Assembly (NCBI RefSeq): GCF_006345805.1 | Contig: NC_043008.1 | Span: 36,332,001 to 36,396,000, forward strand | DNA: 64,000 nt | Source of the DNA: Octopus sinensis | Lineage: Eukaryota | Direction of reading: 5' to 3' | In this document: one piece after another, positions 1 through 64,000 of the stretch | How positions within the stretch are numbered: the stretch's first letter is position 1 | How the letters are laid out: the number at the start of each line of letters is the position of its first letter | The notes under the pieces: model-generated | Databases searched by the model: none | The model's input: the letters and a program-made list of their open reading frames with translations, nothing else | What the model was told of the DNA's origin: nothing | Position numbers and translations under genes: made by a program

Positions 1-1500
1 ACAGGTTAACTGGAACAGAAGAATCTCGTAGATAGACGGTGCTGTAAATCCTTGGTGTGCATATGCACAATACAGCGTGCACGCTAAAGTTCCGCGAGTT
101 GCTATGTACATCTTGTGGAGGTCGACGGTGTTGAAAGGCGACGGTGGTGGTGGCGACTGTAGTGGACTTGAGACAACATCGTTCTTAGTGATGATGGCGA
201 CGAAGATAGCGACGACGTGAAGTAGAAAGACGACGATAGCGATGACGAAGGTGGAGAAAAGGCATCGAATATATGATGGCGTTCGTCATCATGGCTGTAG
301 AATAAGAAAAGGGCTCCTTCTACAACTGTTTGTGGTGGCCGGAAACAAATCGTCGAAAGATGAATGCGTAGAGTTAAATCGTGTTCCGACTTCGCAGAAA
401 AACTGGATTTTTTTTGTTGATAAGTGATCTCTGGTTTTAGACCAGAATCACGTCGGGAGGTCACCAGTGTAACGAGCTTAGTGTGAGTGAGTGTGAATAT
501 CTTCGTGCACTTTTGGGGTGCACAAAGCAATCACTCACTAGCCGTTGCTTTAATAATCCAGAATTCTACCAGTCAGAAACAACAAGACGCAGACGTAAAA
601 TATATACATACTACTTTATTCTCTTTCTTGGTAACAATAACAATAAGTGTGTTATCTGATGTCCTTGGTTCTGGGCGCGCAAGCTGAAAGTTAATTGATT
701 GTAATATTTACAATATTCAGCCGCCAAAACAGAACGGGTCAAAATGGCGTCGAACAATGGAGACGATGTTGGTCTGCAACAATTTGGTTAAAGCCCTTTT
801 GGTAAGGACTGCTAGAAGCTAGTTCGAACGGAGAGAAAATATATCGCGACCGTTGCCTTCGATAGCCATGTCTCAAAGTCCCCGCTTGCTGCTGCTAGTG
901 GTCAAACGTTCTACGATCCCCCTGCCTTGGCCAGGGTCGTGCTTCCGGAGGTTCGCGCATGCGCGAGAGGGCCCTTCCTCTCACTGCCTTGGTAAAGGCA
1001 CCAACACGCGCGAAATACAAATGGACGGTGCGCGAGCGCGCGCCGTTATAGTATCACTACAGCTTTTTGTTTGTATCAGTAGACTGGTTGGAAAAAAAAA
1101 GGTTTGACAGGAGAGGTAGAAAGAAGGAGAACAACGTGCTTCTTTCTGTTTCCGTCTACGAAATCCACTCACAAGGCTTTGGTATTAAGTTTGGCTGCGT
1201 GTGTCCCGTAATAAATCAACTACGAATATTGTTGAAATATTATTTTATTTTATCAAAACCAATTACGATATTTACATAGTTACATCACAGTTTGCCAGTA
1301 GAGAACCGAGGCTGTAATTAAATTAGTAACAAAAGAGATTAGCTTCAGGTGAGAGGCGGAAATAATGCTTGTCCATCCTAGTTGAAGCATTCCTTTTAAC
1401 TCCGGATGAACTTCAGCCAAGAGAAACTTGTCGAAGTAAGCGCTTGTTGCTTGTGCTTCCAAGTGCGCCGCGCTCTCTGATTTGTTTCCGTGTGTTGTGT
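1..1500. promoter_or_regulatory. CpG-rich putative promoter / first-exon region, possibly bidirectional
   Basis: CpG density is far above the rest of the window (e.g. GCGCGAGCGCGCGCCG near 1030). There is a YY1-like CAAAATGGCG at 740-749 and a strong donor G|GTAAGG at 801/802. Unique non-repeat sequence runs leftward on the minus strand from about 700. Confidence 0.5.
757..801 (+). CDS. candidate first coding exon (METMLVCNNLVKALL, phase-0 donor)
   Basis: ATG at 757 gives exactly 15 codons ending at the GTAAGG donor. An upstream ATG at 744 gives only a short ORF (MASNNGDDVGLQQFG*). No homologue recognised. Confidence 0.25.
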
Positions 1501-1857
1501 TTATATAACTACAAAAGCGGGGTAACTTCCAGAATACTAAAGAATATTATCTAATATGAGATGATATGCCAACAAGTTGATTGGTTAATAACCAGGGCAC
1601 GTCACCTGACTTAAATGAGCTAGTTATTATAGTTATTAAAATTGTGAGGTTTCGATTCTAGGCTTCACTTACTAAACTTTTTTCTAAACTTCTGGAATAT
1701 TTTAATAATTTTCACATTTCTATTAATGATTTGTCTATACAATTTCTCTCTTAGCTATGTTCTTTGTAGTTTTCTGAAGTTCAACATCTCAAGATTGGTG
1801 CTGAGGCAAGTAGTTATATATCTTAAACTGGAGTATGATATGTTTTTGGCATAGTTG

Positions 1858-2293
1858 GGATCTTTTCGGTTCGAACGGCAGTTTTTTCTAGCGGTGTCAT
1901 ATAAAATTGTCACCCATAATTATGACCCCTAGTATCGATCTATTGCATTTCAATCTGTTTTAGGGTTAGGGTTAGTTAGGGTTAGGGTTATGGTTGAGGG
2001 GAAGGGTGTCTTTTTTTCTTCACAAATGTAAATAAACCCAATCTGTTTCTTAAACGAGGGACATATTCATACGGCACAGAATGTTTTTTAACTCAATGGA
2101 CGTCATCGATTGGTTGAAATTGCAGAAATTGAAGAAAAAAACAACAACAAATATCTTACAAACTATAGAATTTTCTCAATAAAGCCAAGAGAAAAAACTG
2201 TTTTATAAACACGTTCTACCAGTATACGAAGTTTAAAATTTTTTAGTTACCTAGAAATTATGTTACAAACTGCCGTTCAAACCGAAAAGATCC
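1858..2293 (+). mobile_element. MITE with ~27-bp TIRs and internal TTAGGG repeats, copy 1 (Merlin-like?)
   Basis: Ends GGATCTTTTCGGTTCGAACGGCAGTTT ... AAACTGCCGTTCAAACCGAAAAGATCC. Flanks CATAGTTG / CACAGTTG form an 8-bp TSD with 1 mismatch. TTAGGG array at about 1960-1990. Confidence 0.85.
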
Positions 2294-3034
2294 CACAGTT
2301 GTTCCGGTACTGTCTATTTGGCATCGGTGGACTAACTGACATCAAACGTTATAAAGTTCCTCTCATTTTAATATTTCTTTCGTTCTCTCCTGCCTCTCTC
2401 TCTGTATTTATTTGCTTGAGCATATCTCTCTTTATATATATATGTAACTAGTATCCAGTTGCTTATTGTAATCTCTCTCTGTCTCTCGCTTTCTCTCTCT
2501 CTTTCTGTATATTTATATTTCTGTGCGCACGCGTGTTTGTTTGCCTCCAGAACCAAAAAGTAAACAAAAAATTAGCGTTGCTAATGTCCAGTCAGCTTTG
2601 CCAAACTGTCAGCAACCAAACAACGCCACACGCATCGCAGCTTTCCAACTAACCTGAATTTCCTTAACCGCAAGTGAATACGACCTTATAGTTTGTACCA
2701 CGCTTACTCTAATAGTCATAAGTGTCCATTTAGTGGCGAGCAGACGTAGGAACACTCCCTTCCCGCCCACACTTGATCCAGCAGAAGAATATCAGGGATT
2801 TAACAGTAGGAGGAAGCGATGGCCTCACAAGCTGTTGGCTGGGAGACCACTTCAGTTAATTAGACTAGATTAACATGAAATAATATACCTTATTCAAGGA
2901 TACAGCGTACCTCTCGATCCAGGAATCGAACTAACAACTTTCTGCTCGTGGGCTGAGCAACTTAATCAGTGTGTCCTCATGTAATTAAATAATTACTTGT
3001 AAGAATCTAAAACTATAATGTCGATGGAGTATAT

Positions 3035-3381
3035 AAAAAGGGTAAAGACTACCTTCGATCATGAATGACCATGGGATTGCACCTAGACAGTTCCCCTCCG
3101 AGGCACAAGCCTGGGCAAGGTTGTTTATGAAAGACATGCAGTCGCTCATGCATAGCAGTCCCCCTCTCCACGCCACCGATGTTACCCAAAGGAAAGGAAA
3201 AGACCGTTACAGCTTAGCACCAGTGATGTCGCAACTCATTTGTACAGCTGGGTGAACTGGAGTAACGTGAAATAAAGTGTTTTTTGCTCCAGAACACAGC
3301 ACATAGCCCAGTCCGGGAATCGAACTCACAACGTCATGATTGTGAGCCCGACGCTGTAACCACTGAGCCATGCGCCTTCAC
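3035..3381 (-). mobile_element. tRNA-derived SINE with Meta-like central domain
   Basis: Minus strand head GGCGCATGGCTCAGTGG (A box) and GAGTTCGATTCCC (B box), then CACCCAGCTGTACAAATGAGT. A second copy of its 3' tail sits inverted at 3381-3463. Confidence 0.75.
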
Positions 3382-3494
3382 TTGCCCGGGCTTGTGACTT
3401 GGAGGGTAATTTTCTAGGTGCAATCCTTTGGTTATTCATGACCGAAGAGGGTCTTTACCCCTTTTTGGAATATATATGTAAGCATCATTTATCC

Positions 3495-3802
3495 TTTACT
3501 TGTTTCAATCCTTGGATTGTGGTCATACTGGGGCACTGCTTTAGTCGGTTAGACGGACTCTAGTACTTATTATTTAAAGCCTGGTACTAATTTTATCGGT
3601 CTCTTTTGCTGGACAGCTATGCTAAACTACGGAGACGTAAGTAAGCTAACACCGGTTGTCAAACGGTGCCAGACTCAAAGACACACACATGCACACACTA
3701 CGGGCTTCCATAAGTTTGTGTGGACTAAATCTCCCGAAACTGGTCGGCCGTGGGCTATAGTAGATGATACTTGCCTGAGATGCTACGCAAAGGGACTGAA
3801 GC
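3495..3802 (-). mobile_element. SINE family A, diverged, 5'-truncated
   Basis: Matches copies at 13651 and 59534 (CTTTTACTTGTTTCA tail, GGCTATAGTAGA..ACTTGCC core). Confidence 0.75.
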
Positions 3803-3864
3803 CTTGCCTGTCTGTCTGTATGCATGAAAGCATGTATGAATATACATATGTGTGCGCGTGCGTT

Positions 3865-3905
<41 letters not shown>

Positions 3906-4069
3906 CTGTGTGTGTAAAATCAACTTTGCCTTTCGTCTTTTCGAAGGTGATAAAATAAAGTACCAGTCATGTGCTGGTGTCAATGGTGTAGACAAATCCC
4001 CGTTCCCATAAAAATTACTGGTCTTGTGCACCTAAACAGGAAAAGAATGATTTGACAAATAGATGCTTC

Positions 4070-4601
4070 ACGATTAGGGAGTTCTGTGGGATTTTACAAT
4101 CCAGTGTGACTCTCTAATCGATGCTCAGAGACCAGATATTGTGGCAGATAAAGGAAAAAAGGAAACCAAGGTCATAGATATTGCAATACCCAGAGATGCA
4201 TGCATAAGTGACAAAGAAATAGAAAAGATTGAAAAGTACAGACTACTAAAAGATGAAATTGCAAAAATGTGGACTATGAGGAGAGTGTCTGTTGTTCCAG
4301 TAATTGTAGGGGAACTCAGATCATTAACAGCCAAGCTCGGGAGATATGTCAGAGAAATAGGAATTGACATGAAAGCAGAGCAAGATCCCAAAACTTCTCT
4401 GCTGGGGAAAGCTAGGATTTTGAGGTTGGTACTTGGATATTAAATGTCTCCTACGATAAATAACAACCAAGTATCAAAGCTTATAATGTGCGGAAAGAGA
4501 CCCTGTGAGACCTCTGATGGTAGGATGCTGCCCGCTTTCACATCCGCTTTCACAGAATCTACCCAGAACAAACAAAACCGAGCGTTCTGAGAAGTAAAAG
4601 A
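4070..4601 (+). mobile_element. R4/Dong-type non-LTR retrotransposon 3' fragment (RLE endonuclease domain)
   Basis: LWDFTIQCD..RPDIV.DK....VIDIAIP.D...KEIEKIEKY..L..EI..MW is the PD-(D/E)xK RLE motif set (ORF 4141-4443). A 3' UTR and a CAA/TAA tail follow. Confidence 0.85.
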
Positions 4602-4917
4602 ACAACAACAACAACAAAATAATAATGACGATGATGACGACGACAATAGTTATTCAACACCGTAATCATTTTGTCATGGAATATATATATATTTATAAAT
4701 AATGATAAAATATACATTTGTTATCTGTAGGATGTTTTTTTTCATTTTGAACAGTCATTTATACAGAAGGGAAAAATGCAAAGATTTAGATCAAATTTTA
4801 TAAAATATAGACGCTGCTCGTATAATATTTAAGATAACAAATAAATAGCCGTTGTAAATAGATGCAATATGGATGAACATTAACAACAAAAAGCATAATA
4901 TTAATAGTAAACTAATA

Positions 4918-4926
4918 ATAATAATA

Positions 4927-4960
<34 letters not shown>

Positions 4961-5018
4961 GATGATGATGATGATGATGATGATGATGATAATAATAATA
5001 ATGATAATAATGACGATG

Positions 5019-5070
<52 letters not shown>

Positions 5071-5141
5071 TAATAATAATAATAATGATAATAATAATAA
5101 TAATAATGATAATAATGATGATGATGATGATGATAATAATA

Positions 5142-5174
<33 letters not shown>

Positions 5175-5202
5175 TGATGATGATAATAATAATAATGATA
5201 AT

Positions 5203-5234
<32 letters not shown>

Positions 5235-5280
5235 ATGATGATGATGATGATGATGATAATGATAATAATAATAACAATAA
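4918..5280. repeat. compound (TAA)n/(TGA)n microsatellite
   Basis: Directly visible; source of the poly-I/poly-M/poly-L ORFs. Confidence 0.97.
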
Positions 5281-6083
5281 TTTCATTAGTTTGACAGAGA
5301 CAGACATAAAGTGTGGAGGCGTACGTATAATAATGAAATGATGAAAAAAATGTAAGTATATACGGTATGCACTGAAAAAGAAGGGACACATGCATAGCAT
5401 ACAAAGGTAAAAAAGAAAGAAATGGCGGGAAAATGAGAGGGATGTGGCTTTCCTAATACAGAGAAGCCTCTAGGGATAATCTACTGTCCGAGAATTCCCT
5501 GAAACCCTAGGATCAAGTGCCCTCTCCAATTCCTTCTCTCTCACTCACAGGTCTACACTTAGAGAGGTACCATCCACTCTTGCCATTTTCGCAGCTTTCA
5601 CCCCCCCCTTTTTAGTGAGCTCACTCGAGGAAAGTACTCACCTCTCCACTCTCAATTTCCTTTTCAAGTGAAACTTGAAAAAGTCAGTGAGAGCTCCACC
5701 AAAGAGGAATGTATCTGTCCGCATGCCTTTCAGCCTTGTCCGCCAAACGTCCTCTTTCGCCACAGCCATCAGGCAAAGGAAAACTGCCTTGCCTACCCGA
5801 TTGAAGGAGGGCGGCGGTGCGATCATCACTACAAACTCGGCCGACAGACTGATCGGGCCACACGTGACAGCAGCTGTTCAACATAACCCCACTAGTCAGC
5901 AATGCCCGGACACTGAACGAGGGCGTGCAGAACGGTTTCGTCACTCCGTGCGCGCCTTGGACAAGTCCGTCTGACAGCACATCTGTGCTTGTAGAGTTTA
6001 TCTCGAACCGGTAGCGCTCCTCGGTAGCACTGCCAGACCAAGGACGTCTGGAAATTATCCATGATAGTTTCCGAGCGGAAAGT

Positions 6084-6084
<1 letters not shown>
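5281..6084 (-). mobile_element. Tx1/L1-clade LINE 3' fragment (zf-RVT region to 3' end)
   Basis: Minus strand LVWQCYRGALPVRDKLY...CPR....ETVLHALVQC and AVFLCLMAVAKEDVWRTRLKG...FFKFHLKRKLRVER, with in-frame stops and frameshifts. Confidence 0.8.
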
Positions 6085-6146
<62 letters not shown>

Positions 6147-6336
6147 CACATATAACATACAGAAAATTGCACTACTAGGCACTGCACACATCCTACGCAG
6201 AACACTTTCCATACAATAACCATCAGAGCATCACAACAAATCACAGCACATACCCAAGGCACACAGAGCTGCGCTCGGTAGTGAAGTGAAAGCACGCTAT
6301 AAAAATAAAACTACTGAATAATAATAATAATAATAA

Positions 6337-6892
6337 ATACCCTGGTGCAGTACCAGGCACTGGCTCTCATGGCTTCTGATCGTAACTGATTGGAAATGCT
6401 ATCCTGAACATATTTTGTCTTGGTATAAAAGATGGGCTACAACAAATATTCGACTCAATACCACACATTTGCTTGTCTGTTGCTTAACCTGCACCAGTCG
6501 AGCATGTCCCTTAGTGGCTGACGATATGTGCATCTCTGATCATGAGCAGAAGTAGTGGAGGAGCATCATAGCCATATGTTGAGAGGAAGTCTTTGGAGTT
6601 TGAATAATTCACCTCTGGAAACGTGGGTGTTTCGTTCAACACCCTGAAGCAACCCTTTTTTCAAGAACCTTTTGGGCGGGATGGGTTACTCGACCTGAAA
6701 AAAATTCTAACTGGACCTCACCTGCAAGGTTATGTACTGTTTATCTTGATATGAGATCACCATATCGTGCACACATGGTTGTGATGCATGTATCTGGTGT
6801 ACCCTTATTAGATGGGTAGTCATGATGGGTATACTGGGCTTCGTATACTTTACTCCAGAGTCACTTTGATGGCATTCACTGCTCTCTCACTT
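6337..6892 (+). mobile_element. ~555-bp non-coding retroposon family F, longest copy, between TAA-type repeats
   Basis: Four other copies (44753, 46238, 47703, 58883) share the 3' end GCTCTCTCACT(C)AATAATAA but differ at the 5' end. 5' hairpin CCTGGT-GCAGT-ACCAGG at 6341-6357. Confidence 0.8.
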
Positions 6893-6943
6893 AATAGTGG
6901 TGATAGTGATGATGATGATGATGATGATAATAATAATAATAAT

Positions 6944-6982
<39 letters not shown>

Positions 6983-6983
6983 T

Positions 6984-7014
<31 letters not shown>

Positions 7015-7053
7015 TAATAATAATAACAATAATAATAATGATAATAATAATAA

Positions 7054-8250
7054 TAGAGAAGAAACTCTACTTCGCCTGGAATTACATGATCAGTTCCACC
7101 GTGAAACTAACAACTTAAAGGACCAGGAAGTATCATGGAGGTGGCTCAGCAAAGGTGACGTAAAAAGAATACTGAAAGTATAATCATCGCTGCCCAGGAC
7201 CAAGCATTGAATACCAACTCAGTGAAAAGGGATATATACCACACAAGTGCAACGACACTCTGCAGAATGTGTGGGAAGAGGGTCGAAAGCGAGACTCACA
7301 TTGTTAGTACTTGTGAAAGTCCAGCGCAGAGAGAGAACAAGCGCTGACTCAACAAGGTAACCCAAAACATTCACTGACTACTATGCCAGAAGTATGGATA
7401 CAAGGTAACGGGTGCTCAGCGCCAACACACACCGGAAAAGGTAATGGACGAAAAGGGGAAGGTAAAACTCCTCTGGGACTCCGACTTTCAGACTGACAAG
7501 GTGTTAGAGCACCGAAGGCCGGATATAGTAACCTTTAGGAAGGACAAACAAGAGTCCCTAATAATTAAAGTGGCGGGGCCAGGAGTTCAACATATTATCA
7601 TGAAAGGCAGAGAAAAGATTGATAAATTTGGGGACCTGAGATTCGAGATGGCTAAGATATGGCAGCTACGAGAGTCAAACATAAAAGTTGTTCCTATTGT
7701 CATCGGAGCATTGGGTTCGATACCACCCAATCAGAAGACACATCTGGAAACTTTAGAAATACCCTACGATCTAGGTGTATTGCAAAAATCGGCATTACTT
7801 GGAACTACGATCCAGAGTAATTGGCCAGGCATAGTCATTAAAGACGGAGAAGAAAATACTGGTAGATTAATAGATATAAGTGTTCCCACTGATAAAAATA
7901 TATCTTTTTTATAACAGTTCTCGCATGTTAAAGCGAGAACTGTTCCTGTTATTGTAGGTGCCCTAGGTATAATAAGAAAGGGACGTCAAAAACCTCTAGA
8001 TAATATCCCAGATGAACCGTATCTCAGAGAAACACGAAAGATTGTGCTGACAAGTACTGCCCACATCCTTAGAAAAACTCTATCTATTTAAATGTATGAG
8101 TTGTATTACATGAAGATATTTCGCTGCTGTCCTGCCACTTCTTCTCCTCAAGTTTTCAGTGAAACTGTAACATCTCTTATCCTTCAGTTGCCCTAGGATG
8201 CTGGGTTTGGCAGTAGTATAATGATAACCGGGGTTGTACATTTTACCCAC
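7054..8250 (+). mobile_element. R4/Dong LINE fragments (two subfamilies abutting): CCHC knuckle and RLE domain
   Basis: SWRWLSKG..., IIAAQDQALNTN, CRMCGKRVES.THIVSTC, KLLWDSDFQTDKVLEHRRPDIV, VVPIVIGALG. A second RLE C-terminus (VPVIVGALG...TAHILRKTLSI*) starts at about 7811. Confidence 0.85.
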
Positions 8251-8599
8251 AAGACACATACCGTCTCCTGAAACTCCGTCCTCATTTATGCAGTCGCTTG
8301 TATTTAATTCCTTTATCCGTTACTATGATACAGAAGAAAGTGGTGATAAGGTGTAACAATTACCAGTTTCTTTTTCATTTGTTAAGGTGAAGGGTATCTC
8401 TACAGATATTCTATAGAAATTGTTACCTGCACTGATTTTTGTTATGACCTTTCGTATCCGAGACCCCAAATGTAAAGAAACAATGAGCTCCTAGATGAAA
8501 AATGGGTATGAGCGTACTTACCATATTTCGGGAGAGTTTGCTCCTTCATCAGCACTCATCCAGCCCTTTAATCATCCACGAACACGTTGCTTAAATAAC

Positions 8600-8940
8600 C
8601 ACTAAATACAACGGTGTAACGTTATTGGATAGACCACTTTTACATATTAAACACATGTGTGGCCCCAGGGAATTTGAAAAACTGTCGAAATATAAGGACC
8701 TTGAGATTGATATATCTAGAACGCGGCAATTAAAAACCAAAGCCATCCCTGTTGTTGTAGGTGCCTTGGAAATAATCAAGAATGGTAATGAAAAATCTTT
8801 TGTCCAGATCCTTGGGAAACCAATAATCTATGAAACTCAAAAATTGAGCTTACATCAACCGCCCACATTCTCAGGATGTTTCCTTCCGTCTAATATACAT
8901 GTGCCTTATGTCTTTGGTTGAAACCCGGTCAGAAGATGAA
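8600..8940 (+). mobile_element. R4/Dong LINE RLE C-terminal fragment
   Basis: EFEKLSKYKDLEIDI.R..QLKTKAIPVVVGALEII (ORF 8625-8921). Confidence 0.75.
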
Positions 8941-8964
8941 ATAAAATGCAATTCAATTGGAAAA

Positions 8965-9377
8965 TACTCTTTTGCTCTTTTACTTGTTTCAGTAATTTGA
9001 CTGCGGCCATACTGGAACACCGCATTTAGTCGAGCAAATCGATCCCAGGACTTATTCTTTGTATGCCTAGTACTTATTCTATCGGTCTCTTTTTGCCGAA
9101 CCGCTATGTTACGGGGACGTAAACACACCAGCATTGGTTGTCAAGCGATGTTGGGGGGGGGGGGGGCAAACACACACACACACACATACACACACACACA
9201 CACACACCACACACACACACACACATATATATACATATACATATGTTTCCGTCTACCAAATCCACTCACAAGGCTTTGGTTGGCCCGAGGCTATAGTAGA
9301 AGACACTTGCCCAAGGTGCTACGCAGTGGGACTGAACCTGGAACCATGTGGTTTGTAAGCACAGTCACTTCCGCGCC
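8965..9377 (-). mobile_element. SINE family A, full length
   Basis: tRNA-like head, CCTTGGGCAAGT (CORE-like) motif, internal (TG)n, AAGTAAAAGAG tail. Confidence 0.9.
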
Positions 9378-9409
9378 TATGATAATATGATAATATTAAT
9401 AATAATAAT

Positions 9410-9712
9410 AATAATTTCTTTATCGGTCACAAAGGGCGAACACAAAACAAATAGGGACAATACAACACAAGGGAGAAGTGGGACTTGGAACAATGTCGTG
9501 TATAAAATAAATAACAACAGCAATTCACGATCCAATTAAACAATAAAAATTCCCCAAAAGCGGGGAGTTCCTCACAGGGACATCCGAGTAATCCCAAACG
9601 TCTTGGTCACTCTCACCGCCAGGTGCAGCTCAGCAGATGCCTCTTCCCTCGTCAGCTCCTCCGGTTTACAATCAAATGTGCTACACTGAAACTAGATTCT
9701 TCTATGGTCTCT
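9410..9712 (-). mobile_element. Tx1/L1-like LINE 3' end
   Basis: Minus strand ends ...TTGTCCCTATTTGTTTTGTGTTCGCCCTTTGTGACCGATAAAGAAA followed by (TTA)n, similar to the Tx1 termini at 11395 and 11792. Confidence 0.5.
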
Positions 9713-10400
9713 CACTTCTGTCATAACAGTTTTGTTTATTAACAATTGCTTGGCACATCCCCAAACTCCCTTATTCACAGCTGTTTGTTCTGCTGTGATG
9801 ATGTTATTACTTTCACAAGGGTCTTGGGGGAAGTGGTTTAAAACATGTTGTATATAATTTGCACATTAGGTTCTAGCCGGTAGTTTTATGCCATATGGGT
9901 TCTGCATTGAGATCAGTTTTGTCTCTGCCAGAGCTAACCAGTGTGGTATGCTACTATTTCCATTGAGAGCTTGCTTGTATAGGTTGATAAGATATGGTCG
10001 GTAGAAGGTTAGCTTTTTGCCACAGTATCCAACAATCAAGTCGCTTCTAGGTGCTTCTCCATCCTGAAGTTTTTGGATTACAGTCATAAAAGTATCACCA
10101 TCGGTGCTGTATGTCTTGGGTGTAGTGTAGGGAAAACAACTTCGCATTTCTTCCAGCCACAGAGCATCTTGGTTAAACTCTGTCTCTTTGCTCCAAAATT
10201 TTCTTCGGAAGGAATCTATGTCTTCTTGTGAAGGAGCTTCTATGATGTTCACTGCTTCTCCTCTCATATCTCTGTACGCTGTTGTCTGGTTCTGGTTAAA
10301 TTTTTTGTTTAATTGCTTTTTTCTCAGTTATTTTCTTTTGATGTCGGAGTTTCTCACTGACACCTTTTAGCTTCTTTTTGAGGGTGATCAGTTTGCAAGT
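9712..10400 (-). mobile_element. R4/Dong LINE fragment, pre-RT region to early RT
   Basis: APRSDLIVGYCGKKL..IPHWL...T.LI (decayed APG.D.I.GYW.KKL) and EQTAVNKGVWGCAKQLLINKTV. Confidence 0.7.
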
Positions 10401-10789
10401 GAGTGTCCTCATTTTGCTATCATGTATGTATGTATGTATGTATGTATGTATGTATGTATGTATGTATGTATGTATGTATGTATTTATGCATGTGTGTGTT
10501 TGTATGTATGTATGTATGTTCTCTTCTATTTTTAACTTTTTGGAATCTTCCTGTAAAGAACGAGTTGTGATCTAAGAAAAATACATAGCCCCATCATTGG
10601 AATGTAGATAACAAAAACAAATTCACATTTTGAACTTTTTACTCTTCCAATTACAGATTGTATTTGTAATGTGCGAATTAACTGGTTGATTTTTTCCCCT
10701 GAAAATCCAGGTTGACACTTTGGCAATTGTAGTGATTGCAAACAAGTGTCCAACCGTACTCCTTCTTGTTGATTCCAACTTATTCAATT

Positions 10790-11395
10790 ATCTATTCATA
10801 TTAATATTGTCGCGCCTCCTTCCTTCATACGGGAAGGAAGAGCCATTTTTCTCGTACTTGTGGCTACGGCGGAAGATTGTGTATGATGGACGCGTCTGAA
10901 AGGTCTAGAGACAAGCACTTTCCTCTCTGGTTAACATCTCATCAATTTCTTCAAGTATCACTTGAAAAAGAAGATGAGAGTAGAGAGGGAAGTTTTGTCT
11001 AGCAAATGTTTCAATAAAAGTTGGGTGAATGTAGCAAGGATGGCACGTGTGAATGACGGAGCCACCTTGAGCATAATCCTATGAACTAGGAAAATAAAGG
11101 AAAAAAAAAGAGAGTCACTTACTGTAATGTATCTTTGTAGGACATTATTGCCCGAGGTACCGTGGTCTTTTCCGTAGGCTTTTCTCTCCACGGATAAACC
11201 TAATCTTTTTTTTTCTTTTTTGTAACATTTACAATATTTTCTGTGATACACGATCCCGTTCGATCGACGCTTTTTTTCACGATCCCTTTTAATCGAAATT
11301 TTACTTTCCTCCCTTTTCTTTCTTCAAAAGAAAAGCTCTACATTGTATTTTGTTCCCTCTGAGTTACGCACTATGTGGCTAATAAAGAAACATAT
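10790..11395 (+). mobile_element. Tx1/L1-clade LINE 3' fragment ending at (TATC)n
   Basis: APPSFIREGRAIFLVLVATAEDCV*WTRLKG...FFKYHLKKKMRVERE is homologous to the 5638-5829 ORF. 3' end GTGGCTAATAAAGAAAC then (TATC)n. Confidence 0.8.
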
Positions 11396-11399
11396 CTAT

Positions 11400-11499
<100 letters not shown>

Positions 11500-11649
11500 T
11501 TTTTTTCCTCTTCCTCTTTTTTTCCCCTTTTTTCTTCTTTTTTCATTTCTCTTTCCTTTTGTTCCTTTTCCTTTTCTTTTTTTTTCTTTTTATTCTTTTT
11601 ATTTTATTCAATTTTTTTTTGTTTTTTTTTGTTTTTGTTCTTTTCTTCC

Positions 11650-11792
11650 CTTTTACGATCCCTCTTGATCGAAAACCTACGCCACCCCCCTTTTTTTTTC
11701 TTTTGTTTTTGTTCTCTTCATCCCCCAAAAGAAAAGCTCTACCTTGTAACTTGTCCCATCTGTGTGCAGCCCTGTGTGGCCAATAAAGAAAC
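11650..11792 (+). mobile_element. second Tx1 3' terminus ending at (TATC)n
   Basis: GATCCC..TTGATCGAAA..CAAAAGAAAAGCTCTAC..GTGTGGCCAATAAAGAAAC parallels 11280-11395. Confidence 0.7.
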
Positions 11793-11868
<76 letters not shown>

Positions 11869-12873
11869 TAACGAAGCGGGGGTAAAAATCAAGGTGTTCA
11901 CACGAGATACTTTGCGAGACTCCAATACGTCCTCTCAACGACTCATACCACGTTTCCCGTCTCAACTAATACGCTACTCTTTATAAGAGTTCGGCTAGTC
12001 CATTCTTCAATCCCCCAGGGATGTCAATGACTCTCACCACAACAGTGTTAATAATTAACGAAAGAAAAATATAAATTCTCGTTTATAATTTTGATTGGGA
12101 TTTATTAACAAGTTATAAATTTTAATTCGTTAGTTTTGTTTAAATTTATCCTGACTTGTGTGGGCAATACAGCTTTTCACGACCGCTTCCGTTGACATTG
12201 TATTAGACTATAAAAATCTTACGAGTGTTAAGACAAAAGAAAGGCAAAAAATGAAAAAGAATCCCACCTCCCAAGAAAACGAGAGAAGGAAAAGTAAAGA
12301 AATGAAGAAAAAAATGTTGCTAAATTTGTGTTTGAAATTTCCAGGATTAACTGATTAAAATGATTTGAATATGTTTTGGCTTTGTTTCATTGTGAGTGTT
12401 TTTTTTGATTTTTGATTATTGTAAACCCCAATCAAAGACTAAACCAGACAAAAAACCGGGTTGAAAAAAAAAAAAAAGAAAAAAAGAGAAACGGAATTGG
12501 GAATGAAAAAAAATTGATTTTTTATATGTAAATGGTGTTTTGATACTTCCAACTTGATAGTATGTTTTTATGTGAAGAAGAAACTAAAAGCGAAATCTCA
12601 ACAAATTATATATTTTGTTTGTTGTTATTTATCGTTGTTGTTCTTTTTCCATCAAAGTGAGTTAATAGCCATTCGTATGAATTTAAATAAATCAGGTATT
12701 AAAAGGACGTGGGCTGAACATTTTTGAATGACTTGAATTTTCCTCTTAGCTGAAGAAAGCGAAAACTTAATGGTATTTGTTAGTAATTCTCAAAGAAGCA
12801 AAAGAAATAGAAAACGATATAATTTCAATAAATTAAGAACCATTTTCACAGAAAATCGAATGTTCATGCTAAC

Positions 12874-12914
<41 letters not shown>

Positions 12915-13650
12915 GATCTGCTTTATTAGATAAGGTGACAGCTACAGACATGCTTCGGTTATATTTGGTGTCATCAGCATAATATTAAGGACCCAGAAGT
13001 TTTTACAAGTGAGAAGAAAAGAGTTACGAAAATTTTTGCCCAGTATATTTTGCATACATACAAAAGAGTTGACGAAGGGAAATAACTCAAATAATGGACC
13101 AATGACATGCATTTAGATAATTCAGGTTGGCGTTGTTGTACTGAATAAATATATAAAAATAACTAAATGGATTGAAATTTGCTTTTTAGAGAAAGAAAAC
13201 AAAATTTAGTGATAATTGTTAGAAATTATGCGTCAACTGTCTAAAATTGTTTCATGGAGATTCCGAATAGGAAGCGTTACTATTGTATAAAGTAGTATAT
13301 TTATCTTATTCTGTTGTAAAGAATACAGCATTTCAATTGATTATGGTAATTCTTCCCTTAATAATTACATCTACTCGCTAGTGTTTTAAAATCTAGGGAA
13401 ATTGCTAACGACCGACGGCTGAGACGATATCCTATTGCCACCAGCACTGTACACTACAGACGCTCAAACTACAAAAGCACATAGCTCAGGTGGACTAACT
13501 TCATTTTGTTATAAATAGGTTCTTTTTGGTGGGGTTGAGAGAGAAAATTTAGCAAATCACTGGGCTCCTACTTAAGTCACTTGTTTCTGTCTCTCTCAGT
13601 TCACCTAAATATAAACAGGACACACACACACACAGACAACCACACATATA

Positions 13651-13812
13651 GCGCAGGCGTGGCTGTGTGGTAAGAATCTTGCTTTCCAACTACATGGTTC
13701 CAGGTTCAGTCCCACTGCTTGGCGCCTTGAGCAAATGTCTTCTACTATAACCTCGGGCTGACCAAAGTCTTGTGAGTGGATTTCGTAGATGGAAACTGAA
13801 AGAAGCCCATCG

Positions 13813-13843
<31 letters not shown>

Positions 13844-14050
13844 CTTTAGGTCTCTGTTTGTCCCCCCACTATCGCTTGACAAGCAGTGTTGGTGTGTTTA
13901 CGTCCCCGTAACATAACGGTGCGGCTAAAGAAACCGATAAAATAAGTACTAGGCTTATAATGAATAAGTCCTGGCCTCGATTTCGTCGACTAGAAAGCTC
14001 TTTAAGGTGGTGCACCGCAGTAAAATTACTGAAAGAAGTAAAAGAAAAAG
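13651..14050 (+). mobile_element. SINE family A, full length
   Basis: GCGCAGGCGTGGCTGTGTGGTAAG head, GGTTCAGTCCC B box, internal (TA)n, AAGTAAAAG tail. Confidence 0.9.
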
Positions 14051-14054
14051 AATA

Positions 14055-14256
<202 letters not shown>

Positions 14257-14425
14257 TAAGTATTATTGCAACATAATAGTATTATTTTCCAGCTAAATAA
14301 ATCACCGTAAAGTTAGAAGTATTCTAGCAAACATGTGTGCCTTGTGCCACTATTTCCTATTTGTAATCCTACCTTTACGGTACTTTATTTAGCTGGAAAA
14401 TAATACTATTGTGTTGCAATAATAC

Positions 14426-14492
<67 letters not shown>

Positions 14493-14702
14493 GCATATAT
14501 ATATGTATATATATATATATATGCATATAGATATCTACATGCATATACATACACATACAATCTATGTGTGCATATGTGTATGTATATGCATGTAGATATC
14601 TATATGCATATATATATATGTATATATATATGCATATATATATATCTACATGCATGTACATACACATATGCACACATAGATTGATACGCATCTGCATACA
14701 TA

Positions 14703-15818
14703 CACACAAACTCATGCATATACAAAGCCACACACAATACACATACTGTACAAATTATATTAAATATACATTATAAATAAATATACATAAATTGCGTAAA
14801 TATAAGCGGAAAAATCTGATAGAGAATATACATAAATCGTGTAAATGTAAGTGGAAAACTTTGAAGGTCGATAATATGATACAAAATGAAATGATAGGGT
14901 GGAAAAATTGTAAATGTTGATATAACTCAACGCTATTATAACTGTATCCTAAGCGTTGCGGAAAATGCGAAAGGTAAAATAAAATTAGAAAAAAACTTAG
15001 ATCTTCCAATTTTTTAGAATATATTTAGACATATGTTTACACCGCCGAATATCTCTGATCTTGAGTTCAAAATTGAGTTCGGAATTTTAGATCTGAATAG
15101 AATTGGCGCCCTTTCAGCCAAGCAAAACCAACATTTACTGGATCCATTCATGCATCGCTTCGACTATTATTATTTTCCATCTAATAATATATGAAATATT
15201 GTTCATTTCCAGTGCCCAATTGTGGCTCGCCAAATTTGTAGCTTTACTCTTCTCACTATGGCGGAAGGATGCCATATGACTGGTATACCGTTTTTTAAAA
15301 TTTCGTTCGCATAGTCGAATGTAGGTTTTGCTTTGCTTGGCTGAAAAGGCGCAAATTCCGAACTCAATTTTGAACTGAAGATCAGAGATATTCAGTGGGT
15401 GCAAACATATATCTAAATATATTTTTTAAAAAAACTGCAAGATTCCACCGATATAGGACTGACTAAATTTTTTTCTAAAAATTATTTTCTCAATATAATA
15501 AAATAAAATTTTTTTTCTTAATTTCTTTCTAATTTTTAAATATTATTTTACGTTTCGCATTTTCAACGCTTAATCTACAGATATAATAGCGTCGAGTTAT
15601 ATCAACATTTACAATTTTTCCACCCTGTCATTTCATTTTGCATCATATTATCGACCTTCAAATTTTTCCACTTATATTTCCACGATTTATGTATATTCTC
15701 CATCATATTTTCCCGCTTATATTTACGAAATTTATGTATATTTATTTATAATGTATATTTAATATAATTTGTACAGTGTGTGTATTGTGTGTGGCTTTGT
15801 ATATGCATGAGTTTGTAT
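14703..15818. repeat. ~1.1-kb diverged inverted repeat (arms ~14703-15129 and ~15324-15818)
   Basis: CAAACTCATGCATATACAAAGCCACACACAATACAC... is the reverse complement of ...GTGTATTGTGTGTGGCTTTGTATATGCATGAGTTTG, and homology continues along both arms. Confidence 0.9.
15135..15330 (-). mobile_element. Penelope-like element GIY-YIG endonuclease fragment
   Basis: KTYIRLCERNFKKRYTSHMASFRHSEKSKATNLASHNWAL...IRWKII matches the YIG.T...FK.RY..H..SF...T.LS.H.W.L pattern. Confidence 0.8.
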
Positions 15819-16166
15819 GGTCTTTGAGCTCTTTAGAGTTTTTGTATATATAATTTCAGTTTTTCTTCTATATTTTATATATTTATATTTATATTTTGCA
15901 TTTTCTTCGTACATTTCATGTTCATTAGTGAATTTATAGTTATTAAAATTACATTTTAATATATTTTGATAGATTTTTAATATACTTTTAATATCTTTAT
16001 TTATAATTTTTATTTGGTTATTTAAAAAAAATTCTTTTCTTTTTGGTATTGTATTACTCGTTCAGCCATCTTGATGGAATCTTCAATTAGGTATGTTTTG
16101 CTTTCGTATCGCTCCACTCCTGTCCCCCTATTTAAACGTAAACCTCTTGGTTGCATAGTTCAATCA

Positions 16167-16210
16167 GCGCCTGATGAACGTACTTATGTACGTGAAACAG
16201 TTAGCAGCGC
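16167..16210 (+). ncRNA. minimal type-I hammerhead ribozyme motif in a Penelope pLTR-like segment (cleavage triplet degenerate)
   Basis: GCGC-CTGATGA-ACGTAC/TTAT/GTACGT-GAAAC-AGTTA-GCA-GCGC: intact core and 6-bp stem II, but GCA in place of GUH. Confidence 0.65.
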
Positions 16211-17379
16211 ATATAATGAATGTACTATGAAGCATTTATAGTTATATAAATATAGTTTGAGTTGAAAATATGTGGAAAACATTTATTAAAAGTGAAAGAG
16301 AAATGCCTACGTTTCACATAGTTTAATATCTTGTTATAAAGAATTAAAAAATATATATATACGTATTTTATGGATATCGTGATATCCAACCGGTTTTCGC
16401 TATTTAAATTAGCTTTACAAGGGACATTGTGAAGTAATCAATTTTTGTGACAAAAGGGTCTCGCCATTTTGGATGCTTGAAAAATAAGATTGAGTCTAGA
16501 GAGTAGACAACAGGTGGCAAGGGGACAACTAACTCCTCAGTATAACTTTTATATTCCTCCGATATATATATATATTTTTCCAGTAAATATCGGTGTTTCG
16601 TTGTGCCATTTATTTACTTTTATATATATACATATAAAGAGCCACTCCAGCAGAGCGTGAAGAAACTAAGGAGAATATTTTATGCTTAGTTTTTACATTT
16701 ATTCGAGTTTCGTTAATCTCAAATTATGCGCCATTTTTCCATGATCCCCCGTCGTTTGCCCTAGATATTTAATTTTCCTTTTGCATTTTTTAGCTTTTTT
16801 TTATATCTAAGATTGGATATTAATTTCTTTTATTTCAAATGTAATTCTGAAAAATTGAAAAGGCAAATTTACCTCATTTTGTCATACATATTTTGCTCTA
16901 CCTAAATTTGTCCATCGTATGCTCAAGGCTATCGGAGATAATTTTCTGAAATAGTGTTCTGAACAATGGTGGTTCGTGTATAAGCACTGCGGAATCGCAG
17001 CACTCGTTATTTTCACTCAATATCATCGATAACATTCAATATAATGAGTCTTTTCTTTTTTAATTCTTTCTTTATACTTGTACATTATAAGCTTCATGTC
17101 AGTAGCCGTCCCTTCGTTCATGAAAAATTATGAAAATTGTTGTATGGAACTGTATGTTTCACAGTTCAAGCAATGCGGTGTTTGGCTGTTGTGCGCACAT
17201 ATCTGAGGAAAGAAGTTGTACGCTCGTTAGAGGAAGCCCTGTCCCTCGTGTAGTGCAAACCCTGTTGTCCGAGTGTAAGGTAGCTTGAAAACCGTGGAGC
17301 GTATTTTTGAATGTGATAAACTGTAGATGATTATCATGCTTCCAGCTATTCTATTTAATTCACAGTTGTTTTGGTTGTT

Positions 17380-19986
17380 TTATTGTACAGAAAATATAAT
17401 AATTTAACCACGACCTCTTTGCATCCCCAAGAAATAATTTCTGTGACAGCAAGTGAACTTTACCTTAAGTTTTTACAGTTGTCTCTCTATGAGAAAAGAG
17501 GCCAATCAACACCTGATATTCAAATATCTCATCCAGGAATAAGTAACAATAAGAGGTATATTCATAGCTTTAATTCTGAATGATACCAACGGAAAAGTTG
17601 GCTCGGCGACTTTGAAGTGAAAGATGCATTGTTTTACTTTCTGTGTTTGCCGTTTGGTGATGTAACGTGAAAGAAAAAACCGAAAAACAGAAGTCAAAGA
17701 AGCATGTTGTCGGAGCACTGCATCCTTCAAAACTTCCATGCTTCCTGAGATTCGCCAACACTACACTTGATTTTCTCCCCTCCATACACACACAAGCATG
17801 CATCTGACTCATACATTGTTCGCTTTCCAGACATTTCTACATTACTGCATGTACTTTATATGCACTTTCTGACAAGTTGTGGTGCACCTGAGCACTGTAT
17901 ACAATAATTTCATTATTATTATGTTGAAAATGTAGTTTCACTGCCACTTTTCGGAAACGTAATTATTAAGGAGAATCTACAGACTTTCATCAATGAGCAT
18001 ATCATGAAGGTTAAACAGAACAGAAATTTTATCCAAATTAATTGACTATTTTATTATTGCTTTCATACAGTTTTTCGAGATTAGTGACGAAAAGTTACTG
18101 GAAAAACCATATAAGGATTTGCATTGGGACCTCCTTTCATCGAAAACTGGTGATTGTCGTACGCCGACGACAGGTCAATACCTAGAAACTGCAGTCCGTG
18201 CGTATCACTTAGGTTGACGAGGGAAGGATGACCTCCCTTTGCAAATACCATAAGGGCACAGAAAGTGTGCCTAAAGCCAGCTGGAGACGATGTTCTCCTG
18301 GGGCTACAAGCTACAGTAACACCCACCCTTAGTGGTTAGCCATATTGAGATGGCAAGTATACCTCACATAATTGACTAGTTTATTTTGTGGAAACTTTCA
18401 AGCTTACCTTACGTGGACATGATGTAAAAGATGATTCAGTAAATTCAGAGGTATTTAGAGGATCAATAAATTTTGCACCTAAATAACATCCAAATTTGAA
18501 GAATCACTTAGAAACCACTACGGTTTTCAAAGGTGTTTCTAAACCCATTCAGAATGAGACACTTGACTGCCTGCTACAAATATACCATCAGGACTGAAAT
18601 TAGAGAAGCTTCGTTTGTAGCCGTCGTGGCTGAGGACACAACAAATGTTTCGGAACACAATCAAATGGTCATTGTTCTACTGCACATGCTGAAGGAAGAA
18701 ATATTTGAGCATTTTTGGGAATTCTTTATTCCAGAAAATTAAACTCCAGATGACATATCAAAATATATTCTAGAACAATCTTATAATAATTCTGCTTGTC
18801 ATTGCGTTACTTTTCCCGTCGGTAACGCTTTCACAGTTGAAGGGAAAAAGAGGAGAAAGAAAAAGGAGAGAGAAAGAGGGGAGAGAGAGATGATGATGAT
18901 GGTGGTGGGGGTAGTGGAAGCGGTGGTGGTGGTGATTGGATAGTGAAAAGTATATTTTAAATTGAACTAAGTTTTTTATATCACTTATCACTTAACGCAT
19001 GCGCATAAGTGCAATTCCGTGTAATGTTCACGCTTATTTACGTGGCAGATATATGTAATTTAACTAAAAGTTGTATCATATGTACGAGATATTTTTTTGT
19101 TTATGGGAAATATGGAAAAATAAGAGTGCATATTTATTTTATGAGTGCTGTAAAATTGTGCGTAAAGTATTAATATATAAAGTGCATGAAGTAGTCATAG
19201 TATTCCAATTTCTTTCACTTTTCAATGAAAAGCAGATGGGCGACTATCTTTCCATACAGACACAACAACAGATTACGCCTTCAGATTTTTCGGATAAAAT
19301 TTTCAGAAATAACCCAATAGGTTTTACTATTAATTCCGTGAACTATTCACCGGTTCCGCTAGTGAGAAATAATCCTTCAAGGAAAAAGGCAAAAACAGAT
19401 AGCTCAGACATTTGACGGTACAAATGTCATGAAAGGCAAAAAAGCAGGAGCTCAAGAAAATATAGAAGCAGTTTATAATAATGCACATTTCATTCACCGT
19501 TATGCTCATCAACTTAATTTAATAACGAAAAAATGCAGCAAGAATTACACAGAAACGCAAAAATATTTTTCTCCAACATTTTGGCTATTTCAACATTCTT
19601 CTCAAGATCACCGCAACGTATATCTATTCTCAAGAAGCATATGGACGTCAGCATTCTACGTCCATCCTCTACAAGGTGGAACTTTAACAGAGTTCATGAA
19701 AATTTTGCGATGTTTAAACAGTCATCCAGGGATCAAAGAGAAAATTATTAACCTTTTCGCTCAAGGCAAAACAAGAAGATGGGATTTCATTTTAAAACGG
19801 ATGAATCGAGCTTGAACCGTAATAATTTATTAGAAAGCAAACAATAATGTTTTCGCTTAGGATTTTATCAAGTTCATGAATAAATTTTCTTTTACATGTT
19901 CCTTTCGTTTTACACAATATTAAAACGATGGTCAAAAATTTTCTGAAGCAGCCCCACCCACTAATTTTAGTCACGCGCTGCCACTG
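17380..19986 (+). mobile_element. fossil hAT transposon (ZMYM1/DUF4371-type transposase) with nested insertions
   Basis: FNSE*YQRKSWL...DALF (TTF-type Zn finger), LRGHD...FKGVSKPIQNE...FVAVVAEDTTNVS, AQTFDGTNVMKG, H.YAHQLNL, RPSSTRWN. Probable right TIR ...GCTGCCACTG at 19986. Many stops and frameshifts. Confidence 0.8.
17715..17915 (+). mobile_element. probable LINE 3' tail with (ATT)n, inserted in the hAT fossil
   Basis: Interrupts the transposase homology and ends GCACTGTATACAATAATTTCATTATTATTAT. Clade assignment (CR1/L2) is from recall only. Confidence 0.45.
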
Positions 19987-21827
19987 GCTCTGAATATGTT
20001 ATAATATTTTTAATGCATTTAGAGATCATTTACTCAGCTATTACCGTAAATATTACTCATTGTGCCCCACCAGCTATTCTGTTATAACATCTTTAGTTAT
20101 AGTTTAGGCTTATAGGAGAAAAACAGTGATTAATTTGTTTTTCTTTTCAGAATAGAATAATACAAAAGAAAGCTGTCAACCATCTTAATCACCCAATTCA
20201 TTCGAAAAACGAACAAAAACAAGCAAAAACAAAAACAATAACAAGAAACAAACAAAGAAATGAACAAAGAAAAATAAGAAAAATGTATTTAATCTTCATT
20301 GCCACCGTCAGTATTCTCTTGTTATTAAGGATGTTTTTAAGAATTTTGAAAACCTGGTATGCTGGATCCTCGCAGTTCTTTGTGTTCAAAACCGCCATAT
20401 CCATGATACTGCTGTTCCGAGAGAAGCTTGATCTGATAGCAGAGAGATTCGAGTACCACAGATTGTCATCATCTACCTTGACTCGAAGAGATTCCAAAAC
20501 TGCAATCTGCTGTCATCCACTTGGATACTTTATATCAGAGTGTGAGGTTGAATGAAAAGGTTATCGGTGGGATTTGAACCCCTGGGCGGAATACGAACTC
20601 AGAACGCTACGATCCGGAACATATACTGCAAGGCATTCCATTCGACGCTCTAATGACTGGTAATTTACATTAATTTGCATTAAGCTATAGTCTAAAAGTT
20701 GTGTATTATTTTCAAACAAAACAGGAATAAAGACTTGTTCAATTATTCCTTGGCGAGCACCAACTTCCCACGCCAAAAGATTTCCCAAGTGCATGCCAAA
20801 TCTAATTGACCTCACCATTCATATAAGTGACGAGGTAGTGAAGACGTGTGCATAAATTTCAATCGAAAACTTACAGAAGACAGCGTAAAAGTTTCGACGA
20901 TTTATTTAGATAATTGACTTTCCAACCTACATTAGTCAAGGGTTCTTTCTACTTATTTGTTTTATTTACCTGTTTTATTTATTTAACCGTTTTGAAACGC
21001 GTTACTTTCAACATATTGAAACAAAGTTATTTTGAGATTCACAGGGAGCCATTAGCATTAGAAATATAGTCTAATACATATATATTTTTGCAAGCTGTTT
21101 CATGCAGTTTGCTTTGTGTTTTAAAACACTCATTATCTACTTTATCTGTTCATGAAACCAATTTCATGTTAAAAAGTTTAATCAAAATAAATAAAGCGAA
21201 ATGAAAGAAAATTGTCTTTCTACGAATTTGTAACAACAAAAATTTCGTCACTTCTTCCATTCCATGTTACTCTACTTTCAGCCTCTATACAGGAATATAT
21301 CACAAAATTTAGCAAATGTCAAACTTGACGGAATATCGTTTTTATACACCACAACACAATATTCTGTTGTCATCAGTATTTTATTTTTAGTTTCTTTACT
21401 CAGCATTTCCTTTGCCAAAATTAATGAAAAATCAACACTGTCAAAAGGCCACATATCTTAGAGGAATGTGATGCATCTATAATCAATCAAATTATAAATA
21501 AAATTTTTAAAATGAAGCAGAAAATAACGCCAGGAAGCCAAAACTTGTTATAAAAATATTCGTGAATTAAATATATTCACAATAGAATAACATCGTTGAC
21601 AACATTGTAAATAAGTCAGTTTACAGCAATGGTAAATCTCAACGACAGGATGCCATTTTATTGACCAAAGGAAAAAATAAATTTATAATGTGTGACATTG
21701 GATTCATTCAAACTAGAATAGGAAGAAGGCCTATTTAAATTTTAGAGAATGGATTTAATCGATTGAGTTAAACTCAATAATTATATATATATATATACAT
21801 ACATACACACACACACATATATATATG

Positions 21828-21859
<32 letters not shown>

Positions 21860-21869
21860 TATATATATA

Positions 21870-21960
<91 letters not shown>

Positions 21961-23221
21961 TTCTGTAGGGATGGAAGACAAAATTGACTCGGGAGGGAAA
22001 ATAGAATAGATAAAACTAAATGCGATAATTTCATTTAATATGCCATGTTACCCTGTTTTGACTACCCATGGGGATCAATTTTAAAGAGTGGTTGTGAAAT
22101 GCTAAAGCTCTTATATCTTTCCGAACGGCCATAAGCTTTTCACGTGAAGCGAAGTAGCTTCAATTAAAGATCGACATGAAGTCGTTGTCTATATTCTCCA
22201 GGAACCTACCATAATATTATGCAGTCGCAATATTTATGGATTGTTACTGAAATAAAATAGAAAACCTGGAAATAATACGGTAGATATAAAAATAAGCTAT
22301 TCTTTAGAGTGTCGTTTTATTTTCCACATTATTCAACAATTGAATCTGTTTATCCCCAGGCAACAAATTTACCGTCTTTTATTCCACCAAGAAACACAAT
22401 TCAGTGTGATCATTTCATGAAATATCTGCAACTTGATATTAGATTCATTTTGATCTGGAAATTTAGTTTTCCATTAATCTCCTTTCTTGCATACAATATT
22501 TACCCACCCAAAATAATTTAGACTAAGACGAGAGAAAATAATTATTTTTATGTCATGTGTCTAATAATAAGCAGGCATGATAATAAATATTAACTAATTA
22601 TTCGAAAACGAAACAGAAATAAATATTGTTTTCCCTTCTAAAATAAGTTGCAGTCCAATAGCCCGAAGAAAATATCGAAATATAATTTAAAGTTGTATTA
22701 AGTTATAAATAATCTTTTAAAGTAGAGATTCTTTAAATGCTTCAATGACAATATCCAGAAGATCCCAACACAACCTGAAAGTTCGTTTTGTATTGAATGA
22801 ATAGTAAGTATGACGAGTTTGCGAGTTTGTTTTCATTTTCTGTAGCCAATAGTTCTCTCTTCACTGATAATCGACATGAACTAAACAAATCTTGCAATAT
22901 AGATTAATGTCTGTCCGTATTCTTTAAACATTGAGTCTCAGTTCATATCTTAAGTTTGAGCGAAGTCTTTTGTCAGTGTTCATTCGAACTGTTATTTTTC
23001 TTGTCCTGTAACATGGTGCAAAGTCACTACCACCATTAAAAAAAAATTGTATGCTTATTTTGTTTGTTTGTTTGCTTGCTTGTTTCTCATCGTTCCCATT
23101 TGTAAATAATTTAATACCATTTTTTTTCTCTGCGAATGTTTTTCAGGTCATTTAATATGTTTGTTTAACACGAAGTTTCTATTATTTTTTCTTCAGTTTC
23201 CGTGAAATTACAATATTTACA

Positions 23222-23575
23222 TTAGCGGGCCGATTGCCGTCGCATCGCTTCTGTATAGAAAGTAAAACACATAGCATAATCGCTTCGACCGGGATCACAA
23301 TAATGAACACAACTCAAAACGATATGTCTATTTAAACAATAAGAACATATACGGTTACAATATGCACTACCCGATTGTCTTGAAATTCTCCGTGGGATGC
23401 TATTCTCTGGTAAGCTATGAACTTTGTTAGCACGCTTAAAAAGTGTGTTTTCTCGGTAAAATCTTGGATTGATTTGGTTCAGATGTAGGCTTTGTGTTTG
23501 GTCTGGTGATCGCCAACACCGATACTGTTGGATGTATGCAAAACCAAGCAAACTGAGCCAGACAATTCGGTACAT
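23222..23575 (-). CDS. secreted six-cysteine neuropeptide/hormone precursor (eclosion-hormone-like / synenkephalin-like Cys scaffold), 117 aa
   Basis: Acceptor TTTCCGCTTTGTCTATTTCCAG|A immediately before the ATG at 23575. Signal-like MYRIVWLSLLGFAYI, KR47-48, RRISR62-66, Cys at 73/77/80/89/93/103, RR112-113, TAA stop. Unique, non-repetitive sequence. Confidence 0.8.
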   Translation of the reverse strand: MYRIVWLSLLGFAYIQQYRCWRSPDQTQSLHLNQINPRFYRENTLFKRANKVHSLPENSIPRRISRQSGSAYCNRICSYCLNRHIVLSCVHYCDPGRSDYAMCFTFYTEAMRRQSAR

Positions 23576-23972
23576 TCTGGAAATAGACAAAGCGGAAATA
23601 TGCAAAAATATTACTCGGAAGTCTTAGTTATAGCTGATGACAATAATGTCTACTGAATTAAGTAACGGTTAAGGTATTCAACGTAAAGCATTATAATAGA
23701 CGTTGTAAAAAAACACAAGGGAGGGGAAAACACTGAAATCAATTCTGACGCATTCCCATCAATTACAGTGTCTGTGTGTTGCTGCGAAATTGGGTAACCA
23801 TGTTACGTAATTACAAAGTAACTCCTAACTGCGAGGGATCAATGTGACACACACACACACACATACACACACACACACGGCAATTCAAAAGTGTAGATAG
23901 CCACCAACTCGGGCTGAGTGCTGCATTGGAAATGCACCGATTTTCTATTTTGCTTTATATATATATATATAT

Positions 23973-24035
<63 letters not shown>

Positions 24036-24334
24036 ATATAAAATCCGTTCAGTCTGTGTGTGTGTGTCTTCTAGGATCTAGAGCATCCGCCATCCGATTG
24101 TGCTCAAATTTGACGATGCTAATGATGATGATGACGATGACGACGACAACGACGACGACAATGATGATGACGATGATGATGGTAATGATGATGACGATGA
24201 CGACGACAAGGATGATGACGATGATGATGGTAATGATGATTATGACGATGACGAAGTGCATCAAGGACGGCGAACGGGAATGCTGAATTCTACAGCTTAA
24301 TAAATCTCCCCACCTACTTGGCTACTACTTGATT

Positions 24335-24740
24335 CTTATTTCTCTATTGCCCGAAAGGGGTTAAACATAGAGGGGACAAACAAGGACAGACAAAGGGATT
24401 AAGTCGATCACATCAACCCCAGTACGTAACTTGTACTTAAATTATCGATCCTGAAAGGATGAAAGGCAAAGTCGACTTCGGCGGAATTTGAACTCAGAAC
24501 GTAGCGGCAGGCGAAATATCTATTTCTTTACTACCCACATGGGGCTAAACACAGAGGGGACAAATAAGGACAGACAAACGGATCAAGTCGATTATATCGA
24601 CCCCAGTGCGTAACTGGTACTTATTTATTCAACCCCGAAAGGATGAAAGGCAAAGTCGACCTCGGGGGAATTTGAACTCAGAACATAACGGCAGACGAAT
24701 TACCGCAAAGCATTTCGCCTGGCGTGCTAACGTTTCCCAA
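24335..24740 (-). mobile_element. two abutting SINE family B copies (long, Tx1-like tail)
   Basis: Each has GAGTTCAAATTCC B box, CTTTGCCTTTCATCCTTTC..GATCGATAA/GGTCGA core, and a TTTGTCCCCTCT.TGTTTA.CCCC tail. Confidence 0.85.
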
Positions 24741-24938
24741 CGGTAGGACTCAGACGACTGGTGAAGGGATACGCCAGTTTGAGCATACCACACTCACGTT
24801 TATATTATCGATCTGTGGCATCACCATCATCATCATCACCATTGCTTCTCTTTCATCCATATATCTTGTCATTGATCCTTCAGCAAGGAGAGCTGTTAAC
24901 GCCACAGCTGCCATCGCCACTTAACCCTATGCCAACGC

Positions 24939-24984
<46 letters not shown>

Positions 24985-25410
24985 GCCACCACCACCACCA
25001 CCACCACCAGAAACAAGGAAGACAGATTAACGGGGGGGGGGGGAGGAAATGTACTTATAATGCTAACGAGTAAGTCCCACTCATCTTGTATCCCCTAAAC
25101 ATCATATCCCCTAAACCTCATGTCCCTTAAACATCATATCTCACATGAAAAAAGACAATCAACTTCAATAGGGTTTGAAACCAGAACATTGACGGCATGA
25201 ACTAATCCGGTGCTCTGCCGCCTCATCTCACGATAATTATTTGTATTTAGAAGGAAGAATATAGAACATGAAATGAGTGGTTGGGGAGAGTAGGTGAGAT
25301 TTCCGGGGTTTTCCCATCTTTAATTTAGAACTAATTAATAAAACACACACATATACACACATGCACACACATGCATACGCACACATACACGCACATACAT
25401 ACGCACACGG

Positions 25411-25455
<45 letters not shown>

Positions 25456-25516
25456 GTATATATATGTATATATATATATATACACGTATATATATATATA
25501 TGTATATATATATATG

Positions 25517-25570
<54 letters not shown>

Positions 25571-25623
25571 CATATATATATATACATGTATATATGTATA
25601 TATGTATATATATATATATGCAT

Positions 25624-25717
<94 letters not shown>

Positions 25718-26012
25718 TATATGCACGCACACACAGGATTGGCAGAATCACTAACGCATCGTATTGTATTATTCTGCGTTTTCACACACACACACACACG
25801 TACGCACGCACAAACACACACACAACATACACACACACAAACACACACACACACCCACACGCACGCACCACGCACTCACACACACACACACTGTCTGTTC
25901 CAACCGAGTTCTATGAATTGGAAGAAGAAATATGTGGGCAGAATCAATGAGAAAATGAACGAGAAGAAATTAACAGACATTTCGTTGTGGTTGTTGTTTT
26001 TGTTGCTGTCGG

Positions 26013-26045
<33 letters not shown>

Positions 26046-26303
26046 CGACGATGATGATGATGGTAACAATGATGATGATGATGACAATGATGATGATGAT
26101 GATGATGACAATAATAATGGTAGTGGTGGTATCTGTGGTAATGATGATGGTGGTGGTGGTGGTGGTGGTGGTGGTAGTAGTAGTAGTGGTAATAGTGATC
26201 TGGTGGTGATGATGCTGATGATGTCGACAACAATACTGACGGTCATTATGATAATGATGACGACGATGAAAACGTCGGCGATAATGACGATGATGAGGAT
26301 GAA

Positions 26304-26348
<45 letters not shown>

Positions 26349-27370
26349 GCGGAAGAGGAGGAAGAGAAGGAGAAGAACGACAATGTTGGTTGTAATGCGA
26401 ATAATCGATCTGTTCAATCAATCAGTTAGCCAATGACTTCATTGCCAAAGATTAATATTGCTGATGATAATTAAAATGATAATTAATCAAGATGATTTTA
26501 TTTATCTTTTTATTTATTATCGTATTTTTCTGAGTTATATTTTTTCTTACGAGAAACTCTGAGTAGTGTTTCAAGAGAACTAATATAGTATTTTAATTTT
26601 CCATCTATATTATATAAAAAAGAAGAAAAAAAATTGTTCTTTTAATCAACTTTTTTTCTTCTGAACAAATATTTTTAAAGAGGTTATAAGAATTATGTCA
26701 ATAATAAAAAAAAAAATTGTGTTTCTACAAAAAAATTAATTTATAATATTCTATTTTATTTTTGAGACCGGAATGAGATTACAAAAAATAGCATACAAAG
26801 GAAGAATCATTTTTTTCAGAACTAAAAATAGAATTATGTTTTATTATAATTATGCTTTATTATCCAGAAACGAGAAACGAAGGTCGACGTTATTAAAGCC
26901 AGTGAGTACTGGCGATGTTATAAGCGTGTAATCCGCTCACCATATTCCTTCCCCTTTTGTTGCGGGAGTGTGGTCTAAGTAGTCAATGTATCAGGTTTTC
27001 AATACAGTGACCAACGCATGTTGGATTTCTATATACAGACAAGCCTTAATGGAATGCGATTATCAAATTACGCAAAACGTGACGGGCAAGTTATTAGCAA
27101 TAAACTGTAAGAGATTTTAAAGTACAAAATAGAAAAGAATAATCTAATTTTAGTAAGGTATTAGTAATAAAAAATACTAGAGTGGAGGGGCACCAATTGA
27201 CATGAAGGGCCTCAGCTCATGAGAAAAGGCATCACAGTCATCAACAAGTTAGTAGCAAAGATGGCCAATAGCGATTTAATCCATTGACGGCAATTGGAAC
27301 AGTTGTGTGCAGTTTGTGTTCAACACTTAACCGAACTTATTACAGACTGGAGTGACTCGAGACGGTGACT

Positions 27371-27581
27371 TTAACCCTGAAGTATTTACATCACTCTGTT
27401 AAATATAAGGCTTGTTTATTCTCATTGTTTCCAACTAACCATGTATCATCTCATAGCTTTGATAATGTGATACTCTATTTTTAGAATGACATTGAAGGGT
27501 AACTGTGAGAGGCTAGATTTGGCCGGTTTGAATACAAAAACAGCCAGAATATTTGGGCTATTTTAAATGCTAAAAGTCTAA
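27371..27581. mobile_element. possible degenerate piggyBac-type MITE
   Basis: Left end TTAA-CCCTGAAGTATTTA and right end TAAATGCTAAAAGTCTAA form imperfect inverted termini. Confidence 0.35.
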
Positions 27582-29336
27582 ATCGTACTTAAAATGTCTG
27601 CTACAACTCTCAGCTCGAGAGATGAAATCGTCTCACGATTATCATTTGTAACCAACTTGGTAACAGTTAAGGACATTTGTCCTCGAAATATAATGAAGTA
27701 GCTTCATCAGTTATACTTTGCTTTTTCATTAGTAGGCAGTGGCAAACTATGAACGCAGACATTGCAAACTATTGTTAGACCTATTGTAGCGGATCTTGCT
27801 ATGTTTGTGTCTCTTTCTTTTTCTTGGTGTTTCATACATTTCAACCAGGCAAGTTTATTCTTTTCTTTTTAAGTAATCGCCCACTGCCATCCTTCATTGT
27901 CCGTCACTGTCATCTTCCCTATTATTGCAATCACACCATCCACTTCATTGAAATGTCTTTTTATGACATTCTTATACGCTTCTATATTTTAGCTCGCTGT
28001 AGATCATAGCATTGGCGATTCTAGTGTCCTCCAATTGAAGTATATGTTTCACTCAGCCTACTGTGATTCCTGCAGACCAGTCTCAATACGAAGCATATAT
28101 AGATGCTACAGGATCTTTTAGTTTAATTGGTAATGGTGCTGAAAACTATTAATGGCAGGAATTCACTGGACAAGCTGTGTGGAGAAAATCTCCAGAACTG
28201 GATAGTCTACACAAGAAGATTTATTTGAACATATCACACTTACTTCTCTTTTGCTAGATTCTGCAGTAATTTGCAGTAAATTGCTTTTGTTTTTATTTTA
28301 CTGCATACTCATGGACAAAATGTGGCACGCGTGATACGTTTTTTTCAGCATCTCTGAGACTGGTGACAGGAAAAGACAAGTTCTCTTGAACCTCGAGGTA
28401 AGGCTTTAATTCTCGTAACAGAGTGAATTCCGTTAGAGGCGTCTAAGGTGGATGCTAATCTGAGAGACACATAAAATTAACAACCCAGTTATTCAGCCCT
28501 AGAACCAACGCAAATACCACAAAATATTTCGATCCTTACTTCAACAATTCCACCAACCCACCGACATGGACTGGTATTTTATTTTATCGAGCCTGAAAAG
28601 TTGAAATATCACAATCACTAGTTTTCTTGGGCAATGAAGAGCAAGAAGCTTTCATCTGCCTGCTTGGTATTTGTGGGTAGTAAAGAAATAGGTATTTATT
28701 GAAATCTCATTTGAAGTAAAATAGAAGGAAGGAGAGAGAGGAGAGAAAGATATCCTGCTCTTTATATATTTATCTCTCATTCCCGTCCATTTCTAGGAAT
28801 AACACCACCACAACCAACTACAACCTGTGCACATTGCAACAACCATCAATACTACGGTTATCGTTTCAATCTGGCGTAGCTTGTTACTACAACTGCAGCT
28901 ATTGCAATTATCATAGAATGATCACCACAATTAACATTACCATTACCAGATACAACCATCACAATAGTCAGCACCACCACACCAACCACCAGATACCTAA
29001 CCAAACACGCTGCTGCTGTCACCCACATTAATAAACGCTTGCTTAATTTACTAAATAACTTGTTTAGATTTGACTAATTACAAACTAAAAGGCAAAACCT
29101 TGTTAACAATATAATAATTGTTTAATAACATGGCTGTTAGGGATGTCTGTGCGTGTGTGTGTTTGTGCGTGTGTGCGTGTATGTGTGCGTGTGTGTTTGT
29201 GTGTGTTTGTTTGTGTGTGTGTGTATGTGTGTGTGTGAGTGTGTGTGTTTGTGTGTGTGTGTGTGTGAACGATTGCATGTTTTATAATGGATATGTGTGC
29301 ATGAATTACTTTGGAAGTGTATAATACATACATACA

Positions 29337-29368
<32 letters not shown>

Positions 29369-29451
29369 CACATATATGTACATAGATGTGTGTATATATG
29401 TGTATGTGTGTGTACGTGTGTGTGTATGTACATATGCATGCTTGTAAGTAT

Positions 29452-29500
<49 letters not shown>

Positions 29501-30014
29501 GTGTGTGTGTGTGGTGTGTGTATGTATATGTATGCAACTATGTATATATGTAATTGTGTACGCACGCATGTATATATTGTATACAATGTGTACGTCCAGA
29601 ATATACATGCACACGATTGTTCATATACATACACATATATGTACACACACACATACACAGATACACACATACACACACATACACACATATACATACGCAC
29701 ACACACACACACACACACACACAGTTGTTTTCGTTTATAATTGTGTCTGTGGAGAGTCTGCAGGCAGACGTGGTGATAATTGCTGTAGCAGCGGTGGGAG
29801 GGGCGGCGCCGATGGTGTTGCTGCTGCTGCTGCTGCTGACGATGGCGATGATGATGATAATGGTGATGCTGGTGCTGGTGGTAGGTAAGATGGCGGCGGG
29901 AAGACGTAAAGAAGAACAAGAACATGATAAGATAAGATACCCAAAATAACAAACAACACCACTGCCACCAGTTACAACAGCAGACTACAACAACTGTCAC
30001 AAGAGTAACATCAA

Positions 30015-30383
30015 ATGTGTGTGTGTGTGTGTGTGTGTATGTGTGTGTGTGTTTGTGTGTGTGTGTGTGCGTGTGTGTTTGTGTGTGTGTTTGTGTGTGT
30101 GTTTGCGTGTGTGTGTATGTGTGTGTGTGTTTGTGTGTGTGTGTGTTTGTGTGTGTGTATGTGTGTGTGTGTTTGCGTGTGTGTGTTTGTGTGTGTATGT
30201 GTGTGTGTTTGCGTGTGTGTGTTTGTGTGTGTGTGTGTGTGTATGTGTTTGTGTGTGTGTGTATGTGTGTTGCGTGTGTGTGTGTGTGTGTGTATGTGTT
30301 TGTGTTTGTGTATGTGTGTGTATGTGTGTATGTGTGTTTGTGTGTGTGTGTTTGTATGTGTGTGTGCGTGTGTGTTTGCGTGT

Positions 30384-30415
<32 letters not shown>

Positions 30416-30480
30416 TTGTGTTTGTGTGTGTGTGTATGTGTGTGTGTTTGTGTTTGTGTGTGTGTGTATGTGTATAGTGT
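30015..30480. repeat. long interrupted (GT)n microsatellite
   Basis: Directly visible. Confidence 0.97.
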
Positions 30481-30749
30481 TTTCTTAAGAAGCCGTTTAA
30501 GCGAGCAACAGGTTTGTTCGGTGGTGGTGGTCGTGGTGGTGGTTATTTCTTCGAGTAATTAAAATTATTCCCACCTTTTTCTCTCGTTTCGCTAATTTCA
30601 TTCAAGTCAACTGCGATTTTATCAATTAGTTTCAATCAAGTATTTAAACATTCAGTTAATTAATTGTTCGTTCACTTTAGACAAAAGATTGATGACGATC
30701 GAGCTGGTAGGAATGTCGAACAAGGAATCAACGAGTCGAGGTTTCATAT

Positions 30750-31060
30750 CACCACTGCCACCACCACCACCACCACCACCACCACCACCACCACCACCAC
30801 CACCGCCGCCGCGCCCGCCGCCGCCGCCACCACCACCACCGCCACCACCACCACCACCGCCACCACCACCGCCGCCACCCCACCACCCCACCGCCATCAC
30901 CACCACACCACCACCACCACCACCACACCACCAACCACCACCACCACCACCACCCACCACCACCGCCGCCACCACCACACCACCAACCACCACCACCACC
31001 ACCGCCACGCCACCACCACCACCACACCACCACCACCACCACCGCCGCCGCCGCCGCCGA
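30750..31060. repeat. (CCA)n/(CCG)n trinucleotide tract
   Basis: Directly visible; gives poly-P/T/G/W ORFs. Confidence 0.95.
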
Positions 31061-31434
31061 CCAATCTCCTTGCGCTGTCTCCGTAGCCATTTCGAAATTG
31101 GTTTGGAGACGGCAGAAATGCGGATAGAATGTCTTGGAGTAAATTCTCGCTAATGGAGTAAACTCTGTGTGGTTGTTCGATCTACGAGAAATAGCTGTTA
31201 AATCCCCCCATCAAATCCATACCCTAATCGCCTTAGAAAACGATGTGATGGATAATGAGATTCTGTGGCTTTGTATGTTTGAAAAAGGCGGGATGGTCAT
31301 TGCTAGAATGATTTTGATTAGTGTTGAACTAAAGATAAACACCACCACTACCGCCACCACCACCACCACCACCTAGACCTTCAGCCGTCCCTCTCCTCAC
31401 CTAAATATTTTCATTACTATATTACACCTGCTGA

Positions 31435-31830
31435 AGGTGGCGAGCTGGCAGAATCGTTAGCAAGCCGGACGAAATGGTGCTAAGCATTTCATCCATTTTT
31501 ACGTTCTGAGTTCAAATTCTGTGGAAGTCGACTTTGCCTTACATCAATTATTCTCTCCCCTTAAAAATTTCAGGACTTGTTTCTATTGATGAGGGGATTA
31601 TTATATTAATCCGGGAAATAAGCTTAAAGGAATAGGAGAATCGTTAAATCTTCGGAAAAAATTCCTTGCAAGTACCTGCGGTTTGAGTTCAAATCTCACC
31701 GAGGTCAGATTTACAATGTGTCAAGTTTGAAAACCGATATTTGTTCCGCGCTTTTACGTTATGAGATCAATTCCCACCAAGGTCACCATTGTCATTCATC
31801 TTTTCATGAGTCGATCAAATAAAATACAAG
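31435..31830 (+). mobile_element. cluster of diverged SINE family B copies
   Basis: GGTGGCGAGCTGGCAGAATCGTTAGCA head plus two further GAGTTCAAAT/GATCAATT-type remnants. Confidence 0.6.
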
Positions 31831-31863
31831 GGGAGAGGCGTAGTTGAAGGTATATCAAACTAA

Positions 31864-32126
31864 GTGGAGGCGCGTGGCTTAGTGGTTAATGTGTCAGCAT
31901 CATGATCGTAAGATTGTGGTTTCGATTCCTGGACTGGGCGACGCGTTGTGTTCTGGAGCAAAACACTTCATTTCACGTTGCTCCAGTCAACTCAGCTGGC
32001 AAAAATGAGTAATGCTGCGATGGACTGGCGTCCCGTCCAGCTGGGGAACACATACGCCATTGAAACCTGGAAACCGGGCCCATGAGCCTGGCTAAGCTTG
32101 AAAAGGGCACATTTATTAATTATTTT
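31864..32126 (+). mobile_element. SINE family C with intact 13-bp TSD
   Basis: GTGGAGGCGCGTGGCTTAGTGG head, GATGGACTGGCGTCCCGTCCAG (V-domain-like) body, TSD TATATCAAACTAA at 31851-31863 and 32127-32139. Confidence 0.92.
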
Positions 32127-32340
32127 TATATCAAACTAAACTTCTGCATAAACTTATAATCCCGAACCTGTATCAGCGACAATTATACATATTTAGCTAC
32201 CTCTGAAAAAGTTTCAGTCGAGCAGACTTTATAAAGATAAAAAAAAGTGAAACTGTTCTGGTATTTATAACAAGTCGTATTGTTGTATTATGTTGATATC
32301 GTTAAGCGGATAAGATATAATCTCCGCTTACACACACACA

Positions 32341-32432
<92 letters not shown>

Positions 32433-32781
32433 GTACACAAAAAGGTGACTATTTAACCGGATAGGACGCTGGCCAATTGCAGGTGTCCGTCTTTATTTGT
32501 TACTGAAAATACCTGGCTTGAAGTGTTAATCGACACGATCAGATAAAACTAAAAGGAATAGCGATTGTCTCGCCACAAAAATACCTGAAGCAACAGACGG
32601 GAATTGGTCAAACACGCAAGCGAAACCGGATGTATTTATTACATCCTGCTCAAGCTGTGTACCAGTAACAACCTATACATGCATACATACATACATACAT
32701 ACATACATATGCAAATGCATACATATTTATCTATGTATGCATATCTCTATATGTTTCTATCTCTGTCTCTCTCAGTGTGTG

Positions 32782-32816
<35 letters not shown>

Positions 32817-33020
32817 AGAGAGAGAGAGAGAGAGAGAGAGAGCTGTGTGTATATATGCATGTTTGCATGTATGTATGTATGCGTTTCCGTGCGCGCATGC
32901 GTGTGCATGTGTGTGTGTGTGTGTGTGCGCGCATGTGTGTATAGTCTAAGACGGAAGAAAATTTTAACATCGCCTGTGGAGTTCGAAAGCTGCGTCTCCA
33001 TTAAACTCTACAGCGGTCCT

Positions 33021-33076
<56 letters not shown>

Positions 33077-33316
33077 TTTTATGTATTTCTATATTTCTGA
33101 ATAAAACTTTTGAAATGTAATTTTACATTATTCCTATTAAAAATCTCATATATATGATTCGCGCCAGACTATTAAGAATAAACGATGCGTGAAATCAGAT
33201 TACATTTTCAGTTTCACTTCGTTCTGAGAGTTCATGTTATCATAAATTATGCAATTATGTAATTAACCTTACAAACACATTTTACGCGTCATTTTAACAA
33301 GCGTTTACTTTGTTAA

Positions 33317-33574
33317 GTGGAGGCGCGTGGCTTAGTGGTTAGGGTGTCAGCATCATGATCGTAAGATTGTGGTTTCGATTCCTGGACCGGGCGACGCGTT
33401 GTGTTCTTGAGCAAAACACTTCATTTCACGTTGCTCCTGCCCATCCAGCGGGCAAAAATGAATAACGCTGCGATGGACTGGCGTCCCGTCCAGCTGGGGA
33501 ACACATACGCCATTGAAACCGGGAAACCGGTCCCATGAGCCTGGCTAGGCTTTAAAAGGGCGCATTTATTTATT
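33317..33574 (+). mobile_element. SINE family C with intact 13-bp TSD
   Basis: TSD TTTACTTTGTTAA at 33304-33316 and 33575-33587. Confidence 0.92.
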
Positions 33575-33678
33575 TTTACTTTGTTAAAGGAAGATGTAGG
33601 AAATAAAATAAACCAATTCAAAAGAATCTTCTTTTTTTTTGTGAAACCGTGAGGTTTGTTTACAGTTATATTTCAACA

Positions 33679-33935
33679 CCGTGGAGGCGCGTGGCTTAGT
33701 GGTTAGGGTGTCAGCATCATGATCATAAGATTGTAGTTTCGATTCCTGGACCGGGCGATGCGTTGTGTTCTTGAGCAAAACACTTCATTTCACGTTGTTC
33801 CAGTCAACTCAGCTGGCAAAAATAAATAATCCTGCGACGGACCGGCTTCCCGTCCGGGTGAGGAACTTCTACGCCACTGAAACCGGGAAACTGGCCCTTA
33901 TGAGCCTGGCATGGCGCGAGAAGGAATATTTATTT
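33679..33935 (+). mobile_element. SINE family C variant with intact 13-bp TSD
   Basis: TSD TTATATTTCAACA at 33666-33678 and 33936-33948. The 3' end differs from the other two copies. Confidence 0.9.
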
Positions 33936-34534
33936 TTATATTTCAACAATACAAGATTTGTTTTTGGCTTATCAAATTGTTAATACCTTTTGCTTTCTTT
34001 GATACCTTAGAAATTACAATATCTAATCTTTTGCTTGTTTCAGTCATTGGACTGCAGCCATGCTAGGCCACCGCTTTTAGGCATTAGTCGATGAATTAAT
34101 GTGGAACATACAACACTTGTACCCTGACAATAAACCGTCATTTGTACCTAACATCATTGATGCATTAGTCTATATGCCAACAAATTTACACAAAAACATA
34201 GAAATATTAGGTTGTCTTGAAGAAAAAGCAAACGAAACTGACGCAGATTCCCCAAATCCAGTCTATTAGTGATGTGATACAGAGAAGGTTTGTAAGCCAT
34301 TCCAAAGACTCTCTGACTGAGATTCTTTAGGAGGCACTTTAGGAAGCACATCGACAGCTCAAGCGACACACCCACTCAACTACATATTTACAAACACCCG
34401 GAACTCTCTTAAGTCGAAAAGTTTTGTCACCTTCTCAGCGACCGTCTTGAACTCTCTCATATATGTACACACACACACACATACAAATACACACATACAC
34501 ATACATACACAGACAAACACACATACGCACAAAT

Positions 34535-34820
34535 GTGTGCCATCCCTGCAGGTCAATTCACGACAATCTCCACCTTCTCCGCTAGACCTTAGAGAGGGTA
34601 AATAGAATTCCTGGCAAGGGTGGGGCTATGGTCCATTTAGACCAAAGAAAAGCGTTCGATAGATTTGACCATCAGTATCTGGCGGCTGTCCTTGCAGCGG
34701 TCCTTGCGGCGGCCGGTTTCGGCCCGACTTTTCATGAGTAGATCACCGCTTTATATAGCAACATCGAATCGATAGTTCGGGTGAACGTGTTCTTTTCGGA
34801 ACCGTTCTGCATTGAGCGAC
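34535..34820 (+). mobile_element. Tx1/L1-clade reverse transcriptase fragment
   Basis: IHDNLHLLR*TLE...GAMVHLDQRKAFDRFDHQYL..VL...GFG..F..*ITALYSNIES.VRVN. Confidence 0.85.
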
Positions 34821-35360
34821 ATTTAGAAATGTTTTTAAGTGAATGGGATTTCAAAAACGTAAGTTTTTTGTACAATAAGTGTTTATGTTTTAGCTTTCTT
34901 TAAACAAACAATTTTTTATGTTTTTTAAAATTACTTTCAAGTGAATACCATTTCAAAACATGTGTTGGCATAAATATTTCTTAAAAAACTCGTTTGTAAC
35001 CTCGGTGTAAAATAATTTTTTTCCTTAGTTTTTTTTCGGGTGCATTCAACGTATCTCACTTCCAAAGATTTGGCTATTATTTCTAGCACGCCCTGCTACC
35101 ACGTAACTGCTATTTGCGATAAATGACTCGAAATACCTGTTACGTGGTAGCAGGGTGTTCAAGAAATAGCAGCCGAATCTTTCCTTTTCTGGGGAAAGGA
35201 GCCGCGTACGCGTAATTTCGATGTCATATTTGTTGAAAGCATACGAAATAACGTGGAAAGGAGAGAAAAAGAACACGAAACAAAACTCCGTGGCGGGGAA
35301 ACTCAGACTTTCCCGGTGACCCAACGCGTTACGGGTAGTCTAGTCTAGTATATATATATA

Positions 35361-35419
<59 letters not shown>

Positions 35420-35443
35420 GTGTGTGTGTGTGTGGTGTGTGTA

Positions 35444-35474
<31 letters not shown>

Positions 35475-35537
35475 TATATATATATATATGTGGTGTGTGT
35501 GTGTGTGTGTGTGTATGTGTGTGTGTGTGTGTGTATA

Positions 35538-35580
<43 letters not shown>

Positions 35581-35837
35581 AAATTAATGTTATCAAATGA
35601 TAAAGTGAAACTAGTTCAGAAAATTGCATCATTTTATTTGAGAACATTTTAGGGCATGAGCAAACACAAACATTAAGAATATTTACTCTTTTAAAGTTAA
35701 ACGTGTATTTCTGTTTGCTAATGGGGGGTGGGTGAGTGTGTGCATGTGTGTAACGTTATCTACATACGCATATACATATACAAACGCGCATGAATATATA
35801 TATATATAACTATATATATATATATATATCTTTATAT

Positions 35838-35868
<31 letters not shown>

Positions 35869-35882
35869 CTTTATATATATAT

Positions 35883-35972
<90 letters not shown>

Positions 35973-35973
35973 T

Positions 35974-36246
35974 GGAGGCGCAATAGCCTAGTGGTTAGGG
36001 CAGCGGACTCGCGGTCGCAGGATCGCGGTTTCGATTCCCAGAACGGGCGTTGTGTGTGTTTATTGAGCGAAAACACCTAAAAGCTCCACGACGCTCCGGC
36101 AGGGGGTGGTGGTCCCTGCTGTACTCTTTCACCACTCTTTCTCCCACTCTTTCTTCGGGGTGGCGTCATTCGAAGGCTAAAACAATGCGAACGCATTGTG
36201 ACCAGCGATGTGTAACAACATCTGATGGTCTAGTCGGTCACGTGAG
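35974..36246 (+). mobile_element. tRNA(Arg)-like SINE family D inserted in (TA)n
   Basis: GGAGGCGCAATAGCCTAGTGGTTAGGGCAGCGGACTCGCGG...GTTTCGATTCCC head followed by about 200 bp of non-tRNA body. Confidence 0.8.
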
Positions 36247-36405
36247 ATATATATGTATATGTATATATATAGATATATATATGTATATATAGATATATAT
36301 ATATGTATATATACACACATACGAATACATATATGCATCTCTCTATATGTGTGCGTATACATACATACTTACAAATATATACATAATAGATACATATATA
36401 TACAT

Positions 36406-36456
<51 letters not shown>

Positions 36457-36457
36457 T

Positions 36458-36905
36458 AATAAAAATATTTACACTTTTAAGAGGTATGAGTGCATATATA
36501 ATTGCATGTAAACGTGTGTGTGTGTGTGTGTGTACATATAAATAAATATATTTATGAGCTCACCTATTCTTTGACAATTTTAAAAATAAATGATGCAATT
36601 TTGGGACAGTGTTTCATATATCTTTAATGATAATAAAATTTATATGTGTGTTTCCATACAGGTTTATGTAAATGTGCAGATGCATATATATATAGAGATA
36701 TATACATTGTGTTCAGTTATAATAAGTTATAATAGTACAAGTTTACTATTTCATAAGCAAGAATGTTGTTGATAGTGACTTCAAAATTTCGGCCAGCTAA
36801 GCCATCGTATATGTATGTGTGTATGTATGTATGTATGTATGCTTGTATGTATGTATACATATGTGTGTATGTATATATATATTTGTATGTATATGTATAT
36901 ATATG

Positions 36906-36977
<72 letters not shown>

Positions 36978-37215
36978 CATATATATACATATATATATAT
37001 ATACATACACATATACATATATATATATATACATATATATACATATACATACAAATATATATATACATACACATATACATATATATATATATATATACAT
37101 ATATATACATATACATACAAATATATATATACATACACATATACATATATATATATATATACATATATATACATATACATACAAATATATATATACATAC
37201 ACACATATGCATACA

Positions 37216-37249
<34 letters not shown>

Positions 37250-37295
37250 CATACATACATACATACATACATACATACATACATACATACATAGA

Positions 37296-37327
<32 letters not shown>

Positions 37328-37599
37328 CGATGGCTTAGCTGGCCAAAAATTCGAAGTCACTATCAACAACATTCTTGCTTATGAAATAGTAAACTTGTAC
37401 TATTATAACTTATTATAACTGAACACAATGTATATATCTCTATATATATATGCATCTGCACATTTACATAAACCTGTATGGAAACACACATATAAATTTT
37501 ATTATCATTAAAGATATATGAAACACTGTCCCAAAATTGCATCATTTATTTTTAAAATTGTCAAAGAATAGGTGAGCTCATAAATATATTTATTTATAT

Positions 37600-37655
<56 letters not shown>

Positions 37656-37709
37656 TTACATGCAATTATATATGCACTCATACCTCTTAAAAGTGTAAAT
37701 ATTTTTATT
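36458..37709. repeat. ~1.25-kb near-perfect palindrome with microsatellite centre
   Basis: Arms 36458-~36815 and ~37322-37709 are reverse complements. An identical 60-aa ORF appears at 36590+ and 37363-. Confidence 0.92.
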
Positions 37710-38039
37710 TCTTCCGTTAATCTTTGACAAGTTTTCAAAGAAAGCGCATGTTTTGTATGTGTATATATACCGATTTATACAAACATATATAATGCATATT
37801 CAGTTCTAAAAGGTTTAAATATTTGATTTCGTCTATCAACTCCAGATAGTTTTCGCAAATAAAACAGATGATGTAATTTGCTGTTGTGGTTACGAATATG
37901 TATATCTCATACAATTATGTATATATACGCATACTTACATATCTGTAAGTTTATATATATAAGCATACACATACATACATACATACATACATACATACAT
38001 ACATACATACATACATACATACATACATGTATACATACA

Positions 38040-38945
38040 TAGTCCTATATCTTGATGGCGATATTGAGATATTTGATGCTATGCAGTGGCGCCTCGTTCT
38101 GCTGTTTGTATAACTATCAATGCCAAAGTTTGATACAAGTCCTTCCAGGATTTTCCAGATGTATATCACTGCGTATCTTTCACACCTCGTTCCAGGGGCT
38201 AGAATATTAACCTGTTCAGCCCTTCTCAGTAGCTGATATGTTGCACTGAGACGACCTTCTTTTCGTAACTTCGCTGGATTGCTTCGAGTTCTGCCATTAA
38301 TTTTACGCTGTGACCAAAGCTGGGAGCAGTAGTCTGAGTGGCTGAGGACATATGTCCTTCAGACACCATCATGGTTTCTTGCTCTCTTGTTTTGAAAGTT
38401 CTAAGGATCTATACGGTCAGCCGTCTGCATTTTATTGCCAGCTAAATAATATACAGATGGAAAGATGCATCATTACTCATGTGAATGCCCAGGTTGCGCA
38501 CTGATTTTGATTGAGCTATTGCAGTCCTTTCTGGGCGCGTGTATCCTGGTTGCATTTCATTCAGTTTTGTGTGCTGGTAGCGCAGGGCTTGGATTTTCCA
38601 GCATTAAACTGCAAGTTATTGTTCTCAGTTATTGTTCTCAGTTATTATTAAACTGCAAGTTATTGTTCTCCACCTGTATATTGTGTCCAGTTCCTGTTGT
38701 AGGTACTCAATATATCTAGGGTTCTATATCCGCTGAAAGACTTTTGTATCTTCTGCATAGCTAGCAAGGGTGGCTATCTGAGCAGCTGAGGGCATGTAAG
38801 AAAAGGTCACTATGAACTGCAATGGCCCTAAGTCAGTGCCTTGTGGTATTTTACTTACTCTTTGTGTTTTCTTAGAGGTGACTTCGTTGTCCACTACTGC
38901 CTGATATTCAGAAAGTCGTGTATCCACTCTTTAAGTGTTCCTACA
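38040..38945 (-). mobile_element. CR1-clade LINE fragment (RT core and C-terminus), rearranged
   Basis: EWIHDFLNIRQ, IPQGTDLGPLQF...SYAEDTK, ILRTFKTR..DYCSQLWS, IYIWKILEGLVSN. Confidence 0.8.
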
Positions 38946-39020
38946 ATACTGAGATGCATGTATGTATGTATGTATGTATGTATGTATGTATGTATGTATG
39001 TATGTATGTATGTATGTATG

Positions 39021-39052
<32 letters not shown>

Positions 39053-39599
39053 TGTATGTATGTATGTATGTATGTATGCATGAATGCATGCATGTATGTA
39101 TGTATGTATGTATGTATGTATGTATGCATGCATGCATGCATGCATGCATGTATGTATGTATGTATGTATGTATGTATGTATGTATGTATGTATGTATATG
39201 TATGTATGCATGTTTGCATGTATGTATGTATGTATGTATGTATGTATGTATGTATGTTGATAAATTGATGAGCAGAAGCAAGAAATTGGATGTCAAAACG
39301 GAACTCCGGCGCACGCCGTATTAAATAAAATGAGAGACCGGAAGAGTTCCGTGAAGACACGCGAAAATCTGATAAAAATCTACTGCTGCAAGAGATGAAA
39401 GACCGGCGGAGACCATAAACACTCATAAGACACGGTTGAAAGCTTATCTGTTGTTGAGAGGGGCAACATTGTTTTTACCAAATTTCTCCAAAGCAAGGGT
39501 GAAGGATGTTATAAGAGGTTCTTGCTTTTCCGATTCCATGCTGAAGGTCCTTAAGGGATGGATCCGACAACTCTTACGTAGATGACAACCCTTCACTTT

Positions 39600-40560
39600 T
39601 CTAGTATTCCCTAAACTCGCATATTTCTATTCTCTACTTAGATACCATACGCCAAACACACATTGTTTTCATGAACAGAAACCACGAAATATTCTTACAA
39701 TGGGCAATGCCTTTTCCATCACCTTCAATAGCAAACGAACACAAACGCTATTCATCTCATGAAACCATTATCGTCTCTCAAAATCCTATTCTCTCAATCT
39801 TGAGCTCCTCTTGAACCCCCACGCTGGGTTTCGCATTACCACCGAGGAATCTCTCTTGGAAAAAGCACATTTTAAAATAGGTACAATCGCATCATCTTCT
39901 CATCAACGCTATAAGATATTGCTACAAAGTGCACGTGAAGCTTACAACTGAGCAGTGATTCACAACCATTTTTTCTCAAAGGACTCCTTTGATTCCTACT
40001 TTACTCTGCTGGACCCTAATAAACATTCGATCTTTAAAAAGTCCCATTATATACATATATAACTTAATAGAAGGAACTGTGTAAAGAAATTGTTAAAATA
40101 ATCTGCGTATTGTAGAAGTATAACTGATTTATCGCACAGAAATTTGAATAGCAAAATCTTATGTGAATCCCAAAGGGTCACGCAGACCCCGGTTGAGAAA
40201 CACTGCAATGGAGTATTGCTCTCACGTATACTCACACACAAATATCTGACACGGTATCCTGAAAAAAGCCACCCGACAGAATTGGAAGCCACTAACACGC
40301 TTCAGTCCTCGGATCGCAATTGGCGCTGTCTCATTTCTCTATCTTTTCTTCCGCGACTACAATGGTCACTGTTCGTTGGAGTAGGGCCGACAAATGCCAT
40401 CTCAAGCCTACTCGTATGTCATCCTCTCACCCTGGTTGTATCCATCCAACCAAGGACTGCGATTTTATCCCTATGTATAGTCCTTCTTTGCCAGACTGCC
40501 GTAACTCTGGAGTTCCTTCCTTGTTCGTGTTTTTCTAGCAAGTGTTTACTTGCAAATGTT
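39600..40560 (+). mobile_element. L2/Crack-type LINE fragment split by a hAT MITE
   Basis: ILQWG/FNSKRTQ remnants. RKLT|MEYCSHV is restored on removing the MITE and one TSD. A decayed SL(F)FRDYNGHCS motif follows. Confidence 0.65.
39953..40205 (+). mobile_element. hAT-Charlie-like MITE (253 bp)
   Basis: TIRs CAGTGATTCACAACC / GGTTGAGAAACACTG (13 of 15 match). 8-bp TSD CAACTGAG / CAATGGAG. Confidence 0.8.
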
Positions 40561-41114
40561 CAAAAGAAGCGAAACTAGCATCAAAACAGGAGGGTAAGCG
40601 AAGGCCACAAACACTACCTCTTCCTTAAAGCTCATCATGTAATATATACATACATACATACATACACACACATACACACACATATAAATATTTCAAATTT
40701 ATAGAAAATCAAACACGAAGACAAGTGTAGGAACAAGAAAGTGTATTAGTTTGACGAAACAGACAAGCATATATACATGCATGCATGCATACGTACATAC
40801 GTGCATACTCATACACCTGTATATGTGCATATAAATATAGGTGTGGACGTGCACATAGTCATGCATACATATTTCTAATCTTTTCCTGGTGTCCCTATAT
40901 GACGTCAGCATACAATTATCTAACAGATGTCAAAAAAATTGCTTTTGTTACAATATGCGTACACACACCCACCCACACACACACACACAAAGACACACAC
41001 ATTTACACACACACACACACTCAGTCACACACACTCACACACATTACACAATGTAAAAAAGGAAAGGAAATTCTTATACTTATCAATGAGAGGTTTAACC
41101 GCATTTGATCCCCA

Positions 41115-41315
41115 TACTCTTTTACTTGTTTCAGTCATTTGGCTGTGGCCATGCTGGGGCACTGCCTTTAGATGAACAAATCGACCCTAGGACTTATTCT
41201 TTGTAAGCCTAGTACTTATTCTATCTATCTCTTTTGCCGAACCGCTAAATTACGGGGACGTAAACTCACCACCATCGGTTGTCAAGCAATGTTGGTGGGG
41301 GGGACGCACACAAAA

Positions 41316-41346
<31 letters not shown>

Positions 41347-41509
41347 ACACACACACACACATACGTACGTCTACCAAATCCACTCACAAGGCTTTGGTGG
41401 GCCCAAGGCTATAGTAGAAGACACTTGCCCAAGGTGCCACGCAGTGAGCCTGAACCCGAAAGTATGTGGTTCGTAAGCAAGCTACTTACCACACAGCCAC
41501 TCCTACGCC
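41115..41509 (-). mobile_element. SINE family A, full length
   Basis: Same head, core and tail as the 8965 and 59534 copies. Confidence 0.9.
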
Positions 41510-41589
41510 CATGATAAATATAATTATTAATTCCATTGTAAGCTTTCACTATACGAGCAGTGTATTGTTTCTATCTTTCCTTTCTATTG

Positions 41590-42390
41590 TATTCGTGCAT
41601 TGTCCATGAAAGGGCTTTCATTACCTTCATTTAGTATGGCGTTCTGTAGCCCCTACTTTTAGCTTAATTTTTAGCATTTTTACGATTTCTGTTATTGTTC
41701 CTTTTTGTCTCAGAAGTGTCTGTTATTTCATCAGACTTGTCTTTGTCACTGTTGGCTCTCTCGAAGATAGAAAATAGTTTTTCGTTTTGTATTTCCTTGT
41801 TTTGAAGCTATTTGTATTAGTTATATTTCCATTGTTCCATTATTTTTCTAGTCCTGTATAAGTTTTTAAGGTGTGGGATGATGTTATCTAAATAACAATC
41901 AATTCAATATTTTCCCATTTTTTGCCTCCAGTCTTGGTTGCCTGTTTAGCGGACAATTGAGAATATTACAACTATAACTTATTTGTATTGCTCAACTAAA
42001 GTATTGAAGTCTATTACCTTTCTGTTTGCATTCTGCCACGTCTTTCGTTTTAATTCACTTGTGAATTTTCTACTCTGTCTAATTCATTGATTCCAAAGTA
42101 TTCCTATGTCTGTGTATGTTGCAACTATTTAATCTTTGTCTCTTTTTATTTCGCATGATATTAATATTGTTAATTTTCTCTTCTTCAAATGTGCTTTGGC
42201 GCATTTTTCTTACTCGAACATCATAGCAGTTCTTCGAGTAAATCTCTGCACAGTCTTCACCACTGTTTCTGGTTGTTCATCATCCGCAGTGTACAACTTG
42301 ATGCCATCCATACACAAAAAATCACTGATTTTCTACCATGGTACATATATTATATCGACTGCAGCTCTACTTAACAATTTAGCCTAAGTT
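41590..42390 (-). mobile_element. decayed R4/Dong LINE RT fragment
   Basis: KISDFLCMDGIKLYTADDEQ...TVQRF...FE*EKCA (decayed HLLYMDD) and an LHGQ-like motif near 41600. Confidence 0.65.
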
Positions 42391-42469
42391 ATTAGTATCT
42401 AGCAGTAAAAGAAATAGAGTGGGGATGTCCTTTGAAATATACCTCTCATGCAACGGGGTTGGGTTAATA

Positions 42470-42900
42470 TTCATTTCTACTCTAGGCACAAGGCCCGAAA
42501 TTTTTGAGGAGAGGTCAGTCGATTAGATTGACCCCAGTATGCAAGTGGTACTTAATTTATCGACCCCGAAAGGATGAAAGGTAAAGTCGACCTCGGCAGA
42601 ATTTGAACTCAGAACGTAAATACACACGAAATACTGCTAAGCATTTCACCCGACATGCTAACGTTTCTTATTTCTTTATTGCCTACAAGGAGCTAAACAC
42701 AGAGAGGACAAGCAAGGACAGACAAACGGATTAAGTCGATTATATCGACCCCAGTGTGTAACTGGTACTTATTTAATCGACCCCGAAAGGATGAAAGGCA
42801 AAGTCGACCTCGGCGGAATTCGAACTCAGAACGCAGCGGCGGACGAAATACAGCAAAGCATTTCACCCGGCGTGCTAACGTTTCTGCCAGCTCGCCGCCT
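42470..42900 (-). mobile_element. two SINE family B copies (long-tail copy abutting the head of a short-tail copy)
   Basis: Junction GCTAACGTTTC|TTATTTCTTTATTGCC at about 42668. Complete head AGCTCGCCGCCT at 42900. Confidence 0.88.
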
Positions 42901-43107
42901 TGGTTAGGTTAATATTTTATCATTTCGTCTTTTGTCTGTATCATCAAGAATTCTTTTCATTTCCCCCAAATGTATTTAACGTATCTGCTTAACATTAGTG
43001 ATATCTTGCCCACGGTTTCGAAGATGCGCATGTGGAGATAGATCATGCTCAGTCACATCATTGTTTACTGTATTCGATCATAGATTTCTTGATTAGTTAA
43101 TGGTCTT

Positions 43108-43538
43108 GGATCTTTTCGGTTTGAGCGGCAGTTTTTAAAAATAATTTCCACGTAACTAAACACATTTAAACTTCGTATACTGGTAGAATGTGCTTATAAA
43201 ACATCTTTATCTCTTGGCTTTATTGAGAAAATTCTATAGTTTGTAAGATATTTATTGTTTTTTCTTCAATTTCTGCAATTTCAATCAATCAATGACGTCT
43301 ATTTGAGGTGAAAACATTCTGTACGGAATGGATATGTCCCTCGTTTAAGAAACAGATTAGGTTTATTTACATTGCTGAAGAAAAAAGATACCCTTCCCCC
43401 CGCCCCTAACCCTAACCCTAACTAACCCTAACCCTAAAACAGATTGAAATGCAATAGATCGATACTAGGGTCATAATTATGGGTGACAATTTCATATGAC
43501 ACCGCTAGAAAAAACTGCCGTTCAAACCGAAAAGATCC
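43108..43538 (-). mobile_element. TTAGGG-carrying MITE, copy 2
   Basis: Same TIRs. CCCTAA array at 43405-43437. Flanks ATGGTCTT / ATTATCTT (6 of 8). Confidence 0.85.
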
Positions 43539-43844
43539 ATTATCTTTACCGTCATATGGTCATTCAGTTTTTCTAAGGAACAGGTGGGGTTTTTTTTTTA
43601 CCTAGTGTTTATTTATTGTCTGTGATATTACTGAAGTTAGAAGCGTTGTAGTCACTATAAAAGCAAGTTTTGTGTTTCTTTAGGTTTTCATGTTAACTGG
43701 TTTTTAGTGTTGTGGGTTAAGGATTGGTTTCCCCTCAAAGAAACTGCCAGGTGTTCGCTCTGGCTTCGACAGTGACTCATTAAGTATATAAAAATAAATG
43801 AATTAAATAAAAATAAGGCAGGTAATAGATAAAAAAAATTAAGA

Positions 43845-44720
43845 AAATTAGCAGATTTGTCAGAATGTTGGAAAATGTGCCTCGTGGTATTTATTTTGTT
43901 TCTTTACATTCCGAGTCCAAAATCCCCTGAGGTCAACTTTACATGTTATCCTTCTTCCCAGCCGGTGTCGATAAAATAAAGCACCAGTTTAAGGACTAGG
44001 GTTAATGGTATTCATTGAACCCCTCTTCTAAAAAATAGTGGTCTTTGCCAAAATCTGAAGCCAAAAGCGACGGTGACACAGTAAGATCGTTAACATACCA
44101 GACAAAATGTTTAGAAGTATTTCTGCCGGTTTCACGTCAAGAGTACAAATTTCGCCGAAGACGACTTTGCTTTCCATTCTTTTGAGGTCGATAAATAAGT
44201 ACCAGTTGAACATTGGGGTCGATGTAATCGACTTGCCCCTGCCCTCAAATATTACTGGTCCTGTGTCAAGGTTTTAAGCCATTATTAAGGCGGCGGACAA
44301 AATGCTTAGCAGCATTTCGACTGCGGACAAAATGTTTAGCATACCGGACAAAGTGCTTAGCGGCATTTTGACTGTTTTACGTTTTAAGTTCAAATGCCGC
44401 TGAGGGTGACTTTGCTTTCATCTTTTCGGAGACGGCAGAATCAATACCAGTGAGTACTGGGGTCGGTGCGTTCGATCCCAGGCCTTGTCCCTATAGTAGA
44501 AAGGAGTAAAGCAGCGAGCTGTAGAATTGTTAGCGCATCGGACAAATTGGCTATCAGAATTTTTTCCAGTTCTTTACGTTCTGAGTTCAATTCCCGAAAG
44601 GTTAACTTTGCCTGTCTTTCTTTTGGGGTCGATAAAATAAGTATCATTTGAGCATTAGGATCAATGTAATCGACTACCCTTCCACCAAGTTCAAGCTTTG
44701 TTCTATAGTAGACAGAATGA

Positions 44721-44722
<2 letters not shown>
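43845..44722 (+). mobile_element. head-to-tail array of four diverged SINE family B copies
   Basis: Four successive head / GAGT(T/C)CAA / GATAAAATAAG core / short-tail units starting near 43845, 44070, 44287 and 44500. Confidence 0.7.
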
Positions 44723-44752
<30 letters not shown>

Positions 44753-44753
<1 letters not shown>

Positions 44754-45241
44754 GAGTGAGAGAGCAGTTCATGCCATCAAAGTGACACTGGGGTAAAATA
44801 TACGAAGCCCATATACCCATCATGACTACCCGTCTGATAAGGTACACCAGGCACATGCATCACAACCATATGTGCGCGACATGGTGATCTCATATTAAGA
44901 TAAACAGCACATGACCTTGCAGGTGGGGCCCAGTTAGAATTTTCTTCAGGTTGAGTAGCCCATCCCGCTCAAACGGTCCCTGAATAAGGGTTGTTTAAGG
45001 ATGTTGAAAGAACCACCCATGTTTCCAGAGGTGAACTATTCAAACCCCAAAGAATCCCTCTCAACACATGGCTATGATGCTCCCCCACTACTTCTGCTTG
45101 TGATCAGAGATGCACATATCGTCAGCCACTAAGGGACATGCTCAACTGGTTAAGGTCAAACAACTGACAAGCAAATCTGTGGTATTGAGCAGAATATTTG
45201 CTGTAGCCCATCTTTTATACCAAGACAAAACAATGTACATG

Positions 45242-45275
<34 letters not shown>

Positions 45276-45280
45276 TATTA

Positions 45281-45314
<34 letters not shown>

Positions 45315-45334
45315 TATTATTATTATTATTATTA

Positions 45335-45373
<39 letters not shown>

Positions 45374-45389
45374 TATTAATATTACTATA

Positions 45390-45446
<57 letters not shown>

Positions 45447-45457
45447 CTATTTATTTA

Positions 45458-45495
<38 letters not shown>

Positions 45496-45500
45496 TATTA

Positions 45501-45538
<38 letters not shown>

Positions 45539-46055
45539 CATTATTATTATTTACTTTTAATCTGCATGTTTGTAACAATCACTTGCCGAGTCACACCCAG
45601 CGTACAAGGGTGAGTGAAGGATAAGAGATATTTCAGTATGACGGAAAGCTTGGGGAGAGGAGGTAGTGAAATATGTTTATTTAATACAACACAGACATTT
45701 AAATGGATTCGGTTTTTCTAAGGTTGTGGCATTACTCAGCACAATCTTTTGGATTTCTCTGAGATATGGTTCTCCTGGGATCTGATCTAGATGTTTCTGA
45801 GATCCCTTTTTTTTTATAATACTTAGGGCACCTACAATAACAGGAACAGTTCTCGTTTTAAGATGCCACATCTTCTGTATTTCAATTTCTAGGTCCTTAT
45901 ATTTACTTAGTTTGTCAAATTCTTTGAAAAATATATTTTTATCAGTGTGAACACTTACGTCTATTAGTGTATACGTATTTTCTTCCCTGTCTTTAATAAT
46001 CATGTCTCGTCGATTAGCCTGGATCGTTCAGTCATTATTATATTATTATTTATTA

Positions 46056-46091
<36 letters not shown>

Positions 46092-46179
46092 TCTTCTTCT
46101 TCTCTTCTTCTTCTTCTTCTTCTTCTTCTTCTTTCTTCTTCTTCTTCTTCTTCTTCTTCTTCTTCTTCTTCTTCTCTTC

Positions 46180-46216
<37 letters not shown>

Positions 46217-46726
46217 AATTAATATTATTATTATCATTGAGGGAGAGAGCAGTGCATACCATCACAGTGACACTGGGGTAAAATATACGAAGCCCATATA
46301 CCCATCATGACTACCCGTCTGATAAGGTACACCAGGCACATGCATCACAACCATATGTGCGCGACATGGTGATCTCATATTAAGATAAACAGCACATGAC
46401 CTTGCAGGTGGGGCCCAGTTAGAATTTTCTTCAGGTTGAGTAGCCCATCCCGCTCAAACGGTCCCTGAATAAGGGTTGTTTAAGGATGTTGAAAGAACCA
46501 CCCATGTTTCCAGAGGTGAACTATTCAAACCCCAAAGAATCCCTCTCAACACATGGCTATGATGCTCCCCCACTACTTCTGCTCGTGATCAGAGATGCAC
46601 ATATCGTCAGCCACTAAGGGACATGCTCAACTGGTTAAGGTCAAACAACTGACAAGCAAATCTGTGGTATTGAGCAGAATATTTGCTGTAGCCCATCTTT
46701 TATACCAAGACAAAACAATGTACATG

Positions 46727-46789
<63 letters not shown>

Positions 46790-46798
46790 ATTACTATA

Positions 46799-46860
<62 letters not shown>

Positions 46861-46876
46861 TATTAATATTACTATA

Positions 46877-46935
<59 letters not shown>

Positions 46936-46942
46936 TTATTTA

Positions 46943-47025
<83 letters not shown>

Positions 47026-47519
47026 CATTATTATTATTTACTTTTAATCTGCATGTTTGTAACAATCACTTGCCGAGTCACACCCAGCGTACAAGGGTGA
47101 GTGAAGGATAAGAGATATTTCAGTATGACGGAAAGCTTGGGGAGAGGAGGTAGTGAAATATGTTTATTTAATACAACACAGACATTTAAATGGATTCGGT
47201 TTTTCTAAGGTTGTGGGCATTACTCAGCACAATCTTTTGGATTTCTCTGAGATATGGTTCTCCTGGGATCTGATCTAGATGTTTCTGAGATCCCTTTTTT
47301 TTTATAATACTTAGGGCACCTACAATAACAGGAACAGTTCTCGTTTTAAGATGCCACATCTTCTGTATTTCAATTTCTAGGTCCTTATATTTACTTAGTT
47401 TGTCAAATTCTTTGAAAAATATATTTTTATCAGTGTGAACACTTACGTCTATTAGTGTATACGTATTTTCTTCCCTGTCTTTAATAATCATGTCTCGTCG
47501 ATTAGCCTGGATCGTTCAG

Positions 47520-47583
<64 letters not shown>

Positions 47584-47647
47584 TCTTCTTCTTCTTCTTC
47601 TTCTTCTTCTTCTTCTTCTTCTCTTCTTCTTCTTCTTCTTCTTCTTC

Positions 47648-47681
<34 letters not shown>

Positions 47682-47761
47682 AATTAATATTATTATTATC
47701 ATTGAGGGAGAGAGCAGTGCATACCATCACAGTGACACTGGGGTAAAATATACGAAGCCCA
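44753..47761. repeat. tandem duplication, ~1.47-1.49-kb unit (family F element + microsatellite + Dong 3' fragment)
   Basis: F starts at 44753, 46238 and 47703. Dong RLE fragments at 45552-46033 and 47038-47521 are nearly identical (ORFs 45677-46003 and 47186-47491). Confidence 0.92.
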
Positions 47762-47780
47762 ATTATTATTATTATCATTA

Positions 47781-47858
<78 letters not shown>

Positions 47859-47859
<1 letters not shown>

Positions 47860-49697
47860 GTGATTAAAACACAGCTTATTTTGCTGGATATCAGCTGTCC
47901 ACAGCCAACAGACTAAGGTGAGACTTGTTTACTGGTTATGCTTCAAGTACTCTGGGAAGAATTCTTTGATTATTATTATTGTTATTATTATTATTTTGGT
48001 TTGGACTAAGTTCGGTCTTATTTCTGGTAGGAGCTGTACTAAACTGGGTTTTATGCCTATTTCCTTTATCCAACTGTTCGGATCTTTAGGGATAGTTCCC
48101 AATGCACCTATAACTACTAAGATACACTTTACCCGCACTTTCATAGTCTCTCTAATTCAATGACTATATCCTGGTACTTAGCTATTTTTCTATACCTCTC
48201 ATATTGATTATTTCATGATTTAGGATCGTAAATAGATTATCTGGCCCATTATATTCTTTTTATCTACTACTACTAAATCGGGTCTTCTAGCTTCTATGAC
48301 TTCGTCAGTCTGAATGTTAAAGTCCCACAACATCTTGTATTTCTTACTTTCTAGTACTTTACTAGGTTCATGTTCATACCGTTTATCAGTATGTTCAAAT
48401 TCTAAGTTTCTACATAACTCCCAGTGGATTACTCTCCCTAGGTTGTCGTATCTTTTCTTATAATATTCTATCTGTGCCAGCATGCTACATACACTTACTA
48501 TATGAGTAACACTTTCTTCTCTTGTTTTGCATAACCTACATTGAGAATCTATTTTGTTTTTTGTTTATCTTGGCTTTTATCCAATTAGTCCTTAATGCTT
48601 GATCTTGTGCAGCTACTGACAAACTTTCTGTTTCCTTTTTCAGCTTTCCTTTCTGCAGTTACAACCATGTCTCACTACAACAATCATTGGGAATCTACCA
48701 TGCAACGCCTTCCCCTGGAAGTCAGATAATTTCTATTTTTCTGGTTTTAAAGTTCGTTTGGTGTTTTAGTTTCCCCATGTCTTGCTGTGACTCTAGCAGC
48801 TTTTAATTCTTCACTATTACCTACATAAGAGTCTATATCTACTCTAGCCAACTCCACGCAGTCTTCTACTGATATAAACCCTCTTCCACCTTCCTTTGTA
48901 GGTAGGTGTAATCTTGCTATTCCTGCCCTTGAGTGAAGTCCTCCAATCATATTGAACTCCTTCCTAGTTCTTCTATCTAGCTTTGCTAATTCTGCTTTTG
49001 GCCAATCTACAAAAGCAGCTGAGTATCTAAGTAATGATACTGCCCAAATATTTACAACCTTCTCTAGATTCGGACCATTTAGCATTGACTTCATTTGCTT
49101 CCTCACCCTTCTGATGTACTCCTCAATTTCATTTTCATTTCTATAGTCAGTACTCTGTCAGATTCCAATACTCCTAGATACGTATAACTCTCTCCTCGTT
49201 TCAATGATTTTAATGTCTGGCTATCTGGTAATTGGATGCTTTCGCTGTTGACCACCTATCCCCTTTTCATGACTAATATTGTGCACTTATCTATGCCAAA
49301 TTCCATGGCTATATCTTTGCTGAAAAGACTTACAGTTAGCATTAAGGAAACTCTTTTTCATTCTTACTAAAAAGTTTCAGGTCATCCATGTAGAGCAAAT
49401 GGTTACTTTTTTTCCTTACTGTTTCTGAATTGATACCCTACCTTTACCTTCCTTAATACTAAAGTGAGGGCGATCAAACATAAGACAAACATCGAAAAGG
49501 GGACAACGAGACCCATGGAAAAATCTTCTTTTGATATTAATTTTCCCTAAGAGTGTGTCACCTGACTAGAAATTTACTTTCCATTTCTGCATACTAAATC
49601 TAATTAATTCTCTTATGTTGTCTCTTATACTGAATGTACTCAACCATTCACTTATCCGCGTGTGTAGGATCATGTCAGGCATTCCTATAATCTATCC
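47859..49697 (-). mobile_element. 5'-truncated R4/Dong LINE: RT, CCHC knuckle, RLE, 3' UTR, (TAA)n tail
   Basis: NHLLYMDDLKLF at about 49370-49405, LDRRTRK...LHSR...RLHLP.KEGGRG, CRLCKTREESVTHIVSVC, LWDFNIQTDEVIEARRPDLVVVDK. Frameshifted. Confidence 0.92.
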
Positions 49698-49811
49698 ATG
49701 CTATTGTTAAATTTTTCTTTCTTGCTTTTACTTCATTTAGAACTGCTTTGTCTATGTGTAACAGACCATGTATTCCTCTATCCTTCTTCCTGCAACCTTT
49801 CTGTTCTGGCA

Positions 49812-50012
49812 GTAAATACTGGTTGTCAAGGTGCCGTAAATTCTGGTTGTCAAGGTACTGTAAATTCTAGTTGTCAAGGTACTGTAAATTCTGGTTGTCA
49901 AGGTGCAGTAAATTCTGGTTGTCAAGGTGCAGTAAATTCTGGTTGTCAAGGTGTCGTAGATTCTGGTTGTCAAGGTGCAGTAAATTCTGGTTATCAATGT
50001 ACTATAAATTCT
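49812..50012. repeat. 24-bp minisatellite GTAAATTCTGGTTGTCAAGGTRCW, ~8 copies
   Basis: Contiguous units without spacers; translates as a VNSGCQGA repeat. Confidence 0.95.
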
Positions 50013-50293
50013 GATTATTATTATCATTATTATTGTTATTACTTGCCAGTTTGCTAAAAGGTGGATGAAAGTGGCGAGAATAGTTGAAAAGAGGAAAGAA
50101 AAAAGGCACCTGCTCCCCAAATCAGGGTACCCATGGTTTTTCCCTATTGAGGATCATTCATTGTTGATTTTAAAAATTTTGTTAGTCTTGCTTACACGTA
50201 AAACCCTCACAACACACACACACACACACATTCTTTGTTTTGTCCTGTGCTGTCTATAATATGTTTCTTAATTTAAACTTTTGGTTAATAAAG

Positions 50294-50389
<96 letters not shown>

Positions 50390-50460
50390 TATCATCGTCG
50401 TCGTCGTTGTTGTTGTTATTATATTATTATTATTATTATATTATATTATTATTATTATTC

Positions 50461-50776
50461 TATGTTTGACTTTTGCTTTATGTCTGTACAAGTTGGCTCA
50501 AGTCTCACCCAGAGACCTCAAGAGACAACAGGTTGGAAGTTCTGTGCCTTATATTTGGGGGATTTTTTTTGGGGGGGGGGCGGGTGTTGTACTAATGAAT
50601 GTCTAATACATAAAAATAAAATTAAAAAGAAAAAAATAACAAATAAATAAATAAATAAAAAGTTTGTTTTAAACCTTGGGATTACATAGAGAGTATTTTG
50701 CGTAGGATATGAGCAGTTTCCATGAGCACTATCTTTTGAATTTCTGCCATTTTGGGTTTCCTGGTATCTGAGTTAG

Positions 50777-50779
<3 letters not shown>
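50461..50779 (-). mobile_element. R4/Dong LINE extreme 3' fragment between (TAA)n tracts
   Basis: NLTQIPGNPKMAEIQKIVLMETAHILRKILSM* followed by a 3' UTR ending in AATAATAA. Confidence 0.8.
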
Positions 50780-50827
<48 letters not shown>

Positions 50828-51320
50828 ATAATAATTATTATTATTTTTCATTTTTGTGAAGTCATTTTTGTAGCATGCAAATTAGTTGAAGCGAGTTAAC
50901 GAACAAATCGACTTTACTCCGCCCTTTCTCGATAATCATTTGTGACTTAGTGCCTCAGCAATCAAAAGAATCGAAAATTACAGTATTTGAGAAATACCGA
51001 GAAAAGAATTTATTGATGCAGAATACATAAAGGGCCAATTTACCTTCAACCCGATATTTGAACTGCTTCGAAAATAAATATTCATGTTAAGAATTCACAA
51101 ATAATTTCGATCTTCACGCATTGTCACTGTAGTCCACTTGGCTGCTGTATTATCCCTGAGGGTTTCCCGATCGCAGGCACTGGCAACCTTTTACGAGAAG
51201 CGGGCCGCATGAGACATGGCTCATCAGGCGGGCCGCGGGACTAAAAATATTCAAGGTAGTTTTTCGTTAGGGGTGACATTCGTAATTCCCGCGGACAGCA
51301 GTTTGCCTATGATTAATATA

Positions 51321-51552
51321 TATTTCTTTACTACCCACAAGGGGCTAAACACAGAGGGGACAAACAAGGACAGACAAACGTATTAAGTCGATTACATCGA
51401 CCCCAGTGCGTAACTGGTACTTAATTTATCGACCCCGAAAGGATGAAAGGCAAAGTCGACCACGGCGGAATTTGAACTCAGAACGTAACGGCAAACGAAA
51501 TACGGCAACGCATTTCGCCCGGCGTGCTAACGTTTCTGCCAGCTCGCCGCCT
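51321..51552 (-). mobile_element. SINE family B (long tail), full length, young, with TSD
   Basis: Complete head and tail. TSD (GCCT)ATGATTAATATA at 51309-51320 and ATGATTGATATA at 51553-51564. Confidence 0.92.
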
Positions 51553-52063
51553 ATGATTGATATAGTGTAGCAAACCACAAAGCAAGCCTCTACCAGAAAT
51601 AACAGTCAATTCTCCCTCGAATTATAACCCTACCTTCTTAGAAAATGAAAACGTATGTTTTGAAATTTTGAAATTTTGAAATTTTGAAATGTGAAGCAAA
51701 TTTTTGTTGAATGTTACCTTAAACTGTCTGCTGCCCCATATCTGCTGTAGATTATTACCTCTAATCTCTGTTTTAGGGCTCGTCCTCCTAAGCTTTGAAC
51801 TCTCACTCCTCTTCATTTGTAGAATGTTACACTCATTTTTTACCAACTGAAACCCTGCATCTTTCTCTTTCACGTATTAACTACCGGGGCCTGTGTTGTT
51901 TAGTTATACAGTCAGCCCTGATCGGATCCGGATCGAAAAATCATCAAAAGTGTTCCAGCCACGACCACCTTGTCTTTTAATACACATACACACCCAATTT
52001 TTATTCACACGTTCACGTACACACACAGACACAGACACAGACACAGACACAGACACACACACA

Positions 52064-52109
<46 letters not shown>

Positions 52110-52789
52110 TATAATATATAACTCCAATGAGTACCTTTTTTGTTTTTAAAGATATTACAGTGTTATGTGACGATATTTGACTGCGAATTTTAACTGGTCA
52201 AGCAACCTCGTTCGCGGTTGCCTTCCTATCTCAATATGATATATGATGTTACTGTTGATGATGATGATGGTGATGATGACGACGACGGCGACTATAACAG
52301 TGATGGTTATTAACTGCAGGGGCAGAAAATGTCTGCCCAGTCATTGAACAAGGTGTGGCCTACTTTTGTTTTTTTTTTATAGAACAACCAATCCTCTAAA
52401 TTGGATTTTTATAATATAGTTTCTAAGAATTGTGTCTTAATTATTATTCATATGTGAAGCTAATAAAATCTAAGTTATTAGTTACTGATTATGATGTAAT
52501 ATAATAAATAATAGCACAAAATTGACTTAATATAATAAACATGTATACAACCGTGTGTTTGTGTTTGTGTGTGTGTCTATACACACATATATATATATAT
52601 ATGCAGTAACAACTCAACGCTCTAGACAGGTTTCTAAGAAAGCAAAGTGAAACGCACCAGCGCGGTACGGGGCCTTTAGAACTTAGAATAAACAGTGACA
52701 GAAACTTGATAGGATTATTTCTACGAGTGGTACCAACACGAATGATGGTAATAGAATAACTCATGGTTACTATCATTGTTAAAAAAAAG

Positions 52790-53440
52790 AGCCCTTTTAC
52801 CCAAATTACTGAAAAATTCTTTTGCCGTTTCTTAACAGTTCTGTTGCAAGAAGTCTTTATCCTATTGGATCTACCTCTTGAGAATCATTTTGGATGCATT
52901 GCTCCAACTACAGAAGCTCTTCAATGCATCTGCTCTTCATATAAGACTCTATTAACTTCTCCAAACCTTTTATATTGATACTTTACATTCTTCTTTCATT
53001 GACCAAATCCGTGACGTCGTTTGTATTAATCATTAGTTGGTGCTGTTTATTCGTAAAATCCCAAAAAGTCATTGCATGCTTCAGGCCATAGTTTCTTCCA
53101 AAACAAAACCTGTTCATGCAGTTCTCAGACACTGTATCCGAGCTCCTTCGATATAATTTACGGCCTTTACGTTATGGTAAATTCTTCGAAAGACCCTGAA
53201 AAATAATTTTCCTTGCTATTTATTTCTCCAGTAAATTGTATAAATAAACAATGCAACGAGACGGTTTGATTGTCGGCAAAACTGCTATGACGTAATGAAT
53301 GTCTAACGGATGTCACGATACGAGGGTGGCCGGCAGCATTATCGATCAGCAACAATACTTTAACTTCAAGGTTATGTTCTTCGCAATATCCTTTTATTTC
53401 TGCACAGAAGAACCACATAAATCACCATGACACTTTTATG
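52790..53440 (-). mobile_element. Tigger/pogo transposase fossil (DDE_1 region)
   Basis: WFFCAEIKGYCEEHNLEVKVLLLIDNAAGHP and WKKLWPEACNDF. Confidence 0.8.
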
Positions 53441-53545
53441 GAGGCGACACTTTTAGGTCAGCTTTATAAAGCTCTGTTGTAAATTCAAGGGCTGGCTTGG
53501 GTGGCGCGCACTCTAGTTACGTACCTGACCATCACTGCAAAATAA

Positions 53546-53761
53546 TCATTTCTACTATAGGTAGAAGGCCTAGAAATTTTGGGGGGAGGGGGCTAGTCGA
53601 TTTCATCGACCCCAGTGCTTGATTGGTACTTATTTTATCGACCTCAAACGGACGAAAGGCAAAGTCGATCTGGGCAGCGTTTGAACCCCAAACGTAAAGA
53701 CGGATGAAATACTGCTAAGCATTTTGTCCATTTTGCTAACGATTCTGCCGGCTCGCCGCCT
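53546..53761 (-). mobile_element. SINE family B (short tail)
   Basis: Head GGCGGCGAGCCGGCAGAATCGTTAGC and core CTTTGCCTTTCGTCCGTTTGAGGTCGATAAAATAAGTACC. Confidence 0.85.
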
Positions 53762-53976
53762 TATGGTCTTGAAACCAAAAGCGTTTTATTTTTTTATTTT
53801 TGCTTGGGGGATGAAAGTGTAAGAAGGCATTCTTTCCGAGAGAAAACTCGTTTCATCCACTTTGAATACAAGTTAGGATGGACAATTACTACGTTCGATG
53901 ATATTCTGAATAATCTTGGAAAATTCCTTAGTTATCTGGCTGCTTGTATTTGCAGCGTCATCACACAGGCATATAT

Positions 53977-54012
<36 letters not shown>

Positions 54013-54241
54013 CTGTTGTGTCTGGGGAGAGTCATTCTCTTTTAGTGCCTTTTTATTTAACACACTCACTGGTAAAATTTCCACTTATTTCTTATTTTTA
54101 TTTTCTAAAATTTTCGTAGTGACTATTGAAAAGGTTGCAAGACGCAACGAAAATAAAAATAAGAAATAAGTGGAAATTTAACCGGTGAGTGTGTTAATTA
54201 AAAAGACACTAAAAGAGAATGACTCTCCCCAGACACAACAG
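54013..54241. repeat. ~93-bp-arm hairpin, probably an inverted Penelope-type terminal repeat
   Basis: CTGTTGTGTCTGGGGAGAGTCATTCTCTTTTAGTG... pairs with ...CACTAAAAGAGAATGACTCTCCCCAGACACAACAG across a loop of about 43 nt. Confidence 0.8.
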
Positions 54242-54520
54242 AATATGCTTCAACACGCGAACTCATAAAGAATCTTGCAAACCAAATCCCAAAACGAAAT
54301 ATATATATATATATATAAATAATAATAAATATTAGGGAATAAATCCAAATTTACAAGGAAAAATCAGATTTAAGATTGAATCCAATTTTATAATAAAATA
54401 TTATATTATAATAAATTAGAGACAAAACCACTATTATGCAAATCAAACAAAGAAAGACTTAAGCCAATACATAAAAAATTTATATAATTAAAATTTAACA
54501 AATATATATAAAGCTTCCCG

Positions 54521-54560
<40 letters not shown>

Positions 54561-55384
54561 GTTTGTAGGTTATGCCACCCTTTATATCTCTCACGTGATT
54601 CTCAACTAGCTGTGAATGGTTTGATGTATTTCCTTATGTATGTGTCTGAAGACGTTTCTTGCTTTCCCATTATAAAAAAAAACTTCACATAAAGGTGTGC
54701 TACTTTGCGTTTTGCCATTTACTCACACAAGAAAGAAATCTTTCGCCCACATCCCAAATAGTTCTCGAACGAGTCACATTCTTTGTTGATAGCGACAAGG
54801 TCGACATCGTATGAGTTTTTCTGTTCGCATTTTTCCTGAATTGTCTCAGTGACCAACTTTAAGCACATACCTGCATACACCGGGTATTTATCAGCTTCCG
54901 ATCATCTGATCACTCTACATCCCAGTGTGATGTTTTCTACTGCACCTTAGACAAACTTTCAGCATTTAACACTACAAGACGGTTTCCACTCACGATGTTG
55001 AAAAATACTTGTGCGAACAATTTAGGTGTATCTATGAACAGTGTATAAATGCTAATCATAGTTTCTAGCAAGCATTTGGTGGTCCTCGATATTCTGTTTT
55101 CTAGGAAAACACTATCACTTCGTACTAGTTTATAATAACAATGTAGTACTATCTCATTGATTATATTGTTTACAATACAAAAAAGTGCTTGAGTGAGTCA
55201 GCAGTAAACGCAGTAAGCGCGTAGCGACGTATTACGTATACATATACTTAAACATACACAAAATAATGTACAATAATATGCATATATATAAACACACACA
55301 CACATACATGTATATGTACTGATGTTTCACAAAACGAGCACAGAACGTGGCCAATATTTCCTCGGCTATATATATATATGTAGT

Positions 55385-55745
55385 TAATCCAAACACGAAC
55401 AAAGAGAAAACACAACAACGCGAGGACGTGGAACAAGTATAGTGTTATTGGACGCTCAGGTAAGGAAAGAAAGAAGGAGGATTTAACTTTTCAAGCGGAG
55501 CTCTTCGTCAGAAATATAGAATAAAGGAAAAGTTCAAGGAAGGGAAAACGGAGAAAGAAACAGTCGCAATGATAGATCGGTAGCCACAACACACATTTTT
55601 TTTTTCTGTCCTTGTTTTTTTCTGTGTTCCGTTCTGTAGAAGAGCGTAGGCTCGAAACGTAAAAGACTTATTCTATTCCTGAGCGTTATACTAATACATC
55701 TGTTTGTTTTGTACACCACCTGTCTTCGTCTTTTGTTTTTTTCGT

Positions 55746-55750
<5 letters not shown>
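55385..55750. mobile_element. two divergently oriented Penelope pLTR-like fragments, each with a degenerate hammerhead core
   Basis: Minus 55482-55514: CTGACGA-A-GAGC/TCC/GCTT-GAAA. Plus 55634-55663: CTGTAGA-A-GAGC/GTAG/GCTC-GAAAC-GTA. Both are followed by CCTGAGCGT. Confidence 0.6.
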
Positions 55751-55816
<66 letters not shown>

Positions 55817-56805
55817 TATATATGCATACACAAATATTTATATATGCATATATTTAGCACATTCGTGTATATTCAAACGTAGGGAGACCTTTTCTTGTGG
55901 AAATGGTTTCAAGAAAAATTTCACCTTTTAGACAACATGTAAAAATGCATTCGGTATTCGTGGCTGATGAATAGAAATGCAGAAACACAAGCGCCGCAAT
56001 GTTCGATTACATGACTCATACCGCTATGCATTTTCACGCCTGTTGTGTAAGAGGAGAATTTGCTCCTGAGAATATTTCCGCAGCGAAAGGTATTCTCACG
56101 TTCTAATGTACATGAACGTGTTAAATACCATTGTACATGCATATATTATATTTAACGCAGCTTCGTGCGACTCTATCCAAGATATATATATACGTATGTA
56201 TATGTGTGCGTATGTACGTGTGTATGTTATGCACGTATGTATATATATGTGTGTGTGTGTAAGATTTATGAAAGTCTGCTTCCAAACTTTAGAACAAATA
56301 TTATGAAAAAAAAAGTAAAAGAAGCACAACAAAAAGAGAAAATGAAGTCAGTTCTTGGTTTTAACTGGCTTTTCTACCAAGATCTATTCAGAATGTGAGG
56401 CCGCAATAACTTGGCGTTTAATGATCTGTAATTGAACTACAGTTGCACAAAAGTATTGCACAACATAGCCAGCATCTAGACTAAGATTCTTTGAAAGAAT
56501 CTACATGCACTTTTCTTTAGCATCTTAGATTAACCAACAATAAGTGATTTCATACAAAGCACTGTAGCCTTTTTGAATGCATTGATTTATCATCGAAAGA
56601 TACTACAAGCACTGAAAAGATTTGACTAAGGTATTGGGTTTCTTGATAGGCTAAAAGAAGATGCAAATAACATAAAATATTCAACCATGAATTCACTACT
56701 TCAGCGTAGTCTCCTCCTTGGTGGCAACGATCAAAACATACATGTACGTATATATTATGATACATGTATATATGTATATGAATGGGATAACATGAGCACG
56801 TGTAT

Positions 56806-56845
<40 letters not shown>

Positions 56846-57646
56846 GTTATGTTTTCCAGTTTCAGCTTTGAGCTGTGGCCATGCTGGGGCACCGCCATAT
56901 ATATAATATTATATATAATATATATATATATATATATATTTATTGAAGTAGATAAATGAATTATCTTATTAGGATAATTCAAATGATAACCGATACCTGG
57001 GTAGCAAAAATCACTACAGAAAGAGCACAAATGAAATAAAAATAAGGAATTTTGTTAAATCTTCGTTCAGCTCCATTTTTTCCTATATATATAATATTAT
57101 ATATTATATATATATATATATATATCTATATATAATTGTATTGTATGTATGTATGTATGTATGTATATGTAGATGTATGTATGTATGTATGTATGTATGG
57201 TATGTATGTGTACGTATATGCACAGGCATGTCTGTGCAGCTAAGAAATTCATTTCGCAACCATGTGGTTTCGAGTTCAGTCATACTGCGCGGCGTCTGAC
57301 CACGTGCCTTCTGCAAAAGCACCGGCCGGCTAACGCGTCGGGAATTTTGTCGGCGGAAGCAGTGTGCAAGCTGATTCAATATATATATATATATGTACAT
57401 GTTATAATGACTATTATATATATATGTATATATATATATATATATATGCGTGTTAGGTTTGTGTATATACATACACACGCACAGGTGTGCATGTATAGTA
57501 CCAATGTGTCACTCTGTAACTTCTGCCAGTCATTGAAAACTAATACGCGCTCGCGTTTGTGTGTGTATGTTTGTGTGTGTGTGTGTGTGTATGTGTGTGT
57601 GTATCCTCATGTTTTGAGTTCTATTTTACTGTTTGTATCACCAAAC

Positions 57647-57732
<86 letters not shown>

Positions 57733-57745
57733 GTCTATCTATCTA

Positions 57746-57792
<47 letters not shown>

Positions 57793-57798
57793 GTGTGT

Positions 57799-57852
<54 letters not shown>
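57647..57852. repeat. compound (TATC)n-(TGTC)n-(TG)n microsatellite
   Basis: Directly visible. Confidence 0.95.
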
Positions 57853-57855
<3 letters not shown>

Positions 57856-58361
57856 ATGCAAAACAAAAATAAAAAGATTAATGAAAAAAAAACCCAAAAA
57901 CATCATAGGATAAAGTATCATGGGGTAATAAATACCTTTACAACTTTCGGTCCTGGTCTTTATACTACAGATATGTTTCAAAGTTTTCTGCGTTGATCTC
58001 TCAATAACAATGAAAGCGAAGAAGGTTCAACCACACTACGATAGTCACACTTCAAGTTTTTGTGTTCTCTACCTATTTTTCTTCTTTTTTTTTTTTCCTT
58101 TTTACGCTCTCACTCCGCCCGGTATGTTACTGTTATACTTTACAAGGCAAGTTCTATTTTGCTGAATGAAATTTTCTCTTAAGTGTTGTCACTTATAACA
58201 CAAGGATCTAAATAAATATATATAAAAAAAAAATAAAATAAATACTTAAATAAATAATGAAGATAAAAATACTCGGTCACATGTCACACATATAGGTTGG
58301 GCTAGTTGAATAATCACACGATAATAATAATAATAATGATAATAACTTTAACAGTAATAAA

Positions 58362-58399
<38 letters not shown>

Positions 58400-58416
58400 T
58401 GATGATGATGATGATG

Positions 58417-58462
<46 letters not shown>

Positions 58463-58499
58463 TAATAATAATAATAATGATGATGATGATGATGATGAC

Positions 58500-58555
<56 letters not shown>

Positions 58556-58882
58556 TGATGATGATGATATTGATCTTAACCGCAACCAACAATGATATGA
58601 GTAACAATAGCAACAACAATGACGACGAAAACAACAACAAATCTCTTGGTTTTTATCAATGAGGGAGTCCGTTTATGGCCAGCCAGACAGCTTACTCTCA
58701 AATGTGTTTTAGGAAATACCTTGCACACGTGTATTTCGTTGTGAACTTATGACTCGCGTACATTGGATCGCCGAGGACAAACTAATTCTCTTATCAAATA
58801 AATTTTTTTTCTCGAATATTTGGGAACTAGTTGCTGCTGCTGCAGTTGTTTATGTTGTTGTTGTTGTTGTTATTATTATTAT

Positions 58883-58999
58883 TGAGTGAGAGATGAGTGC
58901 ATGCCATCAAAGTGACACTGGGGTAACATATACGAAGCCCAATATACCCATCATGATTACCCGTCTGATTAGCGTACACCAGGCACATGCATCACAACC
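58883..58999 (-). mobile_element. family F retroposon, 5'-truncated
   Basis: Shares the 3' end with the 6337 and 44753 copies and is embedded in (TTA)/(TTG) repeats. Confidence 0.85.
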
Positions 59000-59020
59000 T
59001 CATTGCTGTTGTTGTTGTTG

Positions 59021-59078
<58 letters not shown>

Positions 59079-59409
59079 GGCGGCAAGCTGGCATAATCGT
59101 TAGCACGCCGGTCAAAAATGCTTAGCGGTATTTCGTCCGTCGCTACGTTCTGAGTTCGAATTCCGCCTATGTCAACTTTGCTTTTTATCCTTTCGAGGTC
59201 GATAAAATAAGTACCAGTTGAACACAGAGGTCAATGTAATCAACTTAATACCCATCTCCCCCAAGCTTCCCTGTGGTAAAAATTTGAAATAATAGCAATA
59301 ATAATAATAATCATTATTATTTTGACCCTTGATTTGTATTATACTTTTTTTTTTTTGAGTTTGGCCCTTTTTGCCAATAAGGAAAAAAATATCATTATTT
59401 GCTGTTCTC

Positions 59410-60140
59410 GGGTGAATTTATGAAAAGGTGGGTGAAAGTTGCGAAAACGGCAAGAGTGGATGGTACCACTTTCTGTATAGACCTGTGAGTCGGAGGAAAG
59501 GAGTTGCAAAGGGTATTCGTCCGTGCTAGTCAAGGCGCAGGAGTGGCTGTGTGGTAAGTAGCTTGCTAACCAACCACATGGTTCCGGGTTCAGTCCCAAT
59601 GCGTGGCATCTTGGGCAAGTGTCTTCTGCTATAGCCCTGGGCCGATCAATGCCTTGTGAGTGGATTTGGTAGATGGAAACTGAAAGAAGCCTGTAGTATA
59701 TATGTATATATATATGTGCGTGTGTGTGTGTGTGTGTTTGTGTTTGTCCCCCTAGCATTGCTTGACAACCGATGCTGGTGTGTTTACGTCCCCGTCACTT
59801 AGCGGTTCGGCAAAAGAGACCGATATAATAAGTACTGGGCTTACATAGAATAAGTCCCGGGGTTGATTTGCTCGACTAAAGGCGGTGCTCCAGCATGGCC
59901 GCAGTCAAATGACTGAAACAAGTAAAAGAGTAAAAAGAGTGATCTTGGATTGTGGGGTTTCTTGATCATCCCTACAGGTCCTCCTGTATTAGGAGGACCC
60001 CGTCACATTAAAAAAAAATTCTTATTACTGTATATTATGTATACTTCACTTCTTTTAATGTAAACCCCACCCTTTATGTCTGTCTTTCTATTGTCCCTCT
60101 CATCCTTCGCCCTGGTGGCAAATAAAAGAAATCCTTATTA
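59410..60140 (+). mobile_element. Tx1 3' fragment interrupted by a family A SINE
   Basis: GGGTGAAAGTTGCGAAAACGGCAAGAGTGGATGGTACC matches the reverse complement of about 5560-5610. Ends GGTGGCAAATAAAAGAAA. Confidence 0.7.
59534..59940 (+). mobile_element. SINE family A, full length
   Basis: A and B boxes, CTTGGGCAAGT, internal (TA)(TG), (AAGAGTAA) tail. Confidence 0.92.
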
Positions 60141-60362
60141 TTAATATTAAGGTGGCGTGCTGGCAGAATCGTTAGCATGCTGGACGAAATGCTTACCAGT
60201 ATTTCACCCGTCGCTACGTTCTGAGTTCAAATTCCGCCGAGGTAGACTTTGTCTTTCATCCTTTCGGGGTCGAGTAAATATGTATCAGTTGAGTACTGCG
60301 GCCGCTGTAATCGACTTAATCCCTTCCTCTAAATTTGAGGCCTTGTGCATCCAATAGAAAGG

Positions 60363-60407
<45 letters not shown>

Positions 60408-60599
60408 GGGTGGGAAGGGACCAGCTGATTAGATCGACCCCAGAACAAAGCTGATACTTAATTTATCGATCCCGAAAGGACGAAAGGCAAAGTCGATCTC
60501 GGCAGAATTTGAACTCAGAAAATATGCACACTATTTACAGATGCTTTTATTTTTTGTTTTCCGTGAACTTTCCACGGGTCCAACTAGTTATTATTATTA

Positions 60600-60649
<50 letters not shown>

Positions 60650-61650
60650 AGGTGGCGAGCTGGCAGAAACGTTAGTAGCACGTCGGATAAAATGGTTAGC
60701 AGTGTTTTGTCCGTCTTCATGTTCTGGGTTCAAATTAACTGAGATCGACTTTGCCATTCATCCATTCGGGATTGATAAAAATAGGTGCCACTTGAGTACT
60801 AGGGACGATGTAATCGACTTAACCCTACCCCGAAATTGTTGACCTTGTGCCAAAATTTGAAACCATTATTATTATTATTATTATCATTGCCTTTGCACAG
60901 CTTCTAACGCTGGAGATGTACTACGGTGTCAGCTGTTCACTACCAGTGAACAAAGGTAACACCTCTAATTTTTCGAGGACCTTCCGGAGTTGTTATTAAG
61001 GCGGGAAGCTAAAAGAATCGTTAACACATCCGACAAAGTGCTTAGTGGCATTTCGTCCAATCTTTATGTCCTGAATTTAACTTCCGCCTTTCATCCTCTC
61101 GGAGTCGATACCAGTTGAACGCTGAAGTCAATATTATCGTCTAGCCTCCACCCCAAAGTTTCCAGTTCTTTTCAGAAAGGGATATTATTCTTATTTTGCC
61201 AAGGACTGTATTGGTTTTATTATTTTCTTTTTACTAAAATACGCTGTACTTACATATTCTGTTATATTTTGTCATTCTACTTATTATTGTGCTTCTTTCT
61301 TTTTTATCTATTATAATCCATCACCTTTTATTACTATCATATCTGAGTCAAGCGGATCTTGTTTATTTTTAGAGATGACGAAATATTCCTTATTTCCCTT
61401 ACATAAATTTCATATTGCTGACAAGTTTTTTTCACTTCTTACTTTTTCTTTCATTTTGTTCCCATCGGAAAATAGCTTTTTTGAAAATCAGAATTGTAGG
61501 TATATGTTTTTGCTGTGTGTATGTACGTACGTACGTACGTATGTATGTATGTATGTATGTATGTATGTATGTATGTATGTATGTATGTATGTATGTATGT
61601 ATGTATGTATGCATGTATTTACGCACGCACGTGTGTATGCAAGTATAAAA

Positions 61651-61710
<60 letters not shown>

Positions 61711-61950
61711 ATGTTTGTATATATGCTTGTATGTATGCATGCTTGCATGCATGTCTGTGTATATATTTATGTATGCGTATGCATGTACGTGTATGTCAGA
61801 CCACACTTAGTGCTATTACTCACATGTAACCCAGTACAACCTGTCACATGGTCGAGCCGTTGGCGACTAAACTGTGGTCATTTGGTAAGCAGGTTGAGTG
61901 TCATCGGACACTGCAAAGGGCATAAAACGGAACATGTTAAAGAGGGGATA

Positions 61951-62381
61951 GGATCTTTTCGGTTTGAACGGCAGTTTTTAACATAATTTCTAGGTAACAA
62001 AAACATTTAAACTTCGTATACTGGTAGAATGTGTTTATAAAACATCTTTTTCTCTTGGCTTTATTGAGAAAATTCTATAGTTTGTAAGATATTTGTTGAT
62101 TTTTTTCTTCAATTTCTGCAATTTCAACCAATCACTGACGTCCATTGATGTAAACAACATTCTGTGCCGTATGAATATGTCCCTCGTTTAAGAAACAGAT
62201 TGAATTTATTTACATTTGTGAAGAAAAAAGATACCCTTCCCCCACCCCTAACCCTAACCCTAACTAACCCTAACCCTAAAATAGATTGAAATGCAATAGA
62301 TCGATACTAGGGTCATAATTATGGGTGACAATTTCATATGACACCGCTAGAAAAAAACTGCCGTTCAAACCGAAAAGATCC
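61951..62381 (-). mobile_element. TTAGGG-carrying MITE, copy 3
   Basis: Same TIRs. CCCTAA array at 62246-62278. Flanks GGGGATA / GGGGATT. Confidence 0.85.
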
Positions 62382-63019
62382 GGGGATTGTATTTATCAAA
62401 ATGAATGACCAAACAATAGTTGGGAGTAAGAGACACCTGTTCGTTGTTTAGATATTTCGCATGGAGAAAGAAAACTCTGATGTAACACCTGAAACGGCGT
62501 TTGTGTCTAATGTTGTATGCGAGTTCTTCTTTTTGGGAAAACTGCATACATTGTTTAGAGACTGGAAATGACTCTGTGCAAAGCGCTTCCTCATTTTAAA
62601 AAGCCTTAGTCACAGGTTTATCTTGATTTTTTTTTTACAACTTTGTTATGTGTGTTGCATACTAAGGCCTGACGTAGTCGAGAAATTCTGAATGAAAAAT
62701 TCCATGATGGAATGAATGTATGTGTCAGCGTGGCTGATAAACTCTTTGAACCTCTCCCCGAAGAGGTATGAATCATAGTTACATCAATGCGAAAGTGTAT
62801 AGATTGCAAGCAGGACTGAAAATTGGGTTGCAGACGTCACGTTTGCATGTATGTATGTATGTATGTATGTATGTATGTATGTATGTATGTATGTATGTAT
62901 GTATGCATGCATGCATGTATGTATGTATGTATGTATGTATGTATGTATGTGCAGATTTGTATGCTTTATGTATGTACTCTCATGCATATAGTTGCATATC
63001 TAGACATGCTCATATATAT

Positions 63020-63210
63020 TTAAATGATACAGTTCCAGTGATGGATTGGAGCTCTAGTCTTCGAAATTAGCTTTAAGAAGCCTAATTTTTCAAGATCGGT
63101 ATTTAGGCAGTGTGTTACATATCCCAGGGCTCCAATAATTACAGGTCTAAACCTGAACTTGTAATCTGGATAGAGTAACTGCAGACTTCTCCATACTTGC
63201 ATTCATGTCG
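63020..63210 (-). mobile_element. RLE-type non-LTR retrotransposon C-terminal fragment
   Basis: LQLLYPDYKFRFRPVIIGALGYV...L...LEKLGF. Confidence 0.6.
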
Positions 63211-63542
63211 TGAATGTGAAGTGACTTGAGTACACAGGAGCTTGGGGCCTAATTAGCCTTTGCGTACTTGCTGTCTTTGTGGGTGTGTGTGTTCTACGTA
63301 CACATGTGGGGCTATGCACGTATTCAACCCGGATATCTTAAATATAGTATATCTGGAAAATTTTACAAAATTTTACTCTGCTCCCGATAGTTTGTATTTA
63401 GTTTACTTTCTTAGAAAACGCCAGTATTTCTAGTGTTATATAACGCTGTGCAGCTATGACAAAAGGCACAAATAAAAATCTATAGCCTCTATATAAAAGT
63501 AGTTAGTTTCTCATTAATGGTGTTTGTCTATCTTTTTGCATG

Positions 63543-63683
63543 AGCAAGAGTGGCTGTGTGTGTGGTAAGAGGTTTGCTTCCCAACCGCATGACTTCGAGT
63601 TCAGTTCTACTGCGTGGCACCTTGGACAAATGTCTTCTATTATAGCCTTGCGCCGACCAAAGCTTTGTGAGTGGATTTGGCAG
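63543..63683 (+). mobile_element. SINE family A head, 3'-truncated
   Basis: GAGTGGCTGTGTG..GGTAAG, GAGTTCAGTTC, GTGGCACCTTGGACAAATG. Confidence 0.8.
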
Positions 63684-63717
63684 AACAAATAATTATTAAA
63701 ATTTAAAATTATTAAAC

Positions 63718-64000
63718 ACTAGCAGTATCGCCCGGCGTTGCTCGGGTTTGTAAGGGAAATAACTATAAAGCATTTTTAGAGAGTTATACCCCCACAATAG
63801 CAAAAAAATGCATTAAAATGGAAAAAAAATGATGGTAATTTTTTTTTAAAATCGTTGACTCATCGTAGACATTTTTAGAGAGTTACTTCCCTTATATAAT
63901 AGCGAAAAAATGCATTAAAATGGAAAAAAATGATGGTAAATGTTTTTTTTAATCGTAGACTCATCGTAGACGTGCACTAATACCCAGAAGGGCTCGATAT
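63718..64000 (+). mobile_element. putative non-autonomous Helitron/Helentron-type element, 5' part (runs off the window)
   Basis: Starts ACTAGCAGTATCGCCCGGCGTTGCTCGGG, with subterminal hairpin CCCG..CGGG. Internal ~100-bp direct repeat at 63771-63870 and 63870-63972. Confidence 0.55.

Follow-up and report, generated by a model that had tools for sequence, protein, structure and literature searches.

An Octopus gene with a prepropeptide-like layout whose six-cysteine domain shares cysteine spacings, but no detectable homology, with eclosion hormone

We analysed a stretch of 64,000 nucleotides from Octopus sinensis (contig NC_043008.1, positions 36,332,001 to 36,396,000), referred to here as the window, and describe an open reading frame on its minus strand. 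The frame starts with an ATG at 23575-23573, continues for 117 codons (23575..23225) and ends with a TAA at 23224-23222, while the frame called by the program reaches back to a TTG at 23605. A single base, the A at 23576, lies between the ATG and the AG of a polypyrimidine-AG acceptor, and a scan of the window gave about 0.001 acceptor-like sites per base. This arrangement had been described in a first-pass annotation made from the letters alone, and we confirmed it. The same annotation had called the sequence unique and the genome cephalopod-type. Within the window the 117-codon region indeed occurs once, and tblastn revealed no paralogue of the 117-aa candidate elsewhere in it; a Pfam search with eight other non-repetitive ORFs of the window gave no match. 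The cephalopod assignment agrees with the complete identity of the frame to a protein of Octopus vulgaris, CAI9731006.1 (Table 1).

Table 1. Features of the candidate gene; positions are those of the window
Feature	Position	Strand	Remarks
Precursor coding sequence, 117 aa + TAA	23222..23575	-	Residues 23-139 of O. vulgaris CAI9731006.1, 100% identity
3' splice acceptor, polypyrimidine tract + AG (23578-23577)	23577..23600	-	Exon start 23576; sequence tttccgctttgtctatttccAG
Residues 1-22 (MYRIVWLSLLGFAYIQQYRCWR), signal-peptide-like N-terminus, hydrophobic core residues 4-15	23510..23575	-	Identical in both Octopus species
Residues 23-66, pro-region	23378..23509	-	S29N and S65P are the sole differences between the two Octopus species
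KR, residues 47-48	23437..23432	-	Putative processing site
RRISR, residues 62-66	23392..23378	-	Putative processing site, followed by Gln67
Residues 67-111 (QSGSAYCNRICSYCLNRHIVLSCVHYCDPGRSDYAMCFTFYTEAM), six-Cys domain	23243..23377	-	Twin CX3C (C73-X3-C77 ... C89-X3-C93) + C80 + C103
Residues 112-117 (RRQSAR), C-terminal tail	23225..23242	-	RR at 112-113; RQQSSS in O. bimaculoides
Two ATTAAA poly(A)-signal-like hexamers	23156..23151 and 23115..23110	-	66 and 107 nt past the stop; consensus match only (pattern scan)

The 117-codon frame corresponds to the last exon of the annotated gene for CAI9731006.1. At the junction this protein reads ..KEIE|MYRIV, while reading through the acceptor would yield ...ISR-MYRIV; the last Glu codon of the extension consists of GA from an upstream exon and the A at 23576, and the read-through codon would be AGA (Arg). 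Because the two sequences differ, the O. vulgaris model must splice at exactly the AG at 23578-23577. The gene range of CAI9731006.1 is 144.8 kb and the upstream exon lies outside the window. An upstream exon had been implied from the sequence and does exist in the annotated model; the donor proposed for it, GTAAGTG at 28243, is therefore left without support in the window, where GTAAGT occurs 23 times. The annotation of O. vulgaris drew on PASA assemblies of Iso-Seq and RNA-seq data, on ab initio calls and on protein alignments (PMC10700109). For an exon lying as far as about 144 kb upstream, a transcript is a likelier source than a protein alignment. The annotations of O. vulgaris and O. bimaculoides are not fully independent of each other, since the O. 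bimaculoides proteome was used in the annotation of O. vulgaris (PMC10700109). The annotated start of the 139-aa CAI9731006.1 places 22 extra residues ahead of the hydrophobic segment. In the public model the start probably lies 22 codons too far upstream, so that the signal-like N-terminus is hidden.

Taken alone, neither the length of the frame nor its hydrophobic N-terminus exceeds what chance would produce in this DNA. In 48% of Markov-1 simulations of the window an ATG frame reached 117 aa or more, and 27 of the 124 ORFs of this AT-rich window have a hydrophobic N-terminus. The frame stands above chance because of evidence from outside, namely an orthologue in O. bimaculoides and the annotated splice at exactly this AG. 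The orthologue, A0A0L8GHS8, also has 117 aa, of which 104 are identical (89-90%), and keeps 7/7 Cys; start, stop, length and frame are the same in both species, which diverged about 34 My ago (PMC10700109). Conservation of the six Cys and of the open frame in another octopod had been named as a check on the first reading, and both are kept in O. bimaculoides. We regard the locus as probably a genuine protein-coding gene with a real-looking terminal exon.

In its layout the product corresponds to a secreted prepropeptide, with conserved KR and RR..R sites and six conserved Cys. The Kyte-Doolittle maximum (2.31 for a 9-mer) falls on residues 4-12, and the O. bimaculoides orthologue is named 'Secreted protein' in UniProt. 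The KR, the RRISR and the Gln after the RxxR site were found at residues 47-48, 62-66 and 67, as the first-pass annotation had it, and KR47-48, RR62-63, R66 and Gln67 are identical in both Octopus species, where RRISR appears as RRIPR in O. bimaculoides. The RR that was thought to close the mature peptide is present at residues 112-113 of the O. sinensis frame but is not conserved, being RQ in O. bimaculoides. The pro-region could release two linear peptides, SPDQTQSLHLNQINPRFYRENTLF and ANKVHSLPENSIP; neither has a Gly amidation signal, and they match no known peptide family. The six Cys of the C-terminal domain (C73, C77, C80, C89, C93 and C103) are spaced 3/2/8/3/9, that is C-X3-C-X2-C-X8-C-X3-C-X9-C, in agreement with the spacing given earlier. 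That description made no mention of a seventh Cys, C20; with seven Cys in the precursor, C20 would stay unpaired unless it is lost with the signal or pro-region.

Divergence between the two species is much lower in the N-terminal half of the protein than in its Cys domain. Only 1 of the 13 differences falls in residues 1-64, of which 63 are identical, and 12 fall in residues 65-117 (P = 3e-4). Eight substitutions are located in the six-Cys domain, none of them at a Cys, although the conservation of the six Cys alone is not significant (P = 0.2).

The first reading placed the protein in the fold of eclosion hormone (EH) and of the N-terminal Cys domain of opioid precursors. The EH spacing that it gave, 3/2/12/3/10, agrees with real EH sequences, and C1-X3-C2-X2-C3 and C4-X3-C5 are indeed common to the candidate and to 29/29 canonical EH domains. 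The other sequence tests speak against membership. The proposed search against PF04736 and PF01160 gave no match to either Octopus protein at E <= 10, nor did any other Pfam family, while PF04736 detects the true O. bimaculoides EH at 28.7 bits (cut-off 25). From published ligand sets we built EH profiles, arthropod-only and lophotrochozoan ones, and used held-out controls. With these the O. bimaculoides EH proper reached 33-34 bits, and each of the 31 lophotrochozoan EH-type sequences, those of the 8-Cys group included, had a positive score (4.5-38 bits), whereas the candidate obtained -2.7 to +0.5 bits overall and -1.4 to -2.7 bits with the arthropod-only and lophotrochozoan profiles. Alignment of the candidate with the EH alignment by hhalign had a probability of 0.2-0.5%. 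The C3-C4 loop comprises 8 residues in the candidate and 12-13 in 29/29 EH domains, and the C5-C6 loop 9 residues compared with 10-14 in the 29 domains. EH domains carry a Gly (25/29) and an aromatic residue (29/29) in loop 3-4, a Gly in loop 5-6 (28/29) and D/N before C6 (29/29). Loop 3-4 of the candidate (LNRHIVLS) contains neither Gly nor an aromatic residue, the Gly in its loop 5-6 is Ser in O. bimaculoides, and the last three residues before its C6 are YAM, with no D/N. Moreover, the published EH ligand set assigns two other O. bimaculoides genes, Ocbimv22037767 and Ocbimv22024629 (PMC6660194), to which tblastn found no match and no EH exon in the window. With regard to opioid precursors, the candidate contains no YGGF core and its Cys domain is C-terminal, while that of opioid precursors is N-terminal. 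Both memberships were rejected: that of EH on Pfam, EH profiles, hhalign, loop lengths, non-Cys residues and the separate EH genes, and that of opioid precursors on the missing Pfam match, the missing YGGF and the position of the Cys domain at the opposite end. We have thus shown that the gene is not the octopus EH and is not a detectable homologue of EH or of opioid precursors.

What the candidate has in common with EH is best read as a recurring twin-CX3C solution and not as a sign of family membership. It comes down to a twin CX3C hairpin frame and one additional Cys pair, and such a frame is found again in proteins that are not related. When the six-Cys domain was modelled alone, AlphaFold2 predicted three helices with moderate confidence (domain residues 3-17, 20-26 and 32-49; mean pLDDT 71.6), while the full-length model was unusable (pLDDT 42). 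The first two helices cover both CX3C pairs of the frame C73-X3-C77-X11-C89-X3-C93 (pLDDT about 70-80), and Foldseek found no match to the domain model in the PDB below E = 5. The twin CX3C helical hairpin is a motif class and not a homologous family.

Relatives of the gene were sought widely, and so far it appears, on present sequence records, only in two species of the genus Octopus. A word-indexed search of 5.8 billion clustered proteins returned the two Octopus entries only. Exhaustive phmmer against 1.84 billion representative proteins found no other animal relative and one extra match, the bacterial protein P0003 (E = 3.3e-4, 37 bits). The candidate protein had no match in the O. sinensis and other cephalopod proteomes, where the gene could have been missed by annotators or could be truly absent. 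Exact-product look-ups of the 117-aa frame, a 127-aa frame and the O. bimaculoides protein returned none on record, a metagenome scan gave no match, and a sequence search of the PDB gave noise only. The peptide strings and accessions occur in no paper found by literature search, and the candidate is absent from the accessible parts of the supplements of a mollusc-wide neuropeptide survey. Within these limits, the earlier statement that no named molluscan peptide matches is upheld by the protein and literature searches.

Overall, our data make it reasonably probable that the locus is the terminal exon of a protein-coding gene so far known only from Octopus, and that this gene encodes a secretory prepropeptide which would yield a disulfide-stapled helical peptide. 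The hydrophobic N-terminus would direct the precursor into the secretory pathway, where a prohormone convertase or furin may cut at KR47-48 and at R-R-I-S/P-R66. Cleavage would set free a C-terminal domain of about 45-51 aa starting at Gln67, which may be cyclised. For the form that ends in TEAM the computed mass is 5181 Da, which would fall to about 5.16 kDa with a pyroglutamate (about 17 Da less) and three disulfides (about 6 Da less). The released domain is predicted to fold as a small three-helix bundle stapled by three disulfides, with C73-C93 and C77-C89 as the probable pairs of the twin CX3C hairpin and C80-C103 as the putative third. Outside the cell such a product might have a signalling or pheromonal role or serve as a secretion/venom-type peptide. 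A more far-reaching version, which we put forward only tentatively, is that the gene may be the founder of an octopod-restricted family of stapled three-helix peptides, either arisen de novo or descended, with extreme divergence, from an EH-type gene; the near-invariant prepro-region and fast-evolving Cys domain would then be as in venom and pheromone families, with a signalling, pheromonal or salivary/venom role.

Other explanations have to be weighed against this reading. The gene might be a third, extremely diverged paralogue of the EH superfamily, in which the fold and the pairing C1-C5/C2-C4/C3-C6 were kept while the loops were shortened and the similarity became undetectable. The equal number of Cys and the two identical spacings fit such an origin, as does a helical prediction for a relative of a helical hormone; several divergent EH-type lineages are already present in molluscs, and there is a weak echo between the cephalopod EH tail DSPTLHLN and TQSLHLN in the pro-region of the candidate (E = 3.6). 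We nevertheless consider this origin unlikely. The arthropod-only and lophotrochozoan profiles recover every other EH-type sequence, even the 8-Cys group, and leave the candidate below zero; Pfam and hhalign are equally negative, both loops are too short, loop 3-4 has neither the Gly nor the aromatic residue, C6 is not preceded by D/N, and a conserved pro-region of 44 residues precedes the Cys domain. Descent from, or common ancestry with, a bacterial twin-CX3C repeat family (Acidobacteriota: Terracidiphilus, Silvibacterium) would account for the match to P0003, the sole non-Octopus hit of the exhaustive search, which in pairwise BLASTP shows 29% identity over 83 residues and extends into the pro-region; profiles of this hairpin family score about 22-24 bits with the candidate, above the EH score. 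However, the other members reach 4.5-26 bits, with a library-scale E for the family of about 4-11, and only the four Cys that make up the twin CX3C frame are aligned. Soil bacteria with 62% GC, whose proteins lack a signal peptide, would have to be the donors of a spliced, AT-rich octopus gene. The relationship was rejected as convergence plus winner's curse, as the family profile scores below P0003 alone. Convergence is the most likely source of the similarity, and a bacterial origin seems to us highly improbable.

Two further alternatives concern the function of the frame. Activity could reside in the linear peptides freed from the N-terminal half at KR and RR (SPDQ...NTLF and ANKVHSLPENSIP), with the Cys-rich part as an accessory or carrier under weaker constraint. 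Conservation in neuropeptide precursors is usually highest in the active peptides, and the accumulation of nearly all differences behind residue 64, together with the conserved KR47-48 and RR62-63, would be in line with this. Yet these peptides lack a Gly amidation signal and belong to no known family, and the C-terminal domain has kept all six Cys. The signal peptide, moreover, is equally invariant, which suggests another cause of the low N-terminal divergence, such as a constraint at the nucleotide level, and we judge active linear peptides to be improbable. There is likewise only a small chance, in our estimate, that the frame is non-functional, a chance frame in a non-coding or mis-modelled transcript exon that was copied between annotations. 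Frames of this length are common in simulated windows, the O. bimaculoides proteome served as evidence for the O. vulgaris annotation, the 22-aa extension of the model resembles a longest-ORF artefact, and other cephalopod proteomes lack a match. Against this stand the persistence of frame, start, stop and length over about 34 My, at 89% identity and with 63 of 64 N-terminal residues and all seven Cys preserved, the strong acceptor one base ahead of the ATG that the model uses, and the coherent order of hydrophobic N-terminus, basic sites and Cys domain.

Behavioural and neuroendocrine novelties of cephalopods have often been sought in taxonomically restricted genes. Should the Octopus-restricted prepropeptide prove real and bioactive, the cephalopod peptide repertoire would gain a lineage-specific ligand. 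Because an invariant prepro-region contrasts with a variable Cys domain, such a peptide might also belong among rapidly evolving secretion products, such as venoms, pheromones or reproductive peptides.

Comparison with known systems shows how far a Cys frame can be shared. Like eclosion hormone (PF04736; PMC6660194), the candidate would be a small, secreted six-Cys peptide with a predicted helical structure, and it occurs in an animal that possesses an EH system, but it differs in the long conserved pro-region ahead of its Cys domain. EH itself pairs its Cys as C1-C5, C2-C4 and C3-C6 and signals through a receptor guanylyl cyclase. With the N-terminal Cys domain of opioid precursors (PF01160) it has in common a frame of the CX3CX2C...CX3C...C type and a prohormone layout that would be cut at dibasic sites. 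The best-scoring likeness outside Octopus is to hypothetical proteins of Acidobacteriota that carry YCEEICRWFASKECVLECLELCGP as a repeat, 3-4 times each (P0003-P0009, loci L002-L008), significant at database scale for P0003 only. They share Y-C-x2-I-C-x8-V-L-x-C-x3-C-x-P with the candidate, a pattern whose Cys occupy relative positions 0, 4, 16 and 20, and differ from it in being about 400 aa long, Ala-rich and repeated, and in having no signal peptide. Matching Cys spacing gives no evidence for a common family: the candidate scores -2.7 to +0.5 bits with EH and about 22 bits with a twin-CX3C hairpin of bacteria to which it is unrelated. Twin CX3C helix-loop-helix structures are also known from the small Tim proteins and from scorpion kappa-hefutoxin-type CS-alpha/alpha toxins. 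Plant alpha-hairpinins (PMC7191063) have the same CX3C-X11-CX3C frame, and the candidate resembles them in its predicted helix-turn-helix, where antiparallel helices would be joined by two disulfides. The likeness is structural only, with no homology in sequence to be expected, and the candidate differs in its third Cys pair, third helix, animal origin and prohormone-like precursor.

We found that the minus strand of the window carries a 117-codon open frame encoding MYRIVWLSLLGFAYIQQYRCWRSPDQTQSLHLNQINPRFYRENTLFKRANKVHSLPENSIPRRISRQSGSAYCNRICSYCLNRHIVLSCVHYCDPGRSDYAMCFTFYTEAMRRQSAR, which matches residues 23-139 of the Octopus vulgaris protein CAI9731006.1 (assembly GCA_951406725.2), publicly named 'Hypothetical predicted protein', at 100% identity. 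The gene model of CAI9731006.1 covers 144.8 kb and adds 22 N-terminal residues, MSMLLSAERKITRKTIITKEIE, whose coding sequence is found nowhere in the window. At the junction the model reads E-M, where genomic read-through would yield R-M. The Glu codon must therefore consist of GA and the A at 23576, so that the model splices exactly at the AG noticed before the ATG in the first-pass annotation; the acceptor itself is a textbook example. The upstream exon implied by that annotation likewise exists in the public model, outside the window. The donor proposed for it, GTAAGTG, is present as a motif but we found no support for its use, and GTAAGT occurs 23 times in the window, both strands taken together.

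The O. vulgaris annotation drew on Iso-Seq/RNA-seq PASA assemblies, ab initio calls and protein alignments, with the O. bimaculoides proteome among the proteins aligned (PMC10700109). Transcript support would most simply account for so distant an upstream exon. The 22-residue extension is probably a longest-ORF artefact; it would bury the hydrophobic segment of the precursor, and the O. bimaculoides model begins at the MYRIV Met without it.

Features of the window and their positions
Feature	Position	Strand	Basis or remark
117-codon frame	ATG 23575 to last sense codon 23225; TAA stop 23224-23222	minus	sequence
Splice acceptor tttccgctttgtctatttccAG, one base 5' of the ATG	AG 23578-23577	minus	sequence
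DQTQSLHLNQ in the pro-region	23477-23512	minus	residues 22-33
Proposed donor GTAAGTG	28237-28243	minus	
(TG)n tract	~23845-23875		~270 nt upstream of the acceptor
Microsatellite/low-complexity tracts	4901-5404, 25237-26436, 29137-31153, 36781-37418, 38918-39426, 46595-47047, 58306-58662		TG/CA-type, TATG/TACA-type, A/T-rich or GC-rich triplet runs
Non-repetitive ORF	7444-7914	plus	
Non-repetitive ORF	9866-10267	minus	
Non-repetitive ORF	19071-19815	plus	
Non-repetitive ORF	48747-49106	minus	

Of the 53 ORFs in the window that reach 110 aa, most come from the low-complexity tracts. The four non-repetitive ORFs show no Pfam match at E <= 0.01 and presumably resemble decayed transposable-element fragments, among them retroelement-like tails and, at 19.4 kb, what may be a hAT-like piece.

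The protein features described earlier, namely the hydrophobic N-terminus, KR47-48, RRISR62-66, Gln67, RR112-113 and six Cys with the spacing 3/2/8/3/9, are all present, together with a seventh Cys, C20, that had gone unmentioned. The exon region is single-copy within the window, as had been claimed; no paralogue is present there, and no other frame in the window has the Cys pattern except for one microsatellite artefact. In 48% of Markov-1 simulations of the window sequence (36% GC) there was an ATG frame of 117 aa or more, and 27 of 124 ORFs in the window have an equally hydrophobic start. Acceptor-like sites are rarer than either (~0.001 per base). On the window evidence alone, the candidate is hardly more than chance; the decisive evidence is external to it.

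The O. bimaculoides orthologue A0A0L8GHS8 (UniProt 'Secreted protein') also has 117 aa, of which 104 are identical, without any indel; the two species reportedly split ~34 My ago (PMC10700109). The orthologue retains all seven Cys, KR47-48, RR62-63, R66 and Gln67; its counterpart of RRISR is RRIPR, and RQ replaces the closing RR. Thus the upstream processing sites proposed at first are conserved, but trimming of the C-terminus is not. The chance that the twelve changes after residue 64 spare all six Cys is P = 0.2, so that the retained Cys are little proof on their own. No residue of the signal-like segment has changed, and the 13 differences are uneven: residues 1-64 hold a single one and residues 65-117 the other twelve (hypergeometric P = 3e-4). 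This would be expected either if the mature peptide evolves fast or if the 5' half of the exon is constrained at the nucleotide level. Genes for venom, antimicrobial and reproductive peptides are known for such a pairing of a near-invariant prepro half with a variable Cys-framed half. The contrast also suits another reading, in which the real products are the conserved linear peptides of the pro-region.

As to the Cys-framed peptide, membership of the eclosion hormone (EH) or opioid-precursor fold had been proposed. The EH spacing given for this was right (29 canonical domains show 3/2/12-13/3/10-14), and molluscs are known from earlier work to have EH-type ligands (PMC6660194; PMC8398477). 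Two sequences from O. bimaculoides are in the published ligand file: Ocbimv22037767 has the canonical six-Cys frame, and Ocbimv22024629 comes from an eight-Cys group. The candidate is neither of them, and neither matches the window. Pfam PF04736 scores Ocbimv22037767 at 28.7 bits (cut-off 25) and gives no match to the candidate even at E <= 10. A profile made solely of EHs of arthropods and onychophorans scored each of the 31 EH-type sequences from lophotrochozoans positively (4.5-38 bits; true octopus EH 33), against -1.8 and -2.3 bits for the candidate from the two species. With a profile from non-cephalopod lophotrochozoan sequences, the EH-type sequences of cephalopods reached 29-38 bits and the candidate -1.4 and -2.7, and an hhalign comparison between the Octopus alignment and one of 22 EH sequences returned a probability of 0.2-0.5%. 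In every EH, both variable loops are longer than those of the candidate, which also lacks the Gly and the aromatic conserved in loop 3-4 and the D/N that precedes C6. The Pfam opioid-precursor model gave no match either; in contrast to opioid precursors, the candidate has no YGGF and its Cys domain is C-terminal. Because all profile tests fail, both memberships are rejected at the sequence level, and the likeness is limited to the Cys frame. The DQTQSLHLNQ stretch weakly echoes the conserved tail at the C-terminus of cephalopod EH, DSPTLHLN(L/V)PEGL, which occurs in O. bimaculoides and Idiosepius; this is probably chance (tblastn E = 3.6).

A word-indexed search of 5.8 billion proteins returned the two Octopus entries and nothing else. 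Just one further match, P0003 (E = 3.3e-4, 37 bits), came from exhaustive phmmer against 1.84 billion cluster representatives; it is encoded on a bacterial contig of 62% GC. Its small, uncharacterised family of ~400-aa proteins, from MAG contigs (L001 558-1400; L002-L008) of soil Acidobacteriota (Terracidiphilus, Silvibacterium, Terriglobales), carries 3-4 twin-CX3C hairpin repeats of YCEEICRWFASKECVLECLELCGP between Ala-rich helical linkers; these proteins lack a signal peptide and match no Pfam family meaningfully. Common to both is Y-C-x2-I-C-x8-V-L-x-C-x3-C-x-P (a twin CX3C-X11-CX3C frame). The remaining members score just 4.5-26 bits against the Octopus proteins, and the family profile 22-24 bits with or without P0003 (E ~4-11 at library size). 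In our reading, the similarity reflects convergence towards a helical hairpin, with a winner's-curse excess in the score of P0003, rather than homology. By score, the candidate is closer to this unrelated family than to EH.

AlphaFold2 gave an unusable model of the whole precursor (mean pLDDT 42). For residues 67-117 alone (mean pLDDT 71.6) it predicted three helices (domain residues 3-17, 20-26 and 32-49), where the first two bear the CX3C pairs and helix 3 could be tied on through C80 and C103; Foldseek of this model against the PDB found no match below E = 5.

The candidate is a spliced, conserved open frame with a hydrophobic N-terminus, a pro-region punctuated by basic sites and a six-Cys domain. 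Its product would enter the secretory pathway, and a convertase or furin would cut after R66 (RxxR; Ile follows the RR) and at KR48. Gln67 may become pyroglutamate, and three disulfides would staple a three-helix peptide of ~5.2 kDa (computed pI 6.9, near-neutral), which would act extracellularly. In agreement with the first reading, which could name no molluscan match, public databases list it only as an uncharacterised entry; its accessions and sequence appeared in no paper that we found, and it is absent from the searched parts of the supplements of the mollusc-wide neuropeptide survey. On sequences from two species, it is plausibly an orphan ligand, a kind of gene that is sought in this animal. 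The candidate is best filed as a lineage-restricted addition to the many secreted cysteine-rich prepropeptides, a broad class, and not as a hormone of the EH or opioid type.
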